A DNA stretch of 58,801 nt from Gemmatimonadales bacterium (GCA_041580775.1 JBFGDF010000004.1:1-58801), one strand, 5' to 3'; shown: positions 1-58,801, counted from the first letter of the stretch. Notes: generated by a model not told the origin, from the letters alone. Translations and numbers: made by a program.

Positions 1-2
1 CC

Positions 3-422
3 CTCACCACTACCGACCTCGTCCACGAGCTGTACCTCAAGCTGGCCCGCGTCGAGCGTCTCACCTGGAAGGACCGGGCCCACTTCTTCGCGGTGTGCGC
101 GCAGGCCATGCGCCGCATCCTGGTGAACTACGCCATCAGGAAAACGGCACGGAAACGAGGCGGACGCACCGTCCAGGTTCCGATCGACGACGTCATGGTC
201 GTGGCGCAGACCCGCCCCGATGACCTCCTCTGGGTTGATGAGACCCTGAGTCGGCTGGAAGACCTGAGCCCCCGTCAGACCCGGGTGGTGGAGTGCCGGG
301 TGTTCGGAGGCATGGGCGTGAAGGAGACGGCGGCGGCATTGAGCGTCTCGCCGGCGACGGTCAAACGGGACTGGACCCTCGCCCGCGCGTGGCTCCGGCG
401 GGAGCTGGAGGCCACGACATGA
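3..422 (+). CDS. ECF-type RNA polymerase sigma factor (kinase-associated, TIGR02999-like), 5' truncated by window edge
   Basis: Frame open from nt 3: LTTTDLVHELYLKL...HFFAVCAQAMRRILVNYA...KRGG; C-terminal region 4 VVECRVFGGM...SPATVKRDWTLARAWL; stop overlaps kinase ATG (ATGA). Confidence 0.9.
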   Translation, partial: LTTTDLVHELYLKLARVERLTWKDRAHFFAVCAQAMRRILVNYAIRKTARKRGGRTVQVPIDDVMVVAQTRPDDLLWVDETLSRLEDLSPRQTRVVECRVFGGMGVKETAAALSVSPATVKRDWTLARAWLRRELEATT

Positions 423-3172
423 ACGCCGACCGCTGGGCGGAAGTCGAGCGACTGTTCGCCGCCGCCGCGGAGCTGGAAGCCGCGGCGCACGCGGACTACG
501 TCCGGTCCCACGCCAGCTCGGCCGAAGTCGGGCAGGAAGTCCTCTCCCTGCTCGCCGCCCATCGCCGCAGCAGCGTCTTCGATCCGCTCACGGCCCGCCA
601 GGACGCGCGCGACGCGCGGAGCGACCCTCTCGCGCCGGGCGCCCGCGTCGGCGCCTGGGAGGTGGTCCGCGAACTGGGCACCGGCGGGATGGGCACCGTG
701 TACCTGGCCCAGCGAGCCGACGGGGAGTTCGCGCAGCGCGCGGCGCTCAAGATCCTCGCGGCCGACCTGTCGGGTGGCAACGCCGAGGTGCGGTTCGCCG
801 CGGAGCGGCAGATCCTGGCGGGCCTGGCCCATCCCCACATCGCGGGGGTGCTCGACGGAGGCGTCAGCGCCGACGGCCGTCCCTACTTCGTCATGGAGCA
901 CGTGGAGGGGGTCTCCCTCAGCGTCCACTGTGACGCACGACGCCTGGACGTGCGTGCGCGCCTGCGACTGTTCCTCACGGTCTGCGACGCGGTGCAATAC
1001 GCACACCAGAATCTGATCGTCCACCGCGACCTGAAGCCGAGCAACATCCTGGTCACCCGCGAGGGCGTACCCACGCTGCTCGACTTCGGGATCGCGAAGG
1101 TGCTGGACGCTCGGCCGTTCCCGGGACCGTCCGCGCTCACCCAGCCCGGCGTGCGCGTGCTGACCCCCGAGTTCGCGGCACCCGAGCAGTTCCACGGCCT
1201 CGCCATCACCCCGGCGAGCGATGTCTATCAACTCGGCATGCTGCTGCACGAGCTGCTCGTGGGCCGGCGGCCCGTGGGTGGGACACCGCCCTGGGCGGGG
1301 GAGATGCCGGAGTCCGTCTCGATCCCACCGGCGGTCCGACCCTCTCGCGTCGCCTCGCGCGACGGAGCCCGCGACACGCCCGGAGAGACAGAGGCCGTCG
1401 TGCGCCGCGCTGCCGCACGACGCACGACCCCCGATCGCCTCAGCCGGCGGCTCCGGGGAGACCTGGACGCGATCGTGCTGAAAACCCTGCGACCCGAGCC
1501 GGAGCGACGCTACGCCACGGCCGGCCTTCTGGCCGACGACCTGAAGCGACACCTCGCCGGACGACCGGTCCGCGCCCGGCCGGACACCCTGGCGTACCGC
1601 GGCGGCAAGTTCGTCCGCCGGCACGCCTTCGGGCTCGCCGCCACCGCCGCGGCGTTCCTCCTGGTTCTGGGCTTCGCCCTCGGCATGGACCGTCAGGCTC
1701 GCCGCACGGCCCTCGAACGCGACCGGGCCGAACAGGTCATCGGGTTTCTGGTCGGGATGTTCCAGAGCACCGACCCCGCCGTCGCGCAGGGGGACACCGT
1801 CACGGTGCGCGAGGTGTTGGACCGCGGCGCCGTGCGCGTTCGGACCGAGCTCGGCGGGCAGCCCGGCGTGCAGGCAACGTTGCTCGAGGTCATGGGGGAC
1901 GTGTACTCCACCCTGGGTCTCCTGGACTCGGCCGTCGGGCTGTTGGACGAAGCCTTGGCGCTCCGCCGCACGGCGCCGGGGAGCGACGCCCGCCAGCTGA
2001 CCACCACGGTGCGGCGACTCGGGATGTTCCAGACGCAGGCAGGGCGCTTCGAGGTCGCAGCCCCCCTGCTCGACGAGGCGTTGGAGCGCCTGCGTCAGAC
2101 GGGGGAGCCCGGCACGGCGGAGTATGCGGCTGCTCTGACTGACATCGGCTACGCCTGACAAACCCAGGGAAGACTCGACCTCGCGGAACCACTGCTGGTG
2201 GAAGCGTTGGCCGGGTACGTGCGCCTCCCGGACCCGCCGCTGGGGATGGGCGCCGCCCTGACCAACCTGGGCTACGCCCAGATCTCGCGCGGCGATCTCG
2301 ATTCGGCCGAGGGGTTCTTCCGCCGCTCAGTGGACGTGCGGCGGCGGGTCGCGGGTGAGAACCACCCGGCGCTGGCCACAAGCCTCGAGGCGCTGAGTGA
2401 CGTGCTCATCCGTCAGCGCGCGTTCGTCGCCGCGGACAGCGCGGTCACCGAGGCCCTGGGCATCTTTCAGCGTGTGCTCCCGGAGGGACACTACCGGATC
2501 GCCGGGTTGCTCACGCAGCGCGGCCGCAGCCTCCGTGGGCAGGGCCGGCCCGCCGAGGCGGAGCCGCTGTTCCGCGAGGCGCTGGCCATGCGGATCGCGG
2601 CCTTCGGGGACGGCCACTTCATCGTCGCCGCCGCGCGGAACAACCTGGCCCTCGCGCTCGAAGCGCAGGGACGTGATGCGGACGCGGAGCCCCTCTTCCG
2701 CGCGGCCCTGGACGGCTATCGGCGTCACTTCGGCGACGAGCACGTCAACCCGGCGTTCGTGGAGCAGAACCTGGCGCGGTTGCTGCTCCGGACCGGCGCC
2801 CGCGCCGAGGCCGAAGCGCGCTTCGCCCACGCGATCCCGATCGCCCGCGCCGCCTTTCCGGCGAGTCGGGCGACCCTCGGCGACGTCGTGAGCCTGGGGT
2901 TGCTGCGGTGCGAGCGACGGCCCACCGAGGCACTCGGCGCTCTGCGGGACGCGGTAGACGAGCTGCGGCCGGCTGAGGGCGGCCCGGCACCGGACGACTA
3001 CCTGCGGGCACTGAACACGTTGGGGAACTGCCTGGCGCAGCATGGGCAGAGCGCCGAGGCGCGTCGGGTTCTCACGACGTCGCTGGAGGCGTCCGCGGGG
3101 CGGGTCCACGACGATCCCTCTCGGACCTTCGCGCGGCAACTGCTGGAACGCTTGCCGCCGCCACGCCGGTAG
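419..3172 (+). pseudogene. Membrane Ser/Thr protein kinase with C-terminal TPR sensor, interrupted by one in-frame TGA at 2156-2158
   Basis: GTGGMG, ALK, HRDLKPSN, DFG and APE motifs; TM helix AFGLAATAAAFLLVLGFALG; TPRs continue in the same frame across the stop (LTDIGYA*QTQGRLDLAEPLL) into ORF 2198-3172. Confidence 0.85.
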
Positions 3173-3188
3173 CGCGGCGCGACAGTGC

Positions 3189-4859
3189 TCACCCCGCGGC
3201 TGCGGTGGCGGGCGTGCGTGGCCGATGGGCGTCCCACCAGGCCGCGGCCCGCTCGACCGTCCAGGGCCGCGCGAGCGGCACCGCCGCGAGCAGCGCGGTG
3301 AGGGCGTCGGCGGTCTGCGGTCGGTCGGCGCGATCCTTGGCGAGGCAGGCCATGATCGTCTCCTCGAGGGCCGGCGGAATGGCGAGCTCGCTGCGCTGCG
3401 ACGGCGGGACCGGCGTGGCGTGGACGTGCTGCAGCATCGTCTCCATCGGACTGCGGCCCGTGAAGATGTGGTCCCCCGTCACCAGCCAGTAGCCGACGCA
3501 CCCGAGCGCGTAGAGATCCGCCCGCCCGTCCACGGACTCGCCCACCACCTGTTCCGGTGCCATGTAGGCGGGCGTCCCGCCCACGACGTTCTCGGCGGTG
3601 AGCTTGGCGTCGCGTTCGGCGGGCTCGGCGGACCGCTTGACCATCCCGAAGTCGAGCACCTTGACCCAGTCGGTTTCGCGGCCATACCGGCAGGTGTAGA
3701 TGTTGGCCGGCTTGATGTCGCGATGGATCAGCCCGCTCGCGTGCGCCTCGCCGAGCGAATGGCAGGCCTGGCGCAGAAGATGCACGACGCGTTCGGCCGG
3801 CAGGGGCCCGAACTGCCGGACCAGGGTATCGAAATCGAACCCGTCGAGCAGTTCCATCACGTAGTAGAACGTGCCATCCTCCGCCACGCCGAAATCGTAG
3901 AGTTCGACGGTGTGCGGACACCGCATCGACGCCGTCGCCTGGGCTTCGCGCTCGAACCGTTGCAGATGCACGCGGCGCTGCTCGACGTGGGGCGCCCCCA
4001 GCGCGTCCGATCGGATGAGCTTCACCGCCGCCGGGCGGGCGAGCAGCCGGTGCTCGGCCCGCCACACTTCACCCATCCCGCCCACGCCCAGCTGCTCGAC
4101 CAATCGGTAACTCCCCAGCTCGCGGGCGCGCCGCACCTCCGCCCCGAGGCGGTACACGACCCGGGCTGCGACCCAGGCCATGCCGACGATCAGGACGTAG
4201 GGGAAGATCAGCGCGAAGAAGAACTCGAAGCCGCCCAGCGTGACGGTGTTGATGCCCAGCGCCATGAAGATCGCGAACACGATGGGCACCGCACTCACCG
4301 ACAGCGCCGCGGCCAGCAGCGCCCGCCGGGGCGGCGCCGGCACGACCACGGTGAACAGCATCACCCACGCGGATACCCACGAGAGTCCGAAGCTCCCGAC
4401 GTCGCCGAGGTTCTCCATCCCCACGTACCGCACGCCTGCGATGACGCCCTGGTACTCGGCGGCGGCGATCCCCACGCTACCCAACACCTCGAACGCGAGC
4501 CCGAGATTGAGCTTGATGCCGGCCGGCACGTCGCTCCACCGAACCACGGCGAACACGGTCACACCGAGCAGAATGGACACCACGGGCGGTCCGATCAGCC
4601 GGAGTGTAGTGAAGTACGTCGGATGACACACCGCCTCCGGGTCCATGCGGGCGATCAGCACACAGGCGGCGTTGGGCACGATCGCGGCGAAGAAGAACAC
4701 GGCCGCGTAGAGCAGGGCGACCGTCTGGAGCCGGCGGACCGCGGCATCGAGGATGTCGGCCGGCAGGCGCAGCGACCCGAGCGAGGCGATCTCGCGCTGC
4801 ACGGCGCTCGGCCGGCCCGGATGCAGATGCGGCGTGTCCGCGTGCGGCGGTTCGGGCAT
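3189..4859 (-). CDS. Ser/Thr protein kinase with N-terminal multi-pass membrane domain
   Basis: About 6 hydrophobic helices, then GVGGMGEV, AVK, HRDIKPAN, DFG, GTPAYMAPE; start 4859 preceded by -10-like TAGTGT. Confidence 0.9.
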   Translation of the reverse strand: MPEPPHADTPHLHPGRPSAVQREIASLGSLRLPADILDAAVRRLQTVALLYAAVFFFAAIVPNAACVLIARMDPEAVCHPTYFTTLRLIGPPVVSILLGVTVFAVVRWSDVPAGIKLNLGLAFEVLGSVGIAAAEYQGVIAGVRYVGMENLGDVGSFGLSWVSAWVMLFTVVVPAPPRRALLAAALSVSAVPIVFAIFMALGINTVTLGGFEFFFALIFPYVLIVGMAWVAARVVYRLGAEVRRARELGSYRLVEQLGVGGMGEVWRAEHRLLARPAAVKLIRSDALGAPHVEQRRVHLQRFEREAQATASMRCPHTVELYDFGVAEDGTFYYVMELLDGFDFDTLVRQFGPLPAERVVHLLRQACHSLGEAHASGLIHRDIKPANIYTCRYGRETDWVKVLDFGMVKRSAEPAERDAKLTAENVVGGTPAYMAPEQVVGESVDGRADLYALGCVGYWLVTGDHIFTGRSPMETMLQHVHATPVPPSQRSELAIPPALEETIMACLAKDRADRPQTADALTALLAAVPLARPWTVERAAAWWDAHRPRTPATAAAG

Positions 4860-4977
4860 GACGAACACTAGTCGCACGAAGCCGTGTCCGGGAGAGCGCG
4901 CTGGCCACCGCGGCCGATCGGGTTAGCTTGCGCTCCTGGCGCTTCGACCCACCACCCCGACACGAGGCTACGACCCG

Positions 4978-5514
4978 ATGACCCGGTATCTCCTGCCCCT
5001 CACGCTGGCGCTCGCGCTGCTCGGCGGCGCGCAGCGCGCGCCCGCGCAGAGCACGCCGCTCGAGGTCCGCGAGCAGGCCGCCGACCACTTCGACCGCTCC
5101 AGCCGCAAGATCGTGATGCTGGCCCGGGCGATGCCGGCGGAGCTCTACCCCTGGCGCCCCGGCGACGGCGTCATGTCCGTGGGCCAGGTGTACATGCACA
5201 TCGCGCGCTACAACTACCTGTATTTCGCGGAGTCGCTCGGCATCCACGCCCCGCCCACGGTCGACTGGCCGAACTTCGAGTCGATCACCGACAAGGCCCG
5301 CGTGCTCGAGCTGCTGGAGCAGTCGGTGCAGCACGTCCGGACGTCCGTCGCCGCGATGGACGAACAGTCCCTGACCCGATCGACCCTGCTGTACGGCCGC
5401 CACGTGGCCGCGTGGGCCGTGCTGGTCCAGCTCGTGGCCCACATGAACGAGCACGTGGGCCAAGCCGTCGCGTACGCCCGGGTGAACGGCATCGTGCCGC
5501 CGTGGTCGCGCTGA
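4978..5514 (+). CDS. Secreted DinB-family protein
   Basis: Signal peptide ending APAQ; DinB His pattern MHIA...AHMNEHVGQ. Confidence 0.8.
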   Translation: MTRYLLPLTLALALLGGAQRAPAQSTPLEVREQAADHFDRSSRKIVMLARAMPAELYPWRPGDGVMSVGQVYMHIARYNYLYFAESLGIHAPPTVDWPNFESITDKARVLELLEQSVQHVRTSVAAMDEQSLTRSTLLYGRHVAAWAVLVQLVAHMNEHVGQAVAYARVNGIVPPWSR

Positions 5515-5527
5515 CCGACACGCTCCC

Positions 5528-6040
5528 GTGCCCTTCCCCGACGCGTTCACCACCAGGCGGCTGCAGGCCGAGCGCCTGCTCGCCGATCACCGCCCCGATG
5601 TCCAGCGCCTGCACGGCGACCCGGCCGTCATGGCTTTGCTGGGCGGCGTGCGCGATGCGGACCAGACGGCCGCGTATCTCGCGCGCAACCTCCGGCATTG
5701 GGACGAGCATGGGTTCGGGGTGTGGATCCTGCGCGAGCTGCACGGCGCCGACGTGATCGGGCTCGCCGTGCTGCGCCACCTGCTCATCGACGACGTCGAC
5801 GAAGTGGAAGTGGGCTACGCGTTCCATCCGGCCTCCTGGGGCCGGGGCCTCGCCACGGAGGTGGCGACGGCCTGTGTCGGGTTTGCCCGGGACCCCTTGC
5901 ACCTGCCGTCCCTTGTCGCCCTCACCCATCGGGACAACCACCGGTCGCAGCGCGTGCTCCGCAAGGTGGGCCTCGTGTACGAACGGGAGATCGTCCACGA
6001 GGGCCTGCCTACGGCGCTGTTCCGCACGCCGCCGGGCTGA
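5528..6040 (+). CDS. GNAT N-acetyltransferase (RimJ/RimL type)
   Basis: EVGY, WGRGLATE, NHRSQRVLRKVG motifs. Confidence 0.85.
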   Translation: MPFPDAFTTRRLQAERLLADHRPDVQRLHGDPAVMALLGGVRDADQTAAYLARNLRHWDEHGFGVWILRELHGADVIGLAVLRHLLIDDVDEVEVGYAFHPASWGRGLATEVATACVGFARDPLHLPSLVALTHRDNHRSQRVLRKVGLVYEREIVHEGLPTALFRTPPG

Positions 6041-6137
6041 GCGCGCCGCCAGCGCCGGACTGGCGCCCGGCGTCGGCGTGTGGCAGTGTTGACACCCCAC
6101 GATGCCGTGCCGCACCCCCGGTGTCGGAGGAGCCCGC

Positions 6138-6665
6138 GTGCGACGCATCCGATACCTCGTGGCCATGAGCCTGGACGGCTACATCGCCGGGCCGAATGGC
6201 GAGGCCGACTGGATCATCATGGACCCCGACATCGACTTCGGGGCGATCTTCCGGCAGTTCGACACGCTGCTCATGGGCCGCCGCACCTACGAGGCGGCAC
6301 AGGCCCAGGGCGGGGGCGGGGGCGGCATGCCGGGCATGGCGTCGGTCGTCGTGTCACGGACACTTCGGCCGGCAGACCACCCCAAGGTCACGATCTTCGG
6401 CCAGGACGCCGATCGCCAGATCGCCGCGCTGCGTGAGCGTCCCGGCAAGGACATCTGGCTGTTCGGCGGCGGCGACCTCTTCCGCAGCCTGCTCGCCGCC
6501 CGCCTCGTGGACACGGTCGAGGTCGCGGTGATTCCGGTCCTGCTGGGCCAGGGGATCCCCCTGCTCCCGCCGCCGGGCGTCCAGACGTCGCTGCGCCTGA
6601 CGGGCCACCACGTGTACTCGACCGGGATCGTGTCGCTCGAGTACGCCGTCGCCGCCGCACAATGA
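6138..6665 (+). CDS. Dihydrofolate reductase-family (RibD C-terminal-like) protein
   Basis: AMSLDGYIA, LLMGRRTY, IWLFGGG, PVLLGQG; GGAGGA RBS before GTG 6138. Confidence 0.88.
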   Translation: MRRIRYLVAMSLDGYIAGPNGEADWIIMDPDIDFGAIFRQFDTLLMGRRTYEAAQAQGGGGGGMPGMASVVVSRTLRPADHPKVTIFGQDADRQIAALRERPGKDIWLFGGGDLFRSLLAARLVDTVEVAVIPVLLGQGIPLLPPPGVQTSLRLTGHHVYSTGIVSLEYAVAAAQ

Positions 6666-7132
6666 GGAGTCCGCTGACGGACGCGATGATCACCGTGCGT
6701 CCTGCGGCCCCTGCCGACGCGGCCGCCTGGCTGGCGATGCGTGTGGCGCTGTGGCCCGACGGCGCCGCGGCTGAACACCGCCAGGAGATCGCGCGCTACT
6801 TCGCGGGACAGGCGCGCGAGCCGGCCGCCGTGCTGTTGGCGATGCGCAGCACGACACCCGCGGGGTTCGCCGAGCTGGCGATTCGCGCGTACGCGGAAGG
6901 CTGCCGGACCGACCGGGTGGCGTATCTCGAGGGGTGGTACGTCGTGCCAGACGCGCGCCGCCGCGGCGTCGGCCGGGCGCTGATCGCCGCCGCCGAGCAG
7001 TGGGGACGCGCGCAGGGCTGCACCGAGTTCGCGTCGGATGCCCACCCCGACAATGCGATCAGCGCAGCTGCGCATCGGGCCGCCGGCTTCACGGACGTCG
7101 GCCTGGTGCGCTGCTTCCGCAAGACGCTGTAG
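6662..7132 (+). CDS. GNAT acetyltransferase, aminoglycoside AAC(6')-I-like
   Basis: MRVALWP, GFAELAIR.YAEGC, YLEGWYV, RRRGVG, EFASD, HRAAGF typical of AAC(6')-I. Confidence 0.8.
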   Translation: MRSPLTDAMITVRPAAPADAAAWLAMRVALWPDGAAAEHRQEIARYFAGQAREPAAVLLAMRSTTPAGFAELAIRAYAEGCRTDRVAYLEGWYVVPDARRRGVGRALIAAAEQWGRAQGCTEFASDAHPDNAISAAAHRAAGFTDVGLVRCFRKTL

Positions 7133-7136
7133 GCCG

Positions 7137-7889
7137 ATGCTCCGGGTCGCCCTGTGGACGCTCGCGATCCTGGCCGCGGCATTCCTGCTGGACCGCGTGT
7201 TGCTCGCCTGCGAAGCCCGCGGCTGGATGAACTATCGACGGCGGGGTCTGAGTCGCCGCGGGGCAGCGTTCCACTCGCTGACCCTGCAAAGCATCTTCGA
7301 CCCCGCCGCCGCACACCTCCAGCACGTCCAGTATGCGGAGGTCGAGGAGCGTGACGATTCCGGCGATCCGTCACCCCCCGATGCCGCCACACCCTACATC
7401 CCGGAGGCCACCGTGCGCGTCGCCGAAGCAGGAACCCTCCATCACACGTGCTTCGTGGTGCACGACGTCGAGCGAGCCGCCACGGCACTCGCGGCGTCGC
7501 TCGGCATCAAGCCGTGGAACGTCTGGACCATCGAGCCGGTCACCACGACCGTGCACGGACGCAACGTCCCGTTCTCGTTCCGCGTGGCGCTCGCTCAGGT
7601 GGGCGATTCGAGCTACGAGCTGCTCGCGCCGCTCGCGGGTGCCAGCGTGTATGTCGAGCATCTCGAGACCAAGGGTGAGGGCTTTCACCACACCTGTCTC
7701 GCGTATCCGAGCCTGGCCGCAATGCGCGCCGCCAAAGACGAGCTGGTCCGTCAGGGCCGCGCCATGATCCAGAGCGGCGGCCTGGGGGACGCGGGCGAGT
7801 TCTGCTACTTCGACATCGCTGAGACCGGTGCCGTGCTGGAGCTGCTGTATCTCAAGGAACTGCCGCCGCCGGAGCAGACGATCGGATAG
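7137..7889 (+). CDS. Small membrane protein in frame with a VOC (methylmalonyl-CoA epimerase/glyoxalase-like) domain; possibly two genes, second start GTG 7413
   Basis: N-terminal TM and DDSGDP acidic tail; then LHHTCFVVHD, YELLAP, GEGFHHTC, LELL; internal GGAGG at 7403-7407. Confidence 0.7.
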   Translation: MLRVALWTLAILAAAFLLDRVLLACEARGWMNYRRRGLSRRGAAFHSLTLQSIFDPAAAHLQHVQYAEVEERDDSGDPSPPDAATPYIPEATVRVAEAGTLHHTCFVVHDVERAATALAASLGIKPWNVWTIEPVTTTVHGRNVPFSFRVALAQVGDSSYELLAPLAGASVYVEHLETKGEGFHHTCLAYPSLAAMRAAKDELVRQGRAMIQSGGLGDAGEFCYFDIAETGAVLELLYLKELPPPEQTIG

Positions 7890-7908
7890 AACCTTTCCGG
7901 AGGACATC

Positions 7909-8418
7909 ATGCGCGCCACCGACGTTGTGCTCCCTGTTGCGCTGGCCGCCCTCGTGGCCGGCTGCGGCCTCTCCCCGAGTGCACGGCTCGAAGCCAACAA
8001 GACGCTCGTCCGTCAGTTCACCGAGACGGTCAACGCCGCGGACTGGGCTCGGCTCGAAGACCTGGTGGCCGACGATGTCGTCCGCCACAGCCAGGCAACC
8101 GCCGGACCGCCCGTGACGTCGCGGGCCGCGTTCGTGGAGCTGCAGCGGACGTTCCTCGTCAGCATGCCGGACCAGCGCGTCACCATTCAACTGCTCGTCG
8201 CCGAGGGCGACAAGGTGGCTGCGCTCGCGACGTATACCGGTACCCAGACGGGGCCGATGGGCGACTTCCCCATCACCGGCAAGGCGGTCGACGCACCGTT
8301 CCTCGCGATCTTCCGTATCGCGGACGCCAAGATCGCCGAGCTGTGGGTCGAGTGGGACAACCTGGCGATGCTCACCCAGCTGGGGGTGTTCCCGCCACCG
8401 AGCCCGACCGGCGGGTGA
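7909..8418 (+). CDS. SnoaL-like ester cyclase lipoprotein
   Basis: Lipobox LVAGC; NKTLVRQF, VAEGDKV, GTQTG, KIAELW. Confidence 0.82.
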   Translation: MRATDVVLPVALAALVAGCGLSPSARLEANKTLVRQFTETVNAADWARLEDLVADDVVRHSQATAGPPVTSRAAFVELQRTFLVSMPDQRVTIQLLVAEGDKVAALATYTGTQTGPMGDFPITGKAVDAPFLAIFRIADAKIAELWVEWDNLAMLTQLGVFPPPSPTGG

Positions 8419-9260
8419 GCACCGGTCGCGTGGCCCCGCGCCTCCGCGTCTTTCGGTACCGCGTGCGATTAGGGTTGCTCGCCGCGTCGCTCGGTGGCCT
8501 CGCCCTGGCCATCGGGGGATTCCGCACGGCCCTCTCCAGTCCAGGGGCGGCGCCCGACACGCTCCGCGTCGTGGCGTACAACATCCATCACGGCGAGGGC
8601 ATGGATGGCGAGGTGGACCTCGCCCGAATCGCCGCGCTCCTCACCGCGCTCGAGCCCGATCTCGTGGCGCTCCAGGAGGTGGACCGCTCCGTGGAGCGCA
8701 CGGGGGTCGTCGATCAGGCGGCCCGCCTCGGGACGCTCACGGGTATGGCCGTCGCGTTCGGGGCGTTCATGCCCTACCAGGGCGGGGAGTACGGGATGGC
8801 CGTGCTGTCGCGCTGGCCGATCGTTGCCTCGCACAACCATCGGCTGCCGGATGGCGAGGAACCACGTTCCGCCCTCGCGGTGCGCGTGCGCTCGCCCACC
8901 ACCGGCCGCGAGCTGGAATTCGTCGGTATTCACCTGTATCGCACCGAGCCGGAACGGGTGGCCCAAGCGGCACGCATCGCGGCGATCTTCGCCGCAGTGG
9001 AGGTTCCCGTGATGCTGGCGGGCGATTTCAACTCCGAGCCCGGCTCTCCAGTGCTGGCGCTTCTGGCCCGGACGTGGCGGTTCGTCGAGAAGGGAGCCGA
9101 TCGTCTCACGTTTCCGTCGACCGGCCCGGAGCGTGAGATCGACTTCGTGGCGTACCGTCCGGCGGACGCATTTGCCGTCCTGCGCCAGCAGTTGCTCGAC
9201 GAGCCGGTCGTCTCCGACCACCGGCCCCTGTTCGTCGAGCTCGCGTGGCCCGAGCCATGA
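8415..9260 (+). CDS. Endonuclease/exonuclease/phosphatase (EEP) family protein
   Basis: YNIHHG, LQEVD, GDFN, IDF, SDH catalytic motifs; N-terminal hydrophobic anchor. Confidence 0.88.
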   Translation: MSTGRVAPRLRVFRYRVRLGLLAASLGGLALAIGGFRTALSSPGAAPDTLRVVAYNIHHGEGMDGEVDLARIAALLTALEPDLVALQEVDRSVERTGVVDQAARLGTLTGMAVAFGAFMPYQGGEYGMAVLSRWPIVASHNHRLPDGEEPRSALAVRVRSPTTGRELEFVGIHLYRTEPERVAQAARIAAIFAAVEVPVMLAGDFNSEPGSPVLALLARTWRFVEKGADRLTFPSTGPEREIDFVAYRPADAFAVLRQQLLDEPVVSDHRPLFVELAWPEP

Positions 9261-9266
9261 CGCGCG

Positions 9267-9728
9267 GTGCAACCCCACGAGGCGCACGAGAGCCTCGAGT
9301 CTCAGGAGATCCGGGATCGGTCACGCGGGAAGCGCGCGGTACTGGCGTTTGTCGTCGCGCCGCCCACGGCCCCGGGTGCCCTGTGGCTATACCTGCTGAC
9401 CAGCGATCTGCTCTTCGGAGCGAGACCGGACGTCGTCGAGTACGTCGTCACCCTGCCGTTCGTGGTCGCACTCGGGGCGCCGGCGAGCTACGCCGCCGCC
9501 GCGCTCGCGGGCCTCCCCGCCTATCTGCTCCTCTCCCGGTTTGCCCGGGTCCGCGCCTGGCACATGATGGTTGTCGGCGCCGCGGCGGGCATGGCCGTCG
9601 CGCCCTTCGCACTGGACCGCCACCTGGCCTTCTCGCCGATTCCCGCCGGGATGGGCGCCACCGCCGCATCCGTCTGGTGGATGATCTACCGGACTTCCCC
9701 TCGAAGGCGACGGACCCCGACGGCGTAA
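9267..9728 (+). CDS. Hypothetical membrane protein (about 4 TM)
   Basis: Hydrophobic helices; fills the gap in a same-strand gene run. Confidence 0.55.
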   Translation: MQPHEAHESLESQEIRDRSRGKRAVLAFVVAPPTAPGALWLYLLTSDLLFGARPDVVEYVVTLPFVVALGAPASYAAAALAGLPAYLLLSRFARVRAWHMMVVGAAAGMAVAPFALDRHLAFSPIPAGMGATAASVWWMIYRTSPRRRRTPTA

Positions 9729-9772
9729 CGCCGACGCTCGCCCACGCTCGATTCGGAGGTTAGTCTTCGCTC

Positions 9773-10036
9773 ATGCGAGGGAAACCGACCATCGATCTGT
9801 CGGCCGGCGCGCGCACCCAGGCCCGTGCCTCGATCAAACGGTACTTCGCCGAGCACATGGACGAGGAGATCGGCGACCTCAAGGCCGATCTCCTGCTCGG
9901 CTACGTGCTCGAAGAGCTCGGACCGACCATCTACAACCGCGCCATCGCGGACGCGCGCGCGTTCTTCGAGGAACGGGCCGCCGACCTGGACGGCGTCTGC
10001 TATCGGGCCGAGTTCCCCTTCTGGACCACGGGGTAG
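9773..10036 (+). CDS. DUF2164-family protein
   Basis: SIKRYF.E..DEEIGDLKA.LLL...ELGP.IYN.AI.DA signature. Confidence 0.8.
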   Translation: MRGKPTIDLSAGARTQARASIKRYFAEHMDEEIGDLKADLLLGYVLEELGPTIYNRAIADARAFFEERAADLDGVCYRAEFPFWTTG

Positions 10037-10053
10037 CACGCGAGGGATCCGCC

Positions 10054-10395
10054 GTGCCGACGATTCACGCTCCGACTGACCTGTGCACCGTGATCATCAC
10101 CGTCGACGCCGACCCCGGCCTGGTGCCGGAGCTCGAGGCGCACGCCCGCGACGGGCTGGCGCGGTTTGGCGCGTTCGCCGGGTTTGTGGCGGGTGCCCTG
10201 CACCGCAGCGCGGACGGACGCCGTCTCGTGCAGTATCTGCAGTGGGCGCGGGAGGAGGACCACCTGGCGTGCGTGAACGCGCCCGTGTGGAATACCGTAC
10301 CCTCCTCCCAGCGCTTCATGGAGATCGTCGAGTCGGGCCGGGCGACGCTGGACGTGCGCACGTACACCGTCGTCGCTGCCAGGCCCGCCGGGTGA
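10054..10395 (+). CDS. Antibiotic biosynthesis monooxygenase (ABM)-like protein
   Basis: GFV...LHRS.DG.RLVQYLQW pattern. Confidence 0.75.
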   Translation: MPTIHAPTDLCTVIITVDADPGLVPELEAHARDGLARFGAFAGFVAGALHRSADGRRLVQYLQWAREEDHLACVNAPVWNTVPSSQRFMEIVESGRATLDVRTYTVVAARPAG

Positions 10396-10433
10396 GCGGG
10401 GAGGACCGGGGGCCGGGGGCGTCATGAGGTGGC

Positions 10434-10655
10434 GTGGCGGAATGTGGATACTGGCGTGCTCGTCGGGATGCCGGTGGCGCTTGCCGCGCGCTCGTCGTGG
10501 GGGCCGCCGGGGCGCTCGCCGGGACGGGCATCGGCGCCCTCGTCGGGTCGTTCATGCGCACGGAGCGGTGGGAGCACGTGTCGTTGGACGGCGTGCGGCT
10601 GAGCGGCGGGCCGTCGGGCCGGGCCGGGCTCGCGCTCTCGTGGTGGCTTCCGTGA
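10434..10655 (+). pseudogene. Possible C-terminal remnant of a glycine-zipper membrane protein
   Basis: GAAGALAGTGIGALVGS..RTERWE.V looks like a C-terminus; the N-terminal part is not protein-like. Confidence 0.35.
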
Positions 10656-10691
10656 CTTGCGATCGCCACAGCGGAATTCGAGGGGGGACAT

Positions 10692-11159
10692 ATGACGACG
10701 CTTCCCGATCCGGTCGCCGTGTTCTTGAGCGGCAAACGATTCGCCGTCGCCGGCGTCTCTCGCACGCCCGCCCAGGCGGCCAATGCCATCTTCCGCAAGC
10801 TGCGGGACACCGGGTATACGACCTACCCCGTCAACCCCAACGCGACCGAGGTGGAGGGGGTACCGTGCTTTGCGGACCTCGCCGCGCTGCCGGAGCCGGT
10901 CGACGGCGTGGTCGTGGCCACCCATCCCGATGTCGCCGTGGACGTCGTCCGCCAGTGCGGCGCGCGTGGCGTACCGCGCGTCTGGTTTCACCGGTCGTTT
11001 GGCCAGGGAAGCGTCTCGGACGCCGCTGTGCGTGCGTGCGCCGAGCGGGGGATCGACTGCATCGTCGGCGGCTGTCCCCTCATGTTCTGCGAGCCGGTGG
11101 ACATCGGCCACAAGTGCATGCGCTGGTGGCTGCAGCGCCGTGGCCGCGTGCCGCGCTGA
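10692..11159 (+). CDS. CoA-binding domain protein
   Basis: FAVAGVS, YPVNP, VWFH, GGCPLM; strong RBS GAGGGGGG. Confidence 0.85.
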   Translation: MTTLPDPVAVFLSGKRFAVAGVSRTPAQAANAIFRKLRDTGYTTYPVNPNATEVEGVPCFADLAALPEPVDGVVVATHPDVAVDVVRQCGARGVPRVWFHRSFGQGSVSDAAVRACAERGIDCIVGGCPLMFCEPVDIGHKCMRWWLQRRGRVPR

Positions 11160-11170
11160 CCGCGGCTGCG

Positions 11171-11679
11171 ATGCCCGAGCTGGCGATTCACCTCACGAAG
11201 CGCGCGGACGGCGGCGCCGTGTTCCGCCTCGTGCGCGCGGACGGATCGGCCACGTGGCAGCGGCACGACGGCCACCGGGCGGGGTTCTTTCCGGCGCACG
11301 ACCTGACGCACCTCGCCATCGAGACGGAGCTGGGATTCCGGCGCGGATTCTACGGACTCGTCGCCGAGGGGTGGTCCCTCGAGGAGACCGAGGGGAAGAG
11401 CGCGCGGGGACCCCTGCCTCCCGAAGCCATGGCGGTGGAGTACCTCGTGGGCGCGCTCGATCTCGAGCGGGCGGGAGGGGTAGAGTGGACGGCGGCGGAG
11501 TTCACGCGCACGCCGCCCGGTTCGCCGACGGACGGAACCTCACGGTCCCGGCCCTGACGGACGGTGAGCTGGCGCGCGTGCGCGCGCGGGTGCGCGAGCT
11601 GCTCGGGCGCTGGGGCACGCTTCCGCCGGGCGGCACAGTGGAGCTCACCTTCGACCGGCCGACGCCCGGATCCCCGTGA
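11171..11679 (+). pseudogene. Hypothetical protein with HDxxH...E motif, frameshifted near 11504
   Basis: First frame protein-like to WTAAEF; continues in another frame as HAARFADG...VELTF; one added A restores EFNAHAARF. Confidence 0.65.
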
Positions 11680-12044
11680 TGCCTGGAGGTCGCCTATGGC
11701 TGCTCGCGGCCGTCGCTGTGCCGGCCTGCGCGTCCCGGGCACCTCTTCCCGTGACGCTCACCGGCCCGTGCGATCCCCGGCAGATCTGCGTGACCGCCGA
11801 CGTCCGGGACTCGGCGGGCATGCCGCTCCCCGGGGCGGCGGTCATCCTCGTGCCGACGAGCTGTTATGCCCTGACCGATTCGGCGGGACACGCGCCGCTC
11901 TGGTGCGACGCCGATCGCGCCGACGGGATGCGGGTGCGCCGGCTCGGCTACGAGCCGTGGGCCGTCGAGTACACGATGGCGCGCGGCCAGGGGTACGCGC
12001 TGCGGGTCACCATGCAGCCGGTCCCGCCGAACATCCGACGCTGA
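11679..12044 (+). CDS. Lipoprotein with carboxypeptidase-regulatory-like (Ig-like) domain
   Basis: Lipobox-like VPAC; VRDSAGMPLPGAAV, TDSAG, RRLGY. Confidence 0.6.
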   Translation: MPGGRLWLLAAVAVPACASRAPLPVTLTGPCDPRQICVTADVRDSAGMPLPGAAVILVPTSCYALTDSAGHAPLWCDADRADGMRVRRLGYEPWAVEYTMARGQGYALRVTMQPVPPNIRR

Positions 12045-12088
12045 CTGTCGCCGATTCGTCCGGCCCGTTCACCCCAACCGAACCCCCG

Positions 12089-12604
12089 ATGCCCCCTCAT
12101 CCTCCCATCGACCCGCGCGTCACGATCGGTCACGTCCACCTCAAGGTGGCCGACCTCGACCGCGCCCTCGCGTTCTACCACGACGTGCTCGGCTTCGAGA
12201 TCACCCAGCGCATGGGCAGCCAGGCCGCCTTCCTGAGCGCCGGCGGCTATCACCACCACCTGGGCCTGAACACGTGGGAAAGCCGCGGCGGACCGCGGCC
12301 GGCGCGCGGCACGACCGGGCTCTACCACATCGCGATCCGCTATCCGGAACGGCGCGTGCTCGCGGACGCGTACCGGCGGGTGACCGCCGCGGGCATCGCG
12401 CTCCGCGGGGCCTCGGACCACGGCGTGAGCGAGGCGCTCTACCTCGACGACCCGGACGGGAACGGCGTGGAGCTGTACTGGGACCGCCCGCCCGCCGCGT
12501 GGCCCCGGACCCCCGACGGCACCCTGGCCATGATCACGCAGCCGCTCGACCTCCGGTCGCTCCTGGCGGAGCCCGGGGAATCGCCACCCGCCGTCCCGGC
12601 CTAG
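12089..12604 (+). CDS. VOC/glyoxalase family protein (catechol 2,3-dioxygenase CatE-like)
   Basis: IGHVHLKV, GGYHHHLGLNTW, DHGVSEALYLDDPDGNGVELY. Confidence 0.88.
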   Translation: MPPHPPIDPRVTIGHVHLKVADLDRALAFYHDVLGFEITQRMGSQAAFLSAGGYHHHLGLNTWESRGGPRPARGTTGLYHIAIRYPERRVLADAYRRVTAAGIALRGASDHGVSEALYLDDPDGNGVELYWDRPPAAWPRTPDGTLAMITQPLDLRSLLAEPGESPPAVPA

Positions 12605-12613
12605 CCGTACCCC

Positions 12614-12654
12614 TGGACGGATGGCCAAATATATGTATATTGCGATGTTATCAT
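12614..12654 (+). promoter_or_regulatory. AT-rich promoter/operator of the FmdB-like gene
   Basis: Palindrome AATATA-TG-TATATT (12628-12641); extended -10 TGnTATCAT (12646-12654). Confidence 0.55.
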
Positions 12655-12687
12655 TGACCAGTTGAATCTGTCATCCGATCGAGACGC

Positions 12688-12897
12688 ATGCCCCGATACG
12701 ACTACACCTGTCAGTCCTGCGACCAGCCGTTCGTGGTACGCATGAGCATGACCGAGTACGGCGAGGGGGTCACGCCCGCCTGCACCACCTGTGGCTCGGC
12801 GGACGTCACGCGGCGCTTTGCCGCGGTGAACGTGCTCACGGGTTCCCGCGCGACCGGCGGAGGGGCCGCCGCGTGCGGGCCGACGGGCTTCGGCTGA
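12688..12897 (+). CDS. FmdB-family zinc-ribbon protein
   Basis: MPRYDYTCQSC...CTTCGS and Gly-rich tail with Cys. Confidence 0.88.
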   Translation: MPRYDYTCQSCDQPFVVRMSMTEYGEGVTPACTTCGSADVTRRFAAVNVLTGSRATGGGAAACGPTGFG

Positions 12898-12944
12898 GCG
12901 GTGTGACACGGCCGCTCAGGTCTGGGCGGGAGCGATAACGAGCA

Positions 12945-12976
12945 CGGCCGGCGTCACGCCATCGCGACGCCGGCCG
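12945..12976. terminator. GC hairpin between convergent FmdB-like and osmC-like genes
   Basis: 11-bp perfect inverted repeat CGGCCGGCGTC/GACGCCGGCCG; no clear U-tract. Confidence 0.45.
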
Positions 12977-12995
12977 AGGTGTATGTGCGGGATCG

Positions 12996-13412
12996 TCAGC
13001 CGGCGGCGACGCCGCTGCCCTCCGTGATCGTCACGGCGATCTCCGGTGCATGCGTGAGGGTGTGATGCACCGTACATCCCTCCGCCGCGCGCTGCACAGC
13101 GTCCCGGTACTTCTCGGGGACGCCTCCGGGGATCTTCACCTCGAGATCGAACCGGGCGAGCCGGTTGGGCTGCGCCGCCCCGACGGCCGTCACGGCCACC
13201 GTCATCCCGGTAGGATCGAGCCCGCGGGTGGCCAGAAACTGCTGGACGTACAGCGCCACGCACGTACCGAGTGAGGCGGGCAGCAGCTCCACGGGCATCG
13301 GCGCCTTGTCCGCGCCACCCGCCTTCGCCGGCTGATCCACCGTCACCTTGTGCCCGCGGATGTCCGCCGTGAAGCGCAGCGCCCCGTCCCAGGTGACCGT
13401 GATGGGCCGCAT
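12996..13412 (-). CDS. OsmC-family protein
   Basis: DQP...GG.D..P.PVELL.ASLGTC...GCTVHHTL (two Cys); TGATG coupling to trxA. Confidence 0.85.
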   Translation of the reverse strand: MRPITVTWDGALRFTADIRGHKVTVDQPAKAGGADKAPMPVELLPASLGTCVALYVQQFLATRGLDPTGMTVAVTAVGAAQPNRLARFDLEVKIPGGVPEKYRDAVQRAAEGCTVHHTLTHAPEIAVTITEGSGVAAG

Positions 13413-13756
13413 CAGACCTCCTGGGTGGCGCCGTTCAGGTGTTTGTCCAGCATGCCGCTGAAGAAGGTCCTGGGCGCGGCACCCAGCACGCCGTCCACCA
13501 CCTCGCCCTGCTTGAACAGCGCGACCGTGGGGATCGAGCGGATCCCGTACTGCTCGGCCGTGCGCGGGTTCTCGTCCACGTTGAGCTTCACGACGCGCAC
13601 GCGGCCGTCGTACTCCTTCGCGACCTCTTCGAGCACCGGCCCGACGGCACGGCATGGCCCGCACCAGGGCGCCCAGAAGTCCACCAGCACTGGTCCCTCA
13701 GCAGTCAGCACGTCCGCGGCGAACGTGGCATCGGTTGTCGGCTTCACGAACGACAT
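13412..13756 (-). CDS. trxA: Thioredoxin
   Basis: VDFWAPWCGPC, SIPT cis-Pro loop; GGAGG RBS. Confidence 0.95.
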   Translation of the reverse strand: MSFVKPTTDATFAADVLTAEGPVLVDFWAPWCGPCRAVGPVLEEVAKEYDGRVRVVKLNVDENPRTAEQYGIRSIPTVALFKQGEVVDGVLGAAPRTFFSGMLDKHLNGATQEV

Positions 13757-13839
13757 GCGTCCTCCAAACCCATGAGAGATGGCGTGCCCCGCACCGACGC
13801 GCCGGCCCCCCGGCTGGGGTGGTGCGCACGCTCCTTAAT

Positions 13840-13868
13840 ATAGTAACATTGCTATTATACAATGTCAA
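13840..13868 (-). promoter_or_regulatory. Sigma70-type promoter of trxA-osmC with overlapping palindrome
   Basis: TTGACA-17 nt-TACTAT with extended TG; imperfect palindrome ATAGCAA-TG-TTACTAT. Confidence 0.75.
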
Positions 13869-13912
13869 CCCCGGATCGCGGCCGGTCGCTGCTCCGGCCC
13901 CCCAACAACGCG

Positions 13913-13942
13913 CCGGCCGCCGAGGGGGTTCCCGGCGGCCGG
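13913..13942 (-). terminator. Hairpin downstream of the surface-protein operon
   Basis: 10-bp perfect inverted repeat CCGGCCGCCG/CGGCGGCCGG, about 20 nt past the stop. Confidence 0.45.
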
Positions 13943-13963
13943 ATCACGTTGATTATCAATGGC

Positions 13964-14374
13964 TTACGGTGTCGCTGGCGACTCCACGCTGAGCGTGTAC
14001 CCTGCGGTGGGGCGCTGGGCAAACGTGCCCCGCGTGGCGACCTCCACGACGGTCGCGCCATACGTGCCGGCAGCGCCGATACTCGGCACGAGGATCTGGG
14101 CCACGGTCCCCGCCGCGAGATTGCCGACGATCACGACGCGAACGGAGGACGCGCTCTCGCGGCGCAGGAACGTGTTGGGGAACGTCGACCGCACCGAGTC
14201 GATCTGTGCGCCGGTCACCGTGAACAGGATGCCCCCGTCGTCGAGATTGGGGGTCGTGAGCCGCACGTTCACCCAACCCGGGGTGGGTGGCGCGACGGGC
14301 TCGCTGCCGCAGGTGACCACCCCGCCCGCGAGCACGAGGCCGGCCAGCGTCGTCACGACGCGTCGGGCGGTCAT
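13964..14374 (-). CDS. Small all-beta lipoprotein, cohesin-like (inferred)
   Basis: Lipobox-like VVTC; 8-9 alternating beta-strand segments; ATGA overlap with upstream gene. Confidence 0.65.
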   Translation of the reverse strand: MTARRVVTTLAGLVLAGGVVTCGSEPVAPPTPGWVNVRLTTPNLDDGGILFTVTGAQIDSVRSTFPNTFLRRESASSVRVVIVGNLAAGTVAQILVPSIGAAGTYGATVVEVATRGTFAQRPTAGYTLSVESPATP

Positions 14375-17300
14375 TGGCCCTCCTTCCGCGGCGGCGGCGG
14401 CGCGCCGGTCGCGCTCCCGCGGGCGATGAAGGCGACAAAATCGCCGAGGTTGAACTGGCCGTCGCGGTTACCGGCCAGGTCGAGCCAGCGGCGTTGGGTC
14501 GGGTCGAGGCAGGTCTCCCCCAGGAGGTGGCTCGCGGCGCAGGCGGCGGCAACGGCCGGTGCCCGTACCACGAACACGTCCACCACCCGCGCCGAATCCC
14601 CCGCGGCCGAGACGACGGTGATCGTATCGCGGAACACGCCGTCGGCGAGATCGGCAGCCGACCGGGTCCAGGAGATGGTCCCGCTCCCCTGCCCCGCGGT
14701 CGTGAGCAGCGTGAGCCATGGCGCGGCGCCGTGTGTGGCCGTCCACGCGGTGATCGAGTCAGTCCCGCCGCTCAGCAGCAGCTGCGCGGAGCCCGGCCGG
14801 GCGCCGGCGGTGCCGGAGACGGCCGTGTCACTGGTGGCCGTGGGGTTGAGCGCGACGGCGGCGGCCCGCACCACGAGCGAGTCCACGATCCGCGCCGGGC
14901 TGCCGGTGGCCGCCGTCGAGGTGATCGTGATCGTGTCGACGTGCACGCCGACGGCCCGGCCAGCGGGGTTCCGGGTCCATCGGGCAGTCCCCGGGCCGGT
15001 CCCACTGCCGGTCGTGACGGTGATCCAGACGCCGCGGTTGGCGGCGGCGGACCACGTCGCGGTCGACGCCCCGGTGCCGGAGAGCAGCACGGCGGCGGAA
15101 TCCGCGCGCGGGACCGTTGCCCCCACCGTCACCGTGTCGGAGCGGCTGGCGGGGCTGACGTCGAGCGCCAGCGTCCCTTGCACCACGAGCGAGTCCACCA
15201 GGCGCCACGGTGAGTCGACGGCCCCTGGCGCCGCCACCGTGATCGTGTCCACGTAGATCCCCGCGGTGAGTCCCGCCGGACTCCGCGTCCACGTGACCCT
15301 GCCGCTCCCGGTCCCGCCACTCGTGCCCAGGGTGAGCCACGCGGCACTCCCGTGCGTGGCGTTCCACGTCGCGGTGGCCGCGTTGGTCCCCGTGAGCAAC
15401 ACGGCGGCGGAATCCGACCGCGGCGCCGTCGCCCCCACCGTCACCGTGTCGCGCCGCGTCCCCGGCACGACGGCGAGTGTCAACACCCGGTCGAGCTGGA
15501 GCTGGAACATGCCGCGGCCGTGCGTTGCCGCGATCAGCGTCGCGGTGGCGGGGTTGTAGGCGATGTCATACACCGCCACGTTGGGCAGGCCCTGATCCAG
15601 GGGTGCCCACGTCCCCCCACTGTCCGCCGACATGAACACGCCCAGGTCCGTCCCGATCAGGACGATGCCGCGGCTGGCCGGATCCAGGATCACGGCGTTC
15701 ACCGGAACGTCGGGAAGGGCCCCGCTCACGTCGTTCCAGGTCTGCCCGCCGTTCACCGTGCGGAAGACGTGCCCCGTGCCGAACCCCGACACAGCAACGT
15801 ACGCCGTCTGCCAATCGGCGCGATCCACCGCGATGTCCTGCACGAACCGGTTCGGCAACCCACCGGTGCGCGGGGCCCACGAAGCGCCGCCGTCGGTGGT
15901 CAGCTGCAGGAGGCCATTGTTCGTACCCACGTACACCGCCAGCCGGTTGGTCGGCGCGGGCGCGATGGCCGTGATGGTCCCCGAGCCGCCCGTCAGATCC
16001 GGGCTGATCGCGGTCCAGCTCTCGGCGCGATCGGTGGTCCGGTAGAGGCGGTACGTCCCGAAGTAGAGCGTGGCCGCGTTGACGGGGTCCATCACGAGCG
16101 GCGGGATGAACTGCGCCCGGTCGCCGGCGGCGATCCCGTTTACCTTCAGCACGAAGCCGCCGCCGTCAGACCGGCGCGGCCCGCCGATCCCACTGTTGGC
16201 CGTCCACTGGGTCTCGGCGTACCGCACGGTGGGGTTGTCGTGGTCGATGGCCGTGTAGCCCCCATCGGCGCCCAACACGAAGAGCCAGTTCGGCACCCCG
16301 GTGTACTGCAGCGTGCCGTTGTCCTGCGTGCCGCCCAGCACGATCGTCCGGTCGCTCGGGTGGAGCGAGATCCCCTCGTAGAACTGCGTGAGCTCGAGGC
16401 CCGTATTCAGGCTCGTCCAGCTCGTGCCGCCGTTGGTGGAGCGGTAGATCCCGCCGTCGTTGGCCGCGTACACCGTCTGCGGGTCCTGCGGGTCGAACGT
16501 CATCAGGTGCTGATCCACGTGGATGAAGCTGGTGATGTTCTGGAACGTGGCGCCGGCATCGGTGGAGCGGTACAGGCTCACGCCCCCGAAGTAGATCGTG
16601 GTGGGCGTCGTGGGATGCACCGTGATGTACATGTCGTACCAGCACTGGGAGCCGCACGAGGCACCGCTCGCCGCCAGCGGCGTCCAGGTGCCGCCGCCGT
16701 CAAGCGTGCGCCAGATGCCCAGCAGCTGGCTCGTGGACGTATTGTGGACCGACGCATACAGCGTATCGGGCGCCGTCGGCGTGAGCGCGAGGTTGATGCG
16801 ACCCACCTGCGCGGTGGGAAAGCCGGACGGGAGCGCCGTCCACGTCGCGCCGCGGTCGACGGTCTTGTAGACGCCGCGCGTGCGAATCGCCGCGTAGAGA
16901 ATGGAGTCGTTGGTGGGGTGGATCACCAGATCGGTGGCGGCGCACGTGGGAAAACTGGAGCAGCCCAGCGCCCCGACCAGCAGCTCGCTCCAGGTGCCGC
17001 CGCCGTCCGTGGAGCGGAACAGCCCCAAGTCACTCGCCGCGAACACCGTGGTCGTCGCCGGCGTCCCGGCGGTACTCGGCGCGAGCACGACGCGGGAGAT
17101 CCGGGCGCCGCCGGCCCCGGGCGCGAACGCGCTCGCGCCGAGCCGCGTCCAGGTCGCGCCGCCGTCCGTGGAGCGGAGCAGTCCGCACCCGTAGTAGCTG
17201 TCGCCGGAAAAATGCTGCTCGCCGGTGCCCGCGTAGACGATATCGGGATTCACGGGATCGAGTGCGATCGAGCCCATCGCGAGCGAGCATTCGCGGTCCG

Positions 17301-17694
17301 TGAGCGGCGTCCACGAAGCACCGCCGTCCACCGTCTTCCACACGCCCCCCTGCGCGCCACCGACGTAGATGACGCTGGCGTTCGTGGGATGCACGGCAAT
17401 CGCCGACATCCGGCCCACCGAGGTCCCGAAGAGGGGGATGGCGTTGGGCCCGAGCGGCTGCCACTGCGTGCCGCTGATCGGCGGCGGCGCGCCAAGGAGG
17501 CGGGCCCCACGCGTGGCCGCCAGTTGCGCGCGCGCGCGTTGCAGGGCGTTCGGCGGAATCCGCTCGAACGGGTACGCCCGGCGCCGGTAGGCATCCTCCC
17601 AGCGCAGGCGTGGGTTGTCGTCGGGCTCCTGCGCGCGGGCGCCGGGAACCAGCGCGAGTGCCGCGCAGGCAGTCACCAGCAGGGTCCGTGTCAC
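14371..17694 (-). CDS. Secreted BNR/Asp-box (VPS10/sortilin-like) beta-propeller protein with three BACON-like repeats and a C-terminal dockerin-like motif
   Basis: Signal peptide ARAQ; many S/TxDGGxTW Asp-boxes; YAGTGE, HVDQH, GGTQDNG; three WL/ITxxxxSGTG.G..W repeats; DLAGNRDGQFNLGDF tail. Confidence 0.88.
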   Translation of the reverse strand: MTRTLLVTACAALALVPGARAQEPDDNPRLRWEDAYRRRAYPFERIPPNALQRARAQLAATRGARLLGAPPPISGTQWQPLGPNAIPLFGTSVGRMSAIAVHPTNASVIYVGGAQGGVWKTVDGGASWTPLTDRECSLAMGSIALDPVNPDIVYAGTGEQHFSGDSYYGCGLLRSTDGGATWTRLGASAFAPGAGGARISRVVLAPSTAGTPATTTVFAASDLGLFRSTDGGGTWSELLVGALGCSSFPTCAATDLVIHPTNDSILYAAIRTRGVYKTVDRGATWTALPSGFPTAQVGRINLALTPTAPDTLYASVHNTSTSQLLGIWRTLDGGGTWTPLAASGASCGSQCWYDMYITVHPTTPTTIYFGGVSLYRSTDAGATFQNITSFIHVDQHLMTFDPQDPQTVYAANDGGIYRSTNGGTSWTSLNTGLELTQFYEGISLHPSDRTIVLGGTQDNGTLQYTGVPNWLFVLGADGGYTAIDHDNPTVRYAETQWTANSGIGGPRRSDGGGFVLKVNGIAAGDRAQFIPPLVMDPVNAATLYFGTYRLYRTTDRAESWTAISPDLTGGSGTITAIAPAPTNRLAVYVGTNNGLLQLTTDGGASWAPRTGGLPNRFVQDIAVDRADWQTAYVAVSGFGTGHVFRTVNGGQTWNDVSGALPDVPVNAVILDPASRGIVLIGTDLGVFMSADSGGTWAPLDQGLPNVAVYDIAYNPATATLIAATHGRGMFQLQLDRVLTLAVVPGTRRDTVTVGATAPRSDSAAVLLTGTNAATATWNATHGSAAWLTLGTSGGTGSGRVTWTRSPAGLTAGIYVDTITVAAPGAVDSPWRLVDSLVVQGTLALDVSPASRSDTVTVGATVPRADSAAVLLSGTGASTATWSAAANRGVWITVTTGSGTGPGTARWTRNPAGRAVGVHVDTITITSTAATGSPARIVDSLVVRAAAVALNPTATSDTAVSGTAGARPGSAQLLLSGGTDSITAWTATHGAAPWLTLLTTAGQGSGTISWTRSAADLADGVFRDTITVVSAAGDSARVVDVFVVRAPAVAAACAASHLLGETCLDPTQRRWLDLAGNRDGQFNLGDFVAFIARGSATGAPPPPRKEGQ
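14565..15480 (-). repeat. Three tandem ~100-aa BACON-like domain repeats
   Basis: Protein repeat DTVTVGAT.PR.DSAAVLL.GT...W...W.T...SG.G.G...WTR..AG...G...DTIT; DNA similarity between ~15090-15140 and ~15400-15450. Confidence 0.8.
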
Positions 17695-18134
17695 CGGCCA
17701 CTCCCCGGCCCGGGGGTGAGCATGAAGATCGCCGGCGCGCTCGTCCCCTCCGCGGTCGTCACCGTAACCTCGTAGTGGCCCGGCAGCAGCGGCGCGGGCG
17801 GCACTTCACTCGTGCTCGGGGTCTCTTTCGGAACGAACACCACGATGCGGGTCCCTCCATTGGCCGATGGGACGTCCAGAAGCACGACCGGCCCCACCCG
17901 GACCGCGTTGCCCACCGGCGCGAACCCCGTGCCCTCGATCGTGAGGCGGATGGGATACGCCACCCCGGCCGGCCCGGCCGCGGGCTCGAGCCGCGTGATC
18001 ACCGGTCCCACCGCCACGGCGCCGGCGTTCGGGGTTCCACCCGGCCGCGGGCATCCGAGCAGCACGCCGCACACCGCCAGGCCCGCAAGCCGACGACTCA
18101 GCTCCCTGCGACCCCACACGACCGACCTCCCCAC
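17691..18134 (-). CDS. IPT/TIG-domain lipoprotein
   Basis: LLGC lipobox; PVITRLEPAAG, LTIEGTGF, YEVTVTT..GTS; start uncertain; GTGA overlap with next gene. Confidence 0.75.
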   Translation of the reverse strand: MGRSVVWGRRELSRRLAGLAVCGVLLGCPRPGGTPNAGAVAVGPVITRLEPAAGPAGVAYPIRLTIEGTGFAPVGNAVRVGPVVLLDVPSANGGTRIVVFVPKETPSTSEVPPAPLLPGHYEVTVTTAEGTSAPAIFMLTPGPGSGR

Positions 18135-18235
18135 GATGCCGGAAGCTGGCAGCCCGCGCGGGGTGTCGCAAGTCGGAACGTCGGTCTTGCGGCTCGCGCA
18201 TTCGCGACCCTTGTTACGACAGGGAGGCGCGCGGC

Positions 18236-18628
18236 ATGCCGATCGTCACGACCCACGATACCGCACGCGGGATCACCATCCACACGGCCGCCGGGCCACT
18301 CACGTTCCGGGAAGTCATCGGAACGCTGGAGGGCTTCTACGGTCGGGACGACTTGCCCGATCGCGTGCTCTGGGACGGCCGGGACGCGACCATCGCCCAC
18401 CTGACGCACGACGAGCTCGAACGCATTGCCACGTACCCCAAACGATGGCGCCGACCCGACAAGCCGCTGCCGGGCGGCAAGCGGGCGATCGTGGTGAGCA
18501 CCGATCTCGACTACGGACTGGCGCGCATCGTCGATCTCGTGCAGGGGCTCGCCCGCGACGAGCTGCCCTACGAGGTGCGGACGTTCCGGTCGCTGGACGA
18601 GGCCCTCCACTGGCTCGCAAGCGACTGA
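18236..18628 (+). CDS. SpoIIAA/STAS-like hypothetical protein
   Basis: VLWDGR, KRAIVVS.DL.YGLAR, FRSLDEALHWL; GGGAGG RBS. Confidence 0.65.
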   Translation: MPIVTTHDTARGITIHTAAGPLTFREVIGTLEGFYGRDDLPDRVLWDGRDATIAHLTHDELERIATYPKRWRRPDKPLPGGKRAIVVSTDLDYGLARIVDLVQGLARDELPYEVRTFRSLDEALHWLASD

Positions 18629-19149
18629 TGGCGTTCGCGCTCCCCGACGCCATCGCCGTATTGGCCCGCACGCCCGTCACCCTGCGCGACTGGCTCGCCG
18701 AGGCGCCCGTCACCTTGCTGCACGGCACGGAAGGGCCGGACACGTTCAGCCCGGTGGACGTGGTGGGGCACCTGCTGCACGGTGAGGACACCGACTGGAT
18801 TCCGCGCGCCCGTCTCATCCTCGAGCACGGACCTGCGCGCCCGTTCGAGCCGTTCGACCGCTTTGCGCACCGCCGGCTGTACGCCGGCGTCCCCTTCCGG
18901 GATCTGCTCGACCGCTTCGCGGCGCGGCGCGGCGCGAACCTGGAGACCCTGCGCGGCTGGAACCTCACCGCCAAGCAGCTCACGCTCGAAGGTACGCACC
19001 CCGACCTGGGACGCGTGACCCTGGAAGAGCTCCTGGCGACGTGGGTGGTGCACGATCTCGCCCACGTCGCTCAGATCGCGCGCGTCATGGCCAAGCAGTA
19101 TGCGGGCCTGGTCGGACCGTGGCGAGCGTCTCTGGCCGTCCTCCGGTGA
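18628..19149 (+). CDS. DinB-family protein
   Basis: VVGHL.HGE.TDW..R, FEPFDR, TWVVHDLAHVAQ. Confidence 0.85.
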   Translation: MAFALPDAIAVLARTPVTLRDWLAEAPVTLLHGTEGPDTFSPVDVVGHLLHGEDTDWIPRARLILEHGPARPFEPFDRFAHRRLYAGVPFRDLLDRFAARRGANLETLRGWNLTAKQLTLEGTHPDLGRVTLEELLATWVVHDLAHVAQIARVMAKQYAGLVGPWRASLAVLR

Positions 19150-19203
19150 AAACTGAACAGTGAAACGCGCGCGTGTCGCCGTCCACTCTTCGAGCTTCAC
19201 GCG

Positions 19204-19656
19204 TCAGTCACCCGCCGGGTTCCCGATATCGAGCACGACCTTCCACGTGCCGTCCGGCTGGCGGCGCCAGATCGACACGTAATTCCCGCGGCCCGTCACC
19301 GAATCGCCCGTGGCGGTACGTACGACGCTCTGCCAGCGGCCAAAGGTGTACCCGATGTCGCCGGACGCGGCGACGACCGCCGAGTCGGGCGCCCAACGGA
19401 GCGCCCGGGCAGTGTCGGCGAACACCTGCACCATGACGGCCCGGATCGAATCCTGCCCCGCGAGAACCCCCCCGGTGGCCAGGTACTGGCGGGCGTCCGG
19501 CGCAAACCAGTCTGCCCAGCCCTCTCCGCCCCGTGCCGCCGTCTCGGCGGCAAACGCCCGATCCGCGTCCATCAGCTCGCGCGGATCCGGCGGCGGCCCC
19601 CACGGTGGGCCACACGCGCTCATCAAGAGCACGAGACTCACCACACGTCCACGCAT
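19204..19656 (-). CDS. DUF4440 / NTF2-like lipoprotein
   Basis: MSAC lipobox; DRAF, SGDIGYTFG, YVSIWRRQPDGTWKVVLDIG. Confidence 0.82.
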   Translation of the reverse strand: MRGRVVSLVLLMSACGPPWGPPPDPRELMDADRAFAAETAARGGEGWADWFAPDARQYLATGGVLAGQDSIRAVMVQVFADTARALRWAPDSAVVAASGDIGYTFGRWQSVVRTATGDSVTGRGNYVSIWRRQPDGTWKVVLDIGNPAGD

Positions 19657-19733
19657 CCTGCCTCCCTCCGTCCTGCGGCCTGGCGTCCCATCAATCGTCA
19701 CGTGACCGCTGATCACTGAAGATTGGTCATAGG

Positions 19734-20570
19734 TCATGGATCAGTCCCGCTCAGCATTCCCGCCATCACCTCCCGGGTTGGTCCGTCGAGTTTCGACAGG
19801 CCGAGGGCCACGCGTCCGAGTGCACAGTACGCCGTGCGCAGATCGGCGGGCAGCACCGCGAGATGGGCGCGGACGGTCGCGACGTCCCCGCGCACGATGG
19901 GGCCCGTCAGCGCCGCCGGTCCGTCGGCGGCGATGTTGGCCAACGTGCCCTCCATGAGGGCGGCGATGCCGGCACGCGCGTCCCGCGTTTCGAGACCGGC
20001 GTCTTCCATCAGGCGCTCCGCCACGGCCGCGAGCACGACCAGGTAGTTGGAGGCGATCGCCGCGGCCGCGTGATAGCGGGCCTTGGCGGCTTCGGCAACG
20101 TGCACCGGTCGCAGCCCGATGCTCCGCGCCAACTCGGCGGCTGCGCGCACGGCACGCTCGTCGCCGCTCAGCGCCGCCAGCGCCCCCCGCAGTCGCGCGG
20201 GGGCGGCCTCCGGCTGCGCGATGGCCTGAAGCGGGTGCAGCACGCCCACGGCGGCCCCGGTGGCGCGCAGTGCCTTAAGGGGCGTCGTGTCGAGGAGCCC
20301 GGACAGGTGGAGCACTACGTGGTGCGACGTCACCGCGCCGGTGGACGCCACGGCGGTGGCCGTCGGTTCGATGGCGTCATCGCGAACCGCGAGCACGAGC
20401 ACCGCCACCGTGTCGAGCCACGGCGGGGGGCCGCCCCAGGACAAACGAAGCGGCGGGGGAACCGGTTTCCCCCCCCGCCCGTGGAGCCGCACGTCGTGAC
20501 CCGCTTGCGTCAGCGCGACCGCCAGGCCAAGCCCGGCGCGTCCGGGGCCGACGATGCCGACGGCGCTCAA
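19734..20570 (-). CDS. Rossmann-like plus DUF2520 protein (PanG-type ketopantoate reductase candidate)
   Basis: GPGRAG, LAVRDD, HLSG, HPLQ, YHAAAAIASN, LTGPIVRGD. Confidence 0.85.
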   Translation of the reverse strand: MSAVGIVGPGRAGLGLAVALTQAGHDVRLHGRGGKPVPPPLRLSWGGPPPWLDTVAVLVLAVRDDAIEPTATAVASTGAVTSHHVVLHLSGLLDTTPLKALRATGAAVGVLHPLQAIAQPEAAPARLRGALAALSGDERAVRAAAELARSIGLRPVHVAEAAKARYHAAAAIASNYLVVLAAVAERLMEDAGLETRDARAGIAALMEGTLANIAADGPAALTGPIVRGDVATVRAHLAVLPADLRTAYCALGRVALGLSKLDGPTREVMAGMLSGTDP

Positions 20571-22204
20571 CGCCCGGGCCGGGCCTCCGGCTCGACGGCG
20601 AGCGTGAGCAATTCGCTTGGCGACTTGGCCCGCGCCAGCAACCCCATCGCCTCGCGTACCTGCGCGTCGCGCCGCAGTTGCCGCTGGATCTCGGCCGGCC
20701 GCCCGAACACGTAGCGGGCCACCTCGTCACCCAGCTGCTCGTCGAGCAGCGTTCCCGCGCCGGCGAATATCGAGTCGGGCAGCGTGACGCCCCGCTCGCG
20801 CACGCGCCGAATCAACTCGCCCCGCATGGCGGCGGTGACCCGGAACTCCGGATCGGCGATCGCGTTCCGGCCCTTGAGGTCGAGCGCATACGTCGTCAGC
20901 GCCGACCGGTAGTCCGGCACGCGCGCGCCCAAGGCCCGCGCGAATGCCTGCTCGGGGGTCGTGAGCGTGTCGGACAAAATCACCCGATCGGGAATGATGC
21001 CACCGCCGCCGTACACCGTGCGGCCAGCATCCGTGCGGAACACCGGCCTCACCGAATCGGCTGGCACCGAATCCGCGGGCGCCGCGTCGGCCGGCGCGTC
21101 GGCCTCGTCCGGAGCCACGGCCACCGTCATCGGCCGCCGGGTGGGCCGCTCGAGCTGCCGCCCGCTGGGGGTATGCCAGCGGCCGGTCGTGAGCTTCAAG
21201 GCCTGCGGGCCGGGCCCCAGCTCGAAAACCGACTGCACGAGGCCCTTACCGAACGTCTGCGTGCCGACGATCAGCGCGCGGTCGTGATCCTGCAAGGCGC
21301 CCGCGATGATCTCGGCCGCGCTGGCCGAGTTGCCGTTCACCAGCACGATGACGGGCATGTCAGCCCAGGACTGGGCGTGCGAGGCGCGGAACACCCCCGA
21401 GGCGCCGGGCGCGCGCCCCCGCGTTTCGACCACGACCTGCCCGCGATCGAGGAACAGGTCGGCGACGGCGACCCCCTCGTTGAGCAGGCCGCCCGGGTTG
21501 TTGCGCATGTCCAGGATGAGGCCGCGCGCGCCCGCCGCGCGCAGCCGTGTGATCTCCTCGCCGAGCTCCTGCGCCGATTCCTCGCTCACCTGCGTCAGCC
21601 GGAGGAAGCCCACCCCGCCCGGCAGCACCGTGCCACCCTCCACCGAGCGCACGTGGATCTGCTCGCGCACGATTCGGAAGTCGATCGGCTCTGGGACGCC
21701 GGGACGGCTCACCGTGATGGTCGTGGGTGCCCCCGGGGGGCCCCGCAACCTCCCCACGGCCTTGTCGGCCGACCATTCGTGGGTGGACTCGCCGTCCACC
21801 GCGATGATCCGATCGCCCGCCTGCACGCCGGCCCGTTCGGCGGGCGTGTCGGGCAGCGGCGCGACGATCTGAATCCAGCCGTCGCTCGGCTCGATGCGGA
21901 TGCCGAGCCCGCCGTAGTTGCCGGTGGTCGACACGCGCAGATCTTCGAGATCACTGGGACGCAGGAAGGTCGAATACGGGTCCTGCAACTCCTTGAGCAT
22001 GCCGTCGATCGCGAGATCGTACAGCCGCCCGGCGTCCAGCGAATCGACGTAGTACTCGGAGACGTAGGCCACCACGTTCTCGAACAGCCGGGCCTTCTGA
22101 TACACGTCCCCGGCGTGTTGCCCGCCGCGCTGCAACAGCCAGCCGCCCGACAGGAACGCGATGAAGCCAACGAGTCCGAACAGCAGCAGGTTCTTCCGGT
22201 TCAT
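20567..22204 (-). CDS. ctpA: C-terminal processing protease, S41 family (CtpA/Prc)
   Basis: DPYS, GGLG PDZ loop, DMRNNPGG, SASAAEI, TFGKG. Confidence 0.92.
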   Translation of the reverse strand: MNRKNLLLFGLVGFIAFLSGGWLLQRGGQHAGDVYQKARLFENVVAYVSEYYVDSLDAGRLYDLAIDGMLKELQDPYSTFLRPSDLEDLRVSTTGNYGGLGIRIEPSDGWIQIVAPLPDTPAERAGVQAGDRIIAVDGESTHEWSADKAVGRLRGPPGAPTTITVSRPGVPEPIDFRIVREQIHVRSVEGGTVLPGGVGFLRLTQVSEESAQELGEEITRLRAAGARGLILDMRNNPGGLLNEGVAVADLFLDRGQVVVETRGRAPGASGVFRASHAQSWADMPVIVLVNGNSASAAEIIAGALQDHDRALIVGTQTFGKGLVQSVFELGPGPQALKLTTGRWHTPSGRQLERPTRRPMTVAVAPDEADAPADAAPADSVPADSVRPVFRTDAGRTVYGGGGIIPDRVILSDTLTTPEQAFARALGARVPDYRSALTTYALDLKGRNAIADPEFRVTAAMRGELIRRVRERGVTLPDSIFAGAGTLLDEQLGDEVARYVFGRPAEIQRQLRRDAQVREAMGLLARAKSPSELLTLAVEPEARPGR

Positions 22205-22229
22205 GACGCTCTCCCGCGCCCCCGTTCGC

Positions 22230-22868
22230 TCATTCAACCCGGGCCGACGCCGTTTGTTTCCCCAGACGGGCCGCGACCGCCTCCCACGCCGCCGCCTCGA
22301 GCGCGGGCGGCGTGGCGGTGCCGTCGAGGTGGATCACCCCGGCGCCCGCCGCCGCGCGGAACGCCGCGGTCACGCGTGCATGGAACTCCGCATCCGCCCG
22401 CTCGAGCCGGTCGGGCACCTTCCCGGCCGCCACCTGGCGCGCCTGCCCGACCTGCACCGGGACATCCACGATCAACGTGAGGTCCGGCACGAGCCCCCCC
22501 GTAGCGAGCCGATTGGCCCCCCGCACCGCCGCCCCGTCCAGCCCCCGGCCCGCTACCTGATACGCGTCGGTGGACAACTCGTAGCGATCGCACAGCACCA
22601 CGCGGCCCGCGGCCAGGGCCGGCCGGATCACCTTGTGCACCAGATCGGCGCGGGCAGCGAGCAGCAGGAACAACTCCGCCCGTGGCGAGGCGTCGAGCGC
22701 CGGGTCGAGGAAGGCTGCCCGGGCGGCTTCGGCCACGGGCGTCCCGCCTGGTTCGCGCACCTCGACGGGGGTATGCCCCGCCGCCAGGAGGCGCCGCGCG
22801 AGTCCGCGGGCGAGCGTGGACTTGCCGGCCCCTTCCGGGCCCTCGATCGTGATGAAGAGGCCCGTCAC
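22230..22868 (-). CDS. tmk: Thymidylate kinase
   Basis: FITIEGPEGAGKST, REPGG, CDRY. Confidence 0.95.
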   Translation of the reverse strand: MTGLFITIEGPEGAGKSTLARGLARRLLAAGHTPVEVREPGGTPVAEAARAAFLDPALDASPRAELFLLLAARADLVHKVIRPALAAGRVVLCDRYELSTDAYQVAGRGLDGAAVRGANRLATGGLVPDLTLIVDVPVQVGQARQVAAGKVPDRLERADAEFHARVTAAFRAAAGAGVIHLDGTATPPALEAAAWEAVAARLGKQTASARVE

Positions 22869-22875
22869 GCCGCAC

Positions 22876-23238
22876 TCAGGTCAGCGTGATGATGGGACTG
22901 GCCGATCCCTTCTTGATGCCTTCCATGATCTGCTCGTTCACCCGCAACATCAGCTTGTCGAAATTGGCCTGCGCGGCCACCGCCGACTGATAGCGGGCGT
23001 CGCCCTGGATGCGCGCGAGCAGATCGTTGTACTCGGTGACCTGGGGTTCCGGGGGCTCCCGCTCCTCGAGCGCCGCGCGCTCGAGTTGCTCGGCCAACGC
23101 GTGGAGACGGTTCATGCGTTCCTGCAACTCCCGCTCGTCCCGCACGTGTTCATGGGCGTGACGCAAGGCCTTGTACTCGTCGCTCTGGCCAATCAGCCGT
23201 CCCAGATCCACCGCCTTTTCCGAGATCACCGCGATCAC
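22876..23238 (-). CDS. YlbF/YmcA-family helical protein
   Basis: EKA.DLGRLIGQSDEY...AQANFDKLMLRVNEQI; GGAGG RBS; overlaps prmC stop. Confidence 0.72.
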   Translation of the reverse strand: MIAVISEKAVDLGRLIGQSDEYKALRHAHEHVRDERELQERMNRLHALAEQLERAALEEREPPEPQVTEYNDLLARIQGDARYQSAVAAQANFDKLMLRVNEQIMEGIKKGSASPIITLT

Positions 23239-24152
23239 TCCGCCTCCTTGGTCGCGAGAAGATACCTGGGGCGCCCGCAGAGGTCCTGTTCGACGCGCGC
23301 CGTCGTCCACCCCACCGCCCGGGCGAGGGCCAGCGCCGCCCCCGCGCGTCTGCAATCTAGCTCCAGCGCCAGAAGCCCGCCGGGCTTTACGCACCGCTGC
23401 GCCTGACGCAGGACGCCGGCCGTGTGCCCCAAGCCGTCCGTCCCGCTCACCAGCGCCAGCCGGGGCTCGTGGCAGCGGACCCCCGGCTCGAGCGCGTCCC
23501 ACTCCAGCGCCGTCACGTACGGCGGGTTCGAGACCACGACGTCGACCTGCTCGCCCCGGAGCGGCGACAGCACGTCCCCCGCGCGGAACTCCACCGCGCC
23601 GGCCCCCACGCGGGCCGCGTTCGCCCCGGCAACGGTCAATGCCGCCTCCGACACGTCCGTGGCGATGATGCGGCGAAAGGCGCCCTCGGTGGCGAGCGCG
23701 AGCGCAATGCAGCCGCTTCCCGTCCCGATGTCGGCGGCGACGCCCCACCGACCGCGCGACCGCGCGAAGGCGAGCACGTGTTCGACGAGTCCTTCCGTTT
23801 CGGGACGCGGGATCAGCACCCGCTCGTCCACCGCGAGCTCGAGCTGGCGGAACGCGGCGGTGCCCGCCGCGTACGCGGCCGGGACCCCCGCCCTCCGGCG
23901 CGCCACCGCGGCGCGATAGCGCGCCGCCAGGGCCGCAGCCGGCGTCTGCACCCGCCCGCGCCACGCCTCCCCCGTGGACGTGTGTGCCACCGCCGCCCAC
24001 AGCTCCCGGGCGTCCCGCGCCGGATCGTCGACGCCGGCGCCGGCCAGGGCCCCGGCGGCCTCCGCGAGCAGGTCGGCGACGGTCGCGCCGTCCCCCGGCC
24101 CCTCCGGCGCGCGACCACCCACCCAGCCGCCCAACCGCCCGTCCGTCTTCAC
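23235..24152 (-). CDS. prmC: Release factor glutamine methyltransferase
   Basis: VLIPRPETE, DIGTGSG, SNPPY; follows prfA. Confidence 0.93.
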   Translation of the reverse strand: MKTDGRLGGWVGGRAPEGPGDGATVADLLAEAAGALAGAGVDDPARDARELWAAVAHTSTGEAWRGRVQTPAAALAARYRAAVARRRAGVPAAYAAGTAAFRQLELAVDERVLIPRPETEGLVEHVLAFARSRGRWGVAADIGTGSGCIALALATEGAFRRIIATDVSEAALTVAGANAARVGAGAVEFRAGDVLSPLRGEQVDVVVSNPPYVTALEWDALEPGVRCHEPRLALVSGTDGLGHTAGVLRQAQRCVKPGGLLALELDCRRAGAALALARAVGWTTARVEQDLCGRPRYLLATKEAE

Positions 24153-25207
24153 ACCGCCACCTGTTCCGCGCGATGCGCCAGCTGGAGCTGCTCCATCAGC
24201 TCGTCGAGAGCGCCTTCGAGCACGTCGCCCAGCGAATGCACGGTGAAGTTGATGCGGTGGTCCGTCACCCGGTTCTGCGGGAAGTTGTACGTGCGGATCT
24301 TGGCCGACCGGTCGCCCGTCCCCACCATGGCGCGCCGATCCCGAGCCCGTGCGGCTTCCTGCTCGGCGATCATGCGATCGAGCAACCGCGCCCGGAGCAC
24401 TTCGAGCGCCCGCAGCTTGTTCTGCAGCTGCGATTTCTGGTCCTGGCACGACACCACCAGGCCCGTCGGCACGTGCGTCACCCGGACGGCGCTGTCGGTC
24501 GTGTTCACGCTCTGCCCGCCGGGGCCGGACGAGCGGAACACGTCGATCTTGAGGTCTTTCTCCTCGATCGTGACGTCGATCTCCTCGGCCTCGGGCAGCA
24601 CGGCCACCGTGGCCGCCGACGTGTGGATCCGCCCTTGCGCTTCGGTAACCGGCACGCGCTGCACGCGGTGGACGCCCGATTCGTGCCGCAGCAGGCCGTA
24701 CGCGCGATCGCCGTGCACGGCGAGGATCGCCTCCCGGATCCCGCCCATGTTGCCCTCGTGCAGCTCGACCGTCTCGACCGTCCAGCCGCGCCGCTCGCCG
24801 AACCGCGTGTACATGCGCACCAGCTCGGCGGCAAACAGCGCCGCCTCGTCCCCGCCGGTTCCGGCGCGGATCTCCATGATGACGTCGCGATCGTCCAGCG
24901 GATCGGGCGGGACCAGCAGGTCGGTGAGCTCGCGCTCGAGGGTCTCGACCACCGGCGTCAGCCGATCGAGGTCGGCGCGGGCGAGCTCGGCCAGCCCGGG
25001 ATCCGGGTCCCGCGCGAGCTCCCGCGCCTGGGCCAGTTCGTCGGTGAGCTTCTCGAGCCGGCGGGCGGTGTGCCGGATGCGCTCGAGCCGCGCATGCTCC
25101 CGGCCGAGCGTCTTCAGGGTCTGGGGATCGCGCGCCGTGGCCGGATCGGCCAGGGCACGTTCGACTTCGGCCGCGCGGGCCAGCGCGGCGGTGAGCCGCG
25201 CCTCCAC
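24149..25207 (-). CDS. prfA: Peptide chain release factor 1
   Basis: EIRAGTGGDEA, PVT (PxT) motif, GGQ, RTYNFPQNRVTDHR. Confidence 0.96.
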   Translation of the reverse strand: MEARLTAALARAAEVERALADPATARDPQTLKTLGREHARLERIRHTARRLEKLTDELAQARELARDPDPGLAELARADLDRLTPVVETLERELTDLLVPPDPLDDRDVIMEIRAGTGGDEAALFAAELVRMYTRFGERRGWTVETVELHEGNMGGIREAILAVHGDRAYGLLRHESGVHRVQRVPVTEAQGRIHTSAATVAVLPEAEEIDVTIEEKDLKIDVFRSSGPGGQSVNTTDSAVRVTHVPTGLVVSCQDQKSQLQNKLRALEVLRARLLDRMIAEQEAARARDRRAMVGTGDRSAKIRTYNFPQNRVTDHRINFTVHSLGDVLEGALDELMEQLQLAHRAEQVAV

Positions 25208-25209
25208 GC

Positions 25210-25428
25210 TCAGCTCTCCTGGACCGTGGCGCTCTGCCCGTACCGGCGCTTGAACCGCTCCACCCGGCCCGCCGTGTCCACCAGTCGCTGCTTGCCGGTG
25301 AAGTACGGATGGCACTTGGCGCAGATTTCCACGTGGATGGCCGGCTGCGTCGAGCGCGTCACCCAGACGTTGCCGCACGCGCAGGTCACGCCGGCCCGCT
25401 GGTAGTTGGGATGAATGCCCTGCTTCAC
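25210..25428 (-). CDS. rpmE: 50S ribosomal protein L31 (Zn-binding type)
   Basis: [32 protein letters not shown]. Confidence 0.96.
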
Positions 25429-25469
25429 GGGGTCGCTCCGTTCATGGTCGCGGAATTCACAAGCTTGGA

Positions 25470-25499
25470 AATATAAAGACCACTTGGACTTGGCGGCAA
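25470..25499 (-). promoter_or_regulatory. Sigma70-type promoter of the rpmE operon
   Basis: TTGCCG-18 nt-TATATT. Confidence 0.55.
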
Positions 25500-25519
25500 C
25501 CCACCCCCCGGCGCCTCGA

Positions 25520-25548
25520 TTGACACTGCTCCGCCCGACGGGTAAGCT
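25520..25548 (+). promoter_or_regulatory. Sigma70-type promoter of the Crp/Fnr gene
   Basis: TTGACA-17 nt-TAAGCT. Confidence 0.7.
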
Positions 25549-25586
25549 TGGCCGACCCCTTCCCGCCCGCCGTTTGAGGCTTCCTG

Positions 25587-26258
25587 ATGGCCGTCGTTGA
25601 GACCCTGCGAGCGGTTCCGCTCTTCGCCCACCTCGGTGACGAGGAGCTCGGCCGCCTGGCGGCCGCCGTCCGGGACCGCACGTACCCCCGCCACAGCGTG
25701 ATCCTGTTCGAGGACGATCCCGGCGACGCGCTGTACGTCGTGATCGGCGGGCAGGTCAAGGTCGTGCTGATCGGGGAGGACGGCCGGGAGGTCATTCTGG
25801 CCGTGTTCGGCCCCGGCGATTTCTTCGGCGAAATGGCGCTGATCGACGACGAGCCACGCTCCGCGCACGTGATTGCGATGGAAGACGCCGAGCTGCTCGT
25901 GCTGCGCCGGGACGATTTCCACCGCGCCCTGGACGAATACCCGCGCATTGCCCTGGGGCTGCTGCGCGCCCTGTCCCGGCGCCTGCGGCGGGCGGACGAC
26001 AAGATCGGCGCACTGGTGCTGCTCGACGTGCCCAGCCGGGTGGCCCGCATCCTGGTGGAGCTCGCCGACGAGGGCGATGGCCTCTCCGTGACTCGGCGCG
26101 TCACGCATCATACGATCGCACAGATGGTGGGATCGAGCCGCGAGACCGTGTCGCGCACGATGCGCGACCTGTCCGACCAGGGACTGATCGAAGTGACCCG
26201 CAAGGGCATCCGCATCATCGACCGCGCGGCGCTGCGCGCCGTGGCCAAGCTCGCATGA
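25587..26258 (+). CDS. Crp/Fnr-family transcriptional regulator
   Basis: cNMP cassette [14 protein letters not shown]; [17 protein letters not shown]; no FNR-type Cys cluster. Confidence 0.93.
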
Positions 26259-26349
26259 GCGTCGGCGTCCGGACGGCGAAGGCCGTGGCTTGCCGCCCAT
26301 TCCGGAAAGCCCGTACTTTGCAGGACATGCGGTGCGACCGACGAGGTGC

Positions 26350-27225
26350 ATGGCCTACACGGTGACGTTCTGGGGGGCCCGTGGCTCGATCCCCACACCG
26401 GGCCCGCACACGGCGCGTTACGGGGGCAACACCCCCTGCCTCGCGCTCGAGACCGACGGTCCCACCGGCGGGCATTTGCTGGTGCTCGACGCCGGCACGG
26501 GCATCCGGCCGTTGGGACGGGCGGTGGTGGAACGCTCGTCCGACCCGCTGGTCGCCGACCTCCTCGTGTCGCATACGCACTGGGACCACATCCAGGGCCT
26601 GCCCTTCTTCGCCCCCCTGTTCGACGAGCGGAGCGAGGTGCGCATCTGGGGGCCGCGGCAGGGCTCGATTGCGCTGGAGCGGATCCTGCGCGAGCAGATG
26701 AACCCGGTCGTGTTCCCGGTGCCGCTCGACCAGCTGGACGCCACGCTGCGCGTGACCGATGTCGAGGCTGGCACCTTCACCGTGGGCGATTTCACGGTCC
26801 GGGCCATGCCGCTCCGCCATCCTGGCACGACCTTCGCATATCGATTATTCCCGACGGCCGGGGGCCGCAGCGTGGTCTACGTCACCGACAACGAGCTGGG
26901 CCCCGGGGGAGATTACGCGGTTGGCCCGTCCTGGCGGGACGACCTGGTCGCGTTCGTGGAAGGCGCGGATCTGCTGATCCACGACGCGATGTTCACGGAC
27001 GCGGAATTGCACCGGTTCCGCGGCTGGGGGCATTCGTCCCACACGGAGGCGATCGAGCTGGCGGCGGACGGCGGGGTCAAGAAGCTGGTGCTGTTCCATC
27101 ACTGGCCCGAGCGGGACGATGCGGCCATGGACGGGTTCCTGGGCGAGGCCTGCGCCATCGCGGCGCGGCGGGCGCGGGGCGTCGAAGTGGTGGCGGCGGT
27201 CGAGGGACTGACACTGACTCTCTAG
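26350..27225 (+). CDS. MBL-fold metallo-hydrolase (RNase Z/phosphodiesterase-like)
   Basis: WGARGSIP, YGGNT.C, DAGTG, SHTHWDHIQG, TDNE, GWGHS, FHH. Confidence 0.9.
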   Translation: MAYTVTFWGARGSIPTPGPHTARYGGNTPCLALETDGPTGGHLLVLDAGTGIRPLGRAVVERSSDPLVADLLVSHTHWDHIQGLPFFAPLFDERSEVRIWGPRQGSIALERILREQMNPVVFPVPLDQLDATLRVTDVEAGTFTVGDFTVRAMPLRHPGTTFAYRLFPTAGGRSVVYVTDNELGPGGDYAVGPSWRDDLVAFVEGADLLIHDAMFTDAELHRFRGWGHSSHTEAIELAADGGVKKLVLFHHWPERDDAAMDGFLGEACAIAARRARGVEVVAAVEGLTLTL

Positions 27226-27239
27226 CGGAGGCGGACGGT

Positions 27240-27944
27240 ATGCGCTGGCGCACTCTCTTCACTCTCGTGGCGGTGGCCGCGCTCGGCGTGGCCCACGTCG
27301 GCGCGCTCCGCGCGCAGGATTCCCGCCCCGGCCTGGGCGTGCTGCCGTTCTACAACGGCGGCTCCTACGGCCAGAACGCCGAAGATTACCAGGCGCTGGA
27401 GGTGGGCATTCAGCAGATGCTCATCACCGAACTGGCACAGAACGCCGGCTTGCGCGTCGTGGAGCGATCGCGGCTCAAGGAGCTGCTGCAGGAGCAGGAT
27501 CTGGGCGCGTCCGGCCGTGTCGATCACGAGACGGCCGCGCGGCTGGGCCGCGTGGTGGGGGCGAAGTACATGATCAAGGGCGGGTTCACCGACGTGTACG
27601 GCAACATGCGGTTGGACCTGCAGGTCGTGAACAGCGAGACCTCGGAGATCATGCATGCCGAGAAGGTCACGTTCAAGAGCAATGAGCTGCTCGAGGGCGT
27701 GGTACGGGCGTCCGGGGAGTTGATCAAGAACCTGAAGCTCCCGGCGCTGAGCCAGGCGTCGCGCGATCAACGAGAGACCCGCGCGAAGGAGATCCCGGCC
27801 GAGGCAGTACGCTATTACACGCGCGGGCTGCTCTACGCCGACCGCGGGGATACGGCGCGCGCCAAGGAGCTGTTCAGCAAGGCCAAGGAGGTCTTTCCCG
27901 CCTACACCGAAGTGGACGTCGCCCTGCAGCAACTGGGGGGCTGA
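27240..27944 (+). CDS. Secreted CsgG/HfaB (TolB-N-like) protein with C-terminal TPR
   Basis: Signal peptide LRAQ; VVERSRL..LL.EQ.L...G.VD..TAA.LG...GAKY. Confidence 0.8.
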   Translation: MRWRTLFTLVAVAALGVAHVGALRAQDSRPGLGVLPFYNGGSYGQNAEDYQALEVGIQQMLITELAQNAGLRVVERSRLKELLQEQDLGASGRVDHETAARLGRVVGAKYMIKGGFTDVYGNMRLDLQVVNSETSEIMHAEKVTFKSNELLEGVVRASGELIKNLKLPALSQASRDQRETRAKEIPAEAVRYYTRGLLYADRGDTARAKELFSKAKEVFPAYTEVDVALQQLGG

Positions 27945-28177
27945 TCGCGGCGGCAGGTGACGGACGCGATCACCGCCCTCGGGCGGGAGGCAGCGCGCCG
28001 GATCGCCCGTACGGGCGCGCTGGCGCGCTGCTTCGCTGACCGCCGCTTGCGCAACCCCATCATGCTGGGTCCGTTCAGCGACCAGATCCGCCGCCGTCCC
28101 CTGCGGGCGCTATGGGGGGTCCGCCCGCCCGGCGACGGCCTGCGGCGCCCGCCGTCCGAGACCGTTCGAGGCCATCG

Positions 28178-30121
28178 GTGAAGTTCCGCCTGCTGCACAC
28201 CCCGAGCTTCGACGTGGCGCCGCTCGTGCCGGCGCTTGCCACCGAGCGGGTCGAGAGCGTGACGATCGCCATGCCCGGCGAGCTGGCGCCGGCCCGCGTG
28301 CCCACCGCGCTGGTGCTCGACGCCGCGAGCCGGGGGCGGTTTCCCGAGCCGGCGCTCCATCGCTTCGTCAACGACGGGGGCGCGATCGTGGCCCTGGCGG
28401 GCCCGGACGAGCAGGACGTCCCGGACGGCCTGCCCCTGGGCGTGCTCTCCGCTTTCCTCCCGCAGCGGGCCGGCACGCGCCAACTGCTGCTCGCCCTCCG
28501 CACGGCGTACCGGGAGACACTGGCGCGCACCGAAGCCGCCCGCGCCCGGCAGGAGGCGGCGAGCCGCACGCACGAGCTCGACGAGCTGACGCGGCTGGGG
28601 ATGGCCCTGTCCACCGAACGCGACCTGGACACGCTGCTCGACCTGATCCTCTCGCAGGCGCGCGAGATGACCGACGCGGATGCCGGCAGCCTCTACCTGG
28701 TCGAGCAGGAGGAGGACGGCCCGCGGCGGCTGCGGTTCAAGCTGACCCAGAACTTCTCGCGCCCCGAGATCCCGTTCGTCGAGTTCACGATCCCGCTCGA
28801 CCCCTCCAGCATCGCTGGCTACGTGGCCACCACCGCCGCCCCGCTCGTGCTGGACGACGCCTACCAGCTGCCCGACGACGTGGCGTACTCGATCAACCGT
28901 TCGTTCGACGAGAAGTACGGCTACCGCACGAAGTCCATGCTCACGATCCCGATGAGCGACCACAAAGACCAGGTGATCGGCGTGCTGCAGCTCATCAACC
29001 GGAAGACGAGCTTCGGGCAGCGGCTCACCACTCCGGCCGACTTCGACACCGGCATCGTGCCCTTCAGCCCGCGCACCGTCGAGCTCGTTTCGGCGCTGGC
29101 CGGCCAGGCGGCGGTGTCGATCGAGAACAGCCAGCTGTACGCCAGCATCGAACGGCTGTTCGAGGGGTTCGTCCGGGCCTCGGTCACCGCTATCGAGCAG
29201 CGTGACCCCACCACGTTCGGCCACTCGGGACGCGTGGCGACGATGACCGTAGGGCTCGCCGAGACGGTGGACCGGGCCGGCGACGGGTCGTACCGCCACG
29301 TCGCGTTTTCGCGCGAAGAGCTGCGCGAGATCCGCTACGCCGGCCTGCTGCACGATTTCGGGAAGGTCGGCGTGCGGGAGCAGGTGTTGGTGAAGGCCAA
29401 GAAGCTCTACGCCCCCGACCTCGCGCTGCTCCGGATGCGCTACGGGTTCATCCGCCGCACGATCGAGCGCGACTTCGAGCGGCGCCGCGCCGATCACCTC
29501 GAGCGTCACGGTCGGACGGATTACGCACGCGTGCTCACCGGACTCCGCGCGGAGCAGGACACGCAGCTCGCCGAGCTCGACCGCTTCCTCGAACTCGTGC
29601 TCCAGTCGAATGAGCCCACCCTGCTTCCGGAGGGGAACTTCGAGGCGCTGCTGCGCTACGCCAACATCGCGTACGACGACGTGGACGGCGTGCGCCGGCC
29701 GTTTCTCACGGACGACGAGGTGCGGTACCTCTCGATTCGCAAAGGGAGCCTGGACGAGCAGGAGCGGCTCGAGATCGAGAGCCACGTCTCGCACACGTAC
29801 CGCTTCCTGCTGCAGATCCCGTGGACCAAAGAGCTACAGTACGTGCCATACATCGCCTACGGCCATCACGAGAAGCTGAACGGCACGGGCTACCCACGGA
29901 AAGCCACGGGCGACGAGATTCCGATTCAGACACGGATGATGACCATCGCCGACATCTTCGACGCGCTCACCGCGTCGGACCGGCCCTACAAGCGCGCGGT
30001 GCCTGTCCCGCGCGCGCTCGACATCATGGCTGAGGAGGTGAAGGACGGGATGCTGGATGCCGAGCTATTCCGGCTGTTCACTGCGGCGAAGGTGTTCGCG
30101 CGTCAGGACGAAGAGGCCTGA
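28178..30121 (+). CDS. GAF + HD-GYP cyclic-dinucleotide phosphodiesterase
   Basis: GAF (SIAGYVA, YRTKSML, GVLQLIN); HDFGK, HHEKLNGTGYP, DIFDALT..RPYK. Confidence 0.92.
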   Translation: MKFRLLHTPSFDVAPLVPALATERVESVTIAMPGELAPARVPTALVLDAASRGRFPEPALHRFVNDGGAIVALAGPDEQDVPDGLPLGVLSAFLPQRAGTRQLLLALRTAYRETLARTEAARARQEAASRTHELDELTRLGMALSTERDLDTLLDLILSQAREMTDADAGSLYLVEQEEDGPRRLRFKLTQNFSRPEIPFVEFTIPLDPSSIAGYVATTAAPLVLDDAYQLPDDVAYSINRSFDEKYGYRTKSMLTIPMSDHKDQVIGVLQLINRKTSFGQRLTTPADFDTGIVPFSPRTVELVSALAGQAAVSIENSQLYASIERLFEGFVRASVTAIEQRDPTTFGHSGRVATMTVGLAETVDRAGDGSYRHVAFSREELREIRYAGLLHDFGKVGVREQVLVKAKKLYAPDLALLRMRYGFIRRTIERDFERRRADHLERHGRTDYARVLTGLRAEQDTQLAELDRFLELVLQSNEPTLLPEGNFEALLRYANIAYDDVDGVRRPFLTDDEVRYLSIRKGSLDEQERLEIESHVSHTYRFLLQIPWTKELQYVPYIAYGHHEKLNGTGYPRKATGDEIPIQTRMMTIADIFDALTASDRPYKRAVPVPRALDIMAEEVKDGMLDAELFRLFTAAKVFARQDEEA

Positions 30122-33100
30122 GGTCGCGCGGGGGCCGTCCCCCATCCCCCGCCCCCCGGCGTCGCAATCCGGAGCACATCCCCCTTCCCCATGCGGAACG
30201 CCGCACGGCCGCCCACCGGGGCGCCGTTCAGCGTGTTCCGTCCCGGCGCCCCCGCGGCCCCTCCGTCGGCTCCCTGCGGGACATGCCGCCGCCGCTCCCC
30301 GATCAGGCTCACTTCCATCGGGGCCAGCGCTTCGTAGGCCCGGATCACCCCGTCGCCGCCGCGGTGGCGTCCCGCCCCGCCGGAGTGGTCGCGGAGGGCG
30401 TATTCCCCGATGCGCATCGGATGGTCCAACTCGAACGCTTCGATGGGGGTATTGCGCGTATTCGACATGCCGACGTGCACGCCCGACGGGCCGTCGGCCC
30501 GCGCCGAGGCCCCTTGCCCGCCGCCCAACGTCTCGTAGTACGTCCATCCGTCGCCGCCGAACACGACGTTGTTCATCGTGCCCTGACCCTGGGCCGGCAC
30601 GCCGGGCACGCCGGCCAGCGCGCGAAACAGCAGATCCGCGATGCGCTGCGACGTTTCGACGTTGCCGGCCGCGACCGCCGATGGCGCCTGCGCGTGGACG
30701 AGGCAGCCGGCCGGCGCCTCGACGGTGACCGCGCGCTGCACGCCCGCGTTGGTTGGCACGTCATCGGGCAGCAGACAGCGCACCACGAACAGCGCCGCCG
30801 AGCGCGTGACCGCGATGGGGCAGTTGACGTTCCCGGGCACGGCCGGCGAGGTGCCCGCGAAATTGCAGCGCAGGCGGCCGGCGTGGGCGGTGACCGTCAC
30901 CCGCAGCTCGACATCGTCGTCGCCCACGCCATCGCCCTCCAGATAGTCGGTCGCCGCGTAGCGGCCGTCCGGCACCGTCGCCGCGAGGGCGGCGACGGTG
31001 CGCCGCTCGGCGTAGTCGAGCAGGTCGCGCGCGGCACCGCGCACGTACGCCGCTCCCCATCGCGCCACCAGCGCGCGGTACCGCTCGGCCCCGCGCTCGC
31101 AGGCCGCGAGCTGGGCCGCGAGATCCCCGCGCCGCATGTCGGGCGTGCGCACGTTGGCGAGCACGAACCGCTCGACGGCGGCATCCACCACCCCGTCGCG
31201 CGCCCACCGGACGGGCGGGATGACGAGCCCCTCCTCGTAGATCGTGCGCGAGTCGGGCGGCATGCTGCCGGGCCGCGCGCCGCCGACGTCCGAGTGATGC
31301 GCGCGGACCACCGTGTAGCCCGCCACCGCGCCGTCGCGCGCGATCGCGTGCACGAGCGTGATGTCGGGCAGATGGGTGCCGCCAGTGAAGGGATCGTTCA
31401 GGATGAACGTGTCGCCGGGCGCCGGGGCGAGCGCGCGCACCGCGGCCACCGCCTCGGGCATGGCCCCGAGGTGGACGGGGATGTGGGCCGCTTGCGCCAC
31501 CATGCGGCCGTCGGCGTCGAACAGCGCCGCCGACGAGTCGCGCCGCTCGCGGATGTTGGGCGACAGCGCGCTCGCCACGAGCAGGGCCCCCATCTCCTCC
31601 GCCACGCCCGCGAAGGCATGCGCCATGACTTCGAGCCCGATGGGATCCAGCATGGCGGATGGGCGGTCGGGCAGTTCGGCCGCGCGGTCGGGCGGCTCGG
31701 CGGATCGGTCCAGTTGCAGCGCTCCGCTCGGGTGGACCGTGCCGGCCCAACCCGCTTCCACGCGAATCGTCGCGTCCTCGAGCGGCAGCGTCGCTGGGCC
31801 GATCACCCGGCGGCCCGCCTCGAGCGGCGACCGCCCCACCCAACGGCCCAACCGCCCATCCGCCGGTCCGCCCAGCCCCACCACCCGCACGTTCACCACT
31901 TCCACCGGCCGCGCGGGGTCGGCGTGCCCGAACCGCTCCCGATGGGCCGCATGGAACGCGGCGGCGACCGCGTCCGGCCCGGCGTCGGCGGGGACGGTCA
32001 CTTCGTAGCCCTGCCCGGGGTAGCGACAGTCAGCGAACCGCGCGACCGTCGCGTCGCGCAGCGCGGCGCGCACGACCGTTTCCACGGGGCGGAACGCGGC
32101 GGCCCACGTCTCCGGCGTGAACCCGTCGGCGCGCCGGTGCACCGCGTGCACGTGTTCGACCTTGGGGCGCGCGAGCGCGAGCCCCAGCGCCGACAGCACG
32201 CCGGGATGCGGCGGGATCAGGATGCGTCGCATGCCGAGGCTCTCGGCCAGGCGACAGCCGAACAGCGGACCAGCGCCGCCGAACGGCACCAACGTCATCG
32301 AGCGCGGATCGAGCCCCCGCTCGACGCTCACCCGGCGCAGCGCGCGCACCATGGTGGCCGTCGCGATCTCGACGATGCCCGCGGCACAGCGCGGGGGGTC
32401 GAGGCCCGCGCGCGCGGCCACCGCCGCGACCGCGCGCGCGGCCGCCGCGGGGTCGAGGCGCAGGTCGGCCGCGAGCGGCGTCGCGGCGTCGAGCCACCCG
32501 AGCACGAGCGCCGCGTCGGTCACCGTGGCCTCGGTGCCGCCCCGACCATAGCACGCCGGTCCCGGCACCGCCCCGGCGCTACGCGGACCCACGCGGAGCG
32601 CGCCCCCGGCATCCACCCAGGCGATGCTCCCGCCCCCGGCCCCCACCGTCTCGATCAGCACATGCGGCAGCGCGATCGGCACGCCGCCCACCTCCCCGCC
32701 GACGTGCTGGAGGGCCTCGCCCTCGAGCACCACGCTCGCGTCGGCGCTCGTCCCACCCATGTCGAGGGTCAGCAGGTTCCGCTCCCCCAGGGCGGCCGCC
32801 ACGAGCCGGGCCCCCTCCACCCCGCCCGCCGGTCCGGAGAGCGCGAGCGCCGTGCCCCGGCGACAGGCCTGGTCGGGGGCGAGCGTCCCGCCGTTGGACG
32901 CCATGACCCGGAGTTCGCCGGTGTCTCGCCGCTCCGCTTCCGCCCCTAACCGCGCCACGTAGCTCGCCACCACCGGCCGGAGGAACGCCTCCGCCGCCGT
33001 CGTCCCGAACCGCTCGTATTCGCGGAACACCGGCAGCAGCTCGCTGCTGGCCACCACCGCGACATCGGGCAGCGCCGCCCGCAGCGCGGTCGCGAGCCGC

Positions 33101-33588
33101 CGTTCGTGCGCGTCGTCGCGGAAGCTGAAAAGGAGCGCGATGGCGACGGCGTCCGGCGCCCGCGCGCGCACCGCGGCGACCACGCGGTCCGCCTCGGCGT
33201 CGGTGAGCGGCTGCACGACGCCGGCCGCGCCCAGGCGCTCCGCCACGCCGATCACGTCCGCGCGGGCAACGACCGGCGGCGGATGAGCACGGCTCAGGTC
33301 GTACAGACTCGCCCGGTCCTGTCGGCGCAGCCACAGCAGGTCCTCGAATCCGGCGGTGGTGACGAACGCGACGCGGCCGCCGCGCCGTTCGAGCAGCGCG
33401 TTGGTGGCAACCGTGGTGCCGTGGAGGAGCGTGCCGATCCCGTCGCCGTCCAGGGCGTCCACCGCGGCCCAGAGCCCGCGGGTGGGATCGTCGGGGGTGG
33501 AGGCGACCTTCACGACGCGGAGCCCGTCCCCGTCCAGCGCGACGAGGTCGGTGAACGTGCCGCCGACGTCCACGCCGAGCCACGTCAC
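30103..33588 (-). CDS. Fused hydantoinase A + B / 5-oxoprolinase-family enzyme
   Basis: A part: DVGGTFTD, HGTTVATN, SGPAGG, DMGGTS, GPRSAGA; B part from ATG 31653: NIRERRD, HIPVH, NDPF.GGTHLPD, HHSDVGG, NTRNTP.E, TPGGGG. Confidence 0.9.
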   Translation of the reverse strand: MTWLGVDVGGTFTDLVALDGDGLRVVKVASTPDDPTRGLWAAVDALDGDGIGTLLHGTTVATNALLERRGGRVAFVTTAGFEDLLWLRRQDRASLYDLSRAHPPPVVARADVIGVAERLGAAGVVQPLTDAEADRVVAAVRARAPDAVAIALLFSFRDDAHERRLATALRAALPDVAVVASSELLPVFREYERFGTTAAEAFLRPVVASYVARLGAEAERRDTGELRVMASNGGTLAPDQACRRGTALALSGPAGGVEGARLVAAALGERNLLTLDMGGTSADASVVLEGEALQHVGGEVGGVPIALPHVLIETVGAGGGSIAWVDAGGALRVGPRSAGAVPGPACYGRGGTEATVTDAALVLGWLDAATPLAADLRLDPAAAARAVAAVAARAGLDPPRCAAGIVEIATATMVRALRRVSVERGLDPRSMTLVPFGGAGPLFGCRLAESLGMRRILIPPHPGVLSALGLALARPKVEHVHAVHRRADGFTPETWAAAFRPVETVVRAALRDATVARFADCRYPGQGYEVTVPADAGPDAVAAAFHAAHRERFGHADPARPVEVVNVRVVGLGGPADGRLGRWVGRSPLEAGRRVIGPATLPLEDATIRVEAGWAGTVHPSGALQLDRSAEPPDRAAELPDRPSAMLDPIGLEVMAHAFAGVAEEMGALLVASALSPNIRERRDSSAALFDADGRMVAQAAHIPVHLGAMPEAVAAVRALAPAPGDTFILNDPFTGGTHLPDITLVHAIARDGAVAGYTVVRAHHSDVGGARPGSMPPDSRTIYEEGLVIPPVRWARDGVVDAAVERFVLANVRTPDMRRGDLAAQLAACERGAERYRALVARWGAAYVRGAARDLLDYAERRTVAALAATVPDGRYAATDYLEGDGVGDDDVELRVTVTAHAGRLRCNFAGTSPAVPGNVNCPIAVTRSAALFVVRCLLPDDVPTNAGVQRAVTVEAPAGCLVHAQAPSAVAAGNVETSQRIADLLFRALAGVPGVPAQGQGTMNNVVFGGDGWTYYETLGGGQGASARADGPSGVHVGMSNTRNTPIEAFELDHPMRIGEYALRDHSGGAGRHRGGDGVIRAYEALAPMEVSLIGERRRHVPQGADGGAAGAPGRNTLNGAPVGGRAAFRMGKGDVLRIATPGGGGWGTAPARPQASSS
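31654..31864. repeat. Inverted pair of octamer-repeat (CCGCCCRW) tracts inside the oxoprolinase gene; a related copy lies at 24119-24145
   Basis: 31654-31672 and 31846-31864 are reverse complements at 18/19 nt; 31836-31862 matches 24119-24145 at 24/27 nt. Confidence 0.65.
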
Positions 33589-35123
33589 GGTTTGCGCACG
33601 AGCATCCCGCCGACCAGAGCCGCCGTGGCGACGAGGCTCAACAGCCCCACCCAGTCGCCGACACGCGTGTAGAGCGTGCGCGTGTCGGTCACCTCGAGCG
33701 TGCCAAGCGTGACCGTGCGCTCGCCCAACCGCGTGCGGCCGGACACCCGGCCAACCGGATCCACAAAGCCCGAGATGCCGGTGTTCGCCGCCCGCGCGAC
33801 GCCGACGCGGTTCTCGATCGCGCGCATCACGAGATGGGCGAGGTGCTGGCGCGGGGCGCTCGTCTCGCCGAACCATGCATCATTCGTGATGTTGACGACG
33901 AAGTCCGCGCCGCGCGCGCGATAGCGGCGGGCGAGGTCCTCGAACGCGGATTCGTAGCAGATCACCGCGCCGAATCGTCCGAGCCCCACGTCGTACACCG
34001 CGCCCGGCTCCCCCACGGCGAACCCGCCGAAGAAGCGCAGATCGAACCAGCGCGGGTTCACGAACGGGACCCGCTCGGTGATCGGCACCAGGTAGCGCTT
34101 ATGGTAGACCGGATACGCCGCCCGCGAACCGGTGGAATCGAACAGGAACGCGGCGTTCCAGTAGTCGTAGTCTTCCCGGGTCGGCCCCGTCGGCTGCCAG
34201 TCGAGCCCGCCCACGAACAGGGGCGTGCGGCGGGCCCGCGCGACGGCGCCGATCTCGCGTTCCCACGGCGGGTAGGGGAAGTACTGCGGGATCGACGCCT
34301 CCGGCCACAGCACCAGATCCGGCTCGCCGCGCGCAAACGCCGTGTCGGTGAGTGCCAGCAGGCCCTCGAAGATGCCGCGACGCAGGTCCGGATCCCATTT
34401 CTCCTGGAAGCCGATGTTCGGCTGCACGAGGGCGACCGTGCCGGCGGGCCGCACCAGGATCGTCCGCTCCCGCCAGAGGCCGTAGCCGAGGGCGGCGAGC
34501 ACGCCGACGCCCACCGCGGCCAGCCGGAGCGGGGCCCGGGGCCGCGCGCGCTCAAGCCACGCCGTGGCCAGCACCGCGTTCGCGAGCACCAGCAGGAAGG
34601 TCACACCCCGCGCGCCCACGACGTCGGCGATCTGCACGACGGTGGGGTAGCCGGTGAGCGACGTCCCGAGCCCGAGCCACGGGAAGCGGATGTCGCCCTG
34701 ATGGCCCACCCACCACTCGAGCGCCGTCCACAGGAACGGGAGCACCACCACGAGCGACAGTCCCGTCCGTCGCACGATCTGGCCCGTCACCGCGAACAGG
34801 ATGGCGTGGTACAGCGCCAGGATCAGGATCGTGGCGGCGTAGCCCAGGCCGGAGAGCGGCGTGAAATGCCACAGCGCGATGACCATCCAGTACAGCACGA
34901 GCCCCTGCGACAGCAGCCCGTACCAGAAGCCCTGCGCGAGCTGGCGCCGGATGGGGCGCGGGTCCGTCTGCCCCGCCGTGAGCAGCCAAACAACCGGGAC
35001 GACGCAGACGAAGGACGGGAAGAAGAGATGGAACGGCGGGTAGGCCAGCACGAGCAGGACGGCGCCGGCCGCGACGAGCGCCCAGTCGCGTCGCGGAAGC
35101 GAGAGCCCCGCGAGCAGCTTCAC
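33585..35123 (-). CDS. lnt: Apolipoprotein N-acyltransferase
   Basis: TM N-terminus, FPW..LG, VQPNI, WPE, YHK..LVP..E, ICYES, NITNDAWF, RAIENR. Confidence 0.95.
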   Translation of the reverse strand: MKLLAGLSLPRRDWALVAAGAVLLVLAYPPFHLFFPSFVCVVPVVWLLTAGQTDPRPIRRQLAQGFWYGLLSQGLVLYWMVIALWHFTPLSGLGYAATILILALYHAILFAVTGQIVRRTGLSLVVVLPFLWTALEWWVGHQGDIRFPWLGLGTSLTGYPTVVQIADVVGARGVTFLLVLANAVLATAWLERARPRAPLRLAAVGVGVLAALGYGLWRERTILVRPAGTVALVQPNIGFQEKWDPDLRRGIFEGLLALTDTAFARGEPDLVLWPEASIPQYFPYPPWEREIGAVARARRTPLFVGGLDWQPTGPTREDYDYWNAAFLFDSTGSRAAYPVYHKRYLVPITERVPFVNPRWFDLRFFGGFAVGEPGAVYDVGLGRFGAVICYESAFEDLARRYRARGADFVVNITNDAWFGETSAPRQHLAHLVMRAIENRVGVARAANTGISGFVDPVGRVSGRTRLGERTVTLGTLEVTDTRTLYTRVGDWVGLLSLVATAALVGGMLVRKP

Positions 35124-36127
35124 ACGGGGACCGCGCGTCCCTCCCGCGCGGACCGGTAGATCGCGTCCATGGTCCGGTGCAGGAGCAGCTGGTCGTCGAG
35201 CGACGGCGTCTCGACCTCGTTGCGCGCGGCGGCGAGGAACGTCGCCCACTCGGCGCGATACGACGCCGACACCGGATTCTCGCGGCCGGCGGCGCCGGTG
35301 GGGGTCACGTTCATCGGCGTGCCGTGCAGCTCCTTGAACACGATCAGCGGCGGGACGCGCGCGGAGCCCCGTTCGCCCAGCACATCCAGCCAGATCCGCT
35401 CGTGGTCGCCCACGTAGCGCCACGCCACGTCCACGAAGATCGAGTAACCGTGCTCGCACAGCACCAGCGCGCAGCCGGCATCTTCCACGCCGTCCGCCGA
35501 TCGGTGGAGAGACGCCGTGGCCTCCACCGGCACCGCACCCTCCGCAAGCCAGAACCCGAGATCCACCAAGGGCAACCCCAGATCCAGCAGCGCGCCGCCC
35601 CCGGCCTCGGCCTGCCGCAGGCGCCAGCCCAGCTCCGCGCGCGAGGGCCGGAACTGATACCAGCCGGCGCGGACGCCCCGCAGGGTCCCCAATTCGTCAC
35701 CGTGGACGAACGCCCGCACCGCCTGGACGTCCGGCCGGTAGCGCTGGTTCATTCCGACGGCCACCGGCCGGCCGGCCCGCTGCTGCGCGGCGATGACCCG
35801 CTCGACGCCCTTCGCCGAGAGCGCCAGCGGCCGTTCGCACAGCACGGCCGCCCCGGCCGACAGCGCGGTCAGCGTGTGGATCTCGTGCAGGTGATTGGGC
35901 GTCGAGATGACGACGGCGTCGGGCCGCGCCAGGGTGAGCAGGTCTTCGATGTCCTCGTAGATGTCCGCCACGCCGAACCGCGTCGCCAGCGCCCGGGCCT
36001 TGCCGGGATCGCTGTCGCAGATCCCGACGAGGCTGACGTCATCGCGCGACGCCAGGGCCGGCAGGTGCGCGATCTGCGCCACCGCACCGACCCCGATCAC
36101 GCCGACCCGCACGACGCCGGGTGTCAT
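35120..36127 (-). CDS. Gfo/Idh/MocA oxidoreductase
   Basis: GVIGVG, STPNHLH, LCERP (variant of CEKP), GGGALLDLG. Confidence 0.88.
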   Translation of the reverse strand: MTPGVVRVGVIGVGAVAQIAHLPALASRDDVSLVGICDSDPGKARALATRFGVADIYEDIEDLLTLARPDAVVISTPNHLHEIHTLTALSAGAAVLCERPLALSAKGVERVIAAQQRAGRPVAVGMNQRYRPDVQAVRAFVHGDELGTLRGVRAGWYQFRPSRAELGWRLRQAEAGGGALLDLGLPLVDLGFWLAEGAVPVEATASLHRSADGVEDAGCALVLCEHGYSIFVDVAWRYVGDHERIWLDVLGERGSARVPPLIVFKELHGTPMNVTPTGAAGRENPVSASYRAEWATFLAAARNEVETPSLDDQLLLHRTMDAIYRSAREGRAVPV

Positions 36128-36771
36128 GGCGTCCCCCGGCGCGGGAGCCGGTACATGAAGCCGCCCCGCAGCGCCACCGCGCGGAGCCCGCTCGCCAGGA
36201 TTCCGCGCACTTCGGTGGTGAACCGCACCGCGGGCGCGAGCTCGACCTCGAACCCGGCCGACCCGTTGAGCGCGGCGACCACCGCTTCGAGGCCGTCCTC
36301 GACGATCGTGCCGGTGATCGCGGCGCCGTCGGCGTTGCGCAGGTGCACCCCCAAACCGAGCCCCACGTACGGCACGACCGGACCGGTAGCGAGCAGATAC
36401 TGGAGGTCGAGATCGACGGTCAGGGTCGTGAGCGTGATGGGGCCGACGGCGATGGCGAAGTCGTTGGTGGGATCGGAGACCACGTCGCGCAGCCGGGCCT
36501 CGAGCTCGGCGATCTCGTCGGCCGCGTACTCGGCCCGCAGGTACGAGAGGCTGAGCAGCGGGCGCACACGCGGTGCGAGGAACCCCGCGTCGACCCGGAG
36601 CGCGCCGGAGATGTCCCGCTCGAGCCGGTCGCTCCAGGCGACTCCGACGTCCACGCCGATCCCGGCCAGCCGCAGCCCCTCGTAGCTGAATTGGTCGAGC
36701 AGGCCCTGCGCGGCCGCCGGCGCGGGGGCCACGAGGAGCAGGAGCAGCGCGAGTCTAGTACCAGCGCGCAA
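36124..36771 (-). CDS. Outer-membrane beta-barrel-like protein
   Basis: Signal peptide AAAQ; amphipathic strands, PYVGLGLG, C-terminal GGFMY. Confidence 0.65.
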   Translation of the reverse strand: MRAGTRLALLLLLVAPAPAAAQGLLDQFSYEGLRLAGIGVDVGVAWSDRLERDISGALRVDAGFLAPRVRPLLSLSYLRAEYAADEIAELEARLRDVVSDPTNDFAIAVGPITLTTLTVDLDLQYLLATGPVVPYVGLGLGVHLRNADGAAITGTIVEDGLEAVVAALNGSAGFEVELAPAVRFTTEVRGILASGLRAVALRGGFMYRLPRRGTP

Positions 36772-37981
36772 GCGTCGTCCCCGGGAAATAGGTCTCCAGA
36801 ATGGTGCGTACGTCCTGACCGGTCCGGGCGCGTCCCACCGCCCCCCACTGACACATCCCCACGCCGTGGCCCCAGCCCTGCCCGCGCGCCACCAACGCCC
36901 CGAGGCGGTCCCCGACGACGCGGGGCTCGAGCACGACGGCGGCGCTGCCGAGCGGCCGCCCCTCGGGTGTCTCGAACACCGTGCGCACCGCGTGCGCCGG
37001 CACCGGAATCTCGCCATCGGCCACGCGCACCCGCACGTCGGTCGCGCGCCCCGACGGGCCGCGGCGTCGCACATACACGTCGCGCAGGTCACGCACCACG
37101 TCGCCCTCGATCCCCAGCGTCGCCGGCAACGTCCGGCGTAATATAGCCCGCAGCGAGTCGCCCTCCCACTCGACCGTCCAGCGGTACCGCGGCGAGAGAT
37201 CGCAGTAGTGACCGCCGCCCGGCCGCGCGTCGGAGACCGAGCGCAGATACGGCGTCCCGCGGACCGACACGAACGCCTCCTCCGGGCTCGCGGTGGCGCC
37301 GCCGCAGGTGGAGTGGTAGAAGGGCGTGATCGGCGCGCCGTGTACCGTCAGCACCAGACCAACGGTGGCGCGCACCGCCGCCAGTCCCGCGTCGGTCTCG
37401 CTCTCCACCCCACCGTACACCTGGTCGCTGACCCCGGCCCGCAGGTCGAAGCCCTCCGCGCCAAACCGGCCGCGATTGACCAACGCGTACGTACGCGACA
37501 CGACCGCCTGGGCCTCGAGCGCGGCCCGGTCCTCGGGCCCGCGCCGCCCCATCTCCGCGTTCACGACACCCGCGAGGTAGCGCTCGAGTCCCACGACGTT
37601 CACCACCGTGAGGGCGCCACCCCGGACGAACACCTCCACGGCCCCCCGGTAGGTCCGCCCGTTGACCGCGACGTGGCGCTCCGGCGCCGTACTCGCGAAC
37701 GCGAGGCGCTCGTAGCGACCCCCACCCGCCGCGTCGAGCCGGAACGCGGCGCCCTCGACCCGGAGCACAGCCTCGGTGCCGGCCGGCACGCGCGCCACCG
37801 GCGTCCCGTCCAGCGCCGCGATGGCGCCCCCCGCCGCGCCGATCCGCACGTCGGCGGCACCCGTCAGGAGCCCGATCCGCAGCACCGGCTCCTCGCGCGG
37901 CGGCGGCGGCAGGCCACTCGGCCGGGCGCAGGCCGCCGCCGCGACGCTAGCGGCGAGCAGCGTCGTCCAGCGCAACCGCAC
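36755..37981 (-). CDS. SpoIID/LytB-domain lytic transglycosylase lipoprotein
   Basis: AAAC lipobox; YLAGVV.AEM, AQAVVSRTYA, DQVYGG, HSTCGG, GWGHGVGMCQWGA. Confidence 0.92.
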   Translation of the reverse strand: MRLRWTTLLAASVAAAACARPSGLPPPPREEPVLRIGLLTGAADVRIGAAGGAIAALDGTPVARVPAGTEAVLRVEGAAFRLDAAGGGRYERLAFASTAPERHVAVNGRTYRGAVEVFVRGGALTVVNVVGLERYLAGVVNAEMGRRGPEDRAALEAQAVVSRTYALVNRGRFGAEGFDLRAGVSDQVYGGVESETDAGLAAVRATVGLVLTVHGAPITPFYHSTCGGATASPEEAFVSVRGTPYLRSVSDARPGGGHYCDLSPRYRWTVEWEGDSLRAILRRTLPATLGIEGDVVRDLRDVYVRRRGPSGRATDVRVRVADGEIPVPAHAVRTVFETPEGRPLGSAAVVLEPRVVGDRLGALVARGQGWGHGVGMCQWGAVGRARTGQDVRTILETYFPGTTLARWY

Positions 37982-39278
37982 GGAAGTCGTAGTCCGCGTT
38001 CCCCTCGAGCCGCACCCGCACGAAATCCCCCGGCCGCGCCCAGCCACCCCGCGCCACGTGGGTGACCCCGTCCACATCGTCCGCCTGCCACGGCACCCGC
38101 CCCACATGCGTCGCGCCGTCGGGGTCGGGATCGGTCACCTCGTCCACCAGCACGTCCGTTTCCCGCCCGACGAACCGCCCGAGGCGCTCTTCGGTGATGG
38201 CCCGCTGGAGCTCCATCAGCTCGTCCTGCCGCGCTCGCTTCACGTCGTCCGGCACGTCGTCCGGGTACCCCGCCGCGCGCGTGCCTTCCTGCTCGGAATA
38301 GGTGAACACCCCGAGGCGCTCGAACTGCACCTCGGCGGCAAAGTCGCACAGCACACGGAAGTCGTCGTCCGTCTCGCCCGGGAACCCCACGATCGTGGTC
38401 GTGCGGATCGCGAGGTCGGGCATTGCCTCCCGCAGTCCCCCCACGGTCGCGCGAATCGTGTCCTGGCGTTCCGGCCGCCGCATGCGCGCGAGCATGCCGT
38501 CGGCGGCGTGTTGGATGGGAATGTCGAGATACGGAACGAGCCGGCGCTCGCTTGCCAGCAGCGCCACGAGCCGCTCCGTGAGCCCCGCCGAGTATACGTA
38601 CAGCAGCCGGTACCACGGCACGGCGGTCTCGCGGAGCAGCGCCTCGAGCAACTCGGGCAGCCTGGGGCCTTCACGTCCGAGGTCGCGCCCGTAATGTCCC
38701 AGGTCCTGCGCGACGAGGTTGATCTCCTTCGCGCCCTGCGCCTCGAGCTGCTGCGCCTCGCGCACCAGCCGTTCGAGCGGCTCGGAGCGATGGCGTCCGC
38801 GCATGAGCGGGATCGCACAGAAGGCGCAGCCGTGATCGCACCCTTCCGAGATCTTGAGGTACCGCACGTGGGGCCCGTCGCCCAGGTACTGGCGCACGCC
38901 CGGATGGTGGGTGAGCGGATCGGCAATCAGCCCGCGGGCGGCGAGCTCGGGGGCGAGTTTGTGCAGGTCGCTGAACCCGAGGAACAGATCTACCTCGGGG
39001 ACCTCCTCCCGCAGCTGCTGGTGATAGCGCTGCACGAGGCAGCCCACCGCCACGACGGCTTTGACCTGGCCGTCCCGTTTGAGACGTGCGGCCTCGAGCA
39101 TGGCCTCGACCGATTCCCGCTTGGCCGCATCGATGAAGCCGCACGTGTTGACGAGCACGACGTCCGCCGTCGCGAGGTCCGCCACGACGCGCGCCCCGTG
39201 GCCGACCAGCTCGCCCACGAGCCGCTCGGAATCGACCGTGGCCTTGTCGCAGCCGAGGGAAACGACCCCGAGCTTCAC
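37947..39278 (-). CDS. rimO: Ribosomal protein S12 methylthiotransferase
   Basis: SLGCDKA.VDSE, NTCGFI, radical SAM CDHGCAFC, GFPGET, TRAM domain. Confidence 0.95.
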   Translation of the reverse strand: MKLGVVSLGCDKATVDSERLVGELVGHGARVVADLATADVVLVNTCGFIDAAKRESVEAMLEAARLKRDGQVKAVVAVGCLVQRYHQQLREEVPEVDLFLGFSDLHKLAPELAARGLIADPLTHHPGVRQYLGDGPHVRYLKISEGCDHGCAFCAIPLMRGRHRSEPLERLVREAQQLEAQGAKEINLVAQDLGHYGRDLGREGPRLPELLEALLRETAVPWYRLLYVYSAGLTERLVALLASERRLVPYLDIPIQHAADGMLARMRRPERQDTIRATVGGLREAMPDLAIRTTTIVGFPGETDDDFRVLCDFAAEVQFERLGVFTYSEQEGTRAAGYPDDVPDDVKRARQDELMELQRAITEERLGRFVGRETDVLVDEVTDPDPDGATHVGRVPWQADDVDGVTHVARGGWARPGDFVRVRLEGNADYDFRAVALDDAARR

Positions 39279-39775
39279 CGATAGTTGCCGAAGGACAGCT
39301 CGATGCCGAAGTCGCCGCCCCGCAGAAACGCCATCACCGCCTGCAGCTCGTCCTTCGACGGCGCGGAGACGCGCACCTGATCCCCCTGGATGGCAACCTG
39401 GACCTTCTTGAAACCCTGTTCCTTGATCGCCTTGACGATGGTCTTGGCGGTCTCGCCCGGGATGCCCTGCGTGATGCCAATGGTGCGCCGCACGTGCCCG
39501 CCGGCCGCGGGCTCGATCTCGCCGACGGCGAGGTTCTTCACCGGCACGCCGCGCTTGATGAGCCGTCCCTGCAGCACGTCGAACAGCGCCTTCATGCGGT
39601 AGTCGTCGTCCGCTTCGAGCCGCAGCTCCGGCTTCGCGCGGTCGAACGTGATCGTGCAGTGGCTGCCCTTGAAGTCGTACCGCTGCGCGACCTCTTTGGT
39701 GGCCTGATTGACGGCGTTGTCGACCTCCTGGAGGTCGGCGCCGGTGGTGATATCGAACGAGGACGTGGCGGCCAT
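39275..39775 (-). CDS. yajQ: YajQ nucleotide (c-di-GMP)-binding protein
   Basis: SFDI, EVDNAVNQ, RYDFKG, IQGDQVRV, F.NYR. Confidence 0.93.
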   Translation of the reverse strand: MAATSSFDITTGADLQEVDNAVNQATKEVAQRYDFKGSHCTITFDRAKPELRLEADDDYRMKALFDVLQGRLIKRGVPVKNLAVGEIEPAAGGHVRRTIGITQGIPGETAKTIVKAIKEQGFKKVQVAIQGDQVRVSAPSKDELQAVMAFLRGGDFGIELSFGNYR

Positions 39776-39827
39776 GGGGCAAATATACCGGGGAGCGGGG
39801 GGTGGGAAGTGGGACCGCCGGGAACGA

Positions 39828-39864
39828 CCGGGTCCCGACGCGGCTCGCCCGCACCGGGACCCGG
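39828..39864 (-). terminator. Long hairpin after the sigma factor gene
   Basis: CCGGGTCCCG/CGGGACCCGG 10-bp perfect stem, extendable to 16 bp with G-U pairs on the minus strand. Confidence 0.55.
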
Positions 39865-39886
39865 AGGAACGAGCAGCGCCCCCACG

Positions 39887-40744
39887 CTACATGAGGAAGC
39901 TCTCCAGGGCCCGTGCCCGGCTCACATGACGCAACCGGGCCAGCGCCTTCTCCTTGATCTGCCGCACGCGCTCGCGCGTGATGCCGAGCATGCCGCCGAT
40001 CTCCTCGAGCGTCATCGGCTCCTGGCCGTCCAGCCCGAAATACAGCCGGAGGATCCGCGCCTCGCGGTCCTTGAGCGTGGACAGCACTTCCTCGATGGAC
40101 TCCGAGAGGGCGTGCTCGAACGTCTCATCGTCCGGGCCGGGATTCTGCGTGTCGGGCAGGTAATCGAGGAGCTTGTTGTCCTCACCGGGCGTGAGAGGGG
40201 CGTCGAGGGAGAGATGGGCCTGCGAGATCGACATGGTCTTGGCGACCTCTTCCTCCGAGATGTCCATCCCCTCGGCAATCTCTTCGACCGTCGGTTCGCG
40301 CCCGAGCTCCTGGAGCAGCGCCGACGAGCGCTTGCCGATGCGGTGCAGCGTGCCGGCCCGGTTCAGCGGGACCCGCACGATCCGGCTCTGCTCGGCGAGG
40401 GCCTGGAGAATGGCCTGCCGGATCCACCACACGGCGTAGGAGATGAACTTGATACCCTTCGTCTCGTCGAACTTGTGGGCGGCGCGAATGAGGCCGAGGT
40501 TGCCCTCGTTGATCAGGTCGGCGAGGCTCACGCCCTGGTTCTGGTATTTCTTGGCGACCGACACCACGAACCGCAGGTTGCTGCGCACGAGCTTGTCGAG
40601 CGACTCCTCGCAGCCTCCCCGAATGCGCTGGGCGAGATCGACTTCATCCTCGCGCGAGATGAGCGGATACTGGCTGATCTCCCGCAGGTACTGATCGAGC
40701 GATCCCTCGTCGGATGAAATCCGACGCGCCGAGGTCATTCGCAT
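39887..40744 (-). CDS. Sigma70-family factor (RpoD/RpoS-like, lacking region 1.1)
   Basis: YLREI, NLRFVVSVAKKY, DLINEGNLGL, KFISYAVWWIRQAI, TLEEIG...TRERVRQI; start could be 40756. Confidence 0.93.
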   Translation of the reverse strand: MRMTSARRISSDEGSLDQYLREISQYPLISREDEVDLAQRIRGGCEESLDKLVRSNLRFVVSVAKKYQNQGVSLADLINEGNLGLIRAAHKFDETKGIKFISYAVWWIRQAILQALAEQSRIVRVPLNRAGTLHRIGKRSSALLQELGREPTVEEIAEGMDISEEEVAKTMSISQAHLSLDAPLTPGEDNKLLDYLPDTQNPGPDDETFEHALSESIEEVLSTLKDREARILRLYFGLDGQEPMTLEEIGGMLGITRERVRQIKEKALARLRHVSRARALESFLM

Positions 40745-40900
40745 GCGGGCGGGCATTCCTCCTCGCTCACCGACTGGAAGTGCGGGCCGCGCGCGGCGGC
40801 ACGACGGAGCGGCAGGGTGGCGCGGGCACCGCAGACGCAGGTGGCGTCCGCGGCGGCGTGCTGGGGTTCACGGGAAGACGAAGTGGCATCCCGGTTTACG

Positions 40901-41149
40901 TTAGTCAGGGCCCGTGAGCGGCGCAATGGTCACCGACCAGCCCCGCGGGGTGGCCCACGCGGCCAGGGACCGGCGCAGGGCCGCCCGGGACCCCGCGTGC
41001 TCGAGGGTCGCCGCCACGCAGGCGGCCGCGTCGCCCCGGGCAAACTGCGCGCGCAGCAGGTGTGCGCCGGGCAAATCGGCGAGCGCCGCGGCATCGAGCG
41101 GCGCGCCGCCGGCGCTGAGAATCACCGCGAGCGTGGTGCGCGGGGCCAT
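40901..41149 (-). CDS. Small hypothetical protein
   Basis: Alpha/beta-like composition; -10-like TAGCAT 5 nt before the ATG. Confidence 0.45.
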   Translation of the reverse strand: MAPRTTLAVILSAGGAPLDAAALADLPGAHLLRAQFARGDAAACVAATLEHAGSRAALRRSLAAWATPRGWSVTIAPLTGPD

Positions 41150-41218
41150 GGACCATGCTACCGGAGGCGCGCGCCGCCCCCGCCACGATTCCTACGCACG
41201 GCCCAGCGGTGCGCCGCG

Positions 41219-42580
41219 TCAGCCCTCGCGCACCAATCCGTACTTCTCGATCTTCTTGTAGAGATTGCTCCGCGGCATCTGCAGCTGGCGCGCCGTCTCG
41301 GACACGTTCCAGTCATGCTCGCCCAGCTTGGCGATCAGGAACGCCCGCTCGGCCTCCTGCTTGAACCGCTCGAAAGTGTCGCACGACGCGAGGTCGCCGA
41401 GCGTCGCGTCGCGCGCGTCACCCAGGGTGCGGCGGACGTCGTCGGGGGTCACCGTGTCTCCCGACGTGAGAATGAGCAGGCGTTCGACCGCGTTGCGCAG
41501 CTCGCGGACGTTGCCGGGCCAGTCGTGCGCCCCGAGGGCCTCGAGCGTGTCGGGCGGGAACGCCTTGGGCGGCAGACCGTCGAACTGCCCCAACTCGGCG
41601 ACGAAGTATTCGACCAGCAAGGGGATGTCGCCGCGTCGCTGGCGCAGCGGCGGCACGGTGATCGGCACCACGTTGAGCCGGTAATAGAGGTCTTCGCGGA
41701 ACCGGCCGGCCGCAATCTCGTCCGGCAGCGACTTGTTGGTGGCGGCGATGACGCGCACGTCCACCTTCACCGACTTGGCCGCCCCGATGCGCGTCACGAC
41801 GCCTTCCTGCAGCGCGCGCAGCACTTTCGCCTGCGCGGCGAGGCTCATGTCCCCGACTTCGTCGAGAAAGAGCGTCCCGCCGTCCGCCTGCTCGAACTTG
41901 CCGGTCCGGTCGGCGAACGCTCCGGTGAACGACCCCTTCATGTGCCCAAACAGCTCACTCTCGATCAGCTCGCTCGGGATGGCGGCGCAGTTCACCTCGA
42001 CGAACGGCTTGTCGTGCCGCGGCGACCCGCGGTGGATCGCCCGCGCGACGAGCTCCTTGCCGCTGCCGTTCTCACCCACGATCAGGACGCGCGCCGCCGT
42101 CGGGGCCACCTTCTCGATCACGGCGAGCGCATCGTGGATCGGGCGGCTCTCGCCGACCATCGCATAGCGGTCTTCGAGGTCCGCCCGGAGCCGCCGATTC
42201 TCGGAGGACAGGGAGATGTGCTGCAGCGCATTCCGCAGGGTGAGCAGCACGCGATCGGTATCGAGTGGCTTCTCCAGAAAATCGTAGGCCCCCAGCTGGG
42301 TCGCTTCCACCGCGGTCTGAATGGTGCCGTGTCCGGAGATCATCACCACCTGAGCCCCGGCGTCGAGCTGCTTCAGCTTGGCGAGCGCCTCGAGCCCGTC
42401 CATCCCCGCCATCTTCACGTCGAGGAACACCAGGTGCGGGCGGAACTCGGGGTACTGCGCGAGCGCGTCCGCGCCGGAGGCCACCGTGCGGACATCGAGG
42501 CCTTCGTACTCGAGGAGCTGGCGCATCGCCTCGCGGACGCCTGATTCGTCGTCCACCACCAAGACGCGTTGTGGCATCAC
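41219..42580 (-). CDS. Sigma54-dependent response regulator (NtrC/NtrX type)
   Basis: REC (VVDDE, LDVKM), GENGSGKE, GSFTGA, FLDEVG, WPGNVREL, C-terminal HTH. Confidence 0.93.
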   Translation of the reverse strand: MMPQRVLVVDDESGVREAMRQLLEYEGLDVRTVASGADALAQYPEFRPHLVFLDVKMAGMDGLEALAKLKQLDAGAQVVMISGHGTIQTAVEATQLGAYDFLEKPLDTDRVLLTLRNALQHISLSSENRRLRADLEDRYAMVGESRPIHDALAVIEKVAPTAARVLIVGENGSGKELVARAIHRGSPRHDKPFVEVNCAAIPSELIESELFGHMKGSFTGAFADRTGKFEQADGGTLFLDEVGDMSLAAQAKVLRALQEGVVTRIGAAKSVKVDVRVIAATNKSLPDEIAAGRFREDLYYRLNVVPITVPPLRQRRGDIPLLVEYFVAELGQFDGLPPKAFPPDTLEALGAHDWPGNVRELRNAVERLLILTSGDTVTPDDVRRTLGDARDATLGDLASCDTFERFKQEAERAFLIAKLGEHDWNVSETARQLQMPRSNLYKKIEKYGLVREG

Positions 42581-43233
42581 TCCGTCCGTCGGAAGAAGGT
42601 CACACCCTCGGCGGCGATCCGGATCTCGCCCACGGTGACCGGCACCCGAATCGGGATCACCCCGTCGGTCCCCCCGGTGAGGCGGTCCACCATGCGCGAT
42701 ACGAGCGACGCCGGGAACGGGAACGCGCGGATGGCGACCTCGTCCGGCCGCCAGGCCACGACGCCGTCGATGGCGACCGCCGCCGGTCCCGCCATCCGCA
42801 GCGGTTCACGTTCCGCCACCACGCCCGAGAGCGGGCCCAGCAGCTCCCGCCCGATCCCGTCGGTGCGCACGGCGGCCAGCAGCGCGAACCGGTCGCGGGT
42901 CAGCTCCACGCGCAGCGAGTCGAGCGCGACGCGCGCCACCGGCTCCAGACCGTCGGCGATGAGGGCCGCCATCTCCTCCGCCGTCAGCACCACCGAGCCG
43001 GGCCCGTCGGCCCGCGCCAGCCGCGCTTCCTTGGCGCGGGCGCTGCGCAGCGCGGCCGGGCTCGGCACGCCGACCGCCCGCGCCGTGTCCGCCGTGATCC
43101 CCGGCATCCGGCCGAGGAGGCGCGTCACCTGCCGCCCGAGCGGCGCGCGATACTGATACCCCACCACGGCGCCCACGGCTACCACGGTCAGGCACCCGAT
43201 CATCGCGAAGACGTTGCGCAGGCAGCCCGGCAT
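42577..43233 (-). CDS. Hypothetical membrane-anchored protein
   Basis: N-terminal GC..TM anchor then a beta-rich body; coupled to thpR and the regulator. Confidence 0.6.
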   Translation of the reverse strand: MPGCLRNVFAMIGCLTVVAVGAVVGYQYRAPLGRQVTRLLGRMPGITADTARAVGVPSPAALRSARAKEARLARADGPGSVVLTAEEMAALIADGLEPVARVALDSLRVELTRDRFALLAAVRTDGIGRELLGPLSGVVAEREPLRMAGPAAVAIDGVVAWRPDEVAIRAFPFPASLVSRMVDRLTGGTDGVIPIRVPVTVGEIRIAAEGVTFFRRTE

Positions 43234-43793
43234 CACGCGCTCCCCAACGGCACCCGCTGCCGCACCGTGTACTGCGCCCCGGCCGGGGACAGCCGGCTCT
43301 CCATCAGGTCGACGGACTCGACGGCCACCGTGGCGGTGTACGCGAGCCCGCTCACGACATCCGCCAGCCCCGGCATGCGCGCGCGCGCGTCCCGCCTGGC
43401 CCGGCCGAGGGTCAGGTGCGGGCGGAACGGACGGCCGTCCACCGGAAACCCCAGCGCCGCGCAGGCCGTCTCCACCCCGTGCTGCAGCAGCTCGAGCGCC
43501 GGCACCGGCTCGCAGCCCACCCAGACGACCCGCGCGCGCTCGGGGGTCGGGAAGGCCCCGAAGCCTCCGATGGGCAATGGAAACCGCCGCGCAGGCGCGC
43601 AGGCGCTCGCCAGCGCCGCCCGCACCCCGGGCTCGCGGCCGGCGTCCACCTCGCCGAGGAACTTGAGCGTCAGATGGATGCCCGCGGCCTCCACCCACTT
43701 CACCGGAAGCTCAAGCTGCCGCAGCGGCTCCGCCGCGCGGAAGATCGCCTGGCGCACGTCGTCGGGCAGGTTGATGGCGACGAAGAGCCGCAC
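43233..43793 (-). CDS. thpR: RNA 2',3'-cyclic phosphodiesterase (2H family)
   Basis: RLFVAI, two HLTL motifs, S.L...G..Y. Confidence 0.92.
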   Translation of the reverse strand: MRLFVAINLPDDVRQAIFRAAEPLRQLELPVKWVEAAGIHLTLKFLGEVDAGREPGVRAALASACAPARRFPLPIGGFGAFPTPERARVVWVGCEPVPALELLQHGVETACAALGFPVDGRPFRPHLTLGRARRDARARMPGLADVVSGLAYTATVAVESVDLMESRLSPAGAQYTVRQRVPLGSA

Positions 43794-43795
43794 CG

Positions 43796-44623
43796 CTACG
43801 GCTGCTCGCCGAGCAACTCGACGTCCGGCGCGCGCCGGTCCAACAGACTGCCACTGCGGTACCCGGCCCGGTCCAGCGTCACGCGCCCGAACCCGAGCGC
43901 GAGAAGCTGCTCCACCACCGTCGCGCGCGCGTGCCGCACGAGTTCCAACTGATCGGGGCGCACCTCGATTCGGGCTTCGTCACCCGTGTGGCGGACCCGC
44001 AGATCCCCGGCGATCCCCAGCGCGCGCAGCGCGTGCTCGGCGCCTTCGACCTGGTGCAGGCGGGCAGGGGTGACCTCGAGGCCGTACGTGAGCCGGCTCG
44101 CAAGGCATGGTGCGGCCGGCGCGTCCCAAATGGGGATCCCCAGCTGCCGGGCTTCGTGCCGCACGTCCTGCTTCGTGTACCCGGCCTCGCGCAGCGGCGA
44201 CCGAACGCCGGCGGCCGCGCCGGCGGCCGTCCCCGGCCGGTGCTGGCCGGCGTCGTCGCCGTTGGTCCCGTCGACCACGACCGCGAACCCGCGGGTCGCC
44301 GCGAGCGCGCCCAGCCGCGTCCACAACTCGCGCTTGCAAAAGAAGCAGCGGGTGGGAGCATTCGCCACGTACCCCGGGTCCGCCAGCTCGTCGGTTGCGA
44401 TCTCCTCGAGCGGCACGTCGAACCGGCGTGCCACCGCCCAGGCCTGCGCGCGCTGCGCGGCCGAGAGCGACGGACTCACGCCGAGCGCCGCCAGCATCCG
44501 CGCGGGCCCGAGGACCCGGCGGGCCACGACGGCTACCAGCGCCGAATCGATTCCCCCCGAGTATCCCACGAGGACGGACGGATAGACGGCAAGTCGTTGA
44601 GCGAGCGGAGAATCGGTGTCCAT
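43796..44623 (-). CDS. larE: LarE-like ATP-dependent sulfur transferase
   Basis: PP-loop SGGIDS, RCFFCK, DGTN.DD..HRPG, PCLASR, RVRH, GYRSGS. Confidence 0.88.
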   Translation of the reverse strand: MDTDSPLAQRLAVYPSVLVGYSGGIDSALVAVVARRVLGPARMLAALGVSPSLSAAQRAQAWAVARRFDVPLEEIATDELADPGYVANAPTRCFFCKRELWTRLGALAATRGFAVVVDGTNGDDAGQHRPGTAAGAAAGVRSPLREAGYTKQDVRHEARQLGIPIWDAPAAPCLASRLTYGLEVTPARLHQVEGAEHALRALGIAGDLRVRHTGDEARIEVRPDQLELVRHARATVVEQLLALGFGRVTLDRAGYRSGSLLDRRAPDVELLGEQP

Positions 44624-44630
44624 GGCCGGA

Positions 44631-44677
44631 AATATAGTGGCCCCGCGCTTACCCGGTTTTCAGTGGCCGAGTATACT
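44631..44677. promoter_or_regulatory. Back-to-back -10 elements for larE and the hybrid kinase, both apparently leaderless
   Basis: Minus-strand TATATT 7 nt before larE ATG; plus-strand TATACT 6 nt before kinase ATG; no SD. Confidence 0.6.
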
Positions 44678-44683
44678 GTACGG

Positions 44684-47155
44684 ATGCGGTTCCTCAAGGC
44701 CGTTCTGGCCGCCCCCGCCCGCTGGCTGCGCCCCGGCACGTCGCAACGCATGACCGTGGTCGCGACCGGGCTGACGTTTCTCCTGCTCGCGGCAGTGGCC
44801 TCGCTCGTCGAGCGGCAGCTGCTTCACCTGCAGCTCGAGCGGCAACGGACCACCCTCCAGACGACCGTCCACCCCTACCACGAGGCGCTCGAGCAGGCGA
44901 TCGCCCGCCGCCTCGATGCCCTGCCGGCCATGCGTGCCTTCCTGGAGTCGGGACCGCCCGGCCCGCGCTGGCGGGACGACCTCGACGCGTTCGCCGAAGG
45001 ACTGCACTCCAGCATCGAAGGCATCCGGGCCCTGCAGTACGTGCACGGCGGCATCATCCGCTACACGTCGCATCCCGAGGAGAACCGCGCGGCGGCCGGG
45101 TACAACCTGCTCGCCGATCCCCGGGAGCTGATCCGCCGGGACGTCCTGCGGGCCCTGAACTCGAACACCGTGGTCCTGTCCGGTCCCATCGATCTGCTGC
45201 AGGGGGGACGCGGGCTCGTCGCACGGCTCGCGACGTTCCCGCGCGACGACCCGCGGTTCGGGCTCGTGGCGGTCGTGATGGACCTGCAACCGCTCTTCGT
45301 CGAGGCCGGGCTCGCCGACCCGGACGACGCCTTGCTCAAAGCGGTCCGCGATCGCGAGCGCAAGGTCCTGTTCGGGCCGCCGGACGTGTTCGCTCGTGAC
45401 CCGGTGACGATTGCCGTGAATCTACCGGACCGGTCGTGGACGATCGGCGCCGTCCCGGCGGACGGCTGGCACGCCCCCTCGTCGGCGGTGTGGTCCGTGC
45501 GCGCCGCGCTCGCGATCATCGTCGCGCTCGGCACCGTGATCGCGGCCCTGATCTCCAGCCGGCAGGCCCAGCTCCAAGCGGCGGTCGCCGCCCGCACGCG
45601 CGCGCTGACCGCCAGCAATGCGGAGCTCGCGGTCCGCATGGAGGAGATCCGTACCGCGGAGGCCGCATTGCGCGAGCAGCACCAGCTGCTCCGCGCGGTC
45701 GTGGAGGGCTCGCCCGACCTCGTCCTGGTCAAGGACGCCACCAGCCGCTACGTGCTTGTCAACCAGGCGGCCGCCCGCGCCATCGGCCGGCCGGTCAGCG
45801 AGATCGTGGGCCGCACGCCGGAGGATCTGTTTCCGCCCGAGTTCGCCGCCGACGTGCGGGCGACCGATCAGCGGGTGCTCGAGACCCGCGCCCCGGTGAC
45901 CCGCGAACGCCGGCTCAAGACGGCCGATGGCGATCGCACCTACATCGTGGCCCTCCACCCGTGGCTCGCCCCGAGCGGGGAGGTGTCCGGCACGGTCACC
46001 GTCGCGCGCGACGTAACCGAGCGCCTGCTGCTGGAGACGCAGCTGCGACACGCCCAGAAGCTCGACTCACTCGGCCGTCTGTCCGGCGGCATCGCGCACG
46101 ACTTCAACAACCTGCTCACGGCGATCATGGCGAACGCGCACCTGCTCGCCGAGAGCCTGCAGGACGTGGCGCCCGCGCTGCTCCCCGACGCCGAGGCCAT
46201 CCAGGCCGCGGCCCACCGCGGCTCGGAGCTCACCCGCAAGCTGCTCGCGTTCGGCCGGCGCGACCTGCTCGAACGCAAGCCGACCGACCTCACGGCGCTG
46301 CTCGACGACAACGGCACGATGCTGCGTCGGCTCGTGCCCGAGCGGATCGACTTCGCGGTGGAACTGCCCGACCAGGCGCTCGTCGTCCGGGCCGACCAGG
46401 GCGCGCTGGCGCAGGTGTTGCTGAATCTCGTGGCCAACGCGCGGGACGCGCTGACGGAACACGGCCGGATCACCGTGTCCCTGACGCGCGTCACGCGGGG
46501 CGACCGCGCCGCGGCCCGTCTCGTCGTGGCCGACACCGGCATCGGGATGGATGAGGCCACCCAGGCCCACATGTTCGAGCCGTTCTTCACGACCAAGCCA
46601 CCCGGCCAGGGGACCGGTCTCGGCCTCTCGATCGTGTACGGGCTCGTGCAACGGCACGACGGGGTAATCGACATCACGAGCGCCCCAGGACGGGGCACCG
46701 CCGTGACGATCGAGCTGCCGCTGATTGCGGGCGCGGCCACCACCAAGGGACCCGCAGACGCGCGCGTCGCCCGAGGGCGTGCGGAACACCTTCTGGTGGT
46801 CGAGGACGAAGACGCCATTCGGGAGTCGCTGCGCCGGCTCCTCGTGCGACACGGCTACCGGGTGGACGTGGCAATTGACGGCCAGGAGGGACTGGACGTC
46901 CTGCTGCGCACGCCGTCGATCGCGCTGGTGGTCAGCGACATGATCATGCCACGCATGAGCGGCATGGAACTGTGCCGCACGGCGCGAGGGCACGGCGTGC
47001 GCATCCCCTTCCTATTCACCACCGGGTACACGGGCGGCACGGGACCAGACGGCGGCCCCCCGGTCGACGGCGAGCTGCTGCCCAAGCCGTGGCTGCCGCA
47101 GGACCTGCTCGTCAAGATTCGAAGCATGCTCGATCGCATCACGTCGGCGGTATGA
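44684..47155 (+). CDS. Hybrid sensor histidine kinase (TM-CHASE-TM-PAS-HisKA-HATPase-REC)
   Basis: CHASE-like SGPIDLLQGG; PAS; GGIAHDFNNLL; NLVANARDA; FEPFFTTK..GQGTGLGL; REC VSDMIMP. Confidence 0.92.
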   Translation: MRFLKAVLAAPARWLRPGTSQRMTVVATGLTFLLLAAVASLVERQLLHLQLERQRTTLQTTVHPYHEALEQAIARRLDALPAMRAFLESGPPGPRWRDDLDAFAEGLHSSIEGIRALQYVHGGIIRYTSHPEENRAAAGYNLLADPRELIRRDVLRALNSNTVVLSGPIDLLQGGRGLVARLATFPRDDPRFGLVAVVMDLQPLFVEAGLADPDDALLKAVRDRERKVLFGPPDVFARDPVTIAVNLPDRSWTIGAVPADGWHAPSSAVWSVRAALAIIVALGTVIAALISSRQAQLQAAVAARTRALTASNAELAVRMEEIRTAEAALREQHQLLRAVVEGSPDLVLVKDATSRYVLVNQAAARAIGRPVSEIVGRTPEDLFPPEFAADVRATDQRVLETRAPVTRERRLKTADGDRTYIVALHPWLAPSGEVSGTVTVARDVTERLLLETQLRHAQKLDSLGRLSGGIAHDFNNLLTAIMANAHLLAESLQDVAPALLPDAEAIQAAAHRGSELTRKLLAFGRRDLLERKPTDLTALLDDNGTMLRRLVPERIDFAVELPDQALVVRADQGALAQVLLNLVANARDALTEHGRITVSLTRVTRGDRAAARLVVADTGIGMDEATQAHMFEPFFTTKPPGQGTGLGLSIVYGLVQRHDGVIDITSAPGRGTAVTIELPLIAGAATTKGPADARVARGRAEHLLVVEDEDAIRESLRRLLVRHGYRVDVAIDGQEGLDVLLRTPSIALVVSDMIMPRMSGMELCRTARGHGVRIPFLFTTGYTGGTGPDGGPPVDGELLPKPWLPQDLLVKIRSMLDRITSAV

Positions 47156-48165
47156 GCGACGGGCGCCGGCCCGGCACCGCGGTCGCCGTCCTTTTCCTGG
47201 TCTTCGGGGCCTGCGCGCACTCCGAACCGTTCCAGCCCGACGCCGCCGCGCCCCGCGGACCGGCCTCGACGACGATTCCACGCCAACTCTCGTTCAACCC
47301 CGGCGACGACCGCGCCCCGTCCGTGAATGCCGGCATCGTCGCCTACAGCCGGTATGATCCCGCGCGGGAGCCGGCGGCCCGCTGCGTGGCGCTGCTGCCC
47401 CCGGACGGCGGCTCCCTCGTGGCCCTGCATTGCCCCCCAACGCCGACCCCGGCGGATACCTTCGTCAGCACCTGGCTAGAGCCGGCAATCGCCGGCGACG
47501 GGCGCCGCATGGCGTTCGTCTGGCAGCGCGGGGCCCGCACCAGCGCCCTCGCCGCGTGGACGCACGAGCTCGCAGTCGCCCACCTCGACTCCATGCGGAT
47601 GCCCCACCTGCGCCTGCGGCTCGGCAGCCCGCGCGCCGACGGGCGGCTGTTCAACACCGCCACCAAGCTCGCCTGGACCGACGACCGCACCGTCCGGTTC
47701 ATCGCCGCGTATGACTGGATCTTCAAGGTGAAAGGCGGCGGCGCCGAACGGCTGACGGACACGGTGCTCGTGGGCCTGGCACTCTACGAGCTCGACGTCC
47801 CCACCGCCTCGCTCCGTCAGGTCCCGGGCGGCGACCCCGCGGGACCGCTGTACGTGATCAGGGATTCCGATTCGACCACCGTGCACACGCTCGCCCAAGA
47901 CGGCAGCCTGCGCGCCGTTGCCGCGTTCGCCGGACCGGTACGGGACCTCGCGGTGATTGACGGCCGCCTGGTCGCCGCGACGGGCACGGAGAGCATCTGG
48001 TGGCTCGACCCGGTCAGTGGCACCGCCGGCACGCTGCGCGCAGGCGGTCCGGTGCATCGCGTGGCCGCCGGGGGCGGCCGGCGACTCATCGCCGAGGTCG
48101 AGCGATCGGCGGAGCTATTCGGTGCGCCCGCCAACCTCTGGCTGCTCGAGCTGCCCGCCCGCTGA
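47152..48165 (+). CDS. Hypothetical lipoprotein (TolB-like propeller fragments)
   Basis: FGAC lipobox; RQLSFNPGDD..P, EPAIAGDGRRMAF; ATGA overlap. Confidence 0.6.
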   Translation: MSDGRRPGTAVAVLFLVFGACAHSEPFQPDAAAPRGPASTTIPRQLSFNPGDDRAPSVNAGIVAYSRYDPAREPAARCVALLPPDGGSLVALHCPPTPTPADTFVSTWLEPAIAGDGRRMAFVWQRGARTSALAAWTHELAVAHLDSMRMPHLRLRLGSPRADGRLFNTATKLAWTDDRTVRFIAAYDWIFKVKGGGAERLTDTVLVGLALYELDVPTASLRQVPGGDPAGPLYVIRDSDSTTVHTLAQDGSLRAVAAFAGPVRDLAVIDGRLVAATGTESIWWLDPVSGTAGTLRAGGPVHRVAAGGGRRLIAEVERSAELFGAPANLWLLELPAR

Positions 48166-48249
48166 GACAGGCACTTTCGAGCGGCGTTTCTTCGGTATAT
48201 ATTCGGTTTTTCGGCTGAAATCCCGTAGTCCTCGTCCCGGCATGGATTT

Positions 48250-48282
48250 GGGGTCCGGAGGCCCGTTTTCGGTCCGGACCCC
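48250..48282. other. Inverted repeat in the leader region of the C39-like gene
   Basis: GGGGTCCGGA / TCCGGACCCC perfect 10-bp arms. Confidence 0.55.
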
Positions 48283-48347
48283 CCCTTTGACACCCGGGTA
48301 TATTGCGGAGTCCCGAGAGCCCAAGATGCGGCTTAACTCATTGTAAT

Positions 48348-49238
48348 ATGGCGCTTTACAGTCAACCCAACTCCTGGCAATGCGGGCCGTTCGCGCTCAA
48401 GCACGGACTGCTCGGGTGGGGGGTGTTCGCCCACGAGAACGACCTCGCCCGGATCGCCGGCAGCTCCGAACGGGACGGCACCGATGAAACCCAGCTGCGG
48501 CGGGCGGCCGCCGCTCATGGGTGCGAGCTGGGCCTGGTGCGACATCGGACGGCGCGCGGAGCGCGGCACACGCTGGCGCGCCTGCTCGCCGCGCGGGTGC
48601 CGGTGCTGCTGTGCGTCGATCAATGGGACCACTGGGTGACGGCCATGGGGGCGGACGCCGACCGCGTGGTCCTCTTCGACAGCTACTTCGATGATACGGT
48701 GGTGCGCCTCGAGGCGTGGGACCGGCTCATGACGCGGCTCGCGTTCCGGCAGCGGCGCTGGCGCGGTCTCTGGCGGCGGACGCTCTATGATCTGCAGCCG
48801 CTGACGGTCACGCACGACACCAGCGGCCTGCGGCTGGCATTGTCACCGGAGCGGGTGGAGCGGGTCAGCCAGGCGCCGGACGGGTTCGGTCGGCGCTGGG
48901 ACGAGTATGGGCGGGCGCTGCGGCCGCTGGTCGCGACGAACGGCCGCGGCAAGCGTGCCCAGCCGCTCGATGCGTTTCTGGCCCGCCACCGGGCGTCCAT
49001 CCTCAGTGAGGTCGCGCGCCTGCGCGGGGGCGAGCGCCTGGTCCCGGCCGAACGGACGCTCGAGCATCTCACGTTTGCTGCCGAGTTGTTCTCGGCCCGG
49101 CTGCGGCCGGTCCTGGTCAATCGTGCGGTGGCGCGCGCCGCCGTCATCACCGCGCGGTTTCTGCCTGCGGTCCCCCACCGCGTGGAATCGCTGCCGGGGA
49201 CGGCAGCCGAGCCGGTGCGCGCGGTCGCGTCGGCCTAA
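48348..49238 (+). CDS. Stand-alone C39-like (papain-fold) cysteine peptidase with unknown C-terminal helical domain
   Basis: Q-x5-CGP nucleophile motif, GTDE, DHWV, FDS (Cys-His-Asp); no signal peptide. Confidence 0.75.
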   Translation: MALYSQPNSWQCGPFALKHGLLGWGVFAHENDLARIAGSSERDGTDETQLRRAAAAHGCELGLVRHRTARGARHTLARLLAARVPVLLCVDQWDHWVTAMGADADRVVLFDSYFDDTVVRLEAWDRLMTRLAFRQRRWRGLWRRTLYDLQPLTVTHDTSGLRLALSPERVERVSQAPDGFGRRWDEYGRALRPLVATNGRGKRAQPLDAFLARHRASILSEVARLRGGERLVPAERTLEHLTFAAELFSARLRPVLVNRAVARAAVITARFLPAVPHRVESLPGTAAEPVRAVASA

Positions 49239-49723
49239 CGGCGACCCGCGGGCCCGGGCCCCTCGCAGCGCCAAGTCATCGTCTCCGCCGCGTACCCGAT
49301 GCGCGGCAGGACTTGCTCCGCGGCGAGCACGATTCCCCAGAACGCCACCACCAGCGCGCACCCATGCGCGATCGCCAGGCGATGCCGCCAGGCCGTCGTC
49401 GCCGCCCAGCCCGCCGCCACCAATACGCACCCCACCACAACGCCGTAGAGCACCAGCCACCAGCCGCAGCCGGTGGGGTACGGCCACTGCGTGACCGCAA
49501 CCCCGAACAGGCCGGCGGCCGCGAGCCGGGCCCACACGCCGGCCACCTGCTGGGCGGTGAGGGCGGGCCGTGCGACAACCGGCTGGGGTCGGGGTGGCGT
49601 CGCGGCGCCGGCGGGCCGGGCCGGCCGTGGCTGGCGCAGCGTCGGATCGGCGTGCGGCAACTGCCGGAGCAGCTGGTCCACGGCCTTGGCCATGGGATCG
49701 GGCTTCTCGGGAGGTCGGGGCAC
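49235..49723 (-). CDS. Hypothetical 3-TM membrane protein
   Basis: VDQLLRQL N-terminus, WPY..CG, three TM helices, LPRIGYA...W.C. Confidence 0.65.
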   Translation of the reverse strand: MPRPPEKPDPMAKAVDQLLRQLPHADPTLRQPRPARPAGAATPPRPQPVVARPALTAQQVAGVWARLAAAGLFGVAVTQWPYPTGCGWWLVLYGVVVGCVLVAAGWAATTAWRHRLAIAHGCALVVAFWGIVLAAEQVLPRIGYAAETMTWRCEGPGPAGRR

Positions 49724-49974
49724 GCAGGGATCCTCGGCGGTGGACCCCGAACCTACGGCCCGGCCGTGGCAGTCCATAGGACCCGTGTCACAAACCACCA
49801 GGGATGGCGCCGCGTTGCGAGATGAGTGCCCAGCCTGCACACTCTCCCAGCGTTCCCGGCTGGAATCCTCAGGTCACGGAGCGGACGAGCGGACATGACG
49901 AGCGACGTGGGAACACCGAGCTGGATCGGGGGCCGCGCGGCCGCGCGCACCGCCCGTTGCGAGGGGGAGGCCGC

Positions 49975-50958
49975 GTGAGAGTGCTCGCCGGCGACGTGGG
50001 CGGGACGCACGTCCGGTTGGCCGTCGTCGAGGTCGACGCCCAACATTGCCGCCTCCTCCGGGTGCACCGCGCGCCGAGTGCGCGCCACGACGGCCTCGTC
50101 CCCTTTCTGCAGGAGTTCCTGGACACCCCGGCTCCACCACCGGCGCGCGCCTGCATCGGCATCGCCGGCCCCGTGGTGGACGGGGCGAGCAGGCTGTCCA
50201 ACCTCGGCTGGCATATCGAGGCGGACGCCGTGGAGCGGGCGATGGGGATTCCGATCACTCTGCTGAACGACTTCGTGGCGCTGGGACATGCCATCCCAAG
50301 GCTCACGCCATCGGACGTGGTGGAGCTCCAGCGAGGGGAGCCCGTGGCGCACGCGCCGATCGCCGTGATCGGCCCGGGCACGGGCCTGGGCCAGGGGTTT
50401 CTGCTGTGGGGCGGCGACCGCTGGCAGTCGTATCCGTCGGAGGGCGGCCACGCGGACTTCGCGCCCCGGACGTCGCTCGAGCGGGAGTTGGCCGACGCCC
50501 TTCACGAGCGGTTCGGGCACGTGTCGTATGAGCGCGTCGTCTCGGGACCGGGGTTGGTCAACGTCTACGAGTTCCTCGCCGCCCGCGAGCCCGGGGCCGT
50601 GCGGCCCGAAACCCGCCAGGCCATGGCGGACGGCGATCCGGCCGCGGCGATTTCCGTTCGGGCACTGAATCGATCCGATGCCCTGTGCGTCCACGCCCTC
50701 GACCTGCTCGTGTCGGTGTTCGGCGCCCAGGCCGGCAATTTCGCGCTCACCATTCAGGCGCGAGGCGGCGTCTATGTCACGGGCGGGATCGCACCCAAGA
50801 TCCTCCCCACGCTTACCGACGGTAGATTCCTCACGGCATTCTGCGACAAGGGACGGTTTGCCGGCTTCATGGCAGGCGTACCGGTTCGCGTGGTGACCAA
50901 CCCCGATGCGGGGCTCCTCGGGGCCGCAGTGGCCGCGTGGGGACATTCCGGGAGGTAA
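49975..50958 (+). CDS. glk: Glucokinase
   Basis: LAGDVGGT, AGPV, LLNDF, GPGTGLG, SEGGH, ERVVSGPG, GGIAPKI. Confidence 0.93.
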   Translation: MRVLAGDVGGTHVRLAVVEVDAQHCRLLRVHRAPSARHDGLVPFLQEFLDTPAPPPARACIGIAGPVVDGASRLSNLGWHIEADAVERAMGIPITLLNDFVALGHAIPRLTPSDVVELQRGEPVAHAPIAVIGPGTGLGQGFLLWGGDRWQSYPSEGGHADFAPRTSLERELADALHERFGHVSYERVVSGPGLVNVYEFLAAREPGAVRPETRQAMADGDPAAAISVRALNRSDALCVHALDLLVSVFGAQAGNFALTIQARGGVYVTGGIAPKILPTLTDGRFLTAFCDKGRFAGFMAGVPVRVVTNPDAGLLGAAVAAWGHSGR

Positions 50959-50962
50959 TCCA

Positions 50963-51868
50963 GTGGACCACGCGCTCACGCTCGACCGCGTGACCAAGGC
51001 CTTTGGCGAGTTCCGGGCTGTCGACGAGATTTCGCTCGTCGTGCCCCGGGGGACGATCTACGGATTCCTCGGGCCCAACGGCGCTGGCAAGACGACCACG
51101 ATCCGGATGTTCATGAGCATCCTCTACCCCGACTCGGGCACCATCACGGTGCTCGGCGACCCCAATCCGGAAGCCGTGAAGGACCGGCTGGGCTACCTGC
51201 CGGAGGAGAAGGGCCTCTACAAGAAGATGAAAGCGGCCGAGCTGGTCTCCTACTTCGGCCGACTCAAGGGCATGGCGGCCAACCCGGCCAACACCCGGGC
51301 GCGCCAGCTGCTCCACCGGTTCGATCTGGGCGACTGGGCGGACAAGAAGTGCGAGACCCTGTCGAAGGGCATGAGCCAGAAGGTCCAGATCCTCGCCACG
51401 CTGATTCACGATCCGGAGCTGGTCATCCTGGACGAGCCCTTCTCCGGTCTGGATCCGGTGAACGTGGAGATCGTGATCGAGCTGATCCTGGAGCTCAAGC
51501 GTCAGGGACGCACGGTCATCTTCTCGACGCACGTGATGGAGCAGGCCGAAAAGCTCTGCGACGCCATCCTGCTGATCAACAAGGGCAAGAAGGTGCTCGA
51601 CGGCCCGCTGGCAGCGGTCAAGGCCGGCGGCCCGCGCACGGTCATCATCGACTACGACGGCGACGGAGGGGTGTTCCGCGGGCTGCCGCGGGTGGCGCGG
51701 GTCAACGACTCGGGCAAACACGCCGAGCTCACGCTCGAGGACGGCGCCAGCACCCAGGATCTGCTGCGGCTGCTGGTGGACCGGATCGCGATCCGGCGGT
51801 TCGACACGCGCGAGCCGTCGTTGCACGAGATCTTCGTGCGCGCGGTGGGAGGGAAGACTCATGCGTAA
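50963..51868 (+). CDS. ABC-2 exporter ATP-binding subunit
   Basis: GPNGAGKTT, LSKGM, LDEPFSGLDP, STH. Confidence 0.93.
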   Translation: MDHALTLDRVTKAFGEFRAVDEISLVVPRGTIYGFLGPNGAGKTTTIRMFMSILYPDSGTITVLGDPNPEAVKDRLGYLPEEKGLYKKMKAAELVSYFGRLKGMAANPANTRARQLLHRFDLGDWADKKCETLSKGMSQKVQILATLIHDPELVILDEPFSGLDPVNVEIVIELILELKRQGRTVIFSTHVMEQAEKLCDAILLINKGKKVLDGPLAAVKAGGPRTVIIDYDGDGGVFRGLPRVARVNDSGKHAELTLEDGASTQDLLRLLVDRIAIRRFDTREPSLHEIFVRAVGGKTHA

Positions 51869-53156
51869 GATCTGGCTGGTGGCCCAACGCGAATTCCTCG
51901 AGAACGTCCGCACGAAGAGCTTCTGGATTGGGATCCTCATCTTCCCGCTGATCCTCACGGCCGCGATCGTCGTGCCCGCCCTGCTCGAGAAGACCCGCCA
52001 GGCACGGCCGTTCGCCGTGCTCGACCGCTCCGGGTGGGTGCTGGAGGCCGTACGCGAGCAGGTGGCGGCGGGGGCCAAGCGGTTCGTGCTCGTCGAGCCG
52101 GTGCTCGATGCGCAGTCGGCCGCGGCGGAGGACACGCTCAATCGGCGGGTGCGGGACGAAGCCCTGTTTGCCTACTTCATCATCGGCGCGGACCCGGTGC
52201 GGAGCAGCGCCGGATCGGAATACCGCTCGAAGAACCTCACCGACAGTGACCTGCGCGACTGGTTCGGGGAATTGGTGACCAACGCGGTCCAGGCGCGGCG
52301 GCTCGAGCAGGAGCAGATCGATCCGGCGATCGCCGAGTGGATTCGCGAGCCGGTGCGGTTCGAGGCCCGCAAGGTCACGGGCGCCGGCGAGACCGAAGAC
52401 GTGAGCGCGCAGGACAAGCTGCGGCAGTGGGCGCCGTTGATCTTCGTCTACCTGCTCTGGGTGGCGGTGTTCACGATCGCCCAGATGCTGCTCACGAACA
52501 CTGTGGAGGAAAAGTCCAACCGGATCATCGAGGTGCTGCTGTCGTCGGTGTCGCCGGTGGAGCTGATGGCCGGGAAGATTACCGGCATCGCCCAGACGGG
52601 ATTCGCCATCATCGCGTCGTGGATCCTCGCCTTCTTCTTCATCACCAAGTACGTCCCGGGGCTGCTCGGCGCACCCGTGGGCCTCGATCTCACGGTGCTC
52701 ACGCGCGATCCCGTCTACCTGGCGTCGTTCGTGGCGTATTTCCTGTTGGGGTATCTGCTGTTCGCGGCGATGCTGGTGGGCATCGGAGCGGTATGCAACA
52801 CGCTCAAGGAGGCCCAGAACCTGATGGGCCCCATCACGATCCTGCTCATCATCCCGCTGCTGGCGATGTTGCCGATCGGGCGGGATCCCAACGGCGCACT
52901 CGCCAAGGTGATGTCGTTCATCCCGCCGTTCACGCCGTTCGTGATGATGAACCGGGCCGCGGGCCCGCCGGAGCTGTGGGAGTACGTAGCCACGACCGCG
53001 CTGCTGATCGTGTCGATCGGGCTCGCGCTCTGGGCGGCGGCCAAGGTGTTCCGGATCGGGGTGCTGCTCACGGGCAAGCCCCCCACGCTGCGGGAGATCC
53101 TCAAGTGGATCCGGGCGCCGGTCGGGACGGTGGCGGTCCGGAAGGAGCCGGGCTAG
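51861..53156 (+). CDS. ABC-2 exporter permease (NatB/YhaP-like)
   Basis: REF..VRTK.F, extracellular loop, VEEKSNRIIEVLLSS, GKI.G, six TM. Confidence 0.9.
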   Translation: MRKIWLVAQREFLENVRTKSFWIGILIFPLILTAAIVVPALLEKTRQARPFAVLDRSGWVLEAVREQVAAGAKRFVLVEPVLDAQSAAAEDTLNRRVRDEALFAYFIIGADPVRSSAGSEYRSKNLTDSDLRDWFGELVTNAVQARRLEQEQIDPAIAEWIREPVRFEARKVTGAGETEDVSAQDKLRQWAPLIFVYLLWVAVFTIAQMLLTNTVEEKSNRIIEVLLSSVSPVELMAGKITGIAQTGFAIIASWILAFFFITKYVPGLLGAPVGLDLTVLTRDPVYLASFVAYFLLGYLLFAAMLVGIGAVCNTLKEAQNLMGPITILLIIPLLAMLPIGRDPNGALAKVMSFIPPFTPFVMMNRAAGPPELWEYVATTALLIVSIGLALWAAAKVFRIGVLLTGKPPTLREILKWIRAPVGTVAVRKEPG

Positions 53157-53232
53157 GTCCGCCCGGCTGGCCACCCTTGCCGACACCGCGTCGAGCCTGC
53201 AGGGTACGCAGGTCTCCGCGGAGTTGGGATTC

Positions 53233-53958
53233 GTGACCACGCCCGACCGCTCGCCGTGCCCCCACTGTGGCCGCGACGTGCCGCAACCGGCCGCCTACTG
53301 CCTGCACTGCGGCGCGCCGCTGCCTGCGCCTGGCCAAGCCGGTGCGGGGGGCCCCGCCTGTCCGTCCTGCGGGAGTGGCAACGCCACACGGCTTGGCGCC
53401 TTGCGCGAGGCCCGCACGCCTGGCGTGCCGCGCGCCTCGACGTGGACCCGCCTGGCCACGCTCGTGCGCCACAGCGCGGCACTCCCGACCGACGGCTCGA
53501 TCCCTGCCGACTACGCTGAGTTGCGAGGGGCAGCCCCGCTGCCGGCCTGGGCGCCGCCGGACGGCGGCGCCGAGCGCCGCACGTGGGCGATCCGCTGCGG
53601 CGCCGCGGCGCCCGTGTTGCTGCTCGCGGGACTGGTGCTCACGCGCCCCTGGCTGTTCCTGTTGGGCGCCTTCCTGCTGCTCTTCGCGGGGGTGCTGTGG
53701 GGGCTGTCGTACCAGGCGCAAGAAGCCGCCGCGCGCATCTACCGACGCAGCATCTACGCCCGGGTGCTCGAGACCTGGAAGCGCGTGCACCGTTGCGGGG
53801 CGTGCGGCACCGCGTTCCTTCACCCGGCGCGCGCAGACGATCCGGATCCCGAGCGCGCGCTGTCGGGGATGTGGGGTCAGAACCGCGTCAGTCGCCGCAT
53901 GCGGGTCCGGCGGTCGACGACCACCGGCGAGCCGGAGCTCTATCTACCGGGCGCGTAG
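53233..53958 (+). CDS. Zinc-ribbon membrane protein
   Basis: CPHC/CLHC, CPSC, TM hairpin, then CGAC. Confidence 0.6.
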   Translation: MTTPDRSPCPHCGRDVPQPAAYCLHCGAPLPAPGQAGAGGPACPSCGSGNATRLGALREARTPGVPRASTWTRLATLVRHSAALPTDGSIPADYAELRGAAPLPAWAPPDGGAERRTWAIRCGAAAPVLLLAGLVLTRPWLFLLGAFLLLFAGVLWGLSYQAQEAAARIYRRSIYARVLETWKRVHRCGACGTAFLHPARADDPDPERALSGMWGQNRVSRRMRVRRSTTTGEPELYLPGA

Positions 53959-53978
53959 ACCCACCGGTCCCGCGGCGG

Positions 53979-54479
53979 CTACTCGAGCATCACCGGCACC
54001 GCCCGCTCGGCGGTCCCGGGCCGCACGTGCTCGTGCGCCATGATCAGCCGGGCGCACGTGTTCCAGCGGAGAATGGCGTCGTCATTGCCGGGCGGCCGCA
54101 GCCGCTCGGCCGCCTCATAGCACGTCATCGCCTGCCGCAGCGCGTCGTGCACCAGCGGCCCGCCTCCCAGGCGATTCTGCGCCAACGCGGCCTTCCCGCG
54201 CCGCTCGTGAATGATCCCCTCGTAGTAGTGGCGGTCGTATTCCCGTTCCAGGCGGGACAGCAGCTCGCGTGCCCCCGTCGCGGCCCCGGGCTCCCGCTCG
54301 AACCGGTCGGTGAGCGAGAGCAGCATCGTGATGATGGCCTGGCGATTCGCCGGATCGACAGCCAGGACGTCGGCACAGATGCTCTCCGCCTCCCACGGCT
54401 CGTTGAGCAGCCGGTAGCGCTCGGCCTTCTCGAGCGCCGCCTCGATTCCGTCCCGTGACAGCTGTTTCAACGTGAACAT
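53979..54479 (-). CDS. Unknown helical (TPR-like) protein downstream of frdD
   Basis: ALEKAERYRLLNEP.EAESIC...YYEGIIHERR...DDAILRWNTC; GGAGG RBS. Confidence 0.75.
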   Translation of the reverse strand: MFTLKQLSRDGIEAALEKAERYRLLNEPWEAESICADVLAVDPANRQAIITMLLSLTDRFEREPGAATGARELLSRLEREYDRHYYEGIIHERRGKAALAQNRLGGGPLVHDALRQAMTCYEAAERLRPPGNDDAILRWNTCARLIMAHEHVRPGTAERAVPVMLE

Positions 54480-54549
54480 GACGAACCTCCCGCGGCGATC
54501 TCCAACTCTCTCTTGTACCATATCCCCGGGCGACCGATCCCGCACCCCC

Positions 54550-54900
54550 TCACAGGAAGAGCACCATCGCACTCGCCACCGTGAGCAGCGTTGCGACCCC
54601 GTAGGTCAGCGTGGCGATGAGCTGATGGAGGTGATACAGCTGCAGGCCGTCGTACAGCGTGTAGCGGAACCGGTGCGCCCAATGGTAGAGCGCCAGCGCG
54701 ATCACGACGAACAGCACGAGCCGAACCCCGGCACCCCCCAACAGCGCGCTCAGGGTCCCGTGCGGCGGTACGGCCACCCAGCCGACCGCCGGACCAACCC
54801 AGAGCACGAACACCACCGCCGGCAGACCCAGCGCCGCGAGCGTCCCGCCGGCGCTGAACAGCAGCCAGAGGGCCGGCTCGCGCGAACGCCGTACCGTCAC
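54550..54900 (-). CDS. frdD: Fumarate reductase anchor subunit D
   Basis: RSREPALWLLFSAGG, HWAHR, three TM. Confidence 0.88.
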   Translation of the reverse strand: MTVRRSREPALWLLFSAGGTLAALGLPAVVFVLWVGPAVGWVAVPPHGTLSALLGGAGVRLVLFVVIALALYHWAHRFRYTLYDGLQLYHLHQLIATLTYGVATLLTVASAMVLFL

Positions 54901-55310
54901 CGGCCGAGCACGATCCACAGCACGCCTCCCGAGACCGCGAGCCAGGCCGCGTAGTGTCCCGCCAACACGGCCGCGCCCGGGACCCGCCAGCGGCCGACCC
55001 GCAGGATCAGCGCGCGCGGAGCCAAATGCAACCACGTGAGGGTGTGGAACAGCAGTCCCACGAGCACCACCACGTGAACCCCGGTCACGACGGGTGAGGC
55101 GAGCCAGGCGGTGAACCGCTCAAAGCGGTCCGGGCCGGCGTCCACCATCCACACCTGCACCAGCAGCAAGATCGCGGTGTACGCGACGCATACGCTCGTG
55201 AGCTCACGCACGATGAACCGCGTGTAGGAGAGCTTCCGGAGCCACCAGAAGATGGGTATCCGCGCGCGGTGCCACCGCGGGTGGAACCGACGGTAGGCCG
55301 GGTTCGTCAT
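54897..55310 (-). CDS. frdC: Fumarate reductase anchor subunit C
   Basis: WWLRK.SY.RF..RE.T, HT.TW..LAP, three TM. Confidence 0.88.
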
Positions 55311-56062
55311 GCCTTCCGGCTCCCGAACGGAAGGGCCAGGGCGCGCACCCATCCCACTGCCGCATCCAGCTTGTAGCGCTGGATGGCGCCGGCCGGGTCC
55401 ACGTCCTTGGGACACACGGTGGAGCACTCCCCTACGAACGTGCAGGCCCAGATCCCGTCGTGCTGGGAGATCACGTCGGTCCGGCCCTCCTGCCCTTCGT
55501 CGCGCGAGTCCAGGTTGTAGCGCTGCGCCAGCGCGATCACCGCCGGACCGAGGAACTCCGGCTCGAGCTCGTAGATGGGGCACGCGGCGTAGCACAGCAT
55601 GCAGTTGATGCACATGCTGTACCGCTTGAACTCCGCCAACTCGTCCGGCGTCTGGAGGTGCTCGCCGTCAGCGAGCGGGCGCTCGATCTCGCGCACGATC
55701 CAGGGCGTCACGCGCCGGAGCTTTGTCAGGAAGTCGCTCAGGTCCCCCACCAGGTCCCGGATCACCGGGAAGCCGCGCAACGGCTCGACCCGGATCGGGC
55801 CGGGGAGCAGCGTCTCGAGGTACGTCGCACAGGTGAGCGACGGCGTGCCGTTGACCATCATGCCGCAGCTGCCGCACACCCCCATGCGGCACGACCAGCG
55901 GTAGGACAGCGTGCCGTCCAGATGATCCTTGATGTAGTTGAGGGCGTCGAGCACCATCCATTCCGGCTGAAACGGAACCTCGAACCGCTGCCAGGTTGGC
56001 GTGCGCTCCGCCTCGGGCCGGTACCGCTGCACGTCCACGGTCACGGTCTGCGGCACGGTCAC
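55307..56062 (-). CDS. frdB: Fumarate reductase iron-sulfur subunit
   Basis: [35 protein letters not shown]. Confidence 0.93.
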
Positions 56063-57801
56063 CGTCCGTAGACCCGCTCGCCCGGGGGCCAGCGGGTGAT
56101 GGTGACCGGGAGCAACTCGATGCGGGGCGGTGCCTCCGGCACGCGATACGCCAACGAATGCGCCAGGAACCGGGCATCATCCCGCTGGGGATGGTCGGTG
56201 CGTTGGTGTGCACCCCGCGACTCGCGCCGCGCGAGCGCCGCGTGCACCGTCGCCTCGGCCACGTCGAGGAGGTTCTCGAGCTCGAGGCTCGCCACCACCT
56301 CCGTGTTGAACGTGAGGCTGCGGTCGTCGAGTGTCACGCGCGCGGCGCGCGGTCGCAGCGCCGCCACCGCGGCCGCGGCCTCCGCGAGCCCTGTCGCGGC
56401 GCGGTAGATGCCCACCCCGGCTTCCATCGCGTGTTGCAGGGCCGTCCGCACCGCGGCGATTCGGTCGCCCCCGCCCGGCCGGTTGCGGACGTCCCGCTGG
56501 ATACGCCGTTCCTCGTCGTGCGCCATGGCGCGCGCCGCGGCACCCGGCGCGGACGTCGCCCGTGCGTACTCGGCCGCTGCCGCTCCCGCGCGCGCCCCGA
56601 ACACCAGCAGCTCGGTCAGCGAGTTCGACCCCAGCCGGTTGGCCCCATTGATGCTCACGCAGGCTGTCTCACCGGCGGCGAACAACGCGGGCAGCGGGGT
56701 CGCCCCGCGAACGTCGGTATGCACCCCCCCCATCATGTAATGCACCACGGGCCGCACCGGAATCAGCTCCCGGACCGGATCGAGGTGCTCGTACTTGAGA
56801 CACAGCTCCCGCACGAACGGGATCTTGGCCTCGATTACGTGCGCCCCGAGATGGCGCACGTCCAGATGCACCGCGTGCCCGTACGGCGTCTCGACGGCAC
56901 GACCCTGCTCCACCTCCTTGACGAACGCCTGGGAGAGCCGGTCGCGCGGCCCCAGCTCCATGGAGCGCATCACCGGCGTGGGCGCGGGTTCCCCGAGGTC
57001 ATAGTCCTGGAGATAGCGGTAGCCGTCCTTGTTGAGGAGCCATCCCCCCTCGGCACGCGCGGCCTCCGTGATCAGAATGCCGGTGAACGGGAGTCCGGTG
57101 GGATGGTACTGGACGAACTCCATGTCCTTGAGGGGCACGCCCGCGCGGTAGGCCAACGCCATCCCGTCACCGGTCTTGATGTTCGCGTTGGTCGTAAAGG
57201 GAAACACGCGCCCACCGCCGCCCGTCGCGAGGATCACGGCCTTGGCAAGCAGCGCGTGGATTTCGCCGGTCGCCAGCTCGAGCGCCACCACGCCCTGACA
57301 GCGCCCGTCATCCACCAGCAGGCGAGTCACGAACCATTCGTCGTAGCGCGCAACGCCGTCGTACTTGAGCGACGTCTGGAAGAGGGCATGAAGCAGATGG
57401 AAGCCCGTCTTGTCGGCGGCGAACCAGGTGCGCCGGATCTTCATCCCGCCAAAGGCGCGCACCGCCACGTGGCCGTCGGACTCGCGACTCCAGGGGCAAC
57501 CCCAGTGCTCGAGCCGCATCATCTCCGCCGGCGCCTCGCGCACGAACGTCTCGACGGCGTCCTGGTCGGCGAGCCAGTCCCCACCGCTGATCGTGTCGTA
57601 GGCGTGGGCGTCGAGGCTGTCGTCGGACTTGACGACGGCGGCCGCGCCGCCCTCGGCCGAGACCGTGTGGCTCCGCATGGGATAGACCTTGGATACGATC
57701 GCCACGCTGAGCGTGGGATCGGCTTCGGCGACGGCGATGGCGGCGCGCAGACCGGCGCCGCCCCCGCCGATCACGAGGACATCATGGACGTGCGTCTCCA
57801 T
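56059..57801 (-). CDS. frdA: Fumarate reductase flavoprotein subunit
   Basis: [16 protein letters not shown] (FAD-binding His), [27 protein letters not shown]. Confidence 0.93.
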
Positions 57802-57905
57802 GCGGCTCCCTCAGCCGGCGCCGATCCCAGGCTGAGCGGGAGGCGCGGGGCGGCACTACAATAGACCCGCCGGGCGACTGTGGCTAGAGTGCGCGCCGAC
57901 GCCCG

Positions 57906-58801
57906 TCACGCCCGCGCCGGCTCGATGTCCACCGCGATGTCCCGCCATTTGCCCTGGCGGAACCGCACGACGCTCAAGACGCAGCGCGTCGCGTGCCCCA
58001 GGACGATGGCGACCCAGATGTCTGCCGGCTGGAGGCCGCGCAGGGCGTCCAGCACCGCGCAGAGACCCAGCGGCACCACGATCTGCGACACGACCGAGAT
58101 GTAGAACGGACTCCGCGTGTCGCCGGTCCCCTGCAGTCCGCCCGTGTACGTGAGCGCGACGGTGATGAACAGCCCGGAGACGCTCAGGAACCCGAGCAGC
58201 TGCACGCCGAGTCCCACGACCGTTGGATCCTCCATGCCGAAGACCGCGAGGAGCGCCCGCGGGATGAGCAGGAAGAGCGCGCCCACCACCACCGCGACGC
58301 CCAGCCCGAACCGGGCCGCCACGTGCACGGCGTGGATGGTGCGGTCCGGTCGCCCGGCGCCCAGATTCTGCCCGGCGACCGCGGCCGTGGCGCCCATGAG
58401 GCCGATGGACGTCCACGTGATGAAGGAGAACAGCTCGGTGTAGCCGACGGCGTAGGCGGCCTGCGCCTCCGCGCTGCGCTCGAGCGAGCCCACGAAGCGC
58501 AACAGCAGCACGCCGCCCACGTTCATCGCGACGCCTTGGAGCCCCGTGGGGAGCCCGAAGCGAAACAGCGCCCGGATGATCGACCAGTCCGGCCGGATCC
58601 CCAGGCCCCGCGGAAACCCCACCACCCAGCCACCCGAGAACAGGCGCAGCATCGCGTAGCCGCTCACCAGCCCGCCGGCGATCACGGTGCCCATCGCCGC
58701 GCCGGCCGTGCCGAACGCCGGGATCGGCCCCAGCCCGCGGATCAGGATCACATTCAGGACCATGTTGAGGATGGTCATGACGATCCCGAGGCGGAGCGGC
58801 G
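57906..58801 (-). CDS. MATE-family efflux transporter, 5' part outside window
   Basis: NMVLN.ILI.G...G..GAA.GT, GQNLGAG, LQGTGDT. Confidence 0.88.
   Translation of the reverse strand, partial: PLRLGIVMTILNMVLNVILIRGLGPIPAFGTAGAAMGTVIAGGLVSGYAMLRLFSGGWVVGFPRGLGIRPDWSIIRALFRFGLPTGLQGVAMNVGGVLLLRFVGSLERSAEAQAAYAVGYTELFSFITWTSIGLMGATAAVAGQNLGAGRPDRTIHAVHVAARFGLGVAVVVGALFLLIPRALLAVFGMEDPTVVGLGVQLLGFLSVSGLFITVALTYTGGLQGTGDTRSPFYISVVSQIVVPLGLCAVLDALRGLQPADIWVAIVLGHATRCVLSVVRFRQGKWRDIAVDIEPARA

Follow-up and report, generated by a model that had tools for sequence, protein, structure and literature searches.

A recurring gene pair of Gemmatimonadota that probably tethers secreted enzymes to a membrane

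A recurring gene pair in Gemmatimonadota, in which a secreted enzyme is encoded directly ahead of a small lipoprotein, probably serves to tether that enzyme to a membrane. In the window analysed here (the whole stretch of 58,801 nucleotides from a Gemmatimonadales bacterium, GCA_041580775.1 JBFGDF010000004.1:1-58801) the pair consists of genes B and C, which are interpreted with moderate confidence as a divergent non-cellulosomal cohesin-dockerin cassette that tethers its cargo to the cell envelope. The pair is judged to be a new, sequence-cryptic form of the cohesin-dockerin system that is organised as one-to-one cassettes. Its features and flanks are as follows:

17691-18134, minus strand: gene A, a 147-aa lipoprotein with a weak TIG / choice-of-anchor-Z repeat (ORF call, Pfam, NCBIfam)
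14371-17694, minus strand: gene B, the cargo, 1107 aa, with predicted signal peptide, propeller, BACON_2-like repeats and dockerin-like tail
14575-15489, minus strand: three tandem Ig-like repeats of gene B (the 'stalk'), about 100 aa each, BACON_2-like, residues about 736-1040
14425-14544, minus strand: core of the dockerin-like tail of gene B, residues 1051-1090, comprising a helix ending in LLG, a linker helix, a calcium-loop-like motif and a final helix
14440-14481, minus strand: the single conserved calcium-loop-like motif, D-x-x-G-N-x-[ND]-G-x-[FY]-[DN]-x-G-D, residues 1072-1085
13964-14374, minus strand: gene C, a predicted 136-aa lipoprotein with a cohesin-like β-sandwich
14309-14374, minus strand: predicted lipoprotein signal peptide and lipobox of gene C, ending in the invariant Cys22
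13979-14293, minus strand: cohesin-like domain of gene C, residues about 28-132, 8-9 strands
about 13913-13942, minus strand: GC-rich hairpin 3' of gene C, with a 12-bp inner stem and a 6-nt loop

The three minus-strand ORFs overlap by GTGA at the A/B junction and by ATGA at the B/C junction, where the start of C lies over the stop of B, just as a preceding sequence-only reading had it in describing three translationally coupled genes. The same reading closed the operon with a hairpin; a stem is indeed present after gene C (dG -43.8 kcal/mol, z -2.24, with 5 of 200 shuffles as stable), but it lacks a T-run and a terminator scan returned 0 sites. Gene A is translationally coupled to B yet lies outside the conserved module. 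The one homologue found, with 58% identity, belongs to the closest Sortilin-type locus (L037); neither the rest of the genome nor the remaining large loci have any, and gene A was rejected as a third component because it is conserved in that closest locus only.

Gene B encodes the 1107-aa secreted propeller and BACON protein that the sequence-only reading described, as supported by a signal-peptide-like N-terminus and by matches to the Pfam Sortilin-Vps10/BNR propeller (E 4.5e-34) and to BACON_2 (PF19190; two stretches, E 3.6e-8, 33.7 bits, cut-off 25). The NCBIfam model of the F510_1955 glycosylhydrolase is also matched, at threshold (175.2 bits, cut-off 175). Self-BLAST places the repeats at residues 736-845, 842-943 and 943-1027, with identities of 58% and 46% between them.

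The C-terminus of gene B is a conserved tail of about 45 residues, and the core contains a Cys-x9-Cys pair. The tail had been placed at about 14417-14556 and is present there, although its core is counted here at 14425-14544. Canonical dockerins comprise two duplicated calcium-binding F-hand segments, of which the tail conserves the second loop only, the first segment being just a helix ending in LLG; in the models it has the C-terminal three-helix fold of about 60-70 residues that dockerins form on secreted proteins. Profile alignment (hhalign) pairs the tail loop with the second of the F-hand loops in canonical dockerins and shows two inserted residues, exactly as proposed from the sequence; the loop may bind calcium. 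The term 'half-dockerin' describes the conserved loop but understates the fold: modelling of a fused homologue gave a tail that can be aligned, over 56 of 62 residues, with a complete type I dockerin. At the level of sequence, the tail profile compared with 12 canonical dockerins gave E 5.6e-4 at a probability of 30% (hhalign), none of 31 tails matched Pfam Dockerin_1 (PF00404), and Pfam and NCBIfam returned nothing for the tail of the window even at E<=10. The sole Pfam match among the 31 tails is to EF-hand_6 in one of them (E 0.071), a PDB profile search with the tails found unrelated enzymes (best E 0.2) and no dockerin, and weak PF00404 matches in five related genomes lie at places other than the tails.

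Gene C shows the basic N-region, hydrophobic region and lipobox of a lipoprotein and is predicted to be lipidated at Cys22. This residue follows the hydrophobic leader in all 92 aligned homologues, and in each of the 29 homologues read from loci a hydrophobic run leads up to a Cys whose preceding residue (position -1) is G, A, S, T or N. The remainder of the protein is modelled as an all-β structure (pLDDT 90.6), and cohesins fill all of the top 18 and top 19 rows when two independent models are searched all-against-all through the PDB, in agreement with the cohesin-like sandwich suggested beforehand from strand order. The predicted β-sandwich can be superimposed on the nine-stranded jelly-roll of solved cohesins. 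This likeness is confined to the fold of the models: Pfam Cohesin (PF00963) matches 0 of 92 lipoproteins at E<=10 and nothing in the window's own genome, comparison of the lipoprotein profile with 15 canonical cohesins was not significant (hhalign, probability 0.2%, E 0.27), and the lipoprotein profile found 0 matches among PDB sequences at E<=10. The family comprises 1151 clusters at E<=1e-3, with one domain per protein of 124-157 aa.

Tail and lipoprotein occur together more than by chance. Across the 3.15-Mb assembly as a whole, a regex search in all six frames finds the tail motif just twice. Both occurrences lie in a long ORF, 21-26 residues short of its C-terminus, and each ORF is followed by a homologous lipoprotein; the second belongs to a further cassette whose cargo is an M6 peptidase. 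The end of the tail-bearing ORF and the start of the lipoprotein match, which itself lies a few residues into the lipoprotein gene, are -4 to +35 nt apart in 28 of 31 loci. In a second set, which overlaps the first in part, the tail lies within 400 nt of the lipoprotein in 22 of 24 loci; orphan lipoproteins with no adjoining tail account for three of the 31 and two of the 24. Across 401 Gemmatimonadota genomes the lipoprotein is present in 181 and the tail in 208 (about 45-52%), and a hand comparison of the two genome lists gives 178 with both, 3 with the lipoprotein only, 30 with the tail only and 190 with neither, a table that overstates the support because related genomes are not independent. 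The expectation that the tail would be C-terminal on diverse cargo and accompanied by the lipoprotein is thus upheld, as 25 tail-bearing ORFs fall into four cargo classes: Peptidase_M6 (13), PPC with or without an NHL/Vgb-lyase propeller (5), Calx-beta (5) and Sortilin/BNR (2).

The nature of the cargo bears on an alternative in which the lipoprotein binds the tail as a periplasmic chaperone, pilot or latency factor, holding the cargo inactive or passing it to outer-membrane secretion, rather than as a permanent display anchor. Translationally coupled 1:1 pairs are typical of enzymes and their chaperones or inhibitors, proteases make up most of the cargo (13 of 25) and are commonly under latency control, and secretins are encoded in all four genomes checked, so that an exit route exists. 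However, it is the tail that stays constant and not the catalytic domain, and propellers and Calx-beta proteins share the same pair with the proteases. Cohesin and dockerin folds are moreover known as stable assembly modules, and the natural fusions described below suit permanent association better than a transient one. Such a role is considered unlikely, and tethering by a lipid-anchored partner is preferred.

The two partners are also found joined. Thirteen fused ORFs in six genomes encode, in a single reading frame, cargo and tail joined through a linker to the lipoprotein domain. They retain a linker rich in Arg and a hydrophobic segment inside the chain, and this topology does not sit easily with simple docking in the periplasm. 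In several, a motif with a Cys comes after the tail, and then a short hydrophobic stretch rich in Ala, Leu and Gly and a segment rich in Arg. AlphaFold2 modelled one natural fused C-terminus of 257 aa with pLDDT values of 96-98 for the tail, 95-98 for the domain and below 60 for the linker; this same-chain model, an uncontrolled single fold, has a pTM of 0.71 with 170 of 257 residues ordered, values that would fit one rigid frame for tail and domain. Two apparent fusions in the window's own family (one longer protein and P0155) are not counted, because they look like frameshifted gene calls.

It could also be supposed that the two proteins do not bind each other, so that the tail would serve as a C-terminal cap or an oligomerisation element, stabilised by calcium, and the lipoprotein would have its own role in the operon, for example in substrate or cell-wall binding. 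β-sandwiches are common binding modules, the cohesin likeness is one of fold only, one profile-profile comparison of the tail goes no lower than E 5.6e-4, and orphan lipoproteins as well as tail-only genomes occur. Against this stand the tight adjacency (28/31 and 22/24 loci) across four cargo classes, the 178 genomes with both partners as opposed to three with the lipoprotein only, the 13 fusions, the pTM of the uncontrolled single-chain model and the independent resemblance of each partner to one half of a known binding pair, and independent roles are rated as distinctly improbable. A reading in which the tail is a signal for C-terminal sorting, with an enzyme or secretion system dedicated to its processing and the lipoprotein as a pathway component or by-product, would find some encouragement in the segments that follow the tail in several fused forms, whose order loosely recalls the motif-TM-basic layout of PEP-CTERM and MYXO-CTERM sorting tags, but is most implausible given that the window's protein and those other unfused ones that were read stop shortly after the tail and lack a hydrophobic segment there, that the tail is modelled as a folded helical module (pLDDT 96-98) and not a TM tag, and that unsystematic inspection of the loci viewed noticed no conserved sortase-like neighbour. 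A search for T9SS C-terminal domains gave 0 matches, but as control genomes were equally silent this result is uninformative.

For the preferred tethering role it is proposed that the gene B product is exported through its N-terminal signal peptide and that its tail, about 45 residues long, adopts a three-helix fold like that of a dockerin but has kept only one calcium loop. The gene C product would likewise be exported, lipidated at Cys22 and held at a membrane, where its cohesin-like sandwich would bind the tail carried by the product of the preceding gene; we infer this binding, its calcium dependence and the membrane face on which the complex lies. The propeller, carried on three BACON-like repeats, would thereby be held at the cell envelope with one anchor for each cargo protein, and the translational coupling of B and C may help to set this 1:1 ratio. 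Other cargo in Gemmatimonadota, mostly M6 metallopeptidases, would use the same tag and anchor pair. A bolder and quite doubtful extension is a phylum-wide 'bring-your-own-anchor' form of surface display, in which a private cohesin-like lipoprotein captures the one-loop dockerin tail of its enzyme and in which some Gemmatimonadaceae make both as one precursor in which the internal lipoprotein signal peptide still works, so that cleavage and lipidation at the internal Cys would free cargo and anchor in exact 1:1 stoichiometry.

Gemmatimonadota are an abundant yet little-studied phylum of soil and sea, and the pair is invisible to standard sequence models though present in about 45-52% of the 401 genomes sampled. 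If the binding is real, it would explain how these bacteria retain secreted hydrolases at the cell, provide an annotation for more than 1000 clusters of 'hypothetical' small lipoproteins and supply small and perhaps orthogonal pairs of tag and anchor with which proteins could be displayed in diderms. Cohesin-dockerin pairing is best known from the cellulosomes of Firmicutes, and to our knowledge its roles outside them are mostly unexplored. The parts of the literature consulted contain no description of the pair in Gemmatimonadota and no lipoprotein cohesin encoded beside its dockerin-tagged partner, though Peer et al. 2009, a work that reportedly deals with cohesins and dockerins outside cellulosomes, may already mention related modules.

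Among known systems, the type I cohesin-dockerin pair of clostridial cellulosomes (C. thermocellum, PDB 1ohz / 2ccl) differs in several respects from the cassette described here, which matches neither PF00963 nor PF00404 and whose tail retains the second calcium loop only, with a two-residue insertion. A cellulosome is built on a scaffoldin with many cohesins that assembles carbohydrate-active enzymes, whereas the present cassettes have one cohesin-like domain per protein, one anchor gene per cargo gene and mostly M6 peptidases as cargo (13/25), in a diderm phylum. Non-cellulosomal cohesins, such as those of Archaeoglobus fulgidus (2xdh) and Clostridium perfringens (GH84C/GH33; 2w1n, 2vo8, 2o4e), have partners that carry two-loop dockerins or related modules; unlike gene C they are recognisable by sequence and are not small lipoproteins encoded directly 3' of the gene for the presumed partner. 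The logic is shared with the anchoring scaffoldins of Firmicutes, in which a cell-bound cohesin, held by SLH domains or by sortase, captures a dockerin-tagged secreted protein. In gene C, where neither SLH nor LPXTG was seen, the anchor would instead be the N-terminal lipid of a 136-aa protein in a diderm. A further comparison lies within the phylum itself, where family f10 has a distribution complementary to that of the cassette (lipoprotein and tail each in 0/13 genomes) and possesses tandem cohesins and two-loop dockerins, unlike the single domain and one-loop tail of the cassette. These cohesins and dockerins are detectable by Pfam in 13/13 sampled f10 genomes, and therefore an ancestral source for a divergent offshoot exists.

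Gene B of the window encodes a cargo protein with a dockerin-like tail and is followed by gene C, which encodes a small lipoprotein; such a pair is called a cassette here. The window, contig C4, has a G+C content of ~72% and belongs to a 3.15 Mb assembly that is 71% complete; the named relatives are Gemmatimonadota MAGs. The features concerned are:

17691-18134, minus strand: gene A, a 147 aa lipoprotein
14371-17694, minus strand: gene B, 1107 aa
13964-14374, minus strand: gene C, 136 aa
~13913-13942: GC-rich hairpin after C (dG -43.8 kcal/mol, z -2.24)

The A/B and B/C junctions are GTGA and ATGA overlaps, respectively, and the three coupled genes closed by a hairpin that the sequence-only reading had described are all present. 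The hairpin lacks a T-run, and a consensus terminator scan returned 0 sites. Just downstream of it lies a short AT-rich island (13830-13870) amid the 72% G+C contig. Its minus strand holds a strong sigma-70-like site, in which TTGACA and TACTAT are 17 nt apart and TG precedes the second hexamer (10 of 12). The island precedes a thioredoxin-like ORF on the minus strand at 13412-13756.

B matches Sortilin-Vps10/BNR (E 4.5e-34) and, barely, the NCBIfam F510_1955 glycosylhydrolase model (175.2 bits, the cut-off being 175), and its residues 736-1027 form three tandem repeats of ~100 aa that match BACON_2 (E 3.6e-8), which bears out the propeller and three BACON domains proposed for it. The final 89 residues match nothing in Pfam or NCBIfam even at E<=10, and C has no family match in either. 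The signal peptide of B (17629-17694, minus strand) contains a Cys in a lipobox-like V-T-A-C nine residues from the start, but as only a very short hydrophobic run precedes this Cys and a site of the A-x-A type occurs at about residue 21, cleavage at a signal peptidase I site rather than at the lipobox seems more likely. Gene A, which is translationally coupled to B, weakly matches a TIG domain (E 0.0042) and reaches 27.9 bits against the NCBIfam 'choice-of-anchor Z' repeat, for which the cut-off is 30. The gene was rejected as part of the module since its only homologue, 58% identical, stands beside the nearest Sortilin-type locus.

The tails (31 sequences) can be aligned over ~45 residues, among which L, D, G, N, G and D never vary. 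Their pattern is an LLG-terminated helix followed by another helix, a D-x-x-G-N-x-N-G-x-Y-D-x-G-D loop and a final amphipathic helix. None of the 31 matches Pfam Dockerin_1. Canonical dockerins are present in the phylum; compared with 12 of these by hhalign, the tails gave an E-value of 5.6e-4 and a probability of 30% over 42 aligned columns. In this alignment the LLG helix sits on dockerin helix 1, the two linkers coincide, and the tail loop, which has an insertion of two residues following its first Asp, sits on the second calcium loop. This is exactly the second-half match, insertion included, that had been proposed from the sequence. The first calcium loop, said to be missing, is indeed not conserved in the tails, and the module is therefore a one-loop dockerin-like domain. 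The window-type tail carries a C-x9-C pair, which recurs at loci L004 and L006, and one lipoprotein subfamily a CxxC pair; both are compatible with an extracytoplasmic location.

A tail-motif regular expression run over six frames of the whole assembly found two instances only, one in the window and one on contig C85, where it is the C-terminus of a 747-aa M6-type metallopeptidase. A small lipoprotein 32% identical to C (E 5e-10) is encoded directly 3' of the peptidase gene, and the lipoprotein profile detects exactly these two copies in the assembly. Two cassettes with unlike cargo in one genome indicate that tag and small lipoprotein go together.

This pairing extends well beyond the genome. 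A word-indexed search retrieved 11 relatives. When a 12-row lipoprotein profile was run with HMMER against all 1.84 billion representatives, 1151 clusters passed E<=1e-3 and 635 passed E<=1e-10, with lengths of 124-157 aa in all but two of the best 150 clusters listed. The lipoprotein profile matches 181 of 401 Gemmatimonadota genomes, including 128/166 in the window's family (f1), 35/70 in family f7 and 0/13 in family f10, and a 31-row tail profile matches 208 (129/166 in f1). Compared by hand, 178 genomes contain both, 3 (G210, G080, G292) the lipoprotein only, 30 the tail only and 190 neither, so that the predicted co-occurrence holds; since related genomes are not independent these counts, which take in the two unpublished genomes G057 and G182, describe the distribution and do not amount to a test. 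When the genomes of 185,579 species were scanned with a pattern, 24 loci were confirmed, all labelled Gemmatimonadota, and as the pattern was narrow this sets no limit on range.

The two genes are also adjacent. In 28 of 31 loci, a set that includes two from the window's genome and one from G057, a script placed the stop codon of the tail-bearing ORF close to where the lipoprotein profile match begins, at a distance of -4 to +35 nt; the match itself begins a few residues inside its gene. In the pattern scan 22/24 loci have a tail on the same strand within 400 nt, at least four of the 24 being the same places as in the 31-locus set. The three exceptions among the 31 loci (L020, L026, L030) come from a single genus. 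At L020/L109 (genome G375), L026 (G238) and L030/L110 (G038) the second copy of the lipoprotein belongs to a distinct subtype and has no adjoining tail gene; G375 has a 1170-aa tail-bearing ORF 3.2 kb downstream, past opposite-strand genes, and G038 has none within the 11-kb locus. Pfam assigns the cargo of 25 full-length tail-bearing ORFs to four classes, Peptidase_M6 (13), PPC without M6 (5, two with an NHL/Vgb-lyase-like propeller), Calx-beta (5) and Sortilin/BNR (2, the window's orthologues), in line with the expectation of a C-terminal motif on diverse cargo followed by a lipoprotein homologue. At five loci (L001, L013, L024, L031, L032) the lipoprotein belongs to a subfamily with an inserted CxxC segment, always behind M6 peptidases whose tails are of a single subtype. 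The subtypes of tail and anchor thus diversify in step, as expected from duplication of whole cassettes.

The cohesin-like nature of the lipoprotein is borne out by its predicted fold but not at the sequence level. AlphaFold2 with a 92-row alignment models C as an all-beta protein (pLDDT 90.6 overall, 98 over residues 31-131; pTM 0.78, ~105 of 136 residues ordered). A Foldseek search of the PDB with this model returned nothing at E<=1e-3, and its ranked list consists mostly of cohesins, headed by 5nrm_A (E 9.6e-3). In the ESM Atlas C sits among unnamed Gemmatimonadota clusters (0.98), the nearest named cluster being 'Cohesin' (0.83), a lead only. Pfam Cohesin matches 0/92 family members, a search of PDB sequences gave 0 matches, and an hhalign comparison with 15 canonical cohesins from the phylum gave a probability of 0.2%.

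Several matches to the lipoprotein profile in families f7 and f6 fall inside open frames of 1300-1600 aa. Thirteen single-frame fusion ORFs of ~1150-1940 aa (L033-L036, L057-L081) occur in six genomes (G199, G229, G342, G400, G441, G442), in the order cargo, tail, an Arg/Gly/Pro/Ala-rich linker of 50-74 residues, a hydrophobic segment with a lipobox-like Cys, and the cohesin-like domain. The internal lipoprotein-type segment and Cys are kept in all 13, and in seven of these the 40 codons leading up to the Cys include no ATG, GTG or TTG. Two separate genes are retained in other genomes of the same family. The linker has a G+C by codon position of 0.75, 0.84 and 0.77, unlike the flanking coding parts (0.77, 0.50, 0.86 and 0.74, 0.48, 0.84). 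Two apparent fusions in the window's family, P0155 (949 aa) and P0162 (708 aa), were set aside as they have out-of-frame-looking sequence between tail and leader and are probably frameshifted gene calls.

As a stand-in for a docking test, the C-terminal 257 residues of a natural fusion were folded with a 70-row alignment (13 fused, 27 tails, 30 mature domains). The pLDDT is 96-98 for the tail (four helices), below 60 for the linker and 95-98 for the domain. With 170 of 257 residues ordered, the pTM of 0.71 in this single fold, compared with 0.78 for the lipoprotein alone and with the ~0.4 to be expected of a free-floating tail, suggests one rigid body holding tail and domain.

On balance it is probable that the propeller of B is tethered by lipoprotein C through docking of the tail. 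B would be exported via its signal peptide, and C, likewise exported, would be lipidated at Cys22; its cohesin-like sandwich would bind the one-loop tail of B, with calcium probably held in the conserved loop, and the propeller would hang from a membrane through the three BACON-like repeats. Secretins are encoded in 4/4 genomes checked, which makes an outer-membrane route possible. That the lipoprotein binds the tail as a chaperone or pilot is unlikely, and that the two do not bind at all is more doubtful still. A role of the tail as a sorting signal is highly improbable.

If docking is accepted, the cassette works like a cohesin-dockerin pair, most closely resembling the non-cellulosomal cohesins. 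It differs in that neither partner is recognised by the Pfam Cohesin and Dockerin models and in that the tail has one conserved loop where dockerins have two. With a 1:1 arrangement, cargo that is mostly proteases and no scaffoldin, it is not a cellulosome. Family f10 shows the complementary distribution: all 13 genomes (e.g. G002, G005, G011, G017, G024, G030 and G032, loci L111-L130) encode a large set of Pfam-detectable canonical cohesins and dockerins, each genome having 2-18 matches to cohesin and 18-39 scored ones to dockerin. Some single ORFs contain cohesins in tandem, and none of the 13 genomes has the cryptic cassette by either the lipoprotein or the tail profile. The family is a deep branch of the phylum, and its repertoire looks like that of an extensive cellulosome-like system outside the Firmicutes. 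Outside the 2009 survey of non-cellulosomal modules, a literature search found no description of the cassette; a 2008 genome paper speculates, without tests, on dockerin-like and cohesin-like motifs in a diderm (PMC2386152).
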